NCBI RefSeq assembly: GCF_018350175.1
Contig: NC_058374.1
Coordinates: forward strand, 138,818,001-138,882,000
DNA from: Felis catus
Taxonomy: Eukaryota
Length of the DNA stretch: 64,000 nucleotides
Reading direction: 5' to 3'
Part shown: positions 1-64,000 of the stretch, in pieces
Layout: every line of letters starts with the position of its first letter
Position numbering within the stretch: the stretch's first letter is position 1
Position numbers and translations under genes: made by a program
The notes under the pieces: model-generated
Seen by the model: the letters and a program-made list of their open reading frames with translations, nothing else
Databases searched by the model: none
Told to the model about the DNA's origin: nothing

Positions 1-71
1 TCTCACGAACCTTGAGATCATGACCTGAGCCGAAATCAAAGAGTCGGACGCTTAACCAGCTGCGCGTCCCA
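1..71 (-). mobile_element. CAN-SINE (SINEC), partial at window edge
   Basis: gagatcatgacctgagccgaaatc..cggacgcttaacc is the reverse complement of the SINE head. Confidence 0.85.
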
Positions 72-142
72 CAAGTGATGACCTTTTGCACCGTCATCTT
101 GATGTCTGTGTGGGGGTGGCCCTGAGCATGTGGAGGGGCCCC

Positions 143-160
143 TGCACGCGCGCACACGTG

Positions 161-201
<41 letters not shown>
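143..201. repeat. (CG/CA)n-(CA)n microsatellite
   Basis: Seen directly. Confidence 0.95.
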
Positions 202-203
<2 letters not shown>

Positions 204-2107
204 AAGCTGCAGATGAGCTGTAGGATTGAAACCTGGGGATTAGGTTTATGTAAACCTCTGTTTTGGTTTTAAAGAGAATTTCTGAAAAACCATCTTGGTT
301 AAAGCTTATTTATCAGTAGGCAAAGGCCTTTTCCAGTTCGGGGTCCAAAAGCCACGTAGAAACACTGCCCTCCCGCCTTGTGCCCGTCTGTGGCCAGGCC
401 TTGCCTGGGACCCTGGCCTCGGGCTCTCCTCTCGGGCCGCTCCTGTGCTGGGCCCCAGGCCATACTGAGCCTTGGTGGGGGCTGCTCTGTGTGTGGGGTG
501 AGATGGACCCCCCAGCCCAGGGAGGGTCGGGGGCAGAGTGAGCCTGGCATCACACTTGGAACCTCCCGGGCCTCAGTGCCCTCTGGCCTCGGATGGGTTG
601 TGGATCAGAAAATTGGATTTTCAAAAAGCAATTCGGGCACATTCCACTCCAGCCTTGTTTGCCGATCATCGAGCATTAGCATAGGTTGTTCCGGAATGTT
701 TGAGTGAGTCCACGGGTGTTAGAAATCCAAGGCCCCTTTTTTCCGATTGAGGTCACACGGCTCTTGTTTCCCTGAGGTCACCCCGCTGGTGTCCCCCTTG
801 ACCGGGAGCTGCGGGTGGGACCGGGCGCCCCAACGTCTTAGGCTGCGATGTCCTGATGCCCGTCTCCCCGCTGCCCGCTGTCTCCTGTGTCCTGTGCACG
901 TAACAGGCACCGACAGCAGTCCAGGTCTGGTGGGACGAGTCGCCCGGAGTACCCACACCCGTGTCCTCCGGCCTCTCCCAGGGGGCGGCACGCAGCCCGT
1001 TACTGTTGAAATGGCTGTTTGTTTCTAGCAGGTGATCGTGTTAGAAAAGTCAGTTAGTGCCTGTGTAAACCGAGCCCAGGACCCCAGAAAGCGGCCACCG
1101 GCCACCCGGACCCCGGGCCCACCTGTGGCTCAGGCAGGGCTGTGTCATTCGCAGTGCATGCCTGGGCCCGGGCTCGGCAGGGCACATTTGTTAGCGCTTC
1201 TCAGGTGGGCTGCGGCTTCCGGAACCTCCAGGCTCACCAGAGACATCCTGGTGTTGAGGCCGTCACCCGTGCCTGGGAATGGAAGGCACTCCGTCAGGTC
1301 CTGGGCGCCTCTCCTGTTCCCAGTAAACCCCTGTCGGTGGGAGCTCTGGGCGTGGACGGCTGTTTGGGCCGCCCGGCCCCCTCCTCCCTGACCGTGGCTC
1401 CCTTCTCTGGGACTCCACCTCTGTCTCGTGTGTTCCTCACCCACTGCCTAGCGAGGCTGCAGGCCTCACCCACCCTGCTTGTCTCCCGTCCAGCTCGTCC
1501 CCTGCGCCTCCTGCTCCAGATTCCAGTCGCGGCTTTCAAGCCCGCAAACCAGGTCGGTTCACGGAAGTGTGGCGTGAAATCCCGTTATGTGAACAGAGCA
1601 GAAACCGCCCCCCATCCTTCCCCGAAGCTGAGGGTCTCCAGGCCTGGCATCTCTATCTTGAAAGAGTCCTCTGTGTTCCACCCCGCCCCCCAAGCCCCTG
1701 CTGAGTTCTGCCTGGGGCTCCACCCTCCCCACATCCTGGGGTCCCTGCTGGCCTGGGAGCCACAGGAACAGTGCGTTGCAGCCCGGCCAAAGCACCCCCC
1801 CGGGGGCTGGGGGCTGGGGGCTGGGCCAGCTCCATCAGGCCCTTTGGCTGAAAGGTCAGTGGTCAGGGTCTGGCAGGTGGACAGAACTCCAGGCGAGGGC
1901 TCTGAGGCCGGGGGACTGCCGTGATCCGTTGTGGCTGGGCCGCAGGGGCAGGAAGCCAGGCAGGTGGCTGGCACGGGCATCACCCAGCCTGTGGCCTTGC
2001 ACGGGGCTTGCTGAGTGCGTGCATTGATAAGTGTCTTTTCATTAGCATGCTAGTTAATTAGCGTAAGGGGTATTTATTCGGAACTTAATAAAGAAACAGA
2101 TGTGTTA

Positions 2108-2292
2108 GGAGCGCCTGGGTGGCTCAGTCGGTTGAGTGTCTGACCCTTCGGCTCAGCTCAGGATCTCACGGTCCAAGCCCCACATGGGGCTGTGCCGAGG
2201 GCGGAGCCTGCTTGGGATTCTGTCTCTCCCCCTCTCTGCCCCCCCCCCACACTTGCTCTCTCTCAAAATAAACAAATGAACTTAAAAAAAAG
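2108..2292 (+). mobile_element. CAN-SINE (SINEC)
   Basis: GCGCCTGGGTGGCTCAGTCGGTT head, CT tract, A tail, TSD cagatgtgtta. Confidence 0.93.
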
Positions 2293-2560
2293 CAGATGTG
2301 TTAATAGGAGAGGAAAGGGTTGCATGTTTATTAGCGATTACTCGGTTATTAAAAAAACAGCAAAAAAAGCGTGTCCGTCACGAACGCGACTCTGTGAGGC
2401 CCGGACGCCGTCACGACGTCTGAGCCGTCAGGTCCCAGTGGAGCCCAGCTGCTTGGAAGGAACGCTCGAGTGCGGTGGGCTCCCTGAGTGCCAGGACTTT
2501 GCAGAGCCCGGGCTCGCTTGGAACTAACAGGACTCTTGCCCCTTCTCCCCTCCCTTTAAG

Positions 2561-2622
2561 AACCGAGGAGCAGACGGCTCAGCAGCCTCCGAAGGGGCAG
2601 GCCCAGGTCAATAACGGAGCAG
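2561..2622 (+). CDS. GRAMD4: GRAMD4 coding exon (62 nt; RTEEQTAQQPPKGQAQVNNGA)
   Basis: ccctttaag| acceptor, |gtaggg donor, peptide match. Confidence 0.93.
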
Positions 2623-4471
2623 GTAGGGCCCCCGTGGGCGGCCGGGCCGGGGTGGGGTGGGGTGGGGGTCGGGCCTGTTCCTGGGCACACCTGCCCACGC
2701 GGGGTCTCCTTGCGTCGGGCCCCCGTGGGCGGCTGCGGTTGTGAGCTGGCGAGCGGTCACAGCAAATGAGATGTGATTTCATTTTTCTGTAAGGATGCCG
2801 CGCGGCACCCGCTCCAGCCCTTCCTGACTGAGAAGTAGTGTCGTCCTCACACTGGCCTCTCGGCCACTGACCTGGGGGCCCCTCCCTGGGTCAGGACACA
2901 CAAGCCTCTTCTCTGCACCCCCCCCCACCCCCCGCCGAGCCCTGTTCTTTATCTCGCTCTGCCCTTTGTCCTTCCTAACGATGTCCTGGGAGGAAACGGG
3001 ACTTTCTGTCCAGCTGTCTAGGGATCTGACCCGGGGTGGGCCTGGCCCTCCCATCTCCTGACGTAGGACACGTTCCCACAGGCTGACCACTCGTGAGCAC
3101 CCCCTCTGTGCTGGGAGCTCAGAGTCACGCTGGCAGGGCCTCGGGCTCAGGCCTGTCTCCCATACAGCTCAGGAAACCGAGACCCGGGAGGGAAAGCCTC
3201 TTCAAGGGGCACCCGCCACGTGGAGGCCCAGACAGGTCCTGTCTTCCAGCGGGGACGTGCAGGTAGGCCGGTCCAGGTACAGGGCCGGCTGCTGTGCCCC
3301 TTGGGTCACCGTCTCCCCGGGCCCCTCCACGCTCAAGACCCGGGTTCCAAGCCAGGAGCGGCAGGAGAGACCCCGAGGTCCCGGCTGTGCACCGTGATTG
3401 ATGAGTCCCCTGCACGCGTGGGGAGTGTCAGAGAAGTGAAGGGCGGAAAGACCCCGACGCTCTGGGTCCCCAGCCGAGGTCCACTCGGTAGCCCTCGTCA
3501 CCGGTGCGGTGTGTGGGCAGAGGGAGGGACAGTGGGAGGAGGGGACAGGTGCTCTGCGTGGTGCCCCCCGCCCCGCAGCCAGCACGGAGGGGTGAGCAGC
3601 GCCCGAAGCCTGTCCAGGCCACAGGCCCGACGTAGACCTGGGGGTTGGCATACCGGAGCCCCCTGTCTGACTTCACAGTTTAAAAAAAAAGGTTTCTGCA
3701 TTTTTAAACGGCTGGGAAAGAATGAAAGGAACGTGGATTTCACAATTGAGCGTCCATAGTGTGGTTTCATGGGGACGCAGGCGGTCCCATCGGGTCACGT
3801 ACTGTCCGTGGCTGCTGTCCAGCCGTCCAGGTGGCTGTAGCATTCACTGCTTCGCCCACCTCTGCGTGTGCTGAGCACAGTCCCGCTCCAGGGAGGGGTG
3901 AGAGGCCCCCAGACGCTCCCCGTTCCTTTCCTCTCCGAGACCTCTGTTCCCTGTGCCTGGGCGGCCTCTGTGTGCAGACCTGGCCCGGTAGAGTGTCACA
4001 CGGGACCACGTCCCTGCCCTCCCTCTCCTTAATTGTGGCGGGACAGCGCCCCCTGCGGGTGACTCTGTGCGGAGCACTCAGGGTGCGTGGTTTCCTCCGG
4101 GTTTTCTGAATCTGTGAGGTGGGTCCCCTTCTGAAGGTCTTGGTCATGGGGGGCAAAGGCCACGTCCTTCACTGGGGCCCCCACCAGGACACAACCCCTG
4201 GGCGCACACGTTCCCTGGCCGTCCCTCAGGTCCACGGGGTCCCAGGGGGTGAGCCCCCAGCCAGAGAGAGAAAGGGAGGGCGACCCCGTCCCCGGGGGCG
4301 GGCCGTCTGCTGGGGCTGCAGCTGCTCCCCGGGAGGGGGGTGTGACAACAGAGACGCCACGGGGTCCGCGGTGGCCGTGTCGGGCCTCGTGGCGGGAGCG
4401 GGTCAGGCTCGGCGTCAGGGTGTCCACGCCCCACTGTATCCGTGTTCCTCACCGGGAGCCCCTCCCCGCAG

Positions 4472-4604
4472 ACCGGCGGAGCCAGGGGCTGTGCCCCCGT
4501 GTCCAGAAGTGGTTCTACGAGAAGTTTGGGGAGTACGTGGAGGACTTCCGGTTCCAGCCCGAGGAGAGCACGGTGGAGACGGAGGAGCCCCTCAGCGCCC
4601 GGAG
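4472..4604 (+). CDS. GRAMD4: GRAMD4 coding exon (133 nt; DRRSQGLCPRVQKWFYEKFGEYVEDFRFQPEESTVETEEPLSAR)
   Basis: ccccgcag| and |gtgggg; peptide match. Confidence 0.95.
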
Positions 4605-5034
4605 GTGGGGGCCCTTGGGGGGGAGGGGCCCTCGGGGGAGCCGGGCCAGCGCCTCGGGCGAGGCGACAAAGTGGCTGATGCCAGGGCTGGTCCCGGGGCA
4701 CGGCCACATGCCCTTCCCCAGGGAGCATGGGCGGGAGCAGGGTCACGTGACAGGCAGCCCCCTCCCCCCCCCCCCCAGCTCAACACTCTGGTCTTCGTGA
4801 CAATGGTGTGTGGGGACCATCGTCTCGGGGACTCGGGTTCTGGGACGCGGGCAGGAGACGAGGGGCAGCACCGTAGGTGAGACCCCCCCCCAAGTTAGTG
4901 ATCAGCAGTGAGCTGCACCTGGTGTGGGCCCCGCGTCCCAGGTCATGCTGTGCTCCCCGCGTGGCAGTGGAACATGGCGGTGGGGACGCGGCTGTGCAGG
5001 TGCTGGCACTCACCTCTCTCTCCCTCCCTCGTAG

Positions 5035-5060
5035 GTTGACGGAAAACATGAGGCGACTAA
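5035..5060 (+). CDS. GRAMD4: GRAMD4 26-nt micro-exon (RLTENMRRL)
   Basis: Pyrimidine tract then cgtag|, |gtgagt; needed to keep frame. Confidence 0.93.
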
Positions 5061-5609
5061 GTGAGTACCTAGCACGGCCGTGTGGGGCCAGGGGAGCGGG
5101 GCCTCGGGGCTGAACTGGACGTCTTTCCAGAAAGATGTTCCTGGAGGTTCCTTAGGAACAAGGCTCCCGTCAGCAGCATGTCCGGTACCCCCCCCCCCCG
5201 GCCCCCCCACCCGCCATCCATCTGGAGCAGGACAGGATGAGGCCAGCTCTGCCCGTCCCCAAGCTGGGCCTGGACGTGTCCCTCTAGGCCTGGAAGCCCC
5301 AGTGGAAAGCGGTGCTTCTCCAAGTATTGGCCAGGCCCCGGGCGATGACAGGCATCCCCCCCCCCAGCCCCGGCTCCCCCTTTCTCCCGTGTGTGGCACA
5401 GGCGTGGGGGGGGGAGCGGCCAGCTGGTGGCTTGCGCAGGGATGGTGCGCGGTGGGTGGCACCGGGGTGGCTGGGAGAGGCCAGCTGGCGGTCAGGCGCC
5501 CCAGGAATCCAGGTTGTTCGGGGCCCCCTGCGCTCATGCCCCTTGCGCTGCTGGCTGCCCCCCGGGGTGTGCCTGAGTGCCGGCCTCACCGCGGTCGTTC
5601 TGTCCCCAG

Positions 5610-5701
5610 AGCGTGGTGCCAAACCCGTCACCAGCTTCGTGAAGAACCTCTCTGCCTTATCGGACTGGTACTCCGTCTACACGTCCGCCATCGCCTTCAC
5701 C
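5610..5701 (+). CDS. GRAMD4: GRAMD4 coding exon (92 nt; KRGAKPVTSFVKNLSALSDWYSVYTSAIAFT)
   Basis: tccccag| and |gtgagt. Confidence 0.95.
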
Positions 5702-6954
5702 GTGAGTCCCCCGGGGTCAGAGACGGTCTGCCAGCCCCCCCCCCCCCGGTCGGCCAGCGCGGTCTCCCAGCTGTCCCCAGGGACGCACTGCCCCTTAGCC
5801 GCTCTGGCTGTGCAGTGGGGACTGTGCTGCTACCCGGCCCTGGGTTGTCTTGAGGGCGTTGTGGGGGAGGGGGGAGCCCCAGACAACCCCCTGGGGCAGC
5901 GCCTCAGGAACAGGCCTCTGTCCACACCTCCGTCTGCTCTCCTGGGCGAGTCGGGGAGAGGCTGGTGAGGAGGCTTGTCTGCCCAGGGGCGACCGAGCTC
6001 CCTCCCACTGGGCACCTGGGGCTGGGGGAGGCTCCCGGCCTGGGGGCCCAGCTGGGCCTCTGCGAGCCCAGTCCTGGGGAAGGGGTGGGAGAGCAGCAGG
6101 CCGGCATCGTGGCCTGCTCTGGCAAAGGGGACTCGGTCCCCCGGCCCGAATCGTCCTGCCGTAGCTGGCCCCAGCCCCGTGCAAGGAGACCCTCCCATCA
6201 CTGGCAGGGGGACACAGGCCACCCGTCTGCCTGCCAGGCACCGTGGCCAGAGAGGGGCAGCCTCATCTCTGCATTTTGGAAGGTTCTGAGGCTGCCCTAA
6301 AGCCCACAGCCCGGTGCCAGCCCCGGGGGGAGAAGGGCATTTTGCTCCTTTACAGAGACTAGGACTCGGACGCGGGGCCCCGGCCCCGCCTTCATCCCAG
6401 AGGCTCCCCCTTTACAGGCCCTTTGCCCCACGAGGCCTTTGATAGTGGTCCTGCCTGTGTGTTATCACCAAGAGACGTGCCCGCCATTCAGGCCCTCCTT
6501 CCTGGCCTCCTGGGCCTGAAACCCCCCGCGCTCCACTCTCTGCCCTGTCTGAACGTCTGTTGTGTGCCAGGCACATGGCACGTCGTGGGCTCTCAGCCAG
6601 CGGTCGGCCACCTCGCCTGGCCGTGCTGAGTCCTAGCGGGGCTTCGAGCTCTTCCCGGGGGAGCCGCGCCTGGGGCCGGCAGGGGCCCGTGCCCATCCCG
6701 GGCCACGTCCGGTAGCTGCCTCCCCGGGGCGCCCCCTCCCTGCACACCCAGAGCGGCCCTTGGTGCCACCCCTGGGAACCCCTGCTGAGAAAGCAGCTCT
6801 TCCCGGGGCCTCCCCGTCACGCACTCCCTCCTTTGGAGAGCCTCTGGGGGCCTGGGCGCCCACCTCCCATCGTGGCCTGGCGGGGCGGGGGGTCGGGGGG
6901 AAGGAGGAGGGGGTGGCCTGTCCGGGTGCCTGACCGTCTCCCTCCTACCCGCAG

Positions 6955-7046
6955 GTGTACATGAATGCCGTGTGGCATGGCTGGGCCATCCCCATGTTCT
7001 TATTTCTAGCAATTCTGAGGTTATCCCTCAATTACCTCATAGCCAG
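6955..7046 (+). CDS. GRAMD4: GRAMD4 coding exon (92 nt; VYMNAVWHGWAIPMFLFLAILRLSLNYLIA), hydrophobic segment
   Basis: cccgcag| and |gtgagc; translated manually (absent from ORF track). Confidence 0.95.
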
Positions 7047-7950
7047 GTGAGCGTGCTGGTTTGCCCTGAGCCGGGGCCGCCTCGCACACAGGTGTCTGGG
7101 GGTAGTCCTGTGATGGGCGGGGCTCCCGAGCCCCCAGGAGGATGCCCGCCCCCACCCGGCTCGCTGGAGCCAGCGGCGGGTGATCTTCGAGCTCCCCGGC
7201 GGCTCTTCCGGAAGGCCGGCGGGTGCCCGCGGGGTCCCTGCAGCTGCCCCCGCTCAGTGATGGTAGCCCAGGGGCCTTGACGGGGCTGCAGAGTCTTTGT
7301 GCCCTGGGGGAGGGGGGGGGTCCTGGCATTCAGAGTGAGGGTCCTTGCAGTCGCCAGCCCCAAGCAACATGCTCCGTCTTTCCTTCGCGCCCTTGTGAGC
7401 ACCTTCTGGGGGCTCGGTCGGGATGCCCCCCGTCCCCAGGCTGCCTGGTGTGTCTGAACATGCGGTTGCCCCAGCAGTGAACGTTCCTCCAGAGGAGAGC
7501 CCCCGTGTTCCAGATTTGTACGCAGCCGTTCAAAAGTTCACACTTCTGCATACGAGTGTTCCTAGCTGCATCTCGGTGCCTGCTTGAGTTGGTTCATTTG
7601 AAAATGTTTTTTGTAGGGAAGCAGATCTTTACGTACTCGTGAGGGCGTCCTCTGTGCCCAGGCGAGGCATGGTCAGCTAAAGTACTTGCTGTCACTGCTG
7701 TGGTGACTTACTTTGAAAGACCTGTCGCTTCTGGGCCCCCGGGGGAGGGGCCGGTGAGGGTGACCTTGAATTGTCCATTCTCAAGAGCCAGGGGGCAGCC
7801 CTGGTGGGCACGGCAGCAGACGGCAGAGGGTCTCCGCAGCCTCTTCTGTCCCACACTCCTTCCCGGTCGGGAGCACAGGGCTGGGGATCTGAGGTCCTCC
7901 CTCTAACGGCACCAGCTGTTAAAGGCCGGTGATTGTCTCCTCTTGACCAG

Positions 7951-7999
7951 GGGCTGGAGGATACAGTGGAGCATCGTGCCTGAAGTGTCTGAGCCCGTG
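7951..7999 (+). CDS. GRAMD4: GRAMD4 coding exon (49 nt; GWRIQWSIVPEVSEPV)
   Basis: ttgaccag| and |gtaagt. Confidence 0.94.
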
Positions 8000-8347
8000 G
8001 TAAGTCCTGGGAGGGCAAAGGTCTCGGTCTCCACCCGGTCAGGCCTCGACCCGTTGGCAGCGTGGGTTCCCTGAGGCCTCCAGCAGCAGCTGTGCGGATG
8101 CCCTGGGGAGCCCTGCCTGGCAAGTCAAGGTCAGGTAGCGGAAAGCCAGCATCCCCCGGGCACAGAGCGCTGGACGGCCACACTATGACCCCTTGCCGGC
8201 CGACACCCCAAGTGCCCCTTGCTGGCCCAGGCTTGGCGGCAGGGGAACCAGGCCTGTCCTGACCCTTCCCAGCTGGGATGTGATCCGCTAGAGGGAGGTA
8301 TGAAGGGGGCTGTCACGGTGTCTCCCTGGACCAGTGGACGTGTAGAG

Positions 8348-8549
8348 CAGGGATCAGCAAGCTCATGGCCCTCCATCTGATTTTATAAATAAAGCTTTAT
8401 TGGCACGTAGCCATCCCCTTTCATGTACACGCTGCTGCGGATGCTTTGGGGCAGCAACGGCCGGGTTTAGTAGCTGTGGCAGGGACCGCATGGCCCACGG
8501 AGCTACAGGTGTTTATTCTCTGGCCCGTTACAGAAAGTTCGCTGACCTG
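8348..8549 (+). mobile_element. MER58A-like hAT-Charlie MITE
   Basis: caggg..cagcaa / gctgacctg termini; internal taaataaagctttattgg and tctggcccgttacagaaa resemble the recalled MER58A consensus. Confidence 0.8.
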
Positions 8550-9025
8550 CTCCAGAGGGAGACTCTGGCCGTGGGGTGGAGCTGCAGGCATGGGCGGGAG
8601 CTGGCAGTAGGGGTGCTGGGTGCAGTGGTGCCACAGGGGTCAGGGCTCGGGGAGGGAGTCTCGGGGGCAGCAGGCCTGTGCCTTCTGGGCCCCGGTGCCC
8701 AGGACGCCCTTGGGAGGCTCTGGTTGAATGAGCTCAGACGAACAGGATGTCAGCCCCCCCCCCCCCGCCTCAGTTTCCCTTACTGCAAAGTGAGGGGCAG
8801 AAGGCTCTGTGCACGTTTGAAGACGACCCGTCAAGGTGCGATCCCTGCTGCTGCCCACCGTCCTCCCGGGCACCAGAGTGGTGTCTGCCAGGCCAGCCAG
8901 CCCATGCTGTGCGGGGGCAGCAGAGCGACCCTGTTCCCGGGGCTGGTAGGCCCCTGTGCTGTTCTTGTGACTCATTCCTCTGAGCTGCTCAGTTTCGGAG
9001 GAAATTCTCTCCCGTCTGGCTGCAG

Positions 9026-9097
9026 GAGCCTCCAAAGGAGGACCTGACTGTGTCTGAGAAGTTCCAGCTCGTCCTGGATGTCGCCCAGAAAGCCCAG
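9026..9097 (+). CDS. GRAMD4: GRAMD4 coding exon (72 nt; EPPKEDLTVSEKFQLVLDVAQKAQ)
   Basis: ctgcag| and |gtactt. Confidence 0.95.
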
Positions 9098-9542
9098 GTA
9101 CTTCCCCCTCTCGGGGTCCGGTCTGGGGGCGCCTCTGTGCCAGCGTCGCCCAGCGGGGGCCCCCAACGCCCCAGGCCTGGCTTGTCTGTTGTCAGTGGAC
9201 CTGCCGTCAGCCTGCCCTTTGGCCCTGAGGCAGCACCCGAGACAACCCTGGTTGGAGGGAGGGCCCTCCCGGTCGAGGCTGTCGGCTGGCACCCCCTGGA
9301 GGGTGGAGCCCCTGCCCGCCGGGCCGAGCTGTCTCCAGGAGGGGCGTGGCCCGGGACATCCGTGTCAGTGCGTCAGCCTGGGCTTTGCACCGGACCCGCC
9401 CCCCGTCTTCGGCCTGCGAGTGGCTGTGTCACCCGGCCATGGCCACACGGGGGCTGGACCTCTCTGGCCGGCCCGTGAACCCGGCCCTCCTGACGTGGCC
9501 GTGTGGACGGGGACCTGTTGTGATTGTGGCTTCTCCGCACAG

Positions 9543-9586
9543 AACCTCTTTGGCAAGATGGCCGACATCCTGGAAAAGATCAAGAA
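9543..9586 (+). CDS. GRAMD4: GRAMD4 coding exon (44 nt; NLFGKMADILEKIK)
   Basis: ccgcacag| and |gtgagt. Confidence 0.95.
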
Positions 9587-9661
9587 GTGAGTGATGGGCC
9601 CCCAGCCCGCGGCCTCGGGGGTGTGGCCCGCCCCCCGGCTGAGCCCCGCTCTCCCTTCCAG

Positions 9662-9771
9662 CCTGTTCATGTGGGTCCAGCCTGAGATCACGCAGAAGCT
9701 GTACGTCGCTCTGTGGGCCGCCTTCCTCGCCTCCTGCTTCTTCCCCTACCGCCTGGTGGGACTGGCCCTGG
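9662..9771 (+). CDS. GRAMD4: GRAMD4 coding exon (110 nt; LFMWVQPEITQKLYVALWAAFLASCFFPYRLVGLAL)
   Basis: cccttccag| and |gtaagg. Confidence 0.95.
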
Positions 9772-11307
9772 GTAAGGAGGCGCCTCGTCCCGGGTCGGGG
9801 GTGAGTGTGGCACAGGGTGCCCGGGCTGCTTCCCACCAGAGCACGTGCCACGTGCCTCCCGGAGGCCAGCTGTTCGCGCTCACTGGCTCTACTCCCTCTG
9901 GGCTTCATCCGATGGCTTCTCATGAGGTGTTTACGCTCGGGAGACATGAGGCCCATCGCACCCTAGACACGTGGCGGTTGTTTCTTAAATCAAGCTCACG
10001 CTCTACTCCCGAGGAGCTGGTAGACCCGAAGGCCCACAGGGGCCGCGCGGGGTCAGGCCGAGGGAAGAGAGACATAGGGCTGGGGCAGGGGGGTGTCGTG
10101 GGGAGCGCTGGCCTCCGTCCTGTGCGGGGCGGAGGCTCGGGCAGAGGGTGAGGTTTCGGAGGTTTGTTTTGTGCGGGTCCAGAACAGCCCTTGGCCGGGG
10201 TGGAGCGGGGAGAGCACTGAGGGGCATGGGGCAGGCGGGAGGGCCGGGCCTGTGGGGTCTTGGGCTGTGGTGGGACCTGTGGATGGACGGGATGGTCAGG
10301 GCGGGGTCGGGGTTTGTGCCAAACTGCTGGGCAGGTGATATTGCTGTAGTGAGGCACGAGGGATTGGGGGGGAGATGGGGGGGGGCAGCTGGAGGTGGGG
10401 CGTTGAGGGTTTTAATTCCAGGGCGGGGCGTGTGCAGAATCCAGGCCACAGATCTGGATGTGCAGGACATGGCCTTTGTCCGTATTTCAAACCGTGGGGT
10501 CGCAGGAGGACTTGAACCCCTCATGGGTTCACTGGGACCCCTGCCCCCGGCCTCTGCAGGGCAGGGAGGAAGGTGTGGGTGGGTGCGGAGGCTGAGGCCG
10601 AGGCCATGGTCCTGAGGCTGCCCCTGGCCAGACCCTGACTCCTGACCTGTCTCGGGCCTTAGGGTCCCTGGCCTGGAGTGGGCACCGGCCCGGCTGCAGT
10701 GCATGGGTGGGGCTGGGTCCGAGCGGGGGCGTCGAGCGCAGCGGCCACGTGGTTCGGGGGGTCTCACGGAATGGGGGCCGTCCCCACCTGCCCGCGGCCC
10801 CCCAGCATGCCGCCGCAGCCCTGCTCTTTGGTTGGCGCTCTCCCCGCAGGCCTTGCCAGGAAAGCCAGGGCTGGCAGACGGCGTGGCCTTGGGGGAAGTG
10901 ACTGGCACCAGCAAAAGTAGAATGCCCTCGGTGCCGTCTCTCAGGGGCCTGGGCCGGGGTGCGAACCCTCTGACCCCGAGTGGGAGCGGGCCCACCGGGT
11001 CAGAGGGCGGCAGGCCGGAGTGGGTCCCTTCATGTCATTCTCGGGGCTCGTAACTTGCTTGGGAGCTGGGTTGATTGGCGGCAGCCCGAGCGGACCCCCC
11101 TTCGGCTGGGGTCTCCTGGCCCTCTTGCTTCTCCTGCCCTGCGCCAGCCCCCCCCCCCCGCCCCCAGGTTCTGCGAGGCCGTCCGTGTGCCCTGGCGCTC
11201 TGTCCTCCGCGGGCCGGGGCGCGGGGCCACCGTGCCGAGGGGACGGACGTGGCCACGGTCCTGGTCCCGGGTGGGATGGGGATGGGACCGTGTCTTCCCG
11301 TCCCCAG

Positions 11308-11462
11308 GACTCTACGCCGGAATCAAGTTTTTCCTCATCGATTTTATCTTCAAACGCTGCCCGAGACTGCGAGCCAAATACGACACCCCCTACATCATCT
11401 GGAGGAGCCTGCCCACCGACCCGCAGCTCAAGGAGCGTTCCAACGCCGCCGTGTCTCGCCGG
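11308..11462 (+). CDS. GRAMD4: GRAMD4 coding exon (155 nt; GLYAGIKFFLIDFIFKRCPRLRAKYDTPYIIWRSLPTDPQLKERSNAAVSRR)
   Basis: tccccag| and |gtaggc. Confidence 0.95.
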
Positions 11463-12553
11463 GTAGGCCGGGCTCGGGCCGCGGCTCCCAGGCCCCCCCG
11501 CTCGCCGCTCCCCGTGCACGGGGAGGCCAGCGTCTGTCCCGTGGGACAGTGGGGCTGTGGGGATTTCCCTGCCGCCCGGCACCGCTCTTTCGGACGGCCC
11601 ACGAGCCCCGGGGTTGGAGGCCCCCACCCGCCGCAGGGCCCCTCAGGGCCCCTCCCGCAGACTTGAGCCAGGCGGGCCCCCGGGTCAAGGGCAGGCGCAG
11701 TACAGGGTGTTGGTCGCGGCTACCCAGAGCCTGGGGGCCTTGGGAGGAGGGACCCCTGGGGGCTGCTGTCCAGGCCTTCCGTTCCCCGGCTCTGAGGCTC
11801 AGGCCTACCTCGTGCCCACACGCCGGTACCGGGCCTGTTCTCGTTCACGGTGGAAGGCGTTTGTGGGGGTTGGGCCCTGCGTCCCAAGTCGGGGCACAGA
11901 GGACCAGCTGGCCTTGGTGTTCTCCTCCGTCTCGGATGAGGGGGGGACGTTCAGGGTCTCGGGGAGGTCTAGGAAGCCTTCCTGAAGGAGGGGACTTGGA
12001 TTTCTGGGTCTTGTGTGTAAGTGCCCTCTGAGGACAAGGTGTCTGGTGACCCGCTGATGGGAGGGGAGCTCTGGGTCAGTGTGGGTCAGGCTCTAGGACA
12101 GCAACGCCTGTTGGGAGCCCGGGCTCCTTATTAGGGGTGAAGCTTGTGTGTGTGCGAGCAGCTGAGCCAGCAGACGGGCCCCGTTTGTGCAGGTGGGGGT
12201 GAGGCGGGCAGCCTGGCTCCCCGAGGGCATGGGAGGAGATGAGGGGTTCGTCCTAGCCCTGGGGTGGTTGGGGACAAAAGGCCTTCGTGGGGGTCAAGAC
12301 CACTTAGTGCTGGCCAGTGTCCCGAGAGACTGAGGGGAGCCAGGGGGCGGGTTCCCTGGAGGAGGGGGGACCCCACCGGGGTGTCTGTGTGTGGCTGCTT
12401 GCGGCTCGGCTCAACCTCCGTGTTTGTGACCTCACGTCGCGGGGACCCCCTTTTTCTCTCGGTCCCACGTGTGTCTGTTGTCTCCTCTCTGGCCAGCCGC
12501 CAGGGCACGATGGGTACGGTGTCCGTCTGGAAGCTGTGTCGTGACCATTTGAC

Positions 12554-12783
12554 TTTTTTTTTAATTTTTTTTTTTTAACGTTTATTTATTTTTGAGACAG
12601 AAAGAGACAGAGCATGAACGGGGGAGGGTCAGAGAGAGGGAGACACAGAATCCGAAACAGGCCCCAGGCTCCAGGCTCTGAGCGGTCAGCACAGAGCCCG
12701 ACGCGGGGCTCGAACTCACGAGCCGTGACATCGTGACCTGAGCCGAAGTCGGACGCTCAACCGACCGAGCCACCCAGGCGCCC
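12554..12783 (-). mobile_element. SINEC_Fc-type SINE
   Basis: Full-length reverse SINE, TSD accatttgactttt. Confidence 0.95.
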
Positions 12784-13129
12784 TACCATTTGACTTTTTA
12801 ATGTTGCTTTCAGTGGCCTGTCCCTCGACCACGTCCCGTTTCTCAAATGTGGAGAATGGGCTGCGTGCGCCGGGGACGGGCTCAGCTCGGCCTTCGGGAG
12901 TGGGGACCCTGCCGGGGAGACGGGGGGTCTCCCCGCTGTGGTGGGGCTGTTCTGCCCTCGCGGGGTGAGGGGCGGCCCCTGGAGGGGCTCTTAGGGGGAC
13001 CGCGCTCCCCCATCTGGGCACACGTGGCTGCGCCTCCTGTAGGATGACAGCCGGCAAGGGGGGGGGCTGCGCGCGCCCCAGTCCCTGCCGACCCGGCGTG
13101 GCTGATGGGCACGCGTGTGCTCTCGGCAG

Positions 13130-13274
13130 CTGCAGACGGCCTCCTCGCGGAGCTACGTGTCCAGCGCGCCCGCTGGCCTGAGCAAGGATGAGGACACCGG
13201 TCGCTTCCACGGTACCAAGAAAGGCAATTTCCACGAGATCTTTAACCTGACGGAGAACGAGCGGCCGCTGGCGG
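13130..13274 (+). CDS. GRAMD4: GRAMD4 coding exon (145 nt; LQTASSRSYVSSAPAGLSKDEDTGRFHGTKKGNFHEIFNLTENERPLA)
   Basis: ctcggcag| and |gtacgt. Confidence 0.93.
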
Positions 13275-13942
13275 GTACGTGCGCGGAGTCCGTGACCCGC
13301 CCTGGCCTGGGTGGGGGGGTGCGGCTGGCCCCTATGCTGGGGGCCCTCGGCAGGGACAGCCCCGGGGGCTCGGAGGGCTGCTCTGGGTGGGCAGGCGGGA
13401 GAGCCGAGTGTGCTCCTGGCCCACACGGGGCCCCCCCTTTCCCGCGGCGGATGGTTTAGCGGCAGAAATCCAGGGGGTCCCCCAGAGCGCGGCTCAGAGC
13501 CGTCCCCAGTTTGAGCGTCACCTGTGCTGCCCCGGCTCGCCCTGGCCGTGACCTGTCTGGAGAGCCGTGTGGTGGGAGGCAGCCGGGGGCACTGGTCCCT
13601 GGTCAGCCTCCCAGGAAGGGCCTGCCCTGAACTCCTGACCCAATGGGCGCCCAGGGAACTGGGTTCTAGAACTGCCTGGCGGTCTGTAGCGTGTGGTGAC
13701 CAGCTGCGGAAGAAAGCCCTGAGACCCGACCTTTGACCTCCTCCTGGCCCCTCCTCCTGCAGACCCAGGATGTGCAAATGTGCTTGCCAGGAAGGCGGGG
13801 GTGGGGGGGGGCGCCCTGCCTTCCTCCCGGGGCGTTACCCGGTGGCGGGGAGCGTGTGTCGGTGCGTCTTTGGGAAGCCTGGGGTGATGGGCTCCCACGG
13901 TGAGTGGGAGGAAGCGCTCACGGTCGCTTTCGTCCCCGCTAG

Positions 13943-14036
13943 TGTGCGAGAACGGCTGGCGCTGCTGCTTGATTAACCGGGACCGGAAGATGCCCACAGA
14001 CTACATCCGCAACGGGGTCCTGTACGTGACGGAGAA
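13943..14036 (+). CDS. GRAMD4: GRAMD4 coding exon (94 nt; VCENGWRCCLINRDRKMPTDYIRNGVLYVTE), GRAM domain
   Basis: cccgctag| and |gtgagt; GVLYVTENYLCF GRAM motif spans the junction. Confidence 0.95.
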
Positions 14037-14588
14037 GTGAGTGCCCCCGGGGACTGGCCTCGAGTGGCGGGCCCGCGGCTGCACTTGCTGTGCTTTCGGG
14101 GAAAGGCTTTGCTTCTCCCCGAGAACGAGACCGGAGAGCTTGCCCCTGGGGGTGGGGGGGGGGCCCTCCGCCAGGTGTAGGGGCGGGAAGAGGGGCTCCG
14201 GGGCGGGACCTGTTCTCAGCCCCGCGGCCCTCGGCCGCCCTGCCCCCGCACTCACGGCCCGCGGCCACGGGCCACGCCTCCCTCTCTGCCCCTCGCTGAA
14301 GGAACGGGCCTCGGGGACATTCTTGGTTCTGGTTGGGCAGCGCGAGGATGCCTGGCATCCTTCTGACGTCAGCCAGGTTCCGTGTAGGGCGGCGGATTCA
14401 GTCTGTAAAAACCGTGAAAGTCTCTCTCTCAAAGTGAGGCCTTCTGTAAAAGGCCGGTGCGTGGCGACAGGTGGGAGGGGCCCTCTGGGGGTCGCCCTCG
14501 CCCCCTGGGGACCGTGGTGGCGGCGGCCCGGACGGGGCATCCCCGGTCAGTTGCTGGGTTACGCCCCTGTTGCTCTCTCCCCCGGTAG

Positions 14589-14673
14589 TTACCTGTGCTT
14601 CGAAAGCTCCAAGTCCGGTTCTTCCAAGAGGAACAAAGTCATCAAGCTGGTGGACATCACAGACATCCAGAAG
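14589..14673 (+). CDS. GRAMD4: GRAMD4 coding exon (85 nt; YLCFESSKSGSSKRNKVIKLVDITDIQK)
   Basis: cccggtag| and |gtcggt. Confidence 0.95.
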
Positions 14674-15482
14674 GTCGGTTGGGCCCCCTCCTCCCTTCTC
14701 CTCGCCCCCTCCCGCGTCGGGAAGAGGAGGCCGTAGGGCCGTGAAGCGGCCGGGCTCCAGCCGCGTGAGTTCAGCAGGGAGCTTTGCTGGCCTCGCTCCT
14801 GGCCACGGCAGGGCCCCCCTTCTGGAAGGCCTCCACGCAGAGCCCCCTGGGCTCCGTCAGCGTCCGTGTGCCACGACGGGCCTCTCCCACCTCCTCACGG
14901 GTCTGCGCCGGGCGCTCTCCCCCAGATGGGTCAGGCGAGCACGGCAGGGTGGGTCCCAGCTCAGGCCCCTGGGCCCCTGCAGCCACTGTGTATCTGCCCC
15001 GAGATGCTCCCCCTGCCTCGAGCGTTTCCTCAGCCAGTTTCCCTCGGGTGTGGTCACGTGGCGTGGGCGGGGTCGACGCACGCCCTTGGCGGGGCCGCCG
15101 GGCCCACCTGCTCCCCGTCTCCAGGGTCTCAGCGCGTAGGACGCGGGCCAGCCCGGGCTGTGGGGTGGACCCGGGCTCGTTGGTGTGTCAGGGGCACCCC
15201 GCTGGTTGTTGGGGCCCTGGGCCCTCCGCGCCTCCCCGCTGGGGCGTTCTGCTCGTGCGGTGCCCCGTAGGCAGACCCTGTGTCGCTTGGGCCCTTCCGG
15301 GAGGGGGCGGGAGGGGGCGTTCGCAGGTCTGGGTTCTCAGTCACAAGGTCCGTCTGTCTTCTTGTGGTCAGGAAGGCCGGGGCTCCGTGGGGCTTGGTGT
15401 CCGTGGGCCCCGGGGCATGGGGACAGGCTTGGCCCTGGTCCTGGGAGGGGCCCGTGGTGACAGTGTGCTGTCGTCCCCTCAG

Positions 15483-15551
15483 TACAAGGTTCTCTCTGTC
15501 CTCCCGGGGTCAGGCATGGGGATTGCCGTGTCAACGCCATCAACCCAGAAA
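15483..15551 (+). CDS. GRAMD4: GRAMD4 coding exon (69 nt; YKVLSVLPGSGMGIAVSTPSTQK)
   Basis: cccctcag| and |gtaagt. Confidence 0.95.
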
Positions 15552-15610
15552 GTAAGTGCTGGGTGGGAAGCCGGGGAGCCTGGGGTGGGCCCGGGGCTGC
15601 GGCCGTAAGG

Positions 15611-16325
15611 NNNNNNNNNNNNNNNNNNNNNNNNNNNNNNNNNNNNNNNNNNNNNNNNNNNNNNNNNNNNNNNNNNNNNNNNNNNNNNNNNNNNNNNNNN
15701 NNNNNNNNNNNNNNNNNNNNNNNNNNNNNNNNNNNNNNNNNNNNNNNNNNNNNNNNNNNNNNNNNNNNNNNNNNNNNNNNNNNNNNNNNNNNNNNNNNNN
15801 NNNNNNNNNNNNNNNNNNNNNNNNNNNNNNNNNNNNNNNNNNNNNNNNNNNNNNNNNNNNNNNNNNNNNNNNNNNNNNNNNNNNNNNNNNNNNNNNNNNN
15901 NNNNNNNNNNNNNNNNNNNNNNNNNNNNNNNNNNNNNNNNNNNNNNNNNNNNNNNNNNNNNNNNNNNNNNNNNNNNNNNNNNNNNNNNNNNNNNNNNNNN
16001 NNNNNNNNNNNNNNNNNNNNNNNNNNNNNNNNNNNNNNNNNNNNNNNNNNNNNNNNNNNNNNNNNNNNNNNNNNNNNNNNNNNNNNNNNNNNNNNNNNNN
16101 NNNNNNNNNNNNNNNNNNNNNNNNNNNNNNNNNNNNNNNNNNNNNNNNNNNNNNNNNNNNNNNNNNNNNNNNNNNNNNNNNNNNNNNNNNNNNNNNNNNN
16201 NNNNNNNNNNNNNNNNNNNNNNNNNNNNNNNNNNNNNNNNNNNNNNNNNNNNNNNNNNNNNNNNNNNNNNNNNNNNNNNNNNNNNNNNNNNNNNNNNNNN
16301 NNNNNNNNNNNNNNNNNNNNNNNNN
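15611..16325. other. Assembly gap (715 N) in last GRAMD4 intron
   Basis: Run of N. Confidence 1.
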
Positions 16326-16557
16326 TGCTGCTCTCTCTGGTGTGGGTCAGGTGGGGGCTGAGGCCCGCAGCGGGGGAGGGTGAGCCAGGGGTCCCCCCGA
16401 AGGCCGGGGGGCCGGCCTCTGGGTGGAGGCCCTTGAGCACCAGAGCCTGAGGGGCTCTGCTAGGACCTGGCCTGGGGCCAGGCAGGGCCTGTGTTGGGGG
16501 CGGTCCTCCTGGCTGCGTGCCCGTGCCGGGTCACCCACCGCCTTTCCTCCCCGCCAG

Positions 16558-16662
16558 CCGCTGGTGTTTGGTGCCATGGTGCATAGAGACGAGGCCTTCG
16601 AGACCATTTTTAGCCAGTACATGAAGATCACAGCAGCAGCCGCGTCTGGTAGTGACAGCTAG
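16558..16662 (+). CDS. GRAMD4: GRAMD4 last coding exon (PLVFGAMVHRDEAFETIFSQYMKITAAAASGSDS*)
   Basis: cccgccag| acceptor; TAG stop 16660-16662. Confidence 0.96.
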   Translation, partial: PLVFGAMVHRDEAFETIFSQYMKITAAAASGSDS

Positions 16663-18953
16663 TGTCCGTTCTTCCGGGATTCGCTGGAAGGCTTTTTGTT
16701 GTTGTCGCTGTTGTTGTTCTCTTTGGTTTCTTGTCTGTCGTTTGTTTTTTTAACGATTTGATGGTGGAAACACTTTGGACATCCTCCTGATCCTTTGCAA
16801 TAATTCCCCTCGATCTGTGGTTTCTGTTGTGTTTACCCTGCGTCTTACGGACCCTTCACGCAGGGGTTGGGGCCCGCAGACAGCGCCAGCCCATCTGACG
16901 GGTGAGGCGTGTCCCACGACCGCGTGGACACGGAGGCGGGGGATCATCGGAGGCCCGTGGAACGGAGGACACGCAGGAGGCGCCGGCCCCAGCCACCGCC
17001 GAGCGCAGCGGCTGTTTCTGAGCCCCCGCCTGGCCAGAGCCCCCGCGCCAGCCGCGCACCCAGCCCTCCGGAGGCTGAAGCTCTTCCACACCAGAAGCCA
17101 TAGCTAAGGAACAGGCACTCCCTCCTCCTGGGGGTGAAGGACGTCGGTGACGAGCAGCTCAGAGGCCCCTTCACCGACCGGCCGGGAACGGGTCTTGCGC
17201 CTTCCTCTGGAGAGACCCCCGGCCGCGTGTCCTCAGGGCGAGATCTGGGCCGGGGGTGTGGCCCCGTCCGGCTTCAGCTCTGTGCTGCCCTTCGTGGGGG
17301 AAGCGAGGCTGGCTGGGCCGGGGGCCCCCCGCCCCCGCCCCCACCCCGTCCTGACGAGCCCCCGGGAGTCCCGGGCGTGGTAACCGACGCGGATACAGAG
17401 TGATGTGCCGCAGAAGCACATCTTTTTAACGCTTTGCCCTTCGGAGAGCCCCGTAGAACGCGTCCCAAGACCTTTGGGGGCACCCCAAGCCATGGTTGCT
17501 CTCAGACGGATGTCAGCCGCTGCGTGGCTGGCGCTGGCCTCCGGACGAGGGAGGGGGTTCTGGGGTGGGCAGGGGCGGACAGGAGCGGCCGGGCTTGCGG
17601 CCGGTCCGCCCGGGGAGCCGTACGGGGATGCTCCGGAGGGCACCGGCTCCGGGGAGTGGCCGTGAGCGGGGCCCGGAGGTTTGGGGCCGGGCGGTCTGCA
17701 CCCCTGACGTCCGACGGTGTCCCGGTGGGCACACAGCTGCGCTGGCACACGCTCGGGGGGGTGAGGGTGAGCTGGCACCGGTCTGGCCCCCCCCCCCCCC
17801 CCCCGACGCCTGGGGAAGCCAGCGCTCCTGTGGCCGAGGCCGGGGGCGGGGGCGGTGCCGTGTGGGGACAGGCCTGTGACGTCTGTGAAGGACAGGCTGA
17901 GATCGTGGCGGTCAGCGCACTTCCGACTCGACTACTCCAGCTCCTTGGCTTGTCCTGAGTCCTTTTGGGTGTCACTGGGATTGTTTTTTGAAGAAACAGA
18001 AGATTATATTTTTTACAGAGAGCAAGCTGTTTTTCTTATTTTTGTATCATTTTTCAGATGTAATTTTTACCTTTGCTCTAATCCTAATTTGCTGGTTTGG
18101 GTGAGACCCGGTGGCATCGCTCACGTCCCCCCCCCGCTTCCCGGGGGACCGTAGGGCCACGCTCCGGGGCCCGGGCAGCGCCTCCGGGGGGCCCAGCCGA
18201 CCAGCCTGATGAAGCACACCCCCGACCCAGTCGGTGAGATCTGAGGGCGCCCGTGGCACCCACCAGCTCCGGCCGTGCTGTTGGCGGGACCCCGCGGGCC
18301 GCCCTTCCGTAACAATGGAGGCAGAGCCCGCCGTAAACCTTGGCTTTGGCTGCCACACAGCTGGGCCGGCTCTCGTGGCCCCGTGGAGGTTTAGGGCACA
18401 CCTGGGGACCCCCCCCCCCCGGCAGATCCTCCCTCAGCACCCGAGGCCCATGGGGACAGGCTGCAGGGCGACCCCGGGGCCGCCAAGGGGTCGGCGTGTG
18501 GCCTGTCCACGGGGTGGCCTCGCCCTCTTCGGCAGAGGGGGTGGTTTGGTTTGAGTCCCTTTTGAGGAGAAAGGGAGATGAAAACTGACCACGTGCCGAG
18601 CGCGGCCCCGGGGGCACCGGCTTCTGTGGGCGCCCAGGCCCCGCCGGGAGGAAGGCGGGCCCGCCGCGGGCTCCGGGCTTCCTGGCAGAGCGAGCCGTCG
18701 TTTCTCTCGAGTTGTGTAAATCTGGGCAGACACTGCGTTTCTACGACTGATCACCGAACTAGAAGGAATGTTACATTTTCTACGTCTGAAGCTTGAGTGT
18801 ATTTTGGATCTGTAAATAGTCGTTACTGCTGTCATCTTTGTTCAACGAAAGGATTGTACTGTATGAAGAACCAATGAAAACTCCCCTGTAACATTTTTTT
18901 AAGAAAACTTTGTTTGTTTAAAGAAGTCTTGTATAAATTATAATTTTTATTTA

Positions 18954-18959
18954 AATAAA
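18954..18959 (+). terminator. GRAMD4 polyadenylation signal AATAAA
   Basis: Canonical hexamer ending an AT-rich 3'UTR block, followed by an abrupt return to GC-rich sequence. Confidence 0.8.
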
Positions 18960-21059
18960 CCCGACGTGCTCTGTGCTCAGGGGAGCGGTGGGGGCGGGAA
19001 GGGGGGTGCGCTTGGCTTTCCTGGCAGAGCCCGAGTGCGTCCCGGGCAGCGGGAGCCCAGGAATCCCGCGGCCACCGGGGCACTGGAGGGTCCTGGGGGT
19101 TTGGGGCTCCACAGCTGTCTCGGTGACCGCGGGGGGTGAGGTGGGTGCCCGGGGAGCGGGCTGTGGGATGGGGCCACGAAGGAGGGTCCCAGGGGCCCGT
19201 GGACATCGAGGAGCTGGGGGGAGCAGGGAGCAGGGCCCCAGGTTCTAGAAGGAGACTGTAGGCCAGTGGGGCCGGCAGCTTGCAGGTTGGGGCGTCCCGG
19301 GCCTGGCACCGGGTGGCAGTGGGTGGTGGGACCATCACTGCAGGGCCGCGGGGGAGCCTGGGGAAGGAACGGAAGCGGCGCCTCGGGTTTGGGGTAAGGG
19401 CCCCGGCCCCACCTGGGCGTGACCTCACTGGGAGGGGTGGGCGTCGCTGGGGCCCTCCCCTGGGGTCTGAGGCTGAGAGGTGGGGGGACTCGAGGACCCC
19501 GGGCAGAGGGATCCCCAGTGGCACCTGTGGCTTGGCCGATCCCGACACTGACCCTGGAGACAGAGGGATGCAGGAACCGGGCCGACTTCTGAACCCGCCG
19601 CAGTCCCGCACCGAGCTGAGCTGCACACGACTGAGGGCGTCCGGCCCCCAGCACCCCAAGCCCACAGGAGCCCGCGGGAGGCAGAGACCCACCCGGCTCC
19701 CTCCAGGGGAGCTGGAGCTGGACAGAAACCAGGTCTGATGGGCCAGCTCTGCCCCCAGAGGCGTGGCCTTGTGTCCTGCCTCCATCCACCTGTTCGTCCA
19801 GCCATCTCCCCATCCATCTGCTGCAGGCACTGTCCGAGGGGCTGGGACGTAGCCATGAAGGGCCGGTGGTCCCTGGGAATCCCCGTGCCGTCCCCCAACC
19901 CGACTCTCCTGACAGCAAGAGAGGGCTTGCCTAGCCCCAGAGCCCCCGCTCGCCCCTCTGCAGCACGGCTCGACAGGACGGTCCCTGCGAGCGCCCGGCC
20001 CTGTGGGGACACCTGCTCTCTGGAGGCAGAAGGGCGAGGAGGGATCCGAGCCCAGGGTGTGGGCGGCACAGGCCCCACCCATCCTCGCTGGTGGGGCTCC
20101 GGGTTCTACGTCTGTTTTCCCATTTGATGGGCCAGTAGAACAGCACAGAGCTGCCTAATCGTGATCGAAAACTTCGCTAGCTGTATTTCAGCGTGGTTGG
20201 TTTCCTCTGGGGGCCTGGACACGGCATTTCGCAGCAGCACTCTGGAGAGGCCGTCTCTGGCTTCACCTGGGCGTCCGTGAAGCCAAAAAAGGCGACCGGG
20301 TGCCCCTGTAGTACTTGGCCTCTATTCTTGGAGAGATCGAGCCCCTGCGGTGCTCCTTCTGGCTGCAGATCGGGTGGGGGGGGTCCGGGGACGGAGGAGA
20401 CAGGAACACAGAGTCATTTGTTAACGGTCTTGTTCAAGCGGGCTTCCCTTCACAGGCACCCGTGGTTTCTTCTGTAACAGCACCTAGCGAGCGAGTCTCA
20501 GGACCGTGTGAGTAAATGCGAGGGCCACACGTGGCCTGGGGGGCTGTCACCACGCGGTCAGGAGCCAAAGGTGGTGATTCCGTTCACCCACAGAAACCAA
20601 CACGCGGAGCTGACTCCGAACGCGTCTGCTGTTAACGGAGGCTGGAGTGAGGGGTTGGCTACTTGGGGTGTGATGGCCCTGAAGGCTGCGGGAGATTCAG
20701 GGGGCGGCCACTGCCCGCGAGGTGAGGAAGGATCCGGAAGACCCTGTCCTGTGCTAGGGTGTGTGGGGAAGCCCCCAGAACCCACCGAAGCAGGGAAGCC
20801 CGCCCCTTCCTTCTGCAGGGTCCTGGACCCTGCTCCCTTAGAGGCACTGTTGTCCCTTCTGTCCCTAGCAGTCCGAGCTGGTGCAGACAGGGGGACCCGA
20901 AACGTGTAAGGTCGTAAAGGCATCTCCTCGAGGACTCCTGCGGGTAGGTGATGGGACTGGGGAAACCCCAGGTCTACAGCTAAGTTGTCACACGAGGCAC
21001 GTTTTCTGGAGACCGTGTGGTATGTGGTACATTAAAAAAATCCCACTTTTATGTAAAAT

Positions 21060-21320
21060 AAAAAAAATTTTTTAGGAGGTAACAGCCCCAAAATACATTT
21101 TTTAGGAATATATCTAAACAGGATGAAAAGAGATTTCAGGGAAAATTCTAAAACTGTTGAAAGACCTGAGCGAGGACCCTTCTAAATGGCGAGTGCCGCG
21201 TTCGCACGCCGGGAAGTTCAGTTTCGTGATGAAAACATCTCAAAACGTGCGGAATGAAGAAGTTGCAGAAGACAGCGCGCGGTGGGTTTCCTTTCACACA
21301 ATGAGCGAAGTGCGTGGAAC
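21060..21320 (+). mobile_element. Old L1 ORF2 fragment
   Basis: ttaggaatatatctaaac...gaaaattctaaaactgttgaaag...aaatgg resembles the L1M ORF2 consensus. Confidence 0.5.
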
Positions 21321-21586
21321 TGAACCATGTGCCTGAGCCTCTGAGCCCTCAGGAAGGAAGACCCCTGCTACCGCCCGCTGGGGCTCAGCAGCCGTGTCCT
21401 GTCCTGCCAGATAAGCCGATGGGAGGTGGATGGACGGGAGGAAGGACACAGCGCTTTTATTTGATGCCGATGTTTAGTTCACGCGAAGTCCCACGGAGGC
21501 GGTTAAACCCGGGGCTTATGTAGCATTTTAGCAAGAGGACGCTTAACTTTGTCAAGAAGTGACAGAAGGACACCAGGGTTTGGGAG

Positions 21587-21745
21587 GGGGCCGCCTGGGT
21601 GGCTCAGTCGATGGAGCGTCTGACTTCAGCTCGGGTCACAAATCTTGAGGTTCGTGGGTTCAAGCCCCATATTGGGCTGCTATCAGCACAGAGCCTGCTT
21701 AGGATCCTGTCTCGCTCACCACCCCCCAAAAAAAGAAAAAAAAAA
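21587..21745 (+). mobile_element. CAN-SINE
   Basis: SINE head and A-rich tail. Confidence 0.9.
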
Positions 21746-21793
21746 GGAAGGAAAGGGGTTTGGGCTTCTAAGGTAACATGACTTTACTGGGGA

Positions 21794-22019
21794 TTTTTTT
21801 TTAACGTTTATTCATTTATGTAATAATTTATTTTTTGAGAGAGAGTGCACGTGCGTGCACAAGTGGGGGAGGGGCAGAAAGAGAGGGACACAGAATCCGA
21901 AGCGGGCTCCAGGCTCCGAGCTGTCAGCACAGAGCCCGACGCGGGGCTCGAACTCACGAACCGTGAGACGGTGATCTGAGCCCAAGTCGGCCACTTAACT
22001 GAGCCACCCGGGCGCCCCC
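21794..22019 (-). mobile_element. SINEC_Fc-type SINE
   Basis: Reverse SINE, TSD tactgggga. Confidence 0.95.
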
Positions 22020-22258
22020 TACTGGGGAATTTTGTGTGGGAAATAACGGAGGATTTAGGCTCGTGCAGACCCACCTCCCCAGCGGTAGACGCGGTGGACG
22101 GGGTTCTGCTCCTGGAAGCAGAGAGGAGGGCACACCTTCTCAAGGGGAAGTTTATGTCCCACTCTTAGCGGGGACGGGGCGGGTGGGGGGCAGGAAGCTC
22201 CTTCTGCATTTGCGGCCTGAGGGTCTTCAGCTCAAAACAATCCTATGCCAAAGTGTGT
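22020..22258. mobile_element. Probable ERV1-class LTR fragment (MER4/MER31/MER34-group-like)
   Basis: ttcagctcaaaacaatcctatgccaaagtg resembles a motif recalled from this LTR group; family uncertain. Confidence 0.45.
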
Positions 22259-22404
22259 GTTGTGTGCGTCCCCTCCCCTCACACGGACCAAGGGAACAGC
22301 ACGCTGCGAACAGCCACCTCTGTGGAGGGGCGGGGAGGGGAGGGGTCAGCCCCTAAGGACACACGGGGACTCTGGGCCTGGCCGGTAGGTACACCATCGT
22401 TCAT

Positions 22405-22410
22405 TTTATT
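22405..22410 (-). terminator. CERK candidate polyadenylation signal AATAAA (distal)
   Basis: TTTATT on + strand at the edge of an AT-rich block. Confidence 0.65.
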
Positions 22411-22509
22411 CTTGCTCTTTAAATTGTACACAGGTGTTTTCACAAAACATGCTCCGCTTTGAAAATAACAGGAGTTTATAAAAGAAGAAAAAATTCTGCC
22501 CAACGTAAC

Positions 22510-22515
22510 TTTATT
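22510..22515 (-). terminator. CERK candidate polyadenylation signal AATAAA (proximal)
   Basis: TTTATT on + strand; first canonical hexamer I find downstream of the CERK stop. Confidence 0.6.
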
Positions 22516-23683
22516 TCTGTCTTCTCAAACGTGTCAGAGCAAATATGCCATTTTCTAATCTCGAAACCCGCAAGATTAAAAGAAAATGAAGCCACCTCTT
22601 CCATCGGTCCTGCCCCGTTACACGAGATTGTACAAGGAACAAAGTCGAGCCTGCCCGCCGAGCAGGTGCAGCTTCCGAGGTTCCTCCTTGGTAGTCAGAA
22701 CAAGCGGGAAACGGGTCAGGGCATAAGTACCACCACGGTTTTTTGCACCAATGAGTCACACAGGAAGTTAAAGCCTAGTCTAATCCTAGATGATCCTAAG
22801 TCCTCACTAACCAGCTGTCAGTTCTGACGTGCACATGTTGGGGCTCCATCTGGGGCCTTCGGGAGATCAGAACCCCCTGCCCACATGGGAATGTCTGGAA
22901 AGTACTTCCATCCCGTGTAGAGATTATCAAGGAGTGCTGGGGGGTGTTCACACAACCACACGCACCCTAAGAACCGTCCCAAGGCCTGTGATGTCGGCAC
23001 AAGGTCAGCCCTCCAGGAACCGCGTGGCTCGCCTTCTCGGTGAACGTGAACTGTGGACTCCGGCCTGGACTGTTTCTCTAAAACCGGCCATGGACTTCAG
23101 ACCAGTACTGTTTTAGGAAACATCAGGTAACAATCCACAGAGCGGCTGTGGGCGGCCGGGAGCCCCGTTGGCGAGGCCCTCGCGCCCCTGCTCAGACCTG
23201 CCAGTCCTGGGTCTGGTTTCTTCCAACCAGCAGCAAGCACTGAGAATTATTTTCATACCCAGACTTTTCACCCACCCGCTAATCATTAAAACATCGGATT
23301 CGCACAATCGCTTGATAATGTGATCTTATTAAAAAAGCCAGTCAAAGCTACCCTTTTTGTCTGACCTGGGATTGAATGATAAAATAGGAAATTTCATGTA
23401 TACTTCAAAATATAAATGCTGCAAGTAAATTCTAAAAATATATGATGTCTGTTAATGCTAAAATGACTATTTGTGCCTACGTGAGGTCAAGGGCACTCGT
23501 AAAGCACATGACGGCTTGTGAACCGCCTCTTGTAACAGGCTTCCTCTCTCTTTGCAAACCAGAGTTCAAGCCTCATCTTGTATTTCAAATAAAGCTATTT
23601 TCGATGCGTCTCCCATATAGCTAAGCATGAATACAAAGGAAATGGGGCCACGAGCATGCACGAGGGCCACCCCAGGGCCAGTG

Positions 23684-25259
23684 GCCATGCCTGCAGGGAA
23701 GCGCCAGCCACCTGTAGGGAACCCCCGGCCTTTGCAGGGAACCCTGGCCGCCTGTGAGGAACCCCCGGTCACTGCAGAGAACCCTGACTGCCTGTAAGGA
23801 ACCCCCAGCCGCTGCAGGGAACCCCCGGCTGCCTATAGGGAACCCCTGGCCGCCTGTAGGGAACCCCTGGCCACTGCAGGGAACCCTGGCTGCTGCAGGG
23901 AACCCCTGGCCGCCTGTAGGGAACCCCTGGCCCCCTGTAGGGAACCCCTGGCCGCTGCAGGGAACCCCCGGCCGCCTGTAGGGAACCCCCGGCCGCCTGT
24001 AGGGAACCCCCGGCTGCCTGTAGGGAACCCCTGGCTGCTGCAGGGAACCCTGGCCGCTGCAGGGAACCCCTGGCTGCTGCAGGGAACCCCTGGCCGCCTG
24101 TGAGGAACCCCCGGCTGCCTGTAGGGAACCCCTGGCCGCTGCAGGGAACCCCTGGCCGCTGCAGGGAACCCCAGCCGCTGTAGGGAACCCCCGGCTGCCT
24201 GTAGGGAACCCCTGGCCGCTGCAGGGAACCCCTGGCCGCTGCAGGGAACCCCAGCCGCTGTAGGGAACCCCCGGCCGCCTGTAGGGACCCCCCGGCCACT
24301 GCAGGGAACCCTGGCCACCTGTGAGGAACCCCCGGTCACTGCAGAGAACCCTGCCTGTAAGGAACCCCCAGCCGCTGCAGGGAACCCCTGGCTGCCTATA
24401 GGGAACCCCCAGCTGCCTGTAGGGAACCCCCAGTCACTGCACGGAACCCTGGCTGCCTGTAAGGAACCCCCGGCCACTGCAGGGAACCCCTGGCCGCCTG
24501 TAGGGAACCCCTGGCCCCCTGTAGGGAACCCCCGGATGCCTGTAGGGAACCCCTGGCCGCTGCAGGGAACCCCCGGCCGCCTGTAGGGAACCCCCGGCCG
24601 CCTGTAGGGAACCCCCGGCCGCCTGTAGGGAACCCCTGGCTGCTGCAGGGAACCGTGGCTGCTGCAGGGAACCCCTGGCCGCCTGTAGGGAACCCCCAGC
24701 CTTTGCAGGGAACCCTGGCCGCCTGTGAAGAACCCCCGGTCACGGCAGAGAACCCTGGCTGCCTGTAAGGAACCCCCAGCCGCTGCAGGGAACCCCCGGC
24801 CGCCTATAGGGAACCCCCAGCCGCCTGTAGGGAACCCCCAGCCTTTGCAGGGAACCCTGGCCGCCTGTGAAGAACCCCCGGTCACGGCAGAGAACCCTGG
24901 CTGCCTGTAAGGAACCCCCAGCCGCTGCAGGGAACCCCCGGCCGCCTATAGGGAACCCCCAGCCGCCTGTAGGGAACCCCCAGCCTTTGCAGGGAACCCT
25001 GGCCGCCTGTGAAGAACCCCCGGTCACGGCAGAGAACCCTGGCTGCCTGTAAGGAACCCCCAGCCGCTGCAGGGAACCCCCGGCCGCCTATAGGGAACCC
25101 CCAGCCGCCTGTAGGGAACCCCCGACGCCTGTAGGGAACCCCCGGCTGCCTGTAGGGAACCCTGGCCACTGCAGGGAACCCCTGGCCACCTGTAGGTTGG
25201 AACCCCTGACCGCCTGTAGGGAACCCCTGGCCGCTGCAGGGAACCCCTGGCCGCTGCAG
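23684..25259. repeat. Minisatellite/VNTR, 19-21 bp monomer GCCGCCTGTAGGGAACCCC(C/T)G / GCCGCTGCAGGGAACCCCTG, ~75-80 copies, with 142-bp higher-order repeat
   Basis: Tandem array visible directly; identical ORF translations offset by 142 bp (24725 vs 24867). Confidence 0.98.
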
Positions 25260-26287
25260 CTCCAGCGCTTCAGCGGAAAACTATCTAAAATACTAACCCT
25301 GAAGACACCATTTACACTATTCTGGCTGAAAAGGACAACAGTTTCAATAAATATGTAGAACTGAACGTGAAGAAAAGCTCCAGTCGGGACCACGTGTATA
25401 GACCCGGGGCCTCCACCAAAGTAGCCCCCGGGACTCGGGAGCCCCACCGCCAACCAGGGCAGGGTGCCCGGATGTCAAGCGAACACAGCGTCCACAGAGT
25501 GAAGTTTTTCCTACTGCGTGCCAGCTTCTCTCCATGTCACCCCCCCACCCCCCACGCCCAGTGTGGCCATAAAGCGTCGGCACCCAGCCGTAAAACCGAT
25601 GCCGTCTCCAGGGCCCGTGATTGTTCCTGCTGACCAGCCGGATTGTCCCAGAAACACGACCGTGACGAAAGCAAGGACCTGGGTTTTCAAGATAAAGTGC
25701 CACTCCCGTCCGTGTCCCCACAACAGTGCTGCACTCCCGAGGTGTCCCCGAAGCAGGGCTACGTTGCATTGTAGTTGCCCGGGACACAGAGAGTCCGGAA
25801 GTTTCCTAAGTAGAAGCTCAGATGAAGGCAAAATGAAGGCGACCGACTACTTTCCGAAACCCGACCACAAATAACTACAGAGTGAGTCGTGCGACGTGGA
25901 TCAGCGAGCGGGGAGACCCCGTCCGGATGGTGTGACCGCACATTCGCTGTCCCTAAACTTATTGCGGCAGAGCCACCGATGGGCCCTTTCAAAATCTGCA
26001 CCGTCGGCGTTGTTAAAATCTAAGAAGCCAGCGCCCCCAAACTGGTAAGTGCCATTGGCTGAGAAGAAGTTACGTGAAACGCAGCCCAAAGAGTCACGTA
26101 GAACCGAAAATGCCAGGTATGTTCACAATATTGTTGACGAAGGTATTTTTCTAAAATCAAGATTTAACTATCAAAAATAAATTTCTAAATTTAAATGTGT
26201 ATATCAACGTAATCGGTCTGTAGTAATTTTCTTAAACAGCGGTCACGGTTCCCAATCACGGCAAGGCAGGTGATGCGTGACAGCGTC

Positions 26288-26360
26288 TCAGCTCTGTGAC
26301 TCTTCCTTAGGATTCTCCTCGATTCCTCGTGCAAAGAGACGAACCAGCTGGCAGTGGACC
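26288..26360 (-). CDS. CERK: CERK exon 13, coding part (VHCQLVRLFARGIEENPKEESQS*)
   Basis: ctgcag| acceptor; TGA stop at 26290-26288. Confidence 0.95.
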
Positions 26361-26859
26361 CTGCAGAGACAAAGGGCGCCGTGTCACCCCCGGTGTCCCC
26401 CTGACCCTTGGCCCCACTGCCGGTCAAGGGTAGAGGTGGCATGGGGGTCTCATCCTGGCTGTCTCTGGGCCCAACCCCGTGGTGACAGGGCAGCTGAGGG
26501 CAGCCGAGGGCCAACAGAAAACCCGGCACCTGTAGACCCCGCTTTAGCAAAGTGACAAATCCCTGGGTGACTGCTTTCTCAGCTTCCAGGCCACGGAGAA
26601 GGTTCCGTGCAGGGCAACCCCCCTTGTCCAGGACGTGCGGGATGTTCAGTCGCCCAAGAGGAGGGGGCCCCACACCAGCCAGAGCCCAGGGGGCTGAGGG
26701 GTGGCCGAGGTGCCCTGGAGACCCCCGCCTTCCGCATGCACCAGGATGAGAGGAGCCAGAGGGGCTCAGCGGTCAGCGTGGCTGTCCGGTCCCCACCGGC
26801 AGCGCCTCCTTCCCAAATTATTAATGACGTCACAGCCTCCTCCGAGATGTTCAGTAATA

Positions 26860-27031
26860 GGGGTGCCTGGGTGGCCCAGTCGGTTGAACACCCGACTCCT
26901 GGTTTTGGCCCAGGTCATGGTCTCATGGTTCCTGGGTTCGAGCCCCACATCAGGCTCCGTGCTGATGGGTGTGGAGCCTGTGTGAGATTCTCGTTCTCTC
27001 AAAAATAAGTGAACAGAAAAGATTTTTTTAA
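26860..27031 (+). mobile_element. CAN-SINE in last CERK intron
   Basis: Perfect 15-bp TSD agatgttcagtaata. Confidence 0.95.
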
Positions 27032-28155
27032 AGATGTTCAGTAATAAAAACCCCATAACTAAGTCACCTGCTGTTCAAGGCATAGGGATATTTATCATGA
27101 CATATAGCATATATTTCATAAAAGAATGCTTTTCCTAATTTTCAAAGTATCCTGTTTTTCCAGTAAATCCCAAAGCCAGCATCAAAAATAATTCTGTAAC
27201 TTGTAAAATGTGTTGACAAAAGCCGAATCCTGGCGGGCTTCCCTTGGTCCTGTCCCCGCCCCTTCTCCTGGGATCTGAGCTGGACAGTCATGGCCACACT
27301 GATCACGCGGTGGCCAGAGGAGCAGGTGTGAGCAGACGTGCGCCTCGATGAGGCTGAGGCTGCCTCTCCTGACGGCCTGGCCGGATGCTGATGCAGGAGG
27401 CTCGACACCGCACATCCCACGGGCTGAAAAGCCATTTAACGTCGGGATTATACACAGTGACGTGCACGTTATCAGAGGGGTGGGCGTGGGTGCGGGGCTG
27501 CAGGCCCCTCCGTGTCGCCTCCCACATCGTCCGCACTCTGTCGTCAAGGAGCGCGTGGCCTGGCCTCCGTCAAGGCGGCTAGGATCGCCCCGACGTGTGC
27601 AGACGGCACAGGACCCTGGAACTTCACTCCATTTTTACACCTTCACCTCGTTCGACAGCCTGATCGACGACTTTCTCCGCACTCGTGCTCCCTCTGGGCG
27701 TGTGACACGTGTAATCAGATGGCAGACCCCCAGCCGGTCTGCAGAGGACCCCCTGCCCGAAGGCCAGAGGCCGGAAGAGCGGGCCTGGTGCCTGCCCCCC
27801 GGAGGCCACGAGCCAGGGTCCAGCGCCGGCCGCAGACGGGGCTCCCCGAGGCCAGAGGGGCTCCTGGTGGACCCGGTGAAGGAGGATGGCTTGTGTGTGT
27901 CATCAGGAGAACAGAGAGAAAATGCCAGAGCAAAGGGACAGAAGCCGGCGCCGGGGCTCAGGGAGAAGAGAAGATGGCGACACGGCGGGGGGGCTTGGGA
28001 AATCGCGGGAACCGTCCACACGCGGGCATCTTCCCCAGAGTCCGATGGCGGGGTCTCGGGCGCCGGCTGCGTGGACGCATGCGCGCGTTTACAGTGCACC
28101 CGCACGCTTGCGGTCGCGGGGCCCCTGGAGGCGCCCTCGGGCCACCGTCACTCAC

Positions 28156-28364
28156 CGGACCTCGATGGCGGAGCTGCTCAGGACCTCCCCGTCACAGTTC
28201 CACGAGCTGTTGGACACAGAGCAGCAGCACGGGGGGTGGTCGCTGCAGATCTGCCCGAAGCGCGTCTTCCCCCTCTCCTTGAGGTCACTGTCCTCGTCCT
28301 CCACGTGCTTCGATACAAACTGGAATTTCCTGACGCGATAAACTTCGACAAAGGCGAAGTCAAA
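28156..28364 (-). CDS. CERK: CERK exon 12 (209 nt; FDFAFVEVYRVRKFQFVSKHVEDEDSDLKE...WNCDGEVLSSSAIEVR)
   Basis: ctgcag| and |gtgagt. Confidence 0.96.
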
Positions 28365-28967
28365 CTGCAGAGAGACACGGAAGGGGCTGGCGCTTTTACG
28401 GGCGCTTTTGCGGGGGAGGCCCGTCCGTGGCCGGCGCGCCCGCAGCTCGGACACGAAGCGAAGGCCGCCGCCCGCCTCCCGGCGCGTCCATGGCGACCGG
28501 CGCTTTCTCAAGATTCTGGTAGTTCCCTAGTAGGGACTTGTAGAATTCTTCATCTTTTTAACAAGCACTGTTTTGCAAGCCACATAAAAATACCATTACG
28601 CTAGACCTGAAATGCAATTTAATTTAAAAAAAGGAAAACACATCTTACTACGACCAGAGGCCAACCCACACTTATCTCGTTAGAGTTGGGGTCTGCCGTT
28701 GTATTAACTACAAGGATGCCAGCGACTACGGAGAGGTTTGCTAGAAAGAGGTTTGTGTCTTTAACGAGCTCTCAGAAGGAGCAGACGCTAGGAGCTTCCA
28801 ATGGGTGAAACGCAGACCAGAAACCTGACCTTGTTCCCTGGGACTCAGCAGTGGGTTCCTACGGCACGGCAGTCAGGGATCACCCGCAGGGACGCTGCCC
28901 GCGTAGACGCTGCCCAAATGGACCCCGCCCACCAGCGCGGACGGGGCAGGGCGAGCGCCCCACTCAC

Positions 28968-29173
28968 CTGGTCGTACTGGTTCGTGTGCCTGACGAGAAA
29001 CCTCAGGAAGTTGAACCGGGAGCACTTCCGGATGAGGATGAGGTCGGAAGACCCGTCCCCCAGGTGGGCGGCCGGGGACAGGCCCTGGGGACTCCGGGGA
29101 CAAGCACAGGACATGTTGGTGGCGTTGATGGCCAGGAACTTCCCGCAGACGACCTTCCACTCTTCCACCTCCT
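28968..29173 (-). CDS. CERK: CERK exon 11 (206 nt; EEVEEWKVVCGKFLAINATNMSCACPRSPQGLSPAAHLGDGSSDLILIRKCSRFNFLRFLVRHTNQYDQ)
   Basis: cttcag| and |gtgagt. Confidence 0.96.
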
Positions 29174-29781
29174 CTGAAGCAGAAAGGCATCGCAGACGGC
29201 ACGTCACACGCGGGCGCGCGTCCCGAGACCGTCCCTACGGGTCTCCCGTGGACTGACCCTCGGCCCCAGCACACGGGCCCTGTGCCGGCCGCCGTGCCCG
29301 GAGGGTCGCCTCCGAAAGGGCACAGCTGTGCCACTGGTCCTCACGTGGGGACGTCTGAACAACTTAGAGCGGGGGCCACCGAGCCCGGCCTGTCACCCGA
29401 TTCCGCGTCAGCCGAGAATAATTTTCCCCTTCGTAAGCGGTTTACAAAACTCCAGAGGAACAGTATCTCGTGACATACGAAGATTACACGAAACTCTAAC
29501 GTCGGCGTCCACAGCTAAGTTTCTGGAACGCTGCTGCGCCCACCCCCTTCCCGGCGCCTGGCAAAGCCCACAGACGAGAGTATAACGCTTGACAGGAACT
29601 GTCGCCGGCCCCCAGGCCAGAGCAGCCATGTTGCTGCCCGGAGGCGAGCAGAGAGGGACACACGCGCCCACCGACAAAGGGGGGGGACGCACAGCGGGAA
29701 GACGCAGCGCCCTCAGAGGTTCCACAGCTTCAAACCCCAACACACGCGGCAGTGACCGTGAGTCCGCGGCCCAGACATTAC

Positions 29782-29858
29782 CGGTGTTCTCCAGACCGTA
29801 CAACGACCTCTTCTGCTCCTCCTCCAGCTGCTGTTTGCTCTGCCTGCACACGAAGCAC
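29782..29858 (-). CDS. CERK: CERK exon 10 (77 nt; CFVCRQSKQQLEEEQKRSLYGLENT)
   Basis: cttccag| and |gtaatg. Confidence 0.95.
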
Positions 29859-30520
29859 CTGGAAGACAAGGACGTCACCGCCCTTCCTGAGGCACGCGGC
29901 CGCGACAAGGGAGCGCACGCGCCTGGCAGCTCTCCCCTTTGCACGTCAGTGTGAATTCTGCAAGTCAGATCTTAAAATGTCCGCGCGTCCACGCATCCTT
30001 CTCCAGAGCGTGTACGCGCGTGGCTAAGAAGCCAAGGGCATCCCACGCGGCCGTGGCGCTGGCGTGCCGAGAGCCAGCTCGGCTTGGCTCCGAGGTCAGC
30101 GGAGCGCTGGCTGGTGACGTGCCGAGCCAGGCGCAGGTCGCTCAGCACAGGTGACACAACGGTCGTCTGTTCCAGGCGGTACCAAGCGAGCAGCCAGCTC
30201 GCAACTTCGTCGTCAGCCTGGGCTCACCGTGCAACGGTGCGTGTTCACGCCAGGGAGATCGGCGCCTCGGCTCGGCTCAGCAGCTCTACCTCTAACCGTT
30301 GTGACCTGTGGCCTCAGATTCTCCATTAAAGAAGGAAAGGGGCTCGGGAACGCGTGGGCCCGGAAGCCGTGCGCTGAGCTACGCCATCGCCGGGCACGCC
30401 AGAACCACGGTCTCGCATCTACGCTTAGAAGATACGCGTCCCCGATAGGAGCACACCCCCAAGCAGCCCAGCTTTATTTCGCGCCCTCTGCAATAGAAAC
30501 ACACGGAAGAATGTGCTTAC

Positions 30521-30626
30521 CCGGCACGGCAGGGTTTCCTGTCCCTGGGAGACCCCACTGTGTGCCGCGCTGGCAGGAAAGACACTGTCCCTTCGTAGCA
30601 GTGATGTGACAGGAAGGTCTTCAAAC
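30521..30626 (-). CDS. CERK: CERK exon 9 (106 nt; GLKTFLSHHCYEGTVSFLPARHTVGSPRDRKPCRAG)
   Basis: ttcccag| and |gtaagc. Confidence 0.95.
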
Positions 30627-30684
30627 CTGGGAACGGAGCACAAAGTAAAGCAGCCCCAGCGTCGTTTTCTGGCCACGAGGCCAC

Positions 30685-30818
30685 CAGCTGCACCTGTTCC
30701 GGGACACAGCGCCCCCCCCCCCCCCCCCGCTGCACCTGTTCCGGGACACAGCACCGCCCTGCGGCCCCCCAGCTGCACCTGTTCTGGGACACAGCGCCCT
30801 CCACCGCTCCCCCCCCCC
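30685..30818. repeat. 3-copy ~42-bp tandem repeat (GCTGCACCTGTTCCGGGACACAGC + C-run)
   Basis: Units begin at ~30685, 30729 and 30770. Confidence 0.9.
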
Positions 30819-32444
30819 CGGTGCCACCAGCGCATCCCAAGACCTGTGTGATGGGAGCGGTAAGGGATCGGGCCATGCTGGGTGCCGGGTCACCAGGGCT
30901 GCCTTCAGCGGTGGAGGTCTCTGCCATCAGTGACCCCTCCTGCCTGCCCGCAGATGGCTGCAGGGCTGGCATGTGGCAAAGCCCCCGACATCTGGAGATG
31001 GCCTCCCCGACTCGGTGGAGGCTCATCAAAGGGCAGGGCCACCTCTCTGCTCCTCCCAGACGCTCCCACGTCTCCCTGGCTCGGCCGCCCAAGGTCACCC
31101 AGGACCAGTCTGGCATCTGGGAAGAACGCGGACAGTGACGGTCCAGGGCAGCACCGCCAAGGACTGTGTCCGGCCCATCTGGAGGACCGTGGCGTGCTAT
31201 CTGCTCTGAGCGGGCCTGGCCGGCCTCGAACCGGCCCCAGCGGGCACGGGCTGAACCTGAGCAGCTGACTGGAGAGAGCCCAGCAGGACAGGGGAGTGGG
31301 GGCCACAGTGGGGACCCTGCCACGTCCTGCAAATGCAACAGTGACACCACTCCCCTGAGCCGGATGCCGGGCTGGCGCTGGCCATGGTGACATCGGGCAC
31401 GATGGGGACACCACTGAACCCGTCCCCACCCCGGCCTCCCACCTGCTCTACCAGCAGCTAGTGTGTGGCTGGGCATCTGGGATCCGCCCAGTAACTACCT
31501 GCCCTGTGGAGAAACCCCGTCCCAATGCCCTGGGGTCCACCTTCCTCCCTCCACTTCCTCCGTGGGTGGCACCCTCTCCCGGGACGACCCTCCAGCTCGG
31601 CAGCTGGTGAAGGGCAGGGGCTGGCCGCTCGACCTACAGGACGGTCTCTCTCCCGGATGGCAGGGCCCCATTTCTGCCCGTCCTCAGACGGACACGTGCG
31701 TGTCCCGCCGGCCCTAAAACGGGCCTCCTCTCTGCCTTGAGAAAACCGCTGAGCCTCTGCAGGTCTGTGTGTGTGAGTTCCAGGTGGGGACGGAGACGCG
31801 GACAGGACACGCCCTGCATCCTAGCGGAGAGGTGACCGTGGGCCGGGGTGAGGCCCACGGGCTCGGGAGCGAGCGGCCAGCTCAACAGCAGGTAATCAGG
31901 AAGACGGCACGAATCTCACCCAGATTCTTTCTAATCCCTCGTTCTGTTTCCTAATGACAGTTTGGGGAGATACGTTACTTTGGAGTTTCTTGCGTTTTAA
32001 CTGCAAAGCGATACCGTAGCTTTGATTTAAACAGGGCTCCTCAGTGCCTCAGACCCAGCACATTACTATCCGTTTCTCTCCCCAGAAAAGGGTTCAGATT
32101 TTAATACCTGGGGTTCTTCGACTTAACTTACTACCGACTGACCCAAAAGCAAACTGGAAAGGGCAGTGGCCGGGTGGGTGACAGTCGCCAAGCAGCAGGC
32201 GTGCCCACTCCAGACCCTGCCCCCGTTCAGACCCCTCTGGGAAGGGGACACCGCCTGAGGAGAGCGGACGGTCACGGCTTGGCACGGCCGCAGTGCCTTC
32301 GAGTCGCTCTGCGATCCCGAACAGGAGAACCGGTCTGTGGGCCTGGGGTGTCCACCCTGCTCTGCGGGCACCCCGGGGCCCTTCACCAGCAGGGCACCCG
32401 CCTCTGCAGGCGAAGGCAGACGCCATGTGCCAAAGCAGGGCTAC

Positions 32445-32597
32445 CTGAGAAGTCGTATCTGATGAGCCCCATCCACCGCTTCTTCTCACTGTCCTTGATG
32501 ACGTCCCCGTAGAAGCCATAGCCCAGCAGGGACACGGAGTAGCGCAGCAGCGTGCTGTTGTGGTGAACCGAGGACACGTCCATGGGCAGTGAGTCCC
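32445..32597 (-). CDS. CERK: CERK exon 8 (153 nt; GDSLPMDVSSVHHNSTLLRYSVSLLGYGFYGDVIKDSEKKRWMGLIRYDFS)
   Basis: cccgcag| and |gtagcc. Confidence 0.96.
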
Positions 32598-33455
32598 CTG
32601 CGGGAGAGACACGGTCCCCTGGCCACCTCCACACCGCGCCTCCTCAGCCCCTTGATGGCACGGGCGGGCCCAGAAGCACCCAAGCGACTAAGACGTGCAA
32701 CACACGGAAGGCAGCCCCGGGGACGGTCTGCACGTGGGCCCTGGGTCTCCTGTTCCTGATTCCGATGACAGGACTTGACTAAAAGGTCCACAACAGCTTT
32801 GGGAAGTTTCCCAGCAGGCACGGAACCACAGTGGACCCACGGGGCTCGTTCAGTGCCGCTGCTGGGAAACGGGGTGGATTTGACGGTGAAGAGGGGCCCA
32901 CGTGCTAAGGAAATCGAGAATGGGCTATGCACTTCCGGGGCCCCGTCGTCAGGGACGAGGAGGGAGCCATGTGCTTGCCGGGCAGGGGCCGTGGCTGTCT
33001 GAGCAGCTGGGGCGGCCATTCCCGCCCTCGGGGCCGTGTATACGGGAGCGCAGGAAATGTCACTTGGAAGGGGCGTCTCGGGTGCCACGGATTCGGGCCT
33101 GGGAAAACCTGTCCCGATGGGGATGAGGGGCTGAGTCCTGAGCAGAAGTGAGAGCGGAGGACCGGCGAGCATGAGACGCGTCCAGGACAGAGGGTCAGCC
33201 TGACCCCACGCATGGGGATGCCGAGGCAGCTGGTTGGGCCACGGGGTGCCTGTGACCCCTGATGGGGGGCCCCAGAGGGCTCTGAGCAGGGTTTGTGTTT
33301 TTGAAGGACCCCCTATGGCCGTGGGAGGACAGGACAAGATGGCAGGTGGCAGGGAACCACAACACACGCAGAGCTCTGCTGGCGGGAGGGCCGGGGCCAC
33401 CCTGCGCATGCCCAGCGAGGTCCAGGGTCTGCTGCGTGCATGGAAAGGGACCTAC

Positions 33456-33530
33456 CCACGATGATGTGCAAAGCTGATGTCTCCGCGTCATTCGTGCCGA
33501 CCGTGGAAAAACACACACAATCCGTGGACC
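33456..33530 (-). CDS. CERK: CERK exon 7 (75 nt; GSTDCVCFSTVGTNDAETSALHIIV)
   Basis: ccttcag| and |gtaggt. Confidence 0.95.
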
Positions 33531-33588
33531 CTGAAGGAGGAGAGAAAAAAAAACGTCCTTCATATCATCGTATTAATTAAAAACTCGA

Positions 33589-33801
33589 GGGGCATCTGGG
33601 TGGCCCAGTTGGCTAATGCGACTGACTTTGGCTCAGGTCATGATCTCACGGTTTGTGAGTTCGAGCCCCGCGTCGGGCTCTGTGCTGACATCTCGGAGTC
33701 CGGAGCCTGCTTCAGATTCTGTGTCTCCCCCTCTATGCCTCCCCTGCTCACGCTCTGTGTCTCTCAATCATAAATAAACGTCAAAAAAATTAAAAACAAA
33801 C
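33589..33801 (+). mobile_element. SINEC_Fc-type SINE
   Basis: Head, CT tract, tail, TSD aaactc(g/t)ag. Confidence 0.93.
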
Positions 33802-33939
33802 AAACTCTAGTAGATTTCCAACGAGGAGGACTCTTCCTTTTGGCCCCAGAATAGATACGGAAATAAAGACTAATATGATCCATCCACAAAATGAATGTTG
33901 GAAATACTGACACTGATTTGTCAGAAACACTGAGACTGC

Positions 33940-34163
33940 GGGTGCCTGGGGGGCTCAGTCGGTTGGGCATCTGTCTTCAGCTCAGGTCATGATCTCACAG
34001 TCCATGAGTTCGAGCCCCGCGTCGGGCTCTGTGCTGACAGCTCAGAGCCTGGAGCCTGCCTCTGCTTTTGTGCCTCCCTCTCTCTCTGCCCCTCCCCTGC
34101 TTGTGCTCTGTCTCTCTCTGTCTCAAAAATAAATAAAAACATTAAAAAAATTTTTTTTTTAAA
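33940..34163 (+). mobile_element. SINEC_Fc-type SINE (first of tandem)
   Basis: Full-length SINE. Confidence 0.93.
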
Positions 34164-34177
34164 GATGCAGGTTTATA

Positions 34178-34410
34178 GGGGCACCTGGGTGACTTAGTAG
34201 GTTAAGCTCATAGCTGAGTAGGTTAAGCAAGTAGGCTCAGCTCATGAGTTCACGGTTCATGGGTTTGAGCCCCACATCGGGCTCTGCACTGACAGCTGGG
34301 AGCCTGGAGCCTGCTTCCGATTCTGTGTCTCCCTCTCCCTCTGCCCCTCCCCCGCTCATGCTCTGTCTCTCTCTGTCTCTGTCTCTCTCTCAAATAAACA
34401 TTTAAAAACA
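34178..34410 (+). mobile_element. SINEC_Fc-type SINE (second of tandem, rearranged head)
   Basis: Body and tail typical; head contains short duplications. Confidence 0.92.
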
Positions 34411-34983
34411 ACGCAACTCTGAGACCGGACTTCAATAGGACCAGCCATCCCCTCACAGAGTCTGTGGAGCCTGTTCCTGAACTGTCCCGGGGAGCAGAGC
34501 CCCCGAGAAATGCGGGTGGCAGTGGTGGCCGGGCACCTAGCTCAGCGCTCCGCAGTGAGTATGAACCCCCTGCACGTACCAGCGGCCACGAGACCCAAAG
34601 GACTCTGCCCTGTGCAGACGCTGCCAGCGGGAAAGCGTATGCAGAGCAAGGACAACTCGGGAAGACCCCGGAAAAAGCCCCGTGGAAGCTTGCCCCCCAA
34701 CACCAGCACCCGGTTTCACAGAACGCGCCGTGACCTGTCCCTGGGTCACAGGGGCACGGCAGCTGTCACCTGACAGACATGAGGGGACTCCACTGGCCAC
34801 GGCGGGCACACGCCTCACGCTGACATGCTCGGCTGCACACTGGGGGCGACCTCGTGGCACCCGGCCAGTGCCTGGACCCCCAGGTCCTCCCTAGGTGTGG
34901 CCCGGTTCTAACTGGGTCATAACCCAGGTCACTGTTCTCAGCCCGAGCGGGCGGAGACTCTCCTGGGGTGCTTATTTACAACA

Positions 34984-35060
34984 GGGTCCTGAACCCCACT
35001 CTCCCGAGATCCTGACCCAGCAGGTCTGGGACGGGGCCGAGCAACGTGAAGTGTAACACG
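34984..35060. mobile_element. MER5A-like fragment
   Basis: gagatcctgacccagcaggtctgggacggggcc resembles the MER5A core. Confidence 0.55.
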
Positions 35061-38000
35061 TCCGCTGAAAGCCTGGTGTAGATTTCCTAAGAAAGGGATG
35101 ACAGGATCCAGAATGGCACAGTTTCGTCACGGACACCACGCCCAGCACAGACCGAGATCCATCGGGAGGAACCAGCGTTAACGGGCAGGGGGGCCTGGAC
35201 GCCAGCAGGGGCCACGTCTCTGCCCTTGGGCCCCGGGACAATCTACAAGTCTCCCGTCGTAAGTGATGTCCGACGCAGCCGGAAAGTTCCAGGCTCCCGA
35301 CAGACGTGTCGGGTTGCAAGCACCCTCTGGGGTCTCTTCGAGTAACAGAATCTGGTCCAGTCTGTGATCCGAGGGGAGGCTCTTAATTATTTAATCTACG
35401 CTGACATGTGGCTTCTGGATGTTGGTAAGTTATATAAACACAAGCATATTTTTTTTCACCAACTTAACCTAAAGACTTCAGTGACACCTCGTTCCACAAA
35501 TGAGCCAAATACACATTTTTAAATAAACATTTAAGATTATAGGAGTGACTGGTCTTAATAAAAATTAACATCAACAGTGTCCACGAAAAGCCTCGTGGTT
35601 TCAGACTCTCCCCACCCGCTCACTCGTCGTTAGAGTGAAGGGTGCTCGGATAATATAAACGGTTTCAAGAGCACAGACTCCAAAAGACCTAGCTAATTAA
35701 TTTGAACCATGCCCCAAGGTAGTCCTTCACATCCCCAGAACTTTCCAGAACATCGCAGAGCCCACTCGCTCCCCTTGTGTGCCCAGGGCCCTGTTTACTT
35801 TCCTGGCAAGCCATCCCTCATCACAAGAGCTGAGGAGACCCCACACTCGCCTGCACCTGCAGGGATGTAACGCGTACGGTCGGTGGGGATTCTGCAAGGA
35901 CCTCCAATAAAAACGCAGAAGCCGGCGTCTGGCTTCTATCCTGCACCACAGCCTATAAACCGAGGCCTCTGAAGCCTGTCCCTGCGTCTGGGCCACCCCG
36001 TACAGGGGGACCCCACGGGGGAGCTCCGAGTCTCGAGAAGGCACCTCGTGGGGCCGGAAGGTCTGCGAGCGTGGGACGCCCTCTACAACCACAACAGAGG
36101 TGGGCCCGTGCTGTTCCCAAGCTGCCAGAGGCGTCTCGTCCAGGGAGGCGTGGGCGGGACAGGGCGAGGCGACCGGCCTTTCTGGTCAGGCGTCCAGGGT
36201 CCGGGCCTGGGCCGGGCTGGGGTGTGGCCCCATTTCTGGAGCCAGAGTTCTATCCAGGTGTACACCTTCTATCCAGGTGTAAGATGGGCGGAAATGTGCT
36301 CGTGTTCCAGGATTTAATTCTAGATCCCGCCATTGCCCTGAACGGGCAGGACGCACCTTCTCTCCGGTCACCCGGGTCCTTTGGGCAAAGAGTGGGGCAG
36401 GTGAACAGAGCTTCCGACGGTTTGCTGGGATCGTTTTACTGAAAGGTCAGATTTTCGAAGGAGGGGACTGCTCAGCCTCCCGCCCACTTGGGATCCTTCA
36501 CGGGCCGCCGCCCCTCGGCCGGCCCCTGCCACCTGCCCCTTTCTCCCAGGAGGCCCCCGCCCCCCGAGGGCAGCACACCCGCAGCCAGGCCCCCTCCTGC
36601 CCTCACCACACTTCACCCCGGAAGGCCGTCCAGAGCCCCCCGTCTGCAAGGGCGTGGCCCCTGCCACTGCTCTGCTCTCTTCCTTATTCACCCATGTCTG
36701 CGTCCCCACAGCCCACGCGCCCGGCCTTGCTCACTCCCGGGCCGCAGCCGGGCCGAGAACGCACGGGCACCGACGGACTGGGTGAACTCTGGCGCAGGCG
36801 GAGGGACCCGGGCGCCGGCAGACGAGTCCACGCACACGTCCCGGTCCTCACGGGCTGGCGTTCTGTCAGCGTGCCTTCAACAGCTCGACCCTCGGGTCCG
36901 AGGTAACTCCCCGGTCATCTCCTCAAGCCTGTGGCCCAGGCTTTAACCAAGAGGAAGGCCCAGCTTCCGGCCGGAAACGCAAGGTCTGGCTCAGCTCAGG
37001 CGTCAGGACGTGGTTCTGGCACCATCGGCCCCCCACGCTGAGCCGCGTCCCTCCCGAGGCGCTGGGGCCCCACCGGGCAGCACAGGGGCAGTGACGGGAA
37101 GACGCCGGGTGGAGGGTCGGCTCTCTGCGGCCTCGCTAATACCTCCAAATACTCCAGCGGAAAGAGGCTGAATTTAGGAAACATCAGCTCGGGACCCAGA
37201 GTGGCTGCAGCGGTGGCCTCCATCATGCTCTGTCCCGGGCCCCCCCACACCACCCCCTCCTCCCGACTGCTCCTCAGGGCCCCCGGGAGCCCCGTCTCGG
37301 ATCTCCATCAGAACTCTTGCCTCGTCGTGGCCCCTCCCCAGGCTGCCAAGTCCAACATCATGGGGTCACCCTGGCCGCCTCCGTCACCCTTGGTTCCTTG
37401 GGCTCGCTCTGTGCCCAAGTCACAGCCGCCCACGGGGCCACCGACCAAACCACGGGCATCCTCCCTAGGCCTCAGGCAATGGTGCCCTGAGCAGAGCGTA
37501 GGGGATGGTCTTCGAGCCCACGCAGACGACACTGCCCACGGGCCCATGAGACTTCTTCCCTCTGTGTCTCACAGCAAGGCCCTCGGGACGTGAGCCCCGT
37601 GCTGGGCCCCTGTCCAGGCGCCTCCGTTACCCCAGTCCTGGCACTCCTGCCCCACAGGCCCCCCTCCTCAGCACACAGCTCATTCCCATCTGCCCCCCAT
37701 CCCAGCTGACCCCGTGCACGGCTGGCGCCTCGCCTGTCCCCTCTCAGAACGGCCCTGGACTCCCTGCAGAGAGAAGCCATCCCGGCCGTTCTCCCTGAAC
37801 TGTTTCCCCGAAGCGCCCACGCTTCCTCGTGTGCTGGGGGCTCCTCCGTGGGCAGAGGCCACACCCGTCTAGTTCACTGCACCCCAAGGCCCAGAGGGCG
37901 CAGAGCCGGCCTCAGTCCGTCCTCACATGCCTGATGCAGCTGCACGGGCTCCCACGACCATGAACGCTCAGAGCTTAGAGTTTTAAGTATTAGAGCCACT

Positions 38001-38955
38001 GCAGGCACGTGGTGACATCGAGGAAAAATAGTTCGGCACGTGGACAAACAAAATTCACGTAGCCCAGAGCAGACCACATTCAAAGTCCAAAGACAAGCTG
38101 AGACCGAAGCGACCAAGAATAAATATGTTTAATATACAAACACCGTCAGTCGGAAAAAGACAAGACTCTTCCTGACTGTAGGGTGGGGCAGAGAGGTCTC
38201 TGAGTTCCCACGGTCCGTGCCCTTCCGGGTGACCTTGAGACCCCTCATCTGTGGATGATGGCGGCACCTCCCTCACAGAGCGGTCGTGACCACGGAATTA
38301 CAGGAATTACATGACGCGTGACGTGGGGATATTGCCCAGACCCTGGCCCGCAGTCAGCCTGTATCAGTGCGGACACAGGGCGGGGACACAGGGCGCAGGG
38401 CAGAAGGCGCCTCATCCCCGTGGCCTTGTTTGCAAAGCCTTAAACCAACAATGCCCAGGCTTTGCTTGGCTTAGCACTGGCATTTTTCAAAGAACTAGGC
38501 ACTTCCTAGAAAGACCTAAAACCCGCTGAGCTATGTCTTTGGGACACAGCCCAGGGGCCCACAGGGTTAACAGGCCCGGCTCCCTCCTTCCCGGCCCCCA
38601 TTGCACGGGCCCTTCCCCCAAGCCCAGCGCCCCCAGGTCTGGGCTACAAGCCACTTCTAGAAGACCACCTGCTTTCTGGGGTCCTTTCCTCCTCGGTTGC
38701 GCTCTGGGGTCCCAGTGCCCCCCGTCCCCCCACCCCCTTCCCCTGCCATTCGGCAGTCCTTTGAGAGCCAACTGTCCCCCAGCTGCCAGCTGCTGGGCGC
38801 TTGTGGGAAGCAGGTGTCGGGGGAAGACAGGACTCCCCCAGGCACACATCAGTGGTCTTTCCTCCGCCATCAACTGTCAACAAAGCCTTCACCCATGTGC
38901 TGATAAAATCCCCAGCTCAGTAACAGAATGAACCTGAAGGAAGCTCCACGCCCCC

Positions 38956-38996
38956 GGGGACGGGGACGGGGACGGGGACGGGGACGTGGACGGGAC
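38956..38996. repeat. (GGGGAC)5 plus degenerate units
   Basis: Seen directly. Confidence 0.95.
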
Positions 38997-39003
38997 GCCC
39001 TAC

Positions 39004-39149
39004 CCGCGGGGATGATGCCGATCCGGAGTGGGCTGGGCACCAGGGCTGCCCGGGGCTGGTTCTGGTCCACGCCGGCGTTCCTCTGCGTCCTGCCAATCAG
39101 GCCGTGCAAGACCTCGCTGAACATGCCGTCTCCACCAACGCAGACGATC
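39004..39149 (-). CDS. CERK: CERK exon 6 (146 nt; IVCVGGDGMFSEVLHGLIGRTQRNAGVDQNQPRAALVPSPLRIGIIPA)
   Basis: cctgcag| and |gtaggg; GGDG ATP-binding motif. Confidence 0.96.
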
Positions 39150-39425
39150 CTGCAGGGGACACGGGCGTTAGGGTCCCTTCTGCTGTCCCCGCAACGCCGT
39201 GCTCTCCACTGCTCAGAAAAAGTTAATCTGCATATGCAGGTAGTAAGACGGAGAAGGAAAACGGTCCACGGTTGTCTCCCAGACGCAGAGAAGGGGTGAT
39301 GGAAATTTTCTGCAGTTTCTGGTTTTCTATAGGAAGCAGGTTTACTCTGACAATCAGGAAAAGCAAGGGCAGGGAGCGGACAAAACTAAGACAGGTGGGG
39401 AGGGCCTGAAAGGAACCTTACTCAC

Positions 39426-39489
39426 CCGTCGTATTTATCTATGTTGATCTCGTATAAGCTCTCCTTGGCCTGATTAGCACGTTCGGTGA
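39426..39489 (-). CDS. CERK: CERK exon 5 (64 nt; VTERANQAKESLYEINIDKYDG)
   Basis: ccccgtag| and |gtgagt. Confidence 0.95.
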
Positions 39490-39593
39490 CTACGGGGAAA
39501 AGATAATATTTCATTGTACGGTTTACGTTCGAATCTGAGAGTCTGAGTTAACATAAGAGGCAAGCAAACCATTCTTTTAAAATGAGGTCCTAG

Positions 39594-39832
39594 GGGTGCC
39601 TGGGTGGCTCAGTCAGTTAAGCGTCTGACTTCAGCTCAGGTCACGATCTCGCGGTCCATGAGTTCGAGCCCTGCGTTGGGCTCTGGGCTGATGGCTCAGA
39701 GCCTGGAGCCTGCTTCCGATTCTGTGTCTCCCCCTCTCTCTGCCCCTCCCCCGTTCATGCTCTGTCTCTCTCTGTCTCAAAAATAAATAAACGTTAAAAA
39801 AATATATTTAAAAAATAATAATAATAAATAAA
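39594..39832 (+). mobile_element. SINEC_Fc-type SINE
   Basis: 16-bp TSD taaaatgaggtcctag. Confidence 0.96.
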
Positions 39833-40046
39833 TAAAATGAGGTCCTAGAACATCCTCAGGGGAATGGAGTGGGGGTGGGGCGCCGAGCCCAGGCGGAAGC
39901 AACCCTCGTTCAGGACGCATTCCTCCGGGGGAGATGCCACCTTCTTGGCATCTAATTGCCAACAAGTGGTAACTTTTTGGAAAGAGATTTTATAGCTTTT
40001 CCTCATTATCCAAGTTAGATTGAAATTTTAGAAAATACCAAGACAT

Positions 40047-40115
40047 AAAAGAAAGAAAAAAAAAGAAAAGAAAAGAAAAGAGAAAAAAAAAAAGAAAAGA
40101 AAAAAGAAAAGAAAA
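40047..40115. repeat. A-rich (GAAAA)n tract
   Basis: Seen directly. Confidence 0.85.
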
Positions 40116-40813
40116 CGTCAGCCCACATCTGTATACTCAACGTAGGACACAAAGACACAACTGAAATTCTGCTGTGCGGGCAGACTTATACCCCGGTGTT
40201 CCCGGCCCTGACCGTTTTCTTAAGTGAAAAGCTCTCCGTAAAGACCACGTTAAAGGTCCACCTGCTCGCTGTGCCTTCCGTTTCGCCACACTCGGGCAGT
40301 GGTACCTCCACGTCTCCTGTCAGCGGGCATTTACGCGGTCTCGGTGTGCTGCTCTTACGGGACGTGGCAGCGCACGCGTGGGCACTTGTGTGCATCCGAC
40401 TGCCGTCCTGGGGAGGACTCACATCTGGACTCCTGACCGACCCCCTGATTTATAAGGCTCTTCGCCCACACTGCCAGTGTCTCTTTAACACGCGTGCGCA
40501 GACCCCAGAGCACGGGGTCCGGGAAGGAGAACCCCGGCTTCCTGTACCCGCCTGGCGTTGAGAATCTGCACTTAAAACCACATCACGTTTCTTAAAACAT
40601 GACTTATTGGTGAAATTACTTCTAAGCCTCATCGAATCACTCGTCTTTCTTCTTCCACGAATCTCCTGTCCGTGATCCTGACCGTTTTATCTTCTTAGTG
40701 TTTCTCTTCTATGCTAAGACTGGGCCACAGAGGTATACATTCTTTGTTTTGTACTGTTCCCATTCCGGCATAGAAAACAACGTATTTTATTTTGTTTAAA
40801 ATAATCACATAAT

Positions 40814-41032
40814 GGGGCGCCTGGGTGGCTCAGTCGGTTGAGCGTTTGACTTCAGCTCAGGTAATGATCTCACAGTCCGTGAATTCGAGCCCCGCGTCGG
40901 GCTCTGTGCTGACAGTTCAGGGCTTGGAGCTTGCTTCGGATTCTGTGTCTCCCTCTCTCTGCCCCTCCCCCGCTCCTGCTCTGTCTCTCAAAAATAAACA
41001 TTAAAAAACAATTAAACCAAAAATAAATAAAA
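40814..41032 (+). mobile_element. SINEC_Fc-type SINE (first of tandem)
   Basis: Full-length SINE. Confidence 0.94.
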
Positions 41033-41064
41033 TTTTAGTAAGTTTTTTTTTTTAAAAGTGTAGA

Positions 41065-41290
41065 GGGGCGCCTAGGGTGGCTCAGTCGGTTAAGCGTTCG
41101 ACTTCAGCTCAGGTCATGATCTCACGGTCTGTGAGTTTGAGACCCACGTTGGGCTCTGTGCTGACAGCTCAGAGCCTGGCGCCTGCTTCGGATTCTGTGT
41201 CTCCCTCTCTCTCTGCCCCTCCCCCACTCATGCTCACTCGCGCTCTCTCTGTCAAAAATAAACATTTAAAAAAATTAAAAAAAATAAATA
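41065..41290 (+). mobile_element. SINEC_Fc-type SINE (second of tandem)
   Basis: Full-length SINE. Confidence 0.94.
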
Positions 41291-41371
41291 AAATAATCAC
41301 ACAAGATAAAAATCTTGTCTAGAATCATTCTCAAACACGCCTACGTATTTAACGGAGAATTTACACCTTAC

Positions 41372-41497
41372 CGATTATTTCGGTGGTGATGGACGCTAAG
41401 GTAAACAGTGGGGCCACTTTCCTTTCATATATCCGCTTGCCTTGTCCTTTCCCTCCAAACGGATTAATAAACACCAGCAAATGCTTCGGTCTGGATG
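41372..41497 (-). CDS. CERK: CERK exon 4 (126 nt; SRPKHLLVFINPFGGKGQGKRIYERKVAPLFTLASITTEII)
   Basis: ttgtag| and |gtaagg. Confidence 0.95.
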
Positions 41498-42089
41498 CTA
41501 CAAGACAACAACAATGCGTAAATCACAACGGGTGTGGCAGATACTCTCTCGCAAGTACTGTGTTACTGAACAAAATCAAACCACGATGGTGTGAGAACTC
41601 TGCGCAGGACTGTCTGGGAGAAAGTATTTTTAAGTCAAAGAACAGCACGGAAGGGCTTCTTCATCTACGAGCAGGGAGAAGGGCCGGCCTGTGAGAACGG
41701 GCAGAAGCTCTGCACATCTGCAAGGTCTCCCAGAAGCCCCCAGAACTCAGAATTCTGGAAGGCAGCAGCAGCCTCGCCTGCTCCATGTTCAGGAACGTGG
41801 GTCTGCAGAGAACAAGAAGAAACGGATATATGGGACAGAGCGCCAGGAGAGACAGACAGACTGACAGGCACAGACAGAGCCTGACATGTAGTCCATGGAG
41901 ACGGACAGAGAGACGGACAGACGGCGAGACACGGACAGCCCCTCGGTCCCTGGTTCCAGTCCCGTCCAGAGAACCTCCCCACGTGGGTCACGCCTGTGCT
42001 CTTACAACAGCTCCCACATTTCTGTTGGGGTCAGTTCAAACAGATTTTGATACTTAAAAACCCAACTTTACTAACAAATCAATCGACGT

Positions 42090-42560
42090 GGCAAGAAAGT
42101 ATATATGCCCAAGAAAACTGAAAACCTAAGTCCCCACAAAATCCTGCACACAGATGTTCCCAGCAGGGCCATTCGCAACAGCCCCGAGCAGAAATATCCC
42201 AAACGCCCGTCGACTGACGACCGACACACCAGTGGTCCAGCTGCACAATGGAATGCTACTCGGCCATAAAAAGGCACAAACCGCTGGCATATTTGCCAGC
42301 ACGGACACATCTCTGACTCATTACGCGGAGAGCCCGAAGCCCTCGAAAGGCCCCCGTCACACGATTCCATTCAGAGTGATCCTCTCTGCACTGATGGGAA
42401 GGATCATCAGAAGACTCTGGGGTGACGTGAGTCTCACAGGGAGGGGTGTGGGGTACACGACTACCTGTACGTATGTGTCAACATCATGGATTTAAACTCA
42501 CGGTCTATCCGTTTCGCTGTACAGAAATTCGAGCTCAGAACTGTAAACAAATGTTCATCT
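42090..42560 (+). mobile_element. Old L1M 3'-end fragment
   Basis: cctgcacacagatgtt..cccaaacgcccgtcgac..caatggaatgctactcggccataaaaagg follows the L1M 3' layout. Confidence 0.7.
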
Positions 42561-43591
42561 CTAATTAGTGAGGCGCCCGCTGAAGTGTTTAAAGGTGAAG
42601 CACCCCACATCCATCACTTAACTCTGAAACTCAACAAAGAACACTATTAACTACTGGATAGATCCACAGACATCGACAAAGCAGATAAAACAACATGTTA
42701 ACCGCTGTAGAATCGAGGCTTTGGATATGTGTGCATTCACTGTACAATTCTTGCAATTTTTCCCTTCTGTATGCTTGAAAGTCTTCATAATAAAATACTG
42801 GGGGGGCGGATAACACACAGTAGAGAAAATCAACAAAGTCAGAAGTTGGTTCTTTGAAGAGATTCATGAAATTGGTAATTCCTTAATACAGCTGAAAAAG
42901 AAAAAGGGAGAAGAGATAAACTATTATTTACCAAGAGCAAGAAAGGGGACATTATTCCACAATCTGCACGTATTACAGGGAAAGTGAAAGGATTATGAAT
43001 AAACTTATAAATTTGGATAGACAAATTTTCTGAAAACAAATACAATTTACCAAAGCTGGCAGAAGCAATAGAAAAATCTGGCGAGTCTGGTATTTAATAA
43101 AGAAACCAAAGTCATTAATGAAAACCTCCCAAAGAAAGCCCAGGCCCAGAGGGCTCACCAGTGAATCCTTCCAAGTTTTTAGGGAAGACCACAGTCCCCA
43201 GAATCACATAAACTCTTGCACAGAAGGACCGAGCACCTCCCAGCTCCCCGCATGGGGCCACCAATGCTTGGCAGCGAAACCAGACAAGGGCATGGTCAGA
43301 GGGGAGCTATGGGTCGATGTCTCCCCTCAGCTGAGGCGTAGAAATCCTGAACCAAATATCAGCAAGTCAACTCCAGAAATACATAGAAAAAGAGTAACAC
43401 GTCATGACCAAGTTGGATTCAAAGAGAAGCCAATGTACTTAACACACGGACTCCAAAAGGAGACGATCACACAGGCACCCCAACAGATGCAGAAAAAGCA
43501 TTCATCAAATTTATCAGTTAGTTATGGCTGAAGGAAAAACCAACTCCTAAAACTAGGAATTTGAAAAGAACGTCCTTTATATGTTTTTACC

Positions 43592-43713
43592 TATTTTTAA
43601 TTCTCTTTTCATTTTTACTTTTTAAGAAATCCCTACACCCAACGTGGGGCTCAAACTCATGACCCCGAGATCAGGAGTTGCCTGCTCCGCCGACTGAGCC
43701 AGCCAGGCGCCCC
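43592..43713 (-). mobile_element. Short CAN-SINE
   Basis: cgactgagccagccaggcgcccc reverse head; TSD-like ttta(a)tatgtttt. Confidence 0.88.
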
Positions 43714-44330
43714 TTTAATATGTTTTTTTAAAAAAATCTATGAAAAACCTAAGAAACATCATCCTTGACAGTGAAATGTCGGAAACGGCCCCGAGAACAG
43801 GACTGAGACGACCCTCCCCACGCTGGGATCCACACCAGGGCAAAACTGTGAGAAAGAGACATAAATGGCACAAGAACCATGACGGATGAATGAGAAGGGT
43901 CATCACTCACAGTTGACATGACTGCGTTCGAAGAAAATCCAAAAGAACCATCAATCTATTAAAAAGTGGACTTAGCAACGTCACTGGGCACAAAGTGGAA
44001 ATCCATTCAAGTTCTGCACACACGAGCCAAGTTCGTGGAGAACAACATGGCGGCTCATGGCGCGTGGGGGAGGGACGCTCCTTCCCTCAACGGCGTGGGG
44101 TCGAGCAGACATCTGTGTTTAAGTAAACCCTGACCGCTCACCTAACACCACACACCCAAATGAATTCTAGGTGGATTCTAGGTCTAAATGTGAAAGGTGA
44201 AACAAGGTTCTGAGGAGAAAATATCTTCATGGCTCTGGAGTGGACAAAGATGTCAAATAGGACCCAAACTAACCATAGAGCAAAACAAAACAAAAAGATA
44301 AATAGATCTACATTAAAATGAAGGATGTCT

Positions 44331-44472
44331 GGGGCACCTGGGGGCTCGGTCGGTTACCCGTCCGACTCTGATCTCAGCTCGGGTCTTGATCTCACGGTTG
44401 GTGAGTTCAAGCCCCATGTTGGGCTCCATGCTGGGATGAAGCCTACTTAAAAAAAGAAAAAAAAAAAAAAAG
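44331..44472 (+). mobile_element. Short CAN-SINE
   Basis: Head, polyA, TSD aaggatgtc. Confidence 0.9.
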
Positions 44473-46451
44473 GATGTCCGTCCATCAACAGACACCAGTA
44501 AGAGACTAAAAAGGCCAGCCACAGAATGAGAAATGATGTCGGTAATTCATAAATCCAATAAAAGATTTGGATCCGTGATATACGAAGAATACCCATGTAA
44601 CATTAAGACAGATAACCCAACAGAAAAGTGGACAAGAGACCCGAACAGCAGACTCCTTACGAAAGGGGATTTCCGAATGGCCCAGAAACACAGGAGCGTG
44701 TTTCTCAACCTCTTTAGCTATCGGGGAAATGAAAATTAACCCCGTCACGCAAGACTCGTAACACCCACCCAAACAGCTACAATTATTAAGGTGTGGGCAA
44801 GACTCGGGGCAACCGGGACTCTCATATTCTGCTGGTGGGAGTGTCGCCGTCTGACGCTGTCTACTGAGGTGGCACATAACGCCCCGGGGGCCACTCGAAC
44901 CACCAACTGCACTCCCGCACGCAGCCAACGGAAATGCAGGCATGTGTCCACACGAGACACGCACCAGAACGCTCAGAACATACAGGATTGTCTGCAGCGG
45001 CCCACGCCGGGGAGCTCTCCCAGCGACCTGCCACAGTAAAATGGAGGAGTAAGTGGTCGGACACAGAGGGCCACGCCATCAAGAGAACAAGCAGCTGACG
45101 CCGCACGCACAGCGTGGGGAAGCTTCACAAACGGACACTGAGCCAGCCAGCCAGACACAGGAGCTCTGCAGAGCACGGTGACTCATCAACTGAAGCCGGT
45201 CGTTCAGAAGCCAGGCGGTGATCGCCCCGTGGGGGAGCGGGGGGGGGGTGCCCGCAGGGGGCCCAGGGGGCCCCGGGAGCTGGCGGTGTCCTGGATGTGG
45301 ATGCCGGATGCTTGCTCAGAGCGCCGGGTGTGTGAGAGCTCCCGGGCCACGCGCTCCGGATCTGGGCGCTTCCCTGCGTCTACACGACCTCCAGTAAACA
45401 CCACAACAGACGGACACAGAGTTAGTTACAGAGTAGCTGAGGTAACAGCATCCCAGAATTCTTGTCCACACCAGCGCCTGCGACGCGCATACAACTGTGT
45501 GCGCTTTCCTACCAGCTACGCGGGAAACAGGCGCCCGCCGTCCAATGGGGGGCAGGTTCGGCCAACTTCCTCTTGGGGTCTGAACCTACAGAATCGGCCC
45601 GAGTCTACAGACTCAGAGTCTCAGGAAAGCGAGCAGAGGAAGCAGGAAGGGGGCAGCGGGGACGAGGAAGATGAGTCTGGAGGAGAAGGCGGCAGACGGG
45701 CAGGGGGCAACTTCCGCGCAGACTCACACAGCGGGACAGGGAGACGCGGGGAGAGGTCGGGGGTCACTGGCCCGGCAGCAGGTAAGGGAGGTCACGTCCC
45801 GCGGGATTAGATGGCGGGACGCAGAAAACCAAAGGCACCTCTTCGAGCGAGCAAGTCTCTCTGCAGCTGACAGGCCTTCCACACATTATAATTCGCTTCT
45901 TTGATCCAGATGCCAAATGAATCAAAGAAGACCGAAAACAAACCTACCCACACACGGTTTCTCTTCGACAGTGAAAGAAAGCCTGGACTGAGCTCACAGA
46001 ACGACGTGTTACGATTATAACCAAACAGGACTCCAGACAGAGGATGAGCTGGCATCTTGCGCGTTCCAAGGGGCGACAGACAGACTCGGGGCGCAGGTGT
46101 GCACAGGGGCGCCCCCACGTCCCTGGCTCACTCCCCACATCCACCGGGAACATAGCTATCGCCATCCCCGCTTCCCAGAAATAGAACCTGAGGCTCAGCG
46201 GGCCCAGGGGCCTGTCCCCCCCACCCCCCACCTCGCGGCCGGTCAGGGAAGGCGCCCCGGCCCCTGGAAGGCCATGCTTGGGGCAGCGCCCGGTGCCAGG
46301 CTGGTCCCGTAACCGGTAAAACTAGTATATTTTTAAGCCACCCCAATTCAGCAGTGCACTTGGTTACGGGAAGGTGTGCAAAGGGCAGGGAAGCAGCCAC
46401 GATCGCAGGGTCCCACGCGGGCCCCCGGCGACCGCGCCTCTCTCCACGCAC

Positions 46452-46574
46452 TCAGCTTCTCCAGCAGCTCCCGCAGCGTCTGCAGCCACAGGTGACACAG
46501 CGGCTCCTCAGCACAGCAGAAGGTCACCTGCGCCCACCTCCAGCGGTGACGTCGGGCCCTCTTCACGCAGTGCA
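46452..46574 (-). CDS. CERK: CERK exon 3 (123 nt; VHCVKRARRHRWRWAQVTFCCAEEPLCHLWLQTLRELLEKL)
   Basis: ccgcag| and |gtgcgt. Confidence 0.95.
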
Positions 46575-46899
46575 CTGCGGAGACAGACAGCGCGGCGGGT
46601 CGGCGGGTCACGGAGCACAGCCTCGCGCCCCACGGGCAGCCTCGCAGCCTGGCAGGGTCCCCGTGCCGCCCCCGCCTTCCGGCCTACGTCTCAGTTCTCC
46701 TCGCTCATGTTAAAAAGCAAAGAAAGTCAAAGCTGATCGAAACATTAATCAAAAGGAGATCTTGGGAAAAACTGCATAAGGCAGTCTCTGCGAGATAAAG
46801 CAAGGAAACACTGAATTTGTCGAGCAAGCGACGAAACCACGGCCTTTTGGGGCATCTGCGCGCAGTCCCCGGAGACGCGGGACGGATTCGCTCCATCAC

Positions 46900-47013
46900 C
46901 TGTGAAAGCGAAGGGCTTCTCCATCTTCTGCCATTTTCCGCGGCCGTAGTGCCTGCCGTGGATGTCCGTTTCTTCGACGGTGATGATCTCAGAGACGGGC
47001 ACAGAGCAGGCAT
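46900..47013 (-). CDS. CERK: CERK exon 2 (114 nt; DACSVPVSEIITVEETDIHGRHYGRGKWQKMEKPFAFT)
   Basis: tttccag| and |gtgatg on minus strand. Confidence 0.95.
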
Positions 47014-49456
47014 CTGGAAAGACCACAGCCTCACGTCAGACGACTGCACAGAATTCACACAAACACAGAAGTCCAACCCGAAATGCTGGGAACGCTCTGC
47101 TTTCACATTCTCGTTAGAAATCCAGAAGTAAAGACAAGAATCGTATTGTAGGTTTTGAATCGGCGCTAACTGCGGGGGGGGCGACGTTACCAGAGGGTGG
47201 GGTGGTTCACCCAACAGAATGGAGACCGCCAGCTTTCCCAATGATTTGCTCCGCTGCCTTCCCCGGCTGGAGACTGTGCTCAACTCGGGAAGAGAGTCTC
47301 GAGACACAGTGTCCTTAGTCTGGCTCAGAGGTCCAAGCAGGGAGGAAGCACACGGCAGGAGCCAGGACACCGGGGGTGCCTAGAGGGTGAGGGCCCCCGG
47401 GAAGCCGAGGCGGGGGGAGGGTGGGGGCTCTGGAAAGGCCTGGGGGGTCCAACCGGGTGCGGGAGGGGGACCCCTGGGTGGGCCTGCAGAGGACAACGGC
47501 GGATGCTGTCCACCGTGGGAAACCCGGGGAGAGGCCGCCTCCAGGTAAAGGGCCCAGGAAAGCCGACATGAACACAGCAGTGGCGGGGGGGGGGGGCAGG
47601 CGGTAACAGAAAGCAGAGCCTGGGACACTGGGAGGCCAAGGCCCAGGACAGCAGGCCCTGGTTCTGGAAGCTCCTCCGTGAACTGCTGTTAAGATTTACC
47701 AACAAGAACGTTACCATCTGCGCTTTGGTCCCAGCGTGGCTATGAGACCCGCAATCTAGCCGAAGCGCTGTAATTTCTGCAACAGCCATGTGGGCGGCGC
47801 TGCTCTGACACCCCAGGACCTTTACATCGTTGTGAAGTCCTTGCCCTCAGGGATCGGGGTGTAAGACCAGGGAAGGCAGCATCTGGATGGGCTTGGGCCC
47901 CTTGAGAAGCCTTGGGGGGCTGGCAGGGCCGGTCCCCAGTGGGGTCAGAGTGCCCAGGACCACGGGGAAGGGACACTCTTGCAGAGGAACCAGGGCCTCA
48001 GAGGGCGGCGTGGGCTCAAGGTGTCCACCAGGCCCCGCTCCCGGACACGGGGGGTGAGTGGGGTGCAGCTCAGGGCGCAGCCCTCAGCGACACCTGTCGC
48101 CCCGGCCTCCCTGCAGGGCACCCTGCGTTCACCCTGCCTTGGCCGGAAGCCGTGGCTCTCTCCTCCCCACTCCCCCCTGCCCCCGCTGCGGTCGGCGTCT
48201 GCTCAGGGCAGGGCAACACCTCCCTGCTCATCCCGCAGCCTGCCCCTCCACGTCCTCCTGCCTTCCAGCCCCGCCCCGCCCGGCACCGGGCACCCATCTC
48301 CCACGACAGGAGTGTCTGGGGTCCAGCTCTGCACGGGGGACAGGCCGGGCCCACGCAAGGAGGAGTCGGGGGCTCACCACTCACGACCGAACGCTCACAC
48401 GGCGGTCTTCTGAGACCACTGAGAACAAACATCAGGACCTCCCCACCCCCGCACAGTCACTGCGCTTAGGCCCGTCTGGTAAGAAACGGCAGAGAGGAAA
48501 CTATACGAAGCCAAGTGCGCACAGTAATTCGGAGTAACGCGCTTCTTGACGTTCGAACAAACGGCTGACCGACTTAAGAAACTGCACAACAGATGAGGAC
48601 AACAGTCATGTCATGCTGGTAAATTAGTAAAAGTTACAAATGACTCACGGGAGAACCCACTGAAAGGAGTCTACACGTTAATAATTCCTAATCCTGCTGG
48701 ATTGGTTTCACAGACCCGGGGGACCACAGGAGGGCGGGCAAGATGTCGCAAACGCCACCACGCGCTCAGCTGCACCGGCCTCTGGAGTCCCGCAGGCAGG
48801 GTCACGAGCCCGCTATGCCCCACGCACCAATGACAGGACCTCGGCTCTGACGACCCCCATGGGCACCACGTACGGTCCCCGCCGCAGGCCCCACCCTGCC
48901 CTCCTACAGTGTGCAGGGGAGACGACAGAGGGCACACCGTGCTGACGTCGGGGCCGATGTGCAGAGCAGGGGTGCCCAGGGCAGGGCTCAGGGTCTGAAC
49001 AGACACTGGAATGGGGCCAGGACACGCAACTCAGAAGGTGGCCTGGGAGAGAAGCAGGAGCCGAGGGGGAGGGGAGGGGAGGGACGGAGGGATGCACAGA
49101 GGGACAGGGAGCTTGTGCCTCCGAGGCTGGTGGGGCTCTCACTCAGGTGCGCTGGAGCTCAGAGGGCTCTGAGCAAAGGGAGACCTGGTCTGACGTGGGT
49201 CTGCTCCTGGGTAACTGAAATGTGGGGGAAAGGCCAAGGGACAGGACACAAGGGAGCCTTTGGGACGAACCCCCGTGTCCTCTGTTACGTTAAGCCTAGT
49301 TGCCTGTTCCCTGGGTGAGAACAAGACAGAACTACGAAAGCAGGACCTGCTGTTTTCCCCGAGAATTGTTCTCACACGGAGCACAGAGGAGTAAACAGAA
49401 CCGTCTTCTCCAAAGAGGGACCGAGACCAACGGAGAAGTAAAAATCCCTGTTATCA

Positions 49457-49605
49457 GGGAGCCTGGGCGGCTCAGACCGTTGAGCATCCGACTTCAGCTC
49501 AGGTCATGATGTCACAGTTCATGAGTTCAAGCTCTGCATCGGGCTCGCTGCTGTCAGCATGGAGTCTGCTTGGGATCCTCTGTCCCCCTCTCTCTGCCCC
49601 TCCCC

Positions 49606-49636
<31 letters not shown>

Positions 49637-49672
49637 AAAACTAAATAACATGTTAAAAAACAAAACCAAACC
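49457..49672 (+). mobile_element. CAN-SINE
   Basis: Head, (CT)n, tail. Confidence 0.92.
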
Positions 49673-50905
49673 AAACCCCGTTGTCTGCACACTTCACTGA
49701 GGATTGTCAGGAACAGAGTACTGGGTCTGGCCTAGAGGATGCTCCTCGTGGGAACCCAGGAAGTAGGGCGTGGTGGCCGTGGCCGTGGCCCCGGAGGGCG
49801 GGCTCTGCCTGGCTACCCGGCCCTGCCAGTAACCACGTTAAGCTGGTGGCATTTCACGACCGTACGTGAGGACAGCATCGGACCCCTAGGGATTTAGGAG
49901 GTTAAATAAGATCAGGGGTGAGAAGGGTCCTTTCTGGCAGAGACACAAAGGTGGGGGCTCCCGTCCCCTCCTCTGTGCTCAGCTGAGACCTGCACTGAAA
50001 CGCCCTCAACACAGTGGCCCCTGTTTCTTTTCTAGCTCGACGCACAGGTGTGAACCATGGGCCGGAGGCTCTGTTCTTTAAAACTTTCATCTCTAGTTAG
50101 GAGGCGAAGGACTCCATCAAGAGTCTGAGAAAACGGACAGCACGTCCCTGCAGGACACAGAAAACGTCACCTGGCTTCCGTCCGTCTCCTCCGAGGTCAG
50201 TCCCTGGGGGCAGCAGGGGGACCACCGTGGTCCTCCGAGGGCAAAATGCCTCCACGTGCTGGCCCAGCGGGGCATCCAGGCCCAAGCGTGTGTCGCACGA
50301 ACACGCAAAGCGCGGGCAGGAACAACAATAAATTGGCACACGGGTAACACCTGGAAGAACGTCTTGCAAAGCTTAATGGGAATTTGGGGCACTTGTCATT
50401 TTCCACATGATGCTACCATCTCTCCAACGTTTACTTGCGCTTTGCAGACTCTCCCGCTGCCTGTGAGACTAGCGAGAAAAGAATGCGCCTCTGTAAGAGA
50501 GTGTGCAGCAAGATGAGGCGACAGGCAGGATGAGAGCCCGGCCAGACTGGACCTGGCTGGTGGCCAAGTCGCTGTGCAGCAACGTCCCCGTCAGGACTCA
50601 CGAGACAAAGACTCGGGGGCCCAGGGCACATGCTGGCTCGTCCCACAGCCTGGCCTGCCCCCTGCGGCGGCCCCCCCATCAGGGACAGTAGTCCCGCCTG
50701 ACCCGGACCAGGATGTGCACTTTCCTCGCTGACTCACCAAGCATTTTCTGGGTGGAATCACCCTCAGGGTCTTACCCCTCATCACTGAGTTCTTCGAGCT
50801 GATCGTGGCCCTGTCTGCAGAGGAAGCAGTGGCCGAGGGTCAAGGGAGTCACGTTTCGCTTTACAAAAGTAACATCCTGACGCCTCCTTTTAAAAACTTT
50901 TGAAT

Positions 50906-51066
50906 GGGGCTGCCTGAGTGGCTCAGCTGGTTAAACGTCTGACTTCGGCTCAGGTCATAACCTCACGGTTTGTGAGTTCCAGCCCCGCGTCAGGCTCTGC
51001 ACTGTCAGTGCTGATCCGGCTTTAAATTTTTTCTCTCCTTGTCTCTCTGCCCCTCCCCTGCTCGTG

Positions 51067-51112
<46 letters not shown>

Positions 51113-51141
51113 AATAAATGAATAAACTAAAACAAACAACA
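50906..51141 (+). mobile_element. CAN-SINE with long (CT)n
   Basis: TSD aaaa(a/g)cttttga(a/g)tg. Confidence 0.93.
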
Positions 51142-51229
51142 AAAAGCTTTTGAGTGAAACATGCTTTTGGGATAGACAGGTATCTCCAAAGGACTAGAAG
51201 ATTCTGGAAGCCACAAAACTTCCCCAGAC

Positions 51230-51370
51230 CAGGGCTTCTCATGGGCTGTCCTGGGCTGGACCTGAGCAGCATCCCTGGGCTCTACCCAGGAATACCAGGG
51301 GTGCCCCCAACATTGCCAGACATGAGTCAGTGTCTCCTGGGGGCACCATCACCCGACAGGGAACCAGTGC
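51230..51370. mobile_element. MER20-like hAT fragment
   Basis: agcagcatccctgggctctaccca..ccagacat..cctggggg..gaaccagtg resembles MER20. Confidence 0.7.
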
Positions 51371-52580
51371 CTTGGGGCATCAATGCGCTTAGCAACCTGT
51401 TCTTTAAACAGAAATACAGGAGGGGACAAGGGCCGGTGTTGGGAGCACAGGGGAAAGGCGGGGGCCGCTGAGCGCTCTCCTACATCACAGACCCTCGTGG
51501 GGTCTCAAGTACGTGTGCGTGTGTACGGCCCAGGGGAGCCTCACACACAACCTTCCAAGCCTAAACCTATCTTCTCTACTGTGCTGCCCCTTTCCAGAAA
51601 CGTCCTTCCCTGCTGTGTCCCCAAGTCGGTGAAGAGTGCCCCATGCTTGTGCTCACCTGCCCAGCCATCCAGGACCCCTTGTCTCACTTCCTCTCTGCCC
51701 CGGGGTGGCTCCCTGCCTGGCCCCTCAGGCCCCCGAGGGCGCGTAGACGCAAATGTGGCCGCGGCACCGCCCCGTCTGAATCTTCGCGAGCTTCTCCCAC
51801 CAGGTCAGGACCGTGTTCAGACATCCTGCTGCTCACCGTGCAGGTTCATGCAACACCCTGGGCCGGGGGTGCGGCTGTCGGGGCCCCTCCACCGTCCGCC
51901 TTCCTGGCAAAGCCCGCTCCCCGCACCCTGCCTCCGGTCCCGGCGTCCGCACGAGGCCGAGGCAGCACATACGCAGAACTGGAAATGAGCACAGATCCTC
52001 CGACAGGAGCCGGAGATTTTCATCCAGAGCTCAGCCGAACCCTAAAGGGGCCGTGCAGAGACCCCACGGCGTCACGGGTCTGCTTTACAAGGCCTCTGCT
52101 GGGCTAACTCACGACACCGAGATGGTCTCTTCCTTGGTGACGCTTACAAATGCCTGAGATGGGAAAGGAAGTCCACCTGGGTGGGCACCGCCCTCTAACA
52201 GGACTGGAGCCAAAGCTGTGACCCAGCCGGGCTGATGGGCACACGGGTCCTCCGCACCCTGCTCCCGGTGGACGGCGGGGGGGGGAGGGGGCGGCCACAG
52301 CCACTGACGGGGGCCACGGCATCTCGCGTGTTCAGGTGAGACCACACAGAAATCGGAAGCCGCCTGGGTCCACCGGGAGAGCCGGCACGTCCCGGTTCGG
52401 GGATGGTTCCCACGGCAGGTGCCATGGTGGGGCGGGGGGTGGGGGTCCCCTAACGTGATTAGAGAGAACTGAATGATCAAATGTCCGGGTGCCACCAGAT
52501 ACCTCCTGGCAGCCTGCCAACAGAGCCTGCCTGCCCAATCTTCCGTGGGCTCCCCAGGCCCCGTGGGAACCGTCTCCAGG

Positions 52581-52582
<2 letters not shown>

Positions 52583-52615
<33 letters not shown>
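52583..52615. repeat. (GT)n microsatellite
   Basis: Seen directly. Confidence 0.95.
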
Positions 52616-52618
<3 letters not shown>

Positions 52619-54710
52619 CTGGGGGCAGGGGGACTGGAGGCCACACTGGACACGACGGCCTGCTCACCCCCCGACCTCTGGCCCCGTCTGCCCACTCGCC
52701 ACTCCCCAGGGACGCTGGGCTGGCACACGGACACACGATTTGTTCTGTGGACACGCTGTGGCTTTAGTCACTTGGTCCCGCCAGCCCAGCTCTGTCCCCC
52801 TCAATTGCCCTAAACCTTCCCCAGGCCTCCTGACCTTGCCTAACCTCACACCCTCTTGCTTCAGACGGTAACAGAATGTTCCACAAAACCATCCAGAAAA
52901 CCTACCCACTCATGATGGCTTGGACATAACTTCCACGAAAATATTTCCCTGTCTCCTCAAACTGAATTTCCCAAGAATACATTGTTACGCCGCCAGACAA
53001 AAAAAAAAGTTTCAAACAAAGGAGGCGCTGTCCCAGGGGCACGCTGAGCTGGAACCCGCATCTATGTCACAGACGCGTCCTGGGGACACCTGACCTCAGT
53101 GCCCCAAAGCAGCAACTCAAAAGCTGGCATTCGAAAAGGCGTTTCCAACCTGCCAGATGAGTCAGTGATGCTCCCAGAACCTGTATTCCGTCACGGGCTC
53201 ACGGGCGTGGCCCAATCCACATCCTGAGTCGGCGTGAAACATTTCAGAAAGAAACTTGCATCGGGCCGGCAGACAGAACACTCGCCACACAACCTGACAT
53301 GCGGTCGGCAGCCGGCTCATTCCAGACGCCTGCACCTGTCGCTTCCCCGAGGCAGGGGCTCTGCGTCCGCGCGCCCTGTGGGGAACACTGGAAACCAGCC
53401 CCCTGGCTGTCCGTCCTGGTGCCAACATGGTTTCAGTTATGTCTGCTCTCGAGAAGGCTGGATTTGGATCCCAACAGAAACAGACTGTTTTATTACCCTC
53501 TACAGATACTGCAAATTTTGAGAAACAGACGTTCCAGTAAAGTTGATCATAAACAGAGAACTAAAGAGATGCTATTTATTAATGACAACAGACTCTCTCT
53601 CCACGGAACGGCACATGTCACTTCCGCAGGGAGAGCACTTGCAGAGAGAAAAGTCCAAGGACAGAAAGAGCCATTTGTGTTCGAAGAGTAAAGTGGAGAG
53701 ATGTGGGTGACGGGTCATTAAACCCAGACGGTCACTGCGAGTTTGTGGGCAAAGGGACCCAGGGCAGCGCCGGCTTTGAGGGATCAGCAGAAGAAATACC
53801 AGCCATAGGAAATCACGATGTGATGGAAACACACGGGTTTTGCTACAAGTGTTTTCTTCGTTGCGTCCTCCCCCACCCGGGATGCGAAACCGCCAATCGG
53901 CACAGTGTCCTCCGAAGGTGTGCGACCAAGGTCTAGTTTGGCAACACGCTGCTAATGCTTAGAAGTGAAATGTCAAGTCAACTTGCATCGACTTTTGCAA
54001 GGCTGTCAAAACTGAGCAAGTTCAAAATAAAGGAAAATACAGAAGACGCACGTTTTCAACCAGATTAGAAAGAGAAAACCATATGTTTTGAATACATATT
54101 TGATATTTTTATTCTATGCCATTAAACATCTTATACACCGATCTCGGGATAGGACACTCACTCTACCCTCTTCTTCACTGATGATGAATTCTACCACTTG
54201 CCCAACATGACAAATTCCAAAGTAACACAGAATGAACTTATGAGGTTGCCCTGGAGTGGGGAACACTTAACCAGCGTGCTGGGGAGATACACACACCCAC
54301 CACGAACACGACTACCCGCCTCACCCAGGGTTTCCCACTTCAGCCTAATCGCCTCCCCCGCGAGGCCCCCTCCCTTGTCCGCACACACACCCTGCCCGAG
54401 ATCGCTGTGCACACACATCCACGCATGTACGCGGTCATCTCTCTGCCACACTGCCAGGTCACAACTCCCGAAGGACGAGCCTGCCGATGTGCCCCAACGG
54501 GTCCCCCCTCACGGGGGCCTGGCGCTGTCTCGCTGTGGGACGCGGACGCACTGGCTCTAGGCCGGGGGCCTGGTAACACGGCAGTGAGCCTGGTGGTTTG
54601 CGAGTGCAGTTGTGTGCTTAACGGGCACGTGTGTAAAATCCCCACAACAACTCAAAGGGTAAATACGGTCCTTGCTTTTCAGACGACTCAGCAGGAGGCC
54701 TCGCCCAGGA

Positions 54711-54771
54711 CCCTAACCCTAACCCTGACCCCAACCCCTAACCCCTAACCCCTAACCCTAACCCTAACCCT
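54711..54771. repeat. Short interstitial telomeric sequence (CCCTAA)n with variants
   Basis: CCCTAA x2, CCCTGA, CCCCAA, CCCCTAA x3, CCCTAA x2, CCCT. Confidence 0.9.
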
Positions 54772-55806
54772 TGTCCTGGTCACAGACGGTGAGCAGCAGG
54801 CCCGGGACAAGCCATCGAAACGCTGGCCTCTGAGCCAGCCCTGCCTGCCCGCGCCGGGTCCCGAAGGGCCCCCACCTCAACCCCTGGGCCTGACCCAGGC
54901 CACGAGGGGTGCAGGTGAACAGCCACAAACCACTCAGAAGTCGGCGAGGCGGCTTCTTGTTAAACAATAACTTAGCAGCCAAGTACAGCAACCTGTGTTT
55001 GCGCCTTTAATTCTGAAGGACTAACGCTTCATTTATAAGAACGTCCTTATAAATACTACACTAGGGTAGGTCATTTTGTTAGGCTTTGCACATTTCATAA
55101 ATAATCCGTCTCCTCAGCTCCTGTGACCCAGAACCTACTGGCTGCCACAAGTCCCCCCACTCGCCCTGTCAGCCCTCGGCCGGACTCCGACGCCCAGCCT
55201 CGTGCGTTCAGTCCATCGTGACATCTTCTAATAATAAAAAAGCAATTCACCTCAAGGGCCACTGGTACTGGCTCAAATATTACAATGATTACAAACTGAA
55301 AAAAATGTTCTCACGCAATAAAGTCCTTTCCCAAAATGGCCTGAAATGTTGCAACCAAATCCCGGCTGAAAGTCTGGGCGCTTTGCCGATGGCGGACGTG
55401 ATTCCTCTGTGCCTCCCTTCACGGGGAGGGTGGCTGTGTGCTGACTGGCAGTTAACCCTCCCTTAAGGGTGATGAGCGAATGGCCACCACATTCCCAAAG
55501 CGTCACAAGCGATGCCCGGGGGACAGCCAGCCCTGTGGCATCCTGGCAGGGCCCCCAGGGACAGCCGACAGGGCTCTACCCTCTGTGATCTCCCCTGCCA
55601 GGTCCGTTCTGTCTGTTCCACGGTGCTCATCGCAACCCGCTCGACTGGATTCGCTCCACAGTCACGACCCCGAGGAGACCCCGTGCCTGCTGTCCATCAA
55701 GTTCCCGTCCCAAGTTCCCGGACGAAACTGAGCCCACACAGCAGCCTCGCACCCAACAGGAGGGGGACTTCGTGTGTGTCACGAGGGTGGCCCATGTGTG
55801 TGAATG

Positions 55807-55828
55807 CACACACACACACACACACACA
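55807..55828. repeat. (CA)n microsatellite
   Basis: Seen directly. Confidence 0.9.
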
Positions 55829-57539
55829 GATGGGGCAGGGTCGTGCTGGTTGGAGCGTCCCACTCAGTAGGGTTCCCGCAGACCCCCAGGAGGCCAACGA
55901 GGGGCCAGGACAAAAGCAAGTTCACGATCAAGGGCATAGCTGTGCTCCCCAGCCCCATGTCTCACACCAGGCCCCTCGCAGGAGGCCGCAGGCGGACAGG
56001 CCAGAGCAAGCCACTGCACCTGCTCTCGGCACCCAGGGAGCGGCCTGCCATCCCGGGTCAAAGTCTGAACCTGCCTGCGCTTGGGAGGGAGGCAGGTGGT
56101 GGTGAGGCCCAGGGGAAGAGTCACGGCCCATGAGCCCCCGTGCGCCCACCCCGGGGAGCCCGAGCAACGGGGGCCGCCCCGGGGACCGGGGCCCAGACGT
56201 CTGGGCAGGCCGCACCCGTGCCGATTCCGTGCTTGGTTGTGCACGACGTGAACACGCTTCCTTGTGACACCCACTCGGCACACGTTTGCTGAAGGAACCT
56301 GAGCTCCAGGACGGGGCGTCCGCCCACAGCTGCCATGGGGACCCAAGAATACCACGTGGACGAGTGGTCACTCTGTCCCTGGCCCTCCTGCTGCCACATC
56401 CGGGCCCGCACGCTCTCTCCGACTGCTCCACGTGTCCTGTCCCTGCACGGCTCTTCCAGACAGCGCGGTGCTCCCTGCGGGCGGAGGGTGAACGACGCTC
56501 CACCGGGGCAAAGACCGGCCTTCCTGGGAGTCTGCGGGAGTGGGGACAGCGGCTTTCCCGGTGCCCTGTGTGCTGGCGCCTCGGGACATCCCTCAACGTC
56601 TGCTTCGGTCTGACAACGGCGGCGGGAAAGCGCCTGCTGGCACCTCCAGATAACTCGCACCCAGGGTCACTCCGTGTCGCAGCATCTGGGGAAACGGCGT
56701 CTCGGGTGGGCCTCTAACCGAAGGGCCCTGCAGCGACCGGGCGTGGCCACCCAGAGCCAGAAGACAGCGTGCGGGTGTGACGGGGAGGAAGGGCACAGTC
56801 ACACGGAGGCCCCTGGGGAGGCAGGCCCAGATGGTTTTGCAGAGCACGGCCGCCTGCCAGCTCCGGCCCGCGGGAGCACTCCAGCGCGTGACCCTCCATG
56901 ACCGCCTGGGGTGGGCACGATTACTGTCCCCGCTGGGCAGACGGGCAACGAAGAAGCAGCAGGGAGTGACCTGCTGGTGTGACCGCACGACCACGGACCC
57001 AGAGGCCTGGCTGCGAGGCTACGGACACGGCCTGGGTCCCCGGGTACCTCCGGGGGCTCTGCCCCCACCGCGGTCACCCTCCCCCCCATTCGGCACCTGC
57101 CCTCGGCACCTCTGCAAGGCTCCTCCTGACCACAGGCTGTCCCCCGGTCCTGCGTGGCGTCACCGGCAGCTGCGCATCAGCTCAGAGCAGGGAGAGGACA
57201 GGCTTACGTGGCCTCCACGGAAGAGCGGAACGTGGATTTCTAATGGGGACAAAAAGCACGCGGAGGAAATACAGAAATGCGATCGGTTTCCAACCTCTCT
57301 GTGAGCGTCACAGGGCATCTCCCGCAGCATACGTGTCAAGGAGGAGATTTTCCACCACGACCTCGCCAGCGTGGACAAGCTGTGCCCTGCCCAGGGGAGG
57401 CTGGAGGGAGGTACAGGGGACAGACGGACGGACACTGTGTGAGCACCTACTGCGTGCCTGCATGTGCGGGCCCTGTGGGACCCAAGGGCCCGCTCACTGC
57501 ACACAAGGAGAGGCCGGAAGTTTCGATCTTTACGTGATA

Positions 57540-57586
57540 GCGACCTGAGTCAAAGTCAGACGTTCAACCGACAGCCAGGCACCCCC
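57540..57586 (-). mobile_element. CAN-SINE head fragment
   Basis: gacctgagtcaaagtcagacgttcaaccgac..ccaggcacccc. Confidence 0.75.
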
Positions 57587-59199
57587 AGAGTGTATCTGGG
57601 GACACATCGTGACTAAACAGAGTCCGTCCCCCGTTGAACCCACCCTAACCTAGTCCCAGGACCCAGCCTGGGGGGTCACGGTCTGCCTGCACCACGCACA
57701 TGCAGGGACCCTGTCTGTCCACCCCTGTGGCACCCAGCAGACGCCTGTGGATGCTCGCAGAGGAACCCTCCCTGACAGTCTCCAGCTTCCTCCCGACCCC
57801 ACCACCCTCCTCACCCTCTTCTGACCCGAAGCCGAGCCCGCCTCCCGCACACAGCTTTCCCACGCCAGCCAGCCCACAGCACACCATCCCCAGAGGGACT
57901 GAGTGAGCCCCCGAGGGTTCTGGCCCTGGCTCTTCCCCACCCTGCGACCTGGGCCCCGTCCACACCTGTGCGGCCTCTACACTCCTCAGACCCTGGGCAA
58001 CCCTGGGTGAGCGTCCCCATCCTGTGACCAAAGGACCGAAGCCGCAGGGCCCGGCAGCAGCTGCCCCCCGAGGACCCGGCAGATTTCCGCTCCAAGCACC
58101 TGCCGTGTCCGACCCCACCGGCTACAGAGGCCAGTTGGGGCCCCAACCCCGGGATCCACACCCTCGCAGGTGGCTGTCTCTGCAACGGGGACAATAGTGA
58201 GATCACCCCGAGGGCTGTGGGGAGGGTTTCGCGAGGCACGGAGCAGCATGAAGGCTCCCAGTCCTGGAGGGGTGGGGGAGGCCCACAACCCGTCTCTCTG
58301 TCTCCCACAGATCAGGACTAGGAGCTGGGGACAAGACGGGAGAAAGACAACTCACTGAGAACTCCAAGGGCAAAAGGCCAGAGAAGCCGCCCCTGGAGAG
58401 CGAGCGGTGTGGGCGGGAGTCTCCCTCTCCTCCTGGTCTCCAGCTGCATGTGGACAGCATGACACCTGTCCGCCTGGGCACAGGAGCCCAAGCAGGGCAG
58501 AGGAGAGGGCTGGGGAGGGTGTCCTGGCTCTGGGTGTGAACAGACACACGCCTGGCTGCTCAGGTGCGGAACAGTCAGGAAGCACGGACGCGCCGTGGGA
58601 CCCAAGCTGCCACACACCCCAGCACCGGGCCCCAGCCTCCCCCGTGTGATAAACGTCAGCGCGGCTCCCCAGCAGGATGGCAAAGGCCTCGAGTGCCGGA
58701 CTGACGCAGAAACCCCTCCCACCGTATCAGACGCACTGGGCATCCAAGCCCAACATCGCCGAGCACCCGTTCAAGAAAATTCTCCGAAGGATTTTAACAG
58801 GACTCACGGTCCTACAACAGGATATTGAAATGTCTGGAATACAGATTAATCAACACACCAAGAACCAGGAAATGCCGACATTCTCCAGGGAGGAGACAAG
58901 GCATGCCCAAGCTGAGGTGGCCTGGATGCTGGAGGTCGGGTAATGACTCTCAACTTGCCCTTGTGACCCTGCTCAGTGAGGTACAGCTGAGATGATCGGA
59001 GAGACAGCAGTACTCGGGAGAGAAAAAGAAACCACCTAAAGGAAACAAATGGAGAATATAGCATTAAAGTACAGTATCTGAAATAAAAAGTCCACTGACG
59101 GGCTCAGTAACCAAATGATTACGATACAGCAAAGTCAGGGGAGTTGAAAATAGGTCAGTAGGAATAATGCATTCTAAAGAACAGAGAGAAAAAGTATTT

Positions 59200-59409
59200 T
59201 TTAAAAACTTTATTTATTTTGAGAGAGAGAGAGAGAGAGAGAGAATAAGCAGGGGAGAGGGGCAGAGAGAGGGGGGGAGAGAATCCCAAGCAGGCTCTGC
59301 ACCATCAGCATGGAGCTTGACATGGGGCTCAAACTCATGGCCCTGGGATCATGACCTGAGCCAAAACCAAGAGTCGGACACTCAACCGACTGAGCCACCC
59401 AGGCGCCCC
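59200..59409 (-). mobile_element. CAN-SINE
   Basis: TSD agaaaaagtattt. Confidence 0.94.
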
Positions 59410-61330
59410 AAGAAAAAGTATTTCTAGAAAATGCACCGGGAACTGTACTTCTGAGAATATGGCCTAGGTGCCCTTTTCCCCGTGTCTCCTCCTGAGTCAG
59501 GTATGACAGACGGCAGGACTCTGGAGGGTAGGAGAAGAAGGGAGGCTCTGGGACCGTGGGACCCAGGGAGGGACCCAGGGAAGGAAATGGTGCTGAGTTC
59601 CCTGGGTTTTCCTTCTGCCTCACACATCTGGTTGAAGAATCCCGCAACTTGGAGATGCCAACAGGCACAGGCACAAAACTCCAGCAAAAGCCAGAGGACG
59701 AGGGAAAGGACAGAACAACAGCATGACAGGAAACTTCTAGACCAGAACAGCTCTACTCCAGGAAACACACAGAAAACACCGGCCCCACCTGCACACACAC
59801 TAATAAAGGCTGACCAGGAGCCTGGACTTCATGGAGGAGTTCACGAGGTCCCCCAGCGCTCCCAGCCAGGGTGATGTGAGAGAAACCCACGTAGGCAGCT
59901 GGAATGTTCATCCAGCCAGCTGGTAACAAGCCTCACTCCCCCAGGAGACAGAAAAGGAGCTGGACTTTACCTCCACCCGGCAGGAGCCAGGTGCCCTCGG
60001 CCTCCTTGCTGGGATGGTGTCAGAGAAGACACAGTGGGGAGTCAGGACTTTGACCACCCACCCAGATCTTGGGAGACCCCGTAAGGAGTAGTCGCAAGGC
60101 ATCCCACCCCTCCCAGCCGAGGAAGTATCAGTGGAGGGCTGGTGGGGGGCGGAGAGGACTCCCACCTCACCGGCAGCAGTGAGGGACCCCTCCTTGGTTG
60201 CCAACAAGGCCAAGGGAAACCTGGACTTCTTCCCCCACCTGGCAGCAACTAGCCACCTCTTTCCTGATGGAGCAGTGTCAGAGAAAGCCAGCTAAAAGAG
60301 AAGATTTAAATAAGATCCAGTCTCATTACGTCGTACAAGAATGTCCAGGTTTCAATAAAAAATCAGTCACCACGGTAAGAACTGGGAAGTTCTACAACTG
60401 AACGGAAAATGACGTCGCTAGAGGCCAACACTGAGATAGCACAGACACTGGCAAGCACTGTTCGAGCAGATGAGAACATTCCCTGAGCAATTACACATGG
60501 AAAGCCAACGAAGGCCTACAAAGACTCGGCAAGGGAAGAAAAGATATAAAAAATGAACCAGACAGAAATCTGAGAACTGAAAAATAAAAACACAATAACC
60601 AAAATAGAAAGCAGGGGGGTAGACTTGAACACAGAACGGAGGGACAGAGAAAAGAATCGGTGAACTGAAAGATAAAATGATGGAAGTTACTCAATTCGAA
60701 CAACAGAGAAAAATAGTTTTTAAAAAGCGAACAGAGCCTTGGGGACCTGTGAAACTATAAACAAAGATCTCATGGTTGTGTCACCAGTGTCCCAGAAGTA
60801 GAGAGAGATGGGTTGAAAAAGTATTTAAAAATAATGGCTGAAAACTTCCCAAATTTGTAAGACATAACTTACATAACATAAAAGACATAACTTACAAAGA
60901 AAATCAAACCAAGACACATCATAGTCAAACTTCTGAAAATCACATCATAGTCAAAGAAAAAAATCCTAAAGTCAATGAGAGAGAAACAGCACTTTACCTA
61001 TAGGGGGAAAAGCAATTCGAGTGACAGTGCATTTCTCAGCAGCAACCATGGAAGGCCAGAAAGAAGTGACAAAATACTCTTCCAGTGCCAAAAGAAAAGA
61101 ACTGTCAACCCAGAATCTTATACCCAGCAAAAATATCCTTCAGGGATAAAGGAGAAATCAAGACATTCTCAGCTAGAGGAAGACCAAGAGAACTTGCTGC
61201 TAGCAGACCTTTCCTGAAGAATGGCTAGAGGAAGCAGAAAGGAAAAAATATGGAAGGATCCCTGAAAAAAAGAAAGAGAAAGAACATGGTGAACAAAGAT
61301 AAAGGCAAATACAACAGAATTTCCTTCTCC

Positions 61331-61542
61331 TTTTTTAAATGTTTATTTATTCATTTTTGAGAGAGAGAGAGAGAGCACAAGCTGGGGAGGGGCACAGAGA
61401 GAGGGAGACAAAGAATCTGAAGCAGGCTCTAGGCTCCGAGGTGTAAGCACAGAGCCTGACATGGGGCCTGAACCCACGAACTATGAGATCATGACCTGAG
61501 CCGAAGTCGGACGCTTAACCGACTGAGCCACCCAGGTGCCCC
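61331..61542 (-). mobile_element. SINEC_Fc-type SINE
   Basis: TSD aacagaa(t/c)ttccttct. Confidence 0.94.
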
Positions 61543-61827
61543 AACAGAACTTCCTTCTTTTCTTGACTTTCCTAAATGATGTTTGAGGATTGAAGATAAA
61601 ATTGTAACACTAATGTGGTTCTATATGTCTGTGGAGGGAAAAATCAAGACACTTATACAATAAAACGGGAGAGTAGGGTGATGCAGAGGTAAACTTTCTA
61701 TATTTTACCCAAACAGGTAAAATGACAGCACCAGCAGGCTGGGGAGAGTTACAGTTACATAAACCAACACTGGAGACAACCTCTCAGAGGCTACACAAAG
61801 AAACGCATTAAAAAAACAATACAAATT

Positions 61828-62048
61828 GGGGTGCTTGGGTGGCTCAGTCAGTTGAGTGTCTGACTCTTGATTTTGGCTCAGGTCATGATCTCATGGTTCA
61901 CAGGCTTGAGCCCCTCGTCAGGCTCCATAATGACAGCATGGAGACTGCTTGGGATTCTCTCTCTCCTCTCTCTCTGTCCTTCCCCCTGCTTATGCGTGCG
62001 GGCATGTGCACTCTCTCAAAATAAATAAATAAACATTTAAAAAAAAAA
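61828..62048 (+). mobile_element. CAN-SINE
   Basis: Head, CT tract, A tail. Confidence 0.93.
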
Positions 62049-62059
62049 GAATACAGACT

Positions 62060-62096
62060 GTGTTCACTTCAGCAGCACATACACTAAAATTGGAAC
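62060..62096 (+). pseudogene. 3'-truncated U6 snRNA pseudogene (first 37 nt)
   Basis: GTGTTCACTTCAGCAGCACATACACTAAAATTGGAAC vs U6 GTGCTCGCTTCGGCAGCACATATACTAAAATTGGAAC: 33/37 identical, two mismatches are CpG>CpA. Confidence 0.9.
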
Positions 62097-63166
62097 CAAA
62101 ACAATACAGATATTTTACAACAATATAAAACTAATAAAGACGTATAGATAAACCAAAACCTAATTCTAAAAAAAAAAATTTAAGTAATCCACAGGAAGGC
62201 AGGAAAAAGAAAACAGAAAAATGAAAATCAGAAAGAAAAACAGAAAACAAAATATAAAATGGCAGATTTAAACCATAACATATCAAAATTTACATTAAGA
62301 AGACAGAGATTTAAAAACATGACTTAACTGTATATGGTCTAAACTCACTGCAAATCTACCAATGGAATAGGTAGAAAGTAAAAGGATGGAAAAGACACAC
62401 CATGAAAACATTAATCAAAAGAAAGTAGGAGTGGCTTATTAATACATAAAGTAGACCTCAGAACAAAGACAATTACCTGAAACAGAGAGGCATATTACAT
62501 AATGAAAAAGGGTCAACCCCAAATGAAGACATAGCAACCTTGAACGTGTATGCATCAAACAACAGAGCAGGAAAATACATAAGGCAAAAACTGACAGAAC
62601 TACAAGGCAAACTAGAGAAGTCCAGAATTATAGTTGGAGACTTCAACAATTGATAGAACAATGAAACAGAAGATCAGCAAGGATATTAAGAACCAACCAA
62701 CACCATCATCAACCAATAGGATCCATCACATTTCTCCAACACCCCCCCCCCAACAATAGCAGAATACACAGTCTTTCCAGTGCCACGGAACATGTATCAC
62801 CATAGACTACATCACTCTGACACGCTCCTTTGTTCTTGCGCTACTTCAAACTTTGGTGGGGTGTGGGCAGGTTTGTGTGAAACTGGTCAGAGAGAAAGGA
62901 AATAGACCAATGTTGATGCCCAAGGCCAGTCTGCACAGGGATGTACCATTTCTCAGAGGGAGGATGGGCTTTCCGTTTACGGAGCAGGGCATGGTGGGAC
63001 CAGAACCCGAGTGGGTGTGTTTCCCAAACCGCAGTATCGGTCCTTCCAGATGACTAGATCTGTTCACTTGTTTGTTTTGAAGGATAAAATATTTTTTGTC
63101 ATCTGGATCAGCTGCTTTTACAATACATCACATGGTTATTCCCTGTTCGCAAATAATGATTTAGAG

Positions 63167-63365
63167 CAGGGTCAGCAAGCTGCAGGCCAAATTCAGCCAG
63201 CTGCCTGCTTTTATAAATAAAGTTTTATTGGCACACAGCCACGTGAATTCATGCACACACCATCTGTAGCTGTTTTTGTGCTAAACCAGCAGAGCTGAGG
63301 AACTGTGACCCACAAAGCCTAAAACATTTGCCATCTGGCCCTTTAAGAAAGCGTTTGGAGACCTA
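63167..63365 (+). mobile_element. MER58A-like hAT-Charlie MITE
   Basis: cagggtcagcaa..ggccaaattcagcc..taaataaagttttattgg..cacagccac..aaagcctaaaacatttgccatctggcccttta. Confidence 0.88.
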
Positions 63366-64000
63366 TCTTCGAGCAACAAATAGAAGTTAACCTTGAATAA
63401 TCTCCGAAAAATTACCATTTTTACGACCATGTTCAGCTACCGACAATAACGGTGGCGAGGGCCTAAGGGGACACTTTGGGAAGGCCTGCTGTTTTCTGAC
63501 ATCCGCTAAGACTGCAAAGCTGTGCCCCTCTTCCTATAGAGGCTCGTACCCAAATCTGGATTCTTTTTTTCTGAAACAGGTAGAGAGGATTGCCATTCAT
63601 TCCCTATTCAGATATACTGAGATTCCTCCATATCGAAATGTGCAGGTCGCTGGCTTTATATAATCTGGCCATCTGCACTGCTCGTGCCTTCGCAATGGGG
63701 CACAAATAAGATTTCCACAGCACACACTGGGCGGGCATTCGAGGGACAGCACTTGCAGTGTCACCCTTCGGGACCGCGGAGAATTTGTGGGCTTTGCACA
63801 AACTCTTCTGATTCCTAGTCACTCCCCACGGTTTCAAACCCACTCCCCTTCAGAGAAAAGCAAGGGCTGGCTCTTGTAAGCAAACAGAGCAACAAATCAC
63901 TACTGGAATCCCCCCCCCCACCTTTTCCTGCTGGTGGGACCCGCTGTGTCTGCATCCCCCACCCCCCTTGCTGCTCAGCGGGGAGCTCCTGGAGAATGGG

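What the first reader, a model, noticed from the sequence alone, without database searches (positions are those of the whole stretch)
23684..25259. ~1.57-kb quasi-palindromic minisatellite inside the predicted CERK 3'UTR
Seen: ~75-80 monomers of 19-21 bp between the stop codon and the polyA signals, about 40% of the predicted UTR. In mRNA sense many units contain CAGGG-GUU-CCCUG or AGGG-GUU-CCCU mini-hairpins, plus CUGCAG and GGCC palindromes. Monomer variants GCCGC>GCTGC/GCCAC look like CpG deamination, suggesting germline methylation. Inference: a lineage-specific, probably length-polymorphic structured RNA array that could tune CERK mRNA stability, localisation or multivalent protein binding. 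I do not recall such an array in human or mouse CERK, but cannot verify novelty.
Basis: partly seen in the sequence, partly recalled or inferred. Interest (0 to 1): 0.72.

Follow-up and report, generated by a model that had tools for sequence, protein, structure and literature searches.

The report
Minisatellite in felid CERK mRNA tail
The untranslated tail of a cat-family ceramide-kinase gene holds a real 1.6-kb, roughly 77-copy GC-rich repeat whose predicted folding is no better than that of shuffled sequence, and which is likely an ordinary, near-neutral chromosome-end minisatellite rather than a built RNA regulator.

Summary
The array is real: 23689-25254, about 77 units of mostly 19-21 bp, 70% GC, found at one locus. 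It lies between the CERK stop and a poly(A) end at about 22382 seen in RNA data, making 40% of a 3,906-nt UTR. Two RNA-like contigs run from that end into the array and stop at predicted branch points, so array sequence is transcribed. CpG decay is supported. The 'structured RNA' reading is not: folding z-scores are near 0 and 0 of 47 mini-hairpins exceed 50% probability. The array sits 3.3 Mb from the contig end, where 6 other arrays of 500 bp or more occur in 600 kb, against 0 in 200 kb mid-contig. Best reading: an ordinary subtelomeric minisatellite that landed in a UTR. Untested leads: 21 miR-331-3p seed sites (predicted buried, plausibly chance) and 24 NF-kB consensus sites. Length polymorphism and felid specificity were not shown. 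The scan noted a similar kind of 3'UTR array before, at SHISA7 in this genome.

The parts
23689..25259 (-). GC-rich minisatellite, about 77 units of 19-21 bp, two basic unit types (20-mer and 21-mer) with interspersed variants; read in CERK mRNA sense on the minus strand
   Evidence: 29 of 29 genome-wide pattern hits lie inside it
24678..25123 (.). Three near-exact copies of a 142-bp, 7-unit higher-order repeat; likely the youngest expansion; holds none of the miR-331-3p seed sites inside it
   Evidence: 304-bp exact match at offset 142; unit order; site list has a 507-nt gap from 24678 to 25185
22382..26287 (-). CERK 3'UTR, 3,906 nt, of the isoform that ends at the distal poly(A) site
   Evidence: stop; RNA end
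26288..26360 (-). Coding part of the CERK last exon with the stop codon at 26288-26290
   Evidence: same C-terminus as felid CERK proteins P0005, P0007, P0126, P0131
22405..22410 (-). AATAAA signal 23-24 nt upstream of the observed RNA end; a second AATAAA lies at 22510-22515
22381..22382 (-). Poly(A) cleavage site, inferred from contig starts and the loss of depth beyond it
   Evidence: contigs of X1 and X4 begin at 22382 and 22381; depth 0 at 22250-22345 in 4 of 4 runs
23488..23622 (-). UTR stretch homologous to an alternative last exon annotated in Arctic fox CERK; acceptor-like AG at 23621-23622; splicing here would skip the array; not seen used in this species
   Evidence: no joint or loose end there

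Best explanation
This is a single-locus GC-rich minisatellite inside the CERK 3'UTR that likely grew by ordinary subtelomeric repeat turnover and is likely a near-neutral passenger in the mRNA. Shown: position, anatomy, single locus, transcription of its distal edge, CpG-type variants, and no excess folding. Inferred steps: (1) a short imperfect doublet in the UTR seeded a 20/21-bp unit; (2) recombination-driven duplication and conversion, common in GC-rich distal chromosome ends, amplified it in steps, the last being the 142-bp block tripled; (3) gene-body methylation in the germ line deaminated both CpGs of the unit on both strands; (4) the mRNA carries the array, which pairs promiscuously between units as any 70%-GC periodic sequence does, with at most a small unselected effect on CERK output.
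For: Anatomy: variant units interspersed, nested duplications of 80, 142 and about 600 bp. One locus: 29 of 29 pattern hits in G000 are inside the array, control pattern 0. Setting: 3.3 Mb from the end of a 142.2-Mb contig; in 600 kb sampled from the distal region outside the window there are 15 arrays of 150 bp or more, 6 of 500 or more and 2 of 1,000 or more, against 0 in 200 kb mid-contig. In human, VNTRs with over 60% GC and units over 15 bp are 21-fold enriched in the last 5 Mb (PMC7608644, passages). No excess structure: z = +0.02, +1.35, +0.52, -1.04, +0.06 in 5 of 5 array windows; z 0.30 over 700 nt with 9 of 20 shuffles as stable; 48% and 60.5% of 200 shuffled-monomer arrays fold as well; no Rfam family at its gathering score. 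CpG: among 73 of 75 parsed units, site 1 is TG 34, CG 24, CA 15 and site 2 is CG 37, TG 17, CA 12, other 7, never TA; CpG observed/expected 0.36 against 0.66 and 0.91 in the flanks. The youngest block adds no miR-331-3p site.
Against: Neutrality is an inference from setting and from negative predictions; no expression, reporter or population data were available. At local density a 2.3-kb UTR has only about a 0.8% chance of holding an array of 1 kb or more (2.3% for 500 bp or more), so the placement is uncommon per gene. Only 1.7% of human SVs span a UTR (PMC7608644). A 1.6-kb, 70%-GC insert with 21 miRNA seed sites and 63 runs of four or more G could change mRNA behaviour even if unselected. 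The background rests on one chromosome end and a single mid-contig block with lower GC (42%).
Confidence: 0.72

Rival explanations
1. Repeat-borne microRNA target: the TG variant of the unit creates a miR-331-3p seed site, so the array would put felid CERK under copy-number-dependent miR-331-3p repression.
For: The genome's own mir-331 hairpin (L092) gives a seed with 21 7mer-m8 sites in the array and 0 in the other UTR parts tested (22382-23688 and 25260-26100); many are 20-45 nt apart. Cat miR-331-3p has the same 5' end and 62-3,324 counts across the tissue samples in PMC5569061 (supplement row). A UTR VNTR sharing sites with a miRNA is reported for human SHISA7 (PMC7398795, abstract only).
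Against: I picked this miRNA from memory after seeing the unit, so it is a post-hoc match. With 31-48 abundant 7-mers and 270-500 seeds, the chance of some match is 40-77% (475 mature cat miRNAs). None of the 21 sites is an 8mer. Predicted accessibility is very low: median 0.0005 unpaired against 0.056 in the distal UTR. The site is a by-product of CpG decay, and the youngest block holds none.
Confidence: 0.08
2. DNA-level element: a homotypic cluster of NF-kB sites acting as an enhancer or sink, as reported for the HRAS1 minisatellite.
For: 24 strict GGGRNWYYCC matches in 1.57 kb against 38 in the other 62 kb of the window; 0.8% of 20,000 shuffled units hold such a site (consensus recalled). 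The HRAS1 minisatellite (28 bp, 68% GC, 3' of the gene) binds rel/NF-kB (PMC3618361, passages citing Trepicchio and Krontiris 1992).
Against: One motif in one unit is multiplied by the repeat, and hundreds of factor motifs could have matched. CpG decay points to methylated gene-body chromatin. No binding or chromatin data were seen.
Confidence: 0.07
3. One reading: a structured, multivalent RNA array (hairpins or G-quadruplexes, G-run binders such as hnRNP H/F) that tunes CERK mRNA stability or location.
For: The RNA is in absolute terms very stable (about -90 to -105 kcal/mol per 200 nt against -34 to -76 in the UTR windows outside it). An isolated CAGGG-GUU-CCCUG folds at -5.4 kcal/mol. There are 63 runs of four or more G.
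Against: Stability is explained by composition. Mini-hairpin pair probability averages 0.086, maximum 0.44, 0 of 47 above 0.5; no inverted repeat of 14 bp or more; G4Hunter mean 0.49, and no canonical G4 pattern with loops up to 12 nt, though 19 with loops up to 20.
Confidence: 0.09
4. The array is mostly absent from mature mRNA (proximal polyadenylation or splicing to a downstream acceptor) or is mis-assembled.
For: Arctic fox models splice exon 12 to an acceptor homologous to 23621, which here would skip the array. In mRNA sense 62 positions look like weak acceptors (6 pyrimidines + NCAG). No indexed run holds more than 0.82 of the sampled words. The proximal UTR could not be examined with reads.
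Against: X1 and X4 contigs run unbroken from the poly(A) end across 23621 into the array; X1 ends at 23757, the first branch predicted from the window, whose partner copies lie at 24699, 24841 and 24983. Their word shares (0.79, 0.77) exceed what flanks alone (0.68) or distal flank plus array (0.70) could give. No AATAAA or ATTAAA lies between the stop and the array; none of the 62 acceptor-like sites has 8 pyrimidines.
Confidence: 0.04

Closest known systems
GC-rich subtelomeric minisatellites/VNTRs (human survey, PMC7608644)
   Same: Unit over 15 bp, GC over 60%, within 5 Mb of the sequence end, interspersed variant units, single locus.
   Different: Lies in a mature-mRNA UTR rather than an intron or intergenic DNA; length variation is not yet shown here.
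SLC6A3/DAT1 3'UTR 40-bp VNTR (as reviewed in PMC12776774, section read)
   Same: Minisatellite inside a 3'UTR of a protein-coding mRNA.
   Different: DAT1 has 9-10 units of 40 bp with alleles tied to expression; here about 77 units of 20-21 bp fill 40% of the UTR and no allele or expression data exist.
SHISA7 3'UTR VNTR with miR-3681-5p sites (PMC7398795, abstract only)
   Same: A UTR repeat that multiplies a microRNA site.
   Different: Here the candidate is miR-331-3p, the match is post hoc, the sites are predicted buried and nothing is tested.
HRAS1 minisatellite (PMC3618361, passages)
   Same: GC-rich (68-70%) variant-unit array at a gene's 3' end, with rel/NF-kB-type sites.
   Different: HRAS1 binding was shown by experiment and its unit is 28 bp; here there is only a consensus match, and the array is within the transcript.

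Membership tests
GC-rich subtelomeric minisatellite / VNTR | Head-to-tail units of about 10-100 bp with interspersed variants | tested here: met
GC-rich subtelomeric minisatellite / VNTR | GC over 60%, unit over 15 bp, within 5 Mb of a chromosome end | tested here: met
   70% GC; 3.3 Mb from the contig end; that the contig end is the chromosome end is inferred
GC-rich subtelomeric minisatellite / VNTR | Single-locus array, not a dispersed satellite family | tested here: met
   29 of 29 exact pattern hits inside the array; one pattern, no mismatches
GC-rich subtelomeric minisatellite / VNTR | Copy number varies between individuals | tested here: inconclusive
   X4's contig passes the first predicted branch and ends at the second (23780), unlike X1, which hints at a different allele; no spanning reads
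Regulatory 3'UTR VNTR (SLC6A3, SHISA7 type) | Present in the mature mRNA 3'UTR | tested here: met
   met for the distal-poly(A) isoform, interior inferred from branch points; share of isoforms unknown
Regulatory 3'UTR VNTR (SLC6A3, SHISA7 type) | Allele-dependent expression or reporter output | not testable with these tools
   needs genotyped expression data or reporters
Structured RNA repeat array | Folds more stably than composition- and period-matched controls, with a repeating defined fold | tested here: not met
Structured RNA repeat array | Match to a curated RNA family | tested here: not met
   22300-26100 against Rfam: 1 match, E 0.67, 22.7 bits against a cut-off of 41
Structured RNA repeat array | Covariation across species | not testable with these tools
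   no orthologous DNA could be fetched
Repeat-borne microRNA target | Many seed matches to an expressed microRNA | tested here: met
   21 7mer-m8 sites for miR-331-3p; expression from PMC5569061 supplement row
Repeat-borne microRNA target | Sites accessible | tested here: not met
   predicted only: median unpaired probability 0.0005, maximum 0.009
Repeat-borne microRNA target | Repression that depends on the seed | not testable with these tools
   needs reporters or AGO CLIP
HRAS1-type NF-kB-binding minisatellite | kB consensus sites in the unit | tested here: met
   24 strict matches; consensus recalled from memory
HRAS1-type NF-kB-binding minisatellite | Rel/NF-kB binding and enhancer activity | not testable with these tools
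   needs EMSA, ChIP or reporter

The most novel reading that the evidence does not exclude
CpG decay inside a young, length-variable repeat created 21 tandem miR-331-3p sites in the felid CERK 3'UTR, so that cats carry a heritable dial on ceramide-kinase dosage set by repeat number and by the mix of unit variants, with an alternative last exon able to splice the dial out.
Probability: 0.07. Interest if true: 0.55.

Novelty: new member of a known kind. Interest (0 to 1): 0.2.

Why it matters
If it is the passenger it looks like, it matters little: a possible multi-allelic marker and a mapping blind spot in cat CERK, where short-read assemblies break. If copy number or unit mix changes CERK output, it would be a clean natural case of methylation-driven mutation in a repeat creating a multivalent microRNA target, testable in cats, on an enzyme that makes ceramide-1-phosphate (role recalled, not from a call).

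Tried and rejected
Run search: no RNA holder listed on record; 14 of 24 rows were RNA by guess only, 2 were raw RNA runs added by species label. I used only the four runs that I laid (X1, X4, X23, X24). The ceiling of 0.82 in word share cannot tell polymorphism from contig clean-up, so it is not used as evidence of variation. Read depth over the proximal UTR and over the array itself was not obtained, so proximal polyadenylation and the share of array-bearing isoforms stay open. Cross-species search: a 270-aa stop-free frame of the array found no protein at E 1e-5 among 7,994 candidates; a two-unit pattern found 0 matches in metagenome contigs; neither says anything about other felids. A coding role was rejected: no ATG in the array in mRNA sense, stops in all six frames, no homologue. 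A dispersed satellite family was rejected. Canonical G-quadruplex and long ungapped hairpins were rejected. The GRAM-domain search did not return this window among 14 matches, so the plus-strand neighbour is called GRAMD4 only from recalled peptide motifs. Paper searches with no hit: CERK + minisatellite + untranslated region, ceramide kinase + cat + feline + CERK, a five-term VNTR search; searches listed nothing on this locus by title or abstract start. CERK had 0 rows in the two held supplements of PMC7608644 (one human survey, files may be cut). PMC430879 was not held. No earlier scan note lay near this place.

Full report
Observation. Tandem Repeats Finder gives 23689-25254, period 21, 77.1 copies, 76% matches, and a second period of 142. 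It is the only array of 150 bp or more with a period of at least 10 in the window. Cutting at a fixed anchor gives 75 whole units of 37 types, 73 of them 19-21 bp. GC is 70%. A 19-letter degenerate pattern matched 29 times in G000, all inside the array, with 0 hits for the reversed control, so it is a single-locus repeat. The longest internal exact matches are 304 bp at offset 142 (three near-exact 7-unit blocks, 24678-25123), 92 bp at offset 80 and 81 bp at offset 605. This nested pattern suggests stepwise and partly recent growth (inference).

Gene context. An exon at 28962-29180 (minus) matches Pfam CERK_C and is 99% identical to puma and Felis catus ceramide kinase. The last exon ends in the same peptide as felid CERK and differs from canid CERK, so the genome is a felid's. 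The stop is at 26288-26290. Minus-strand AATAAA signals lie at 22405 and 22510; no AATAAA or ATTAAA lies between the stop and the array, only one weak variant of the 12 hexamers scanned.

Is it in the mRNA? I laid 4 of the 24 listed runs on the distal flank, 22250-23680. Two raw single-cell RNA runs (one study; about 1 in 100 of each read) gave 42 and 49 reads, piled at about 22390-22780, with mate orientation that fits a minus-strand RNA in 3'-tag libraries (library logic recalled). Contigs from X1 and X4 (RNA by guess, two other studies) begin at 22382 and 22381, and all four runs have depth 0 at 22250-22345. That marks the poly(A) site, 23-24 nt past the distal AATAAA, and gives a 3,906-nt UTR of which the array is 40%. 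Both contigs run unbroken to the array and go on for 77 and 101 letters. A 31-mer graph of the window predicts its first branch at 23757, where a 30-mer recurs at 24699, 24841 and 24983, and its second at 23780, where one recurs at 24318. X1 ends at 23757 and X4 at 23780, assuming no indel in the unlaid part. X1 therefore very likely holds the inner 142-bp blocks as RNA. X4 passing the first branch hints at a different allele; X4 also bears another organism label and 7 other letters in 1,299. Word shares of X1 and X4 (0.79, 0.77 of 345 sampled words) exceed the 0.68 that both flanks alone could give and the 0.70 that distal flank plus array could give. Reads over the proximal UTR and the array itself were not obtained, so minor proximal ends are not excluded.

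Structure. The RNA is stable because it is GC-rich and periodic, not beyond that. Five 200-nt windows in the array have z = +0.02, +1.35, +0.52, -1.04 and +0.06 against 30 dinucleotide shuffles each. A 700-nt piece has z 0.30, with 9 of 20 shuffles as stable. Ten-fold repeats of the modal 20-mer and 21-mer are matched or beaten by 48% and 60.5% of 200 shuffled-unit repeats. The GGG-GUU-CCC hairpin, present 47 times, has mean pair probability 0.086, and 0 of 47 exceed 0.5; pairing is spread over all distances. There is no ungapped inverted repeat of 14 bp or more, no canonical G-quadruplex pattern with loops up to 12 nt (19 with loops up to 20), and no Rfam match at a gathering score. These are predictions, not probing data.

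CpG decay. Both CpGs of the unit occur as CG, TG and CA and never as TA. Among 73 of 75 parsed units, site 1 is TG 34, CG 24, CA 15; site 2 is CG 37, TG 17, CA 12, other 7; the variants occur on both unit types (one search parsed 65 of 75 with the same pattern). CpG observed/expected is 0.36 against 0.66 and 0.91 in the flanks. This fits deamination on both strands, hence germ-line methylation (inference). Copies are not independent, and one frequent non-CpG variant exists (position 18, 32 copies).

Setting. The array lies 3.3 Mb from the end of a 142.2-Mb contig. In three 200-kb blocks of the distal region there are 15 arrays of 150 bp or more, 6 of 500 or more and 2 of 1,000 or more; a 200-kb block at 90 Mb has none. 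This matches the human pattern of 21-fold enrichment of GC-rich, long-unit VNTRs in the last 5 Mb (PMC7608644, 12 passages read). At that density a 2.3-kb UTR has about a 0.8% chance of holding a 1-kb array: uncommon per gene, expected a few times per genome (inference).

Leads for an effect. (1) The genome's mir-331 hairpin yields a seed with 21 7mer-m8 sites in the array and 0 in the other UTR parts tested. Cat miR-331-3p is widely expressed (PMC5569061, abstract and one supplement row; PMC12313912, passages). But I chose it from memory after seeing the unit, some seed match is expected with 40-77% chance, the sites are predicted buried (median 0.0005 against 0.056 in the distal UTR), and the youngest block has none. 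(2) There are 24 strict kB consensus sites, against 38 in the rest of the window; 0.8% of shuffled units hold one. The HRAS1 minisatellite is the precedent (PMC3618361, passages; the primary paper was not read). (3) Two Arctic fox CERK models join exon 12 to an alternative last exon homologous to 23621-23488, just past the array (2 of the 15 cluster members listed). An acceptor-like AG is present here, but the X1 and X4 contigs show no joint there (contigs drop rare forms).

What could not be shown. No other mammal's DNA was reachable: a protein search with an array frame and a metagenome pattern scan were blank, which is no evidence of absence. Lineage specificity and length polymorphism stay open. 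CERK had no row in the held supplements of one human SV survey. Searches found no paper on this array; subscription journals and bioRxiv supplements are not covered.

Comparison and verdict. It is a GC-rich subtelomeric-type minisatellite, and it sits where regulatory 3'UTR VNTRs such as SLC6A3 (PMC12776774, passages and section 11) and SHISA7 (PMC7398795, abstract only) sit. Membership of the regulatory class is unproven, and it fails the test for a structured RNA array. Earlier scan notes on SHISA7 in this genome pointed me to that paper and show the kind recurs. New member of a known kind; interest 0.2; the boldest reading left open, a miR-331-3p dial on CERK, has about 7% probability.

Noticed in passing
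window 23488-23622 (minus): Homologous to an alternative CERK last exon in two Arctic fox models (P0024, P0125). An acceptor-like AG with a pyrimidine-rich tract is present here; its use would replace the C-terminus and drop the array. No joint seen in two contig sets.
   Followed up: partly
G000:C16:138969851-138973263 (L040-L041), about 88 kb right of the window: A larger minisatellite: 3.4 kb, 19-bp unit, about 180 copies, 90% matches.
   Followed up: no
window 23648: Run X1's contig lacks 3 letters here, in the degenerate zone just outside the array; 22474 reads A instead of G in X23, X24 and X4.
   Followed up: no
window about 16585-16660 (plus): A plus-strand gene ends here, tail to tail with CERK; its peptide matches my recollection of GRAMD4, not confirmed by a family search. 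Plus-strand ATTAAA and AATAAA lie at 21031 and 21057.
   Followed up: partly
window 23588-23593 (plus): A plus-strand AATAAA 100 bp from the array; only one read of the opposite orientation per raw run was laid on the flank, so no sign of an antisense end.
   Followed up: partly
G000:C17:169269822-169279642 (minus): A second locus with five exons matching Pfam CERK_C, probably the paralogue CERKL (name recalled).
   Followed up: no
window 54710-54771: About 10 degenerate copies of ACCCTA, a telomere-like hexamer, inside a CERK intron.
   Followed up: no
window 30684-30814: Three copies of a 43-bp intronic repeat, 82% matches.
   Followed up: no
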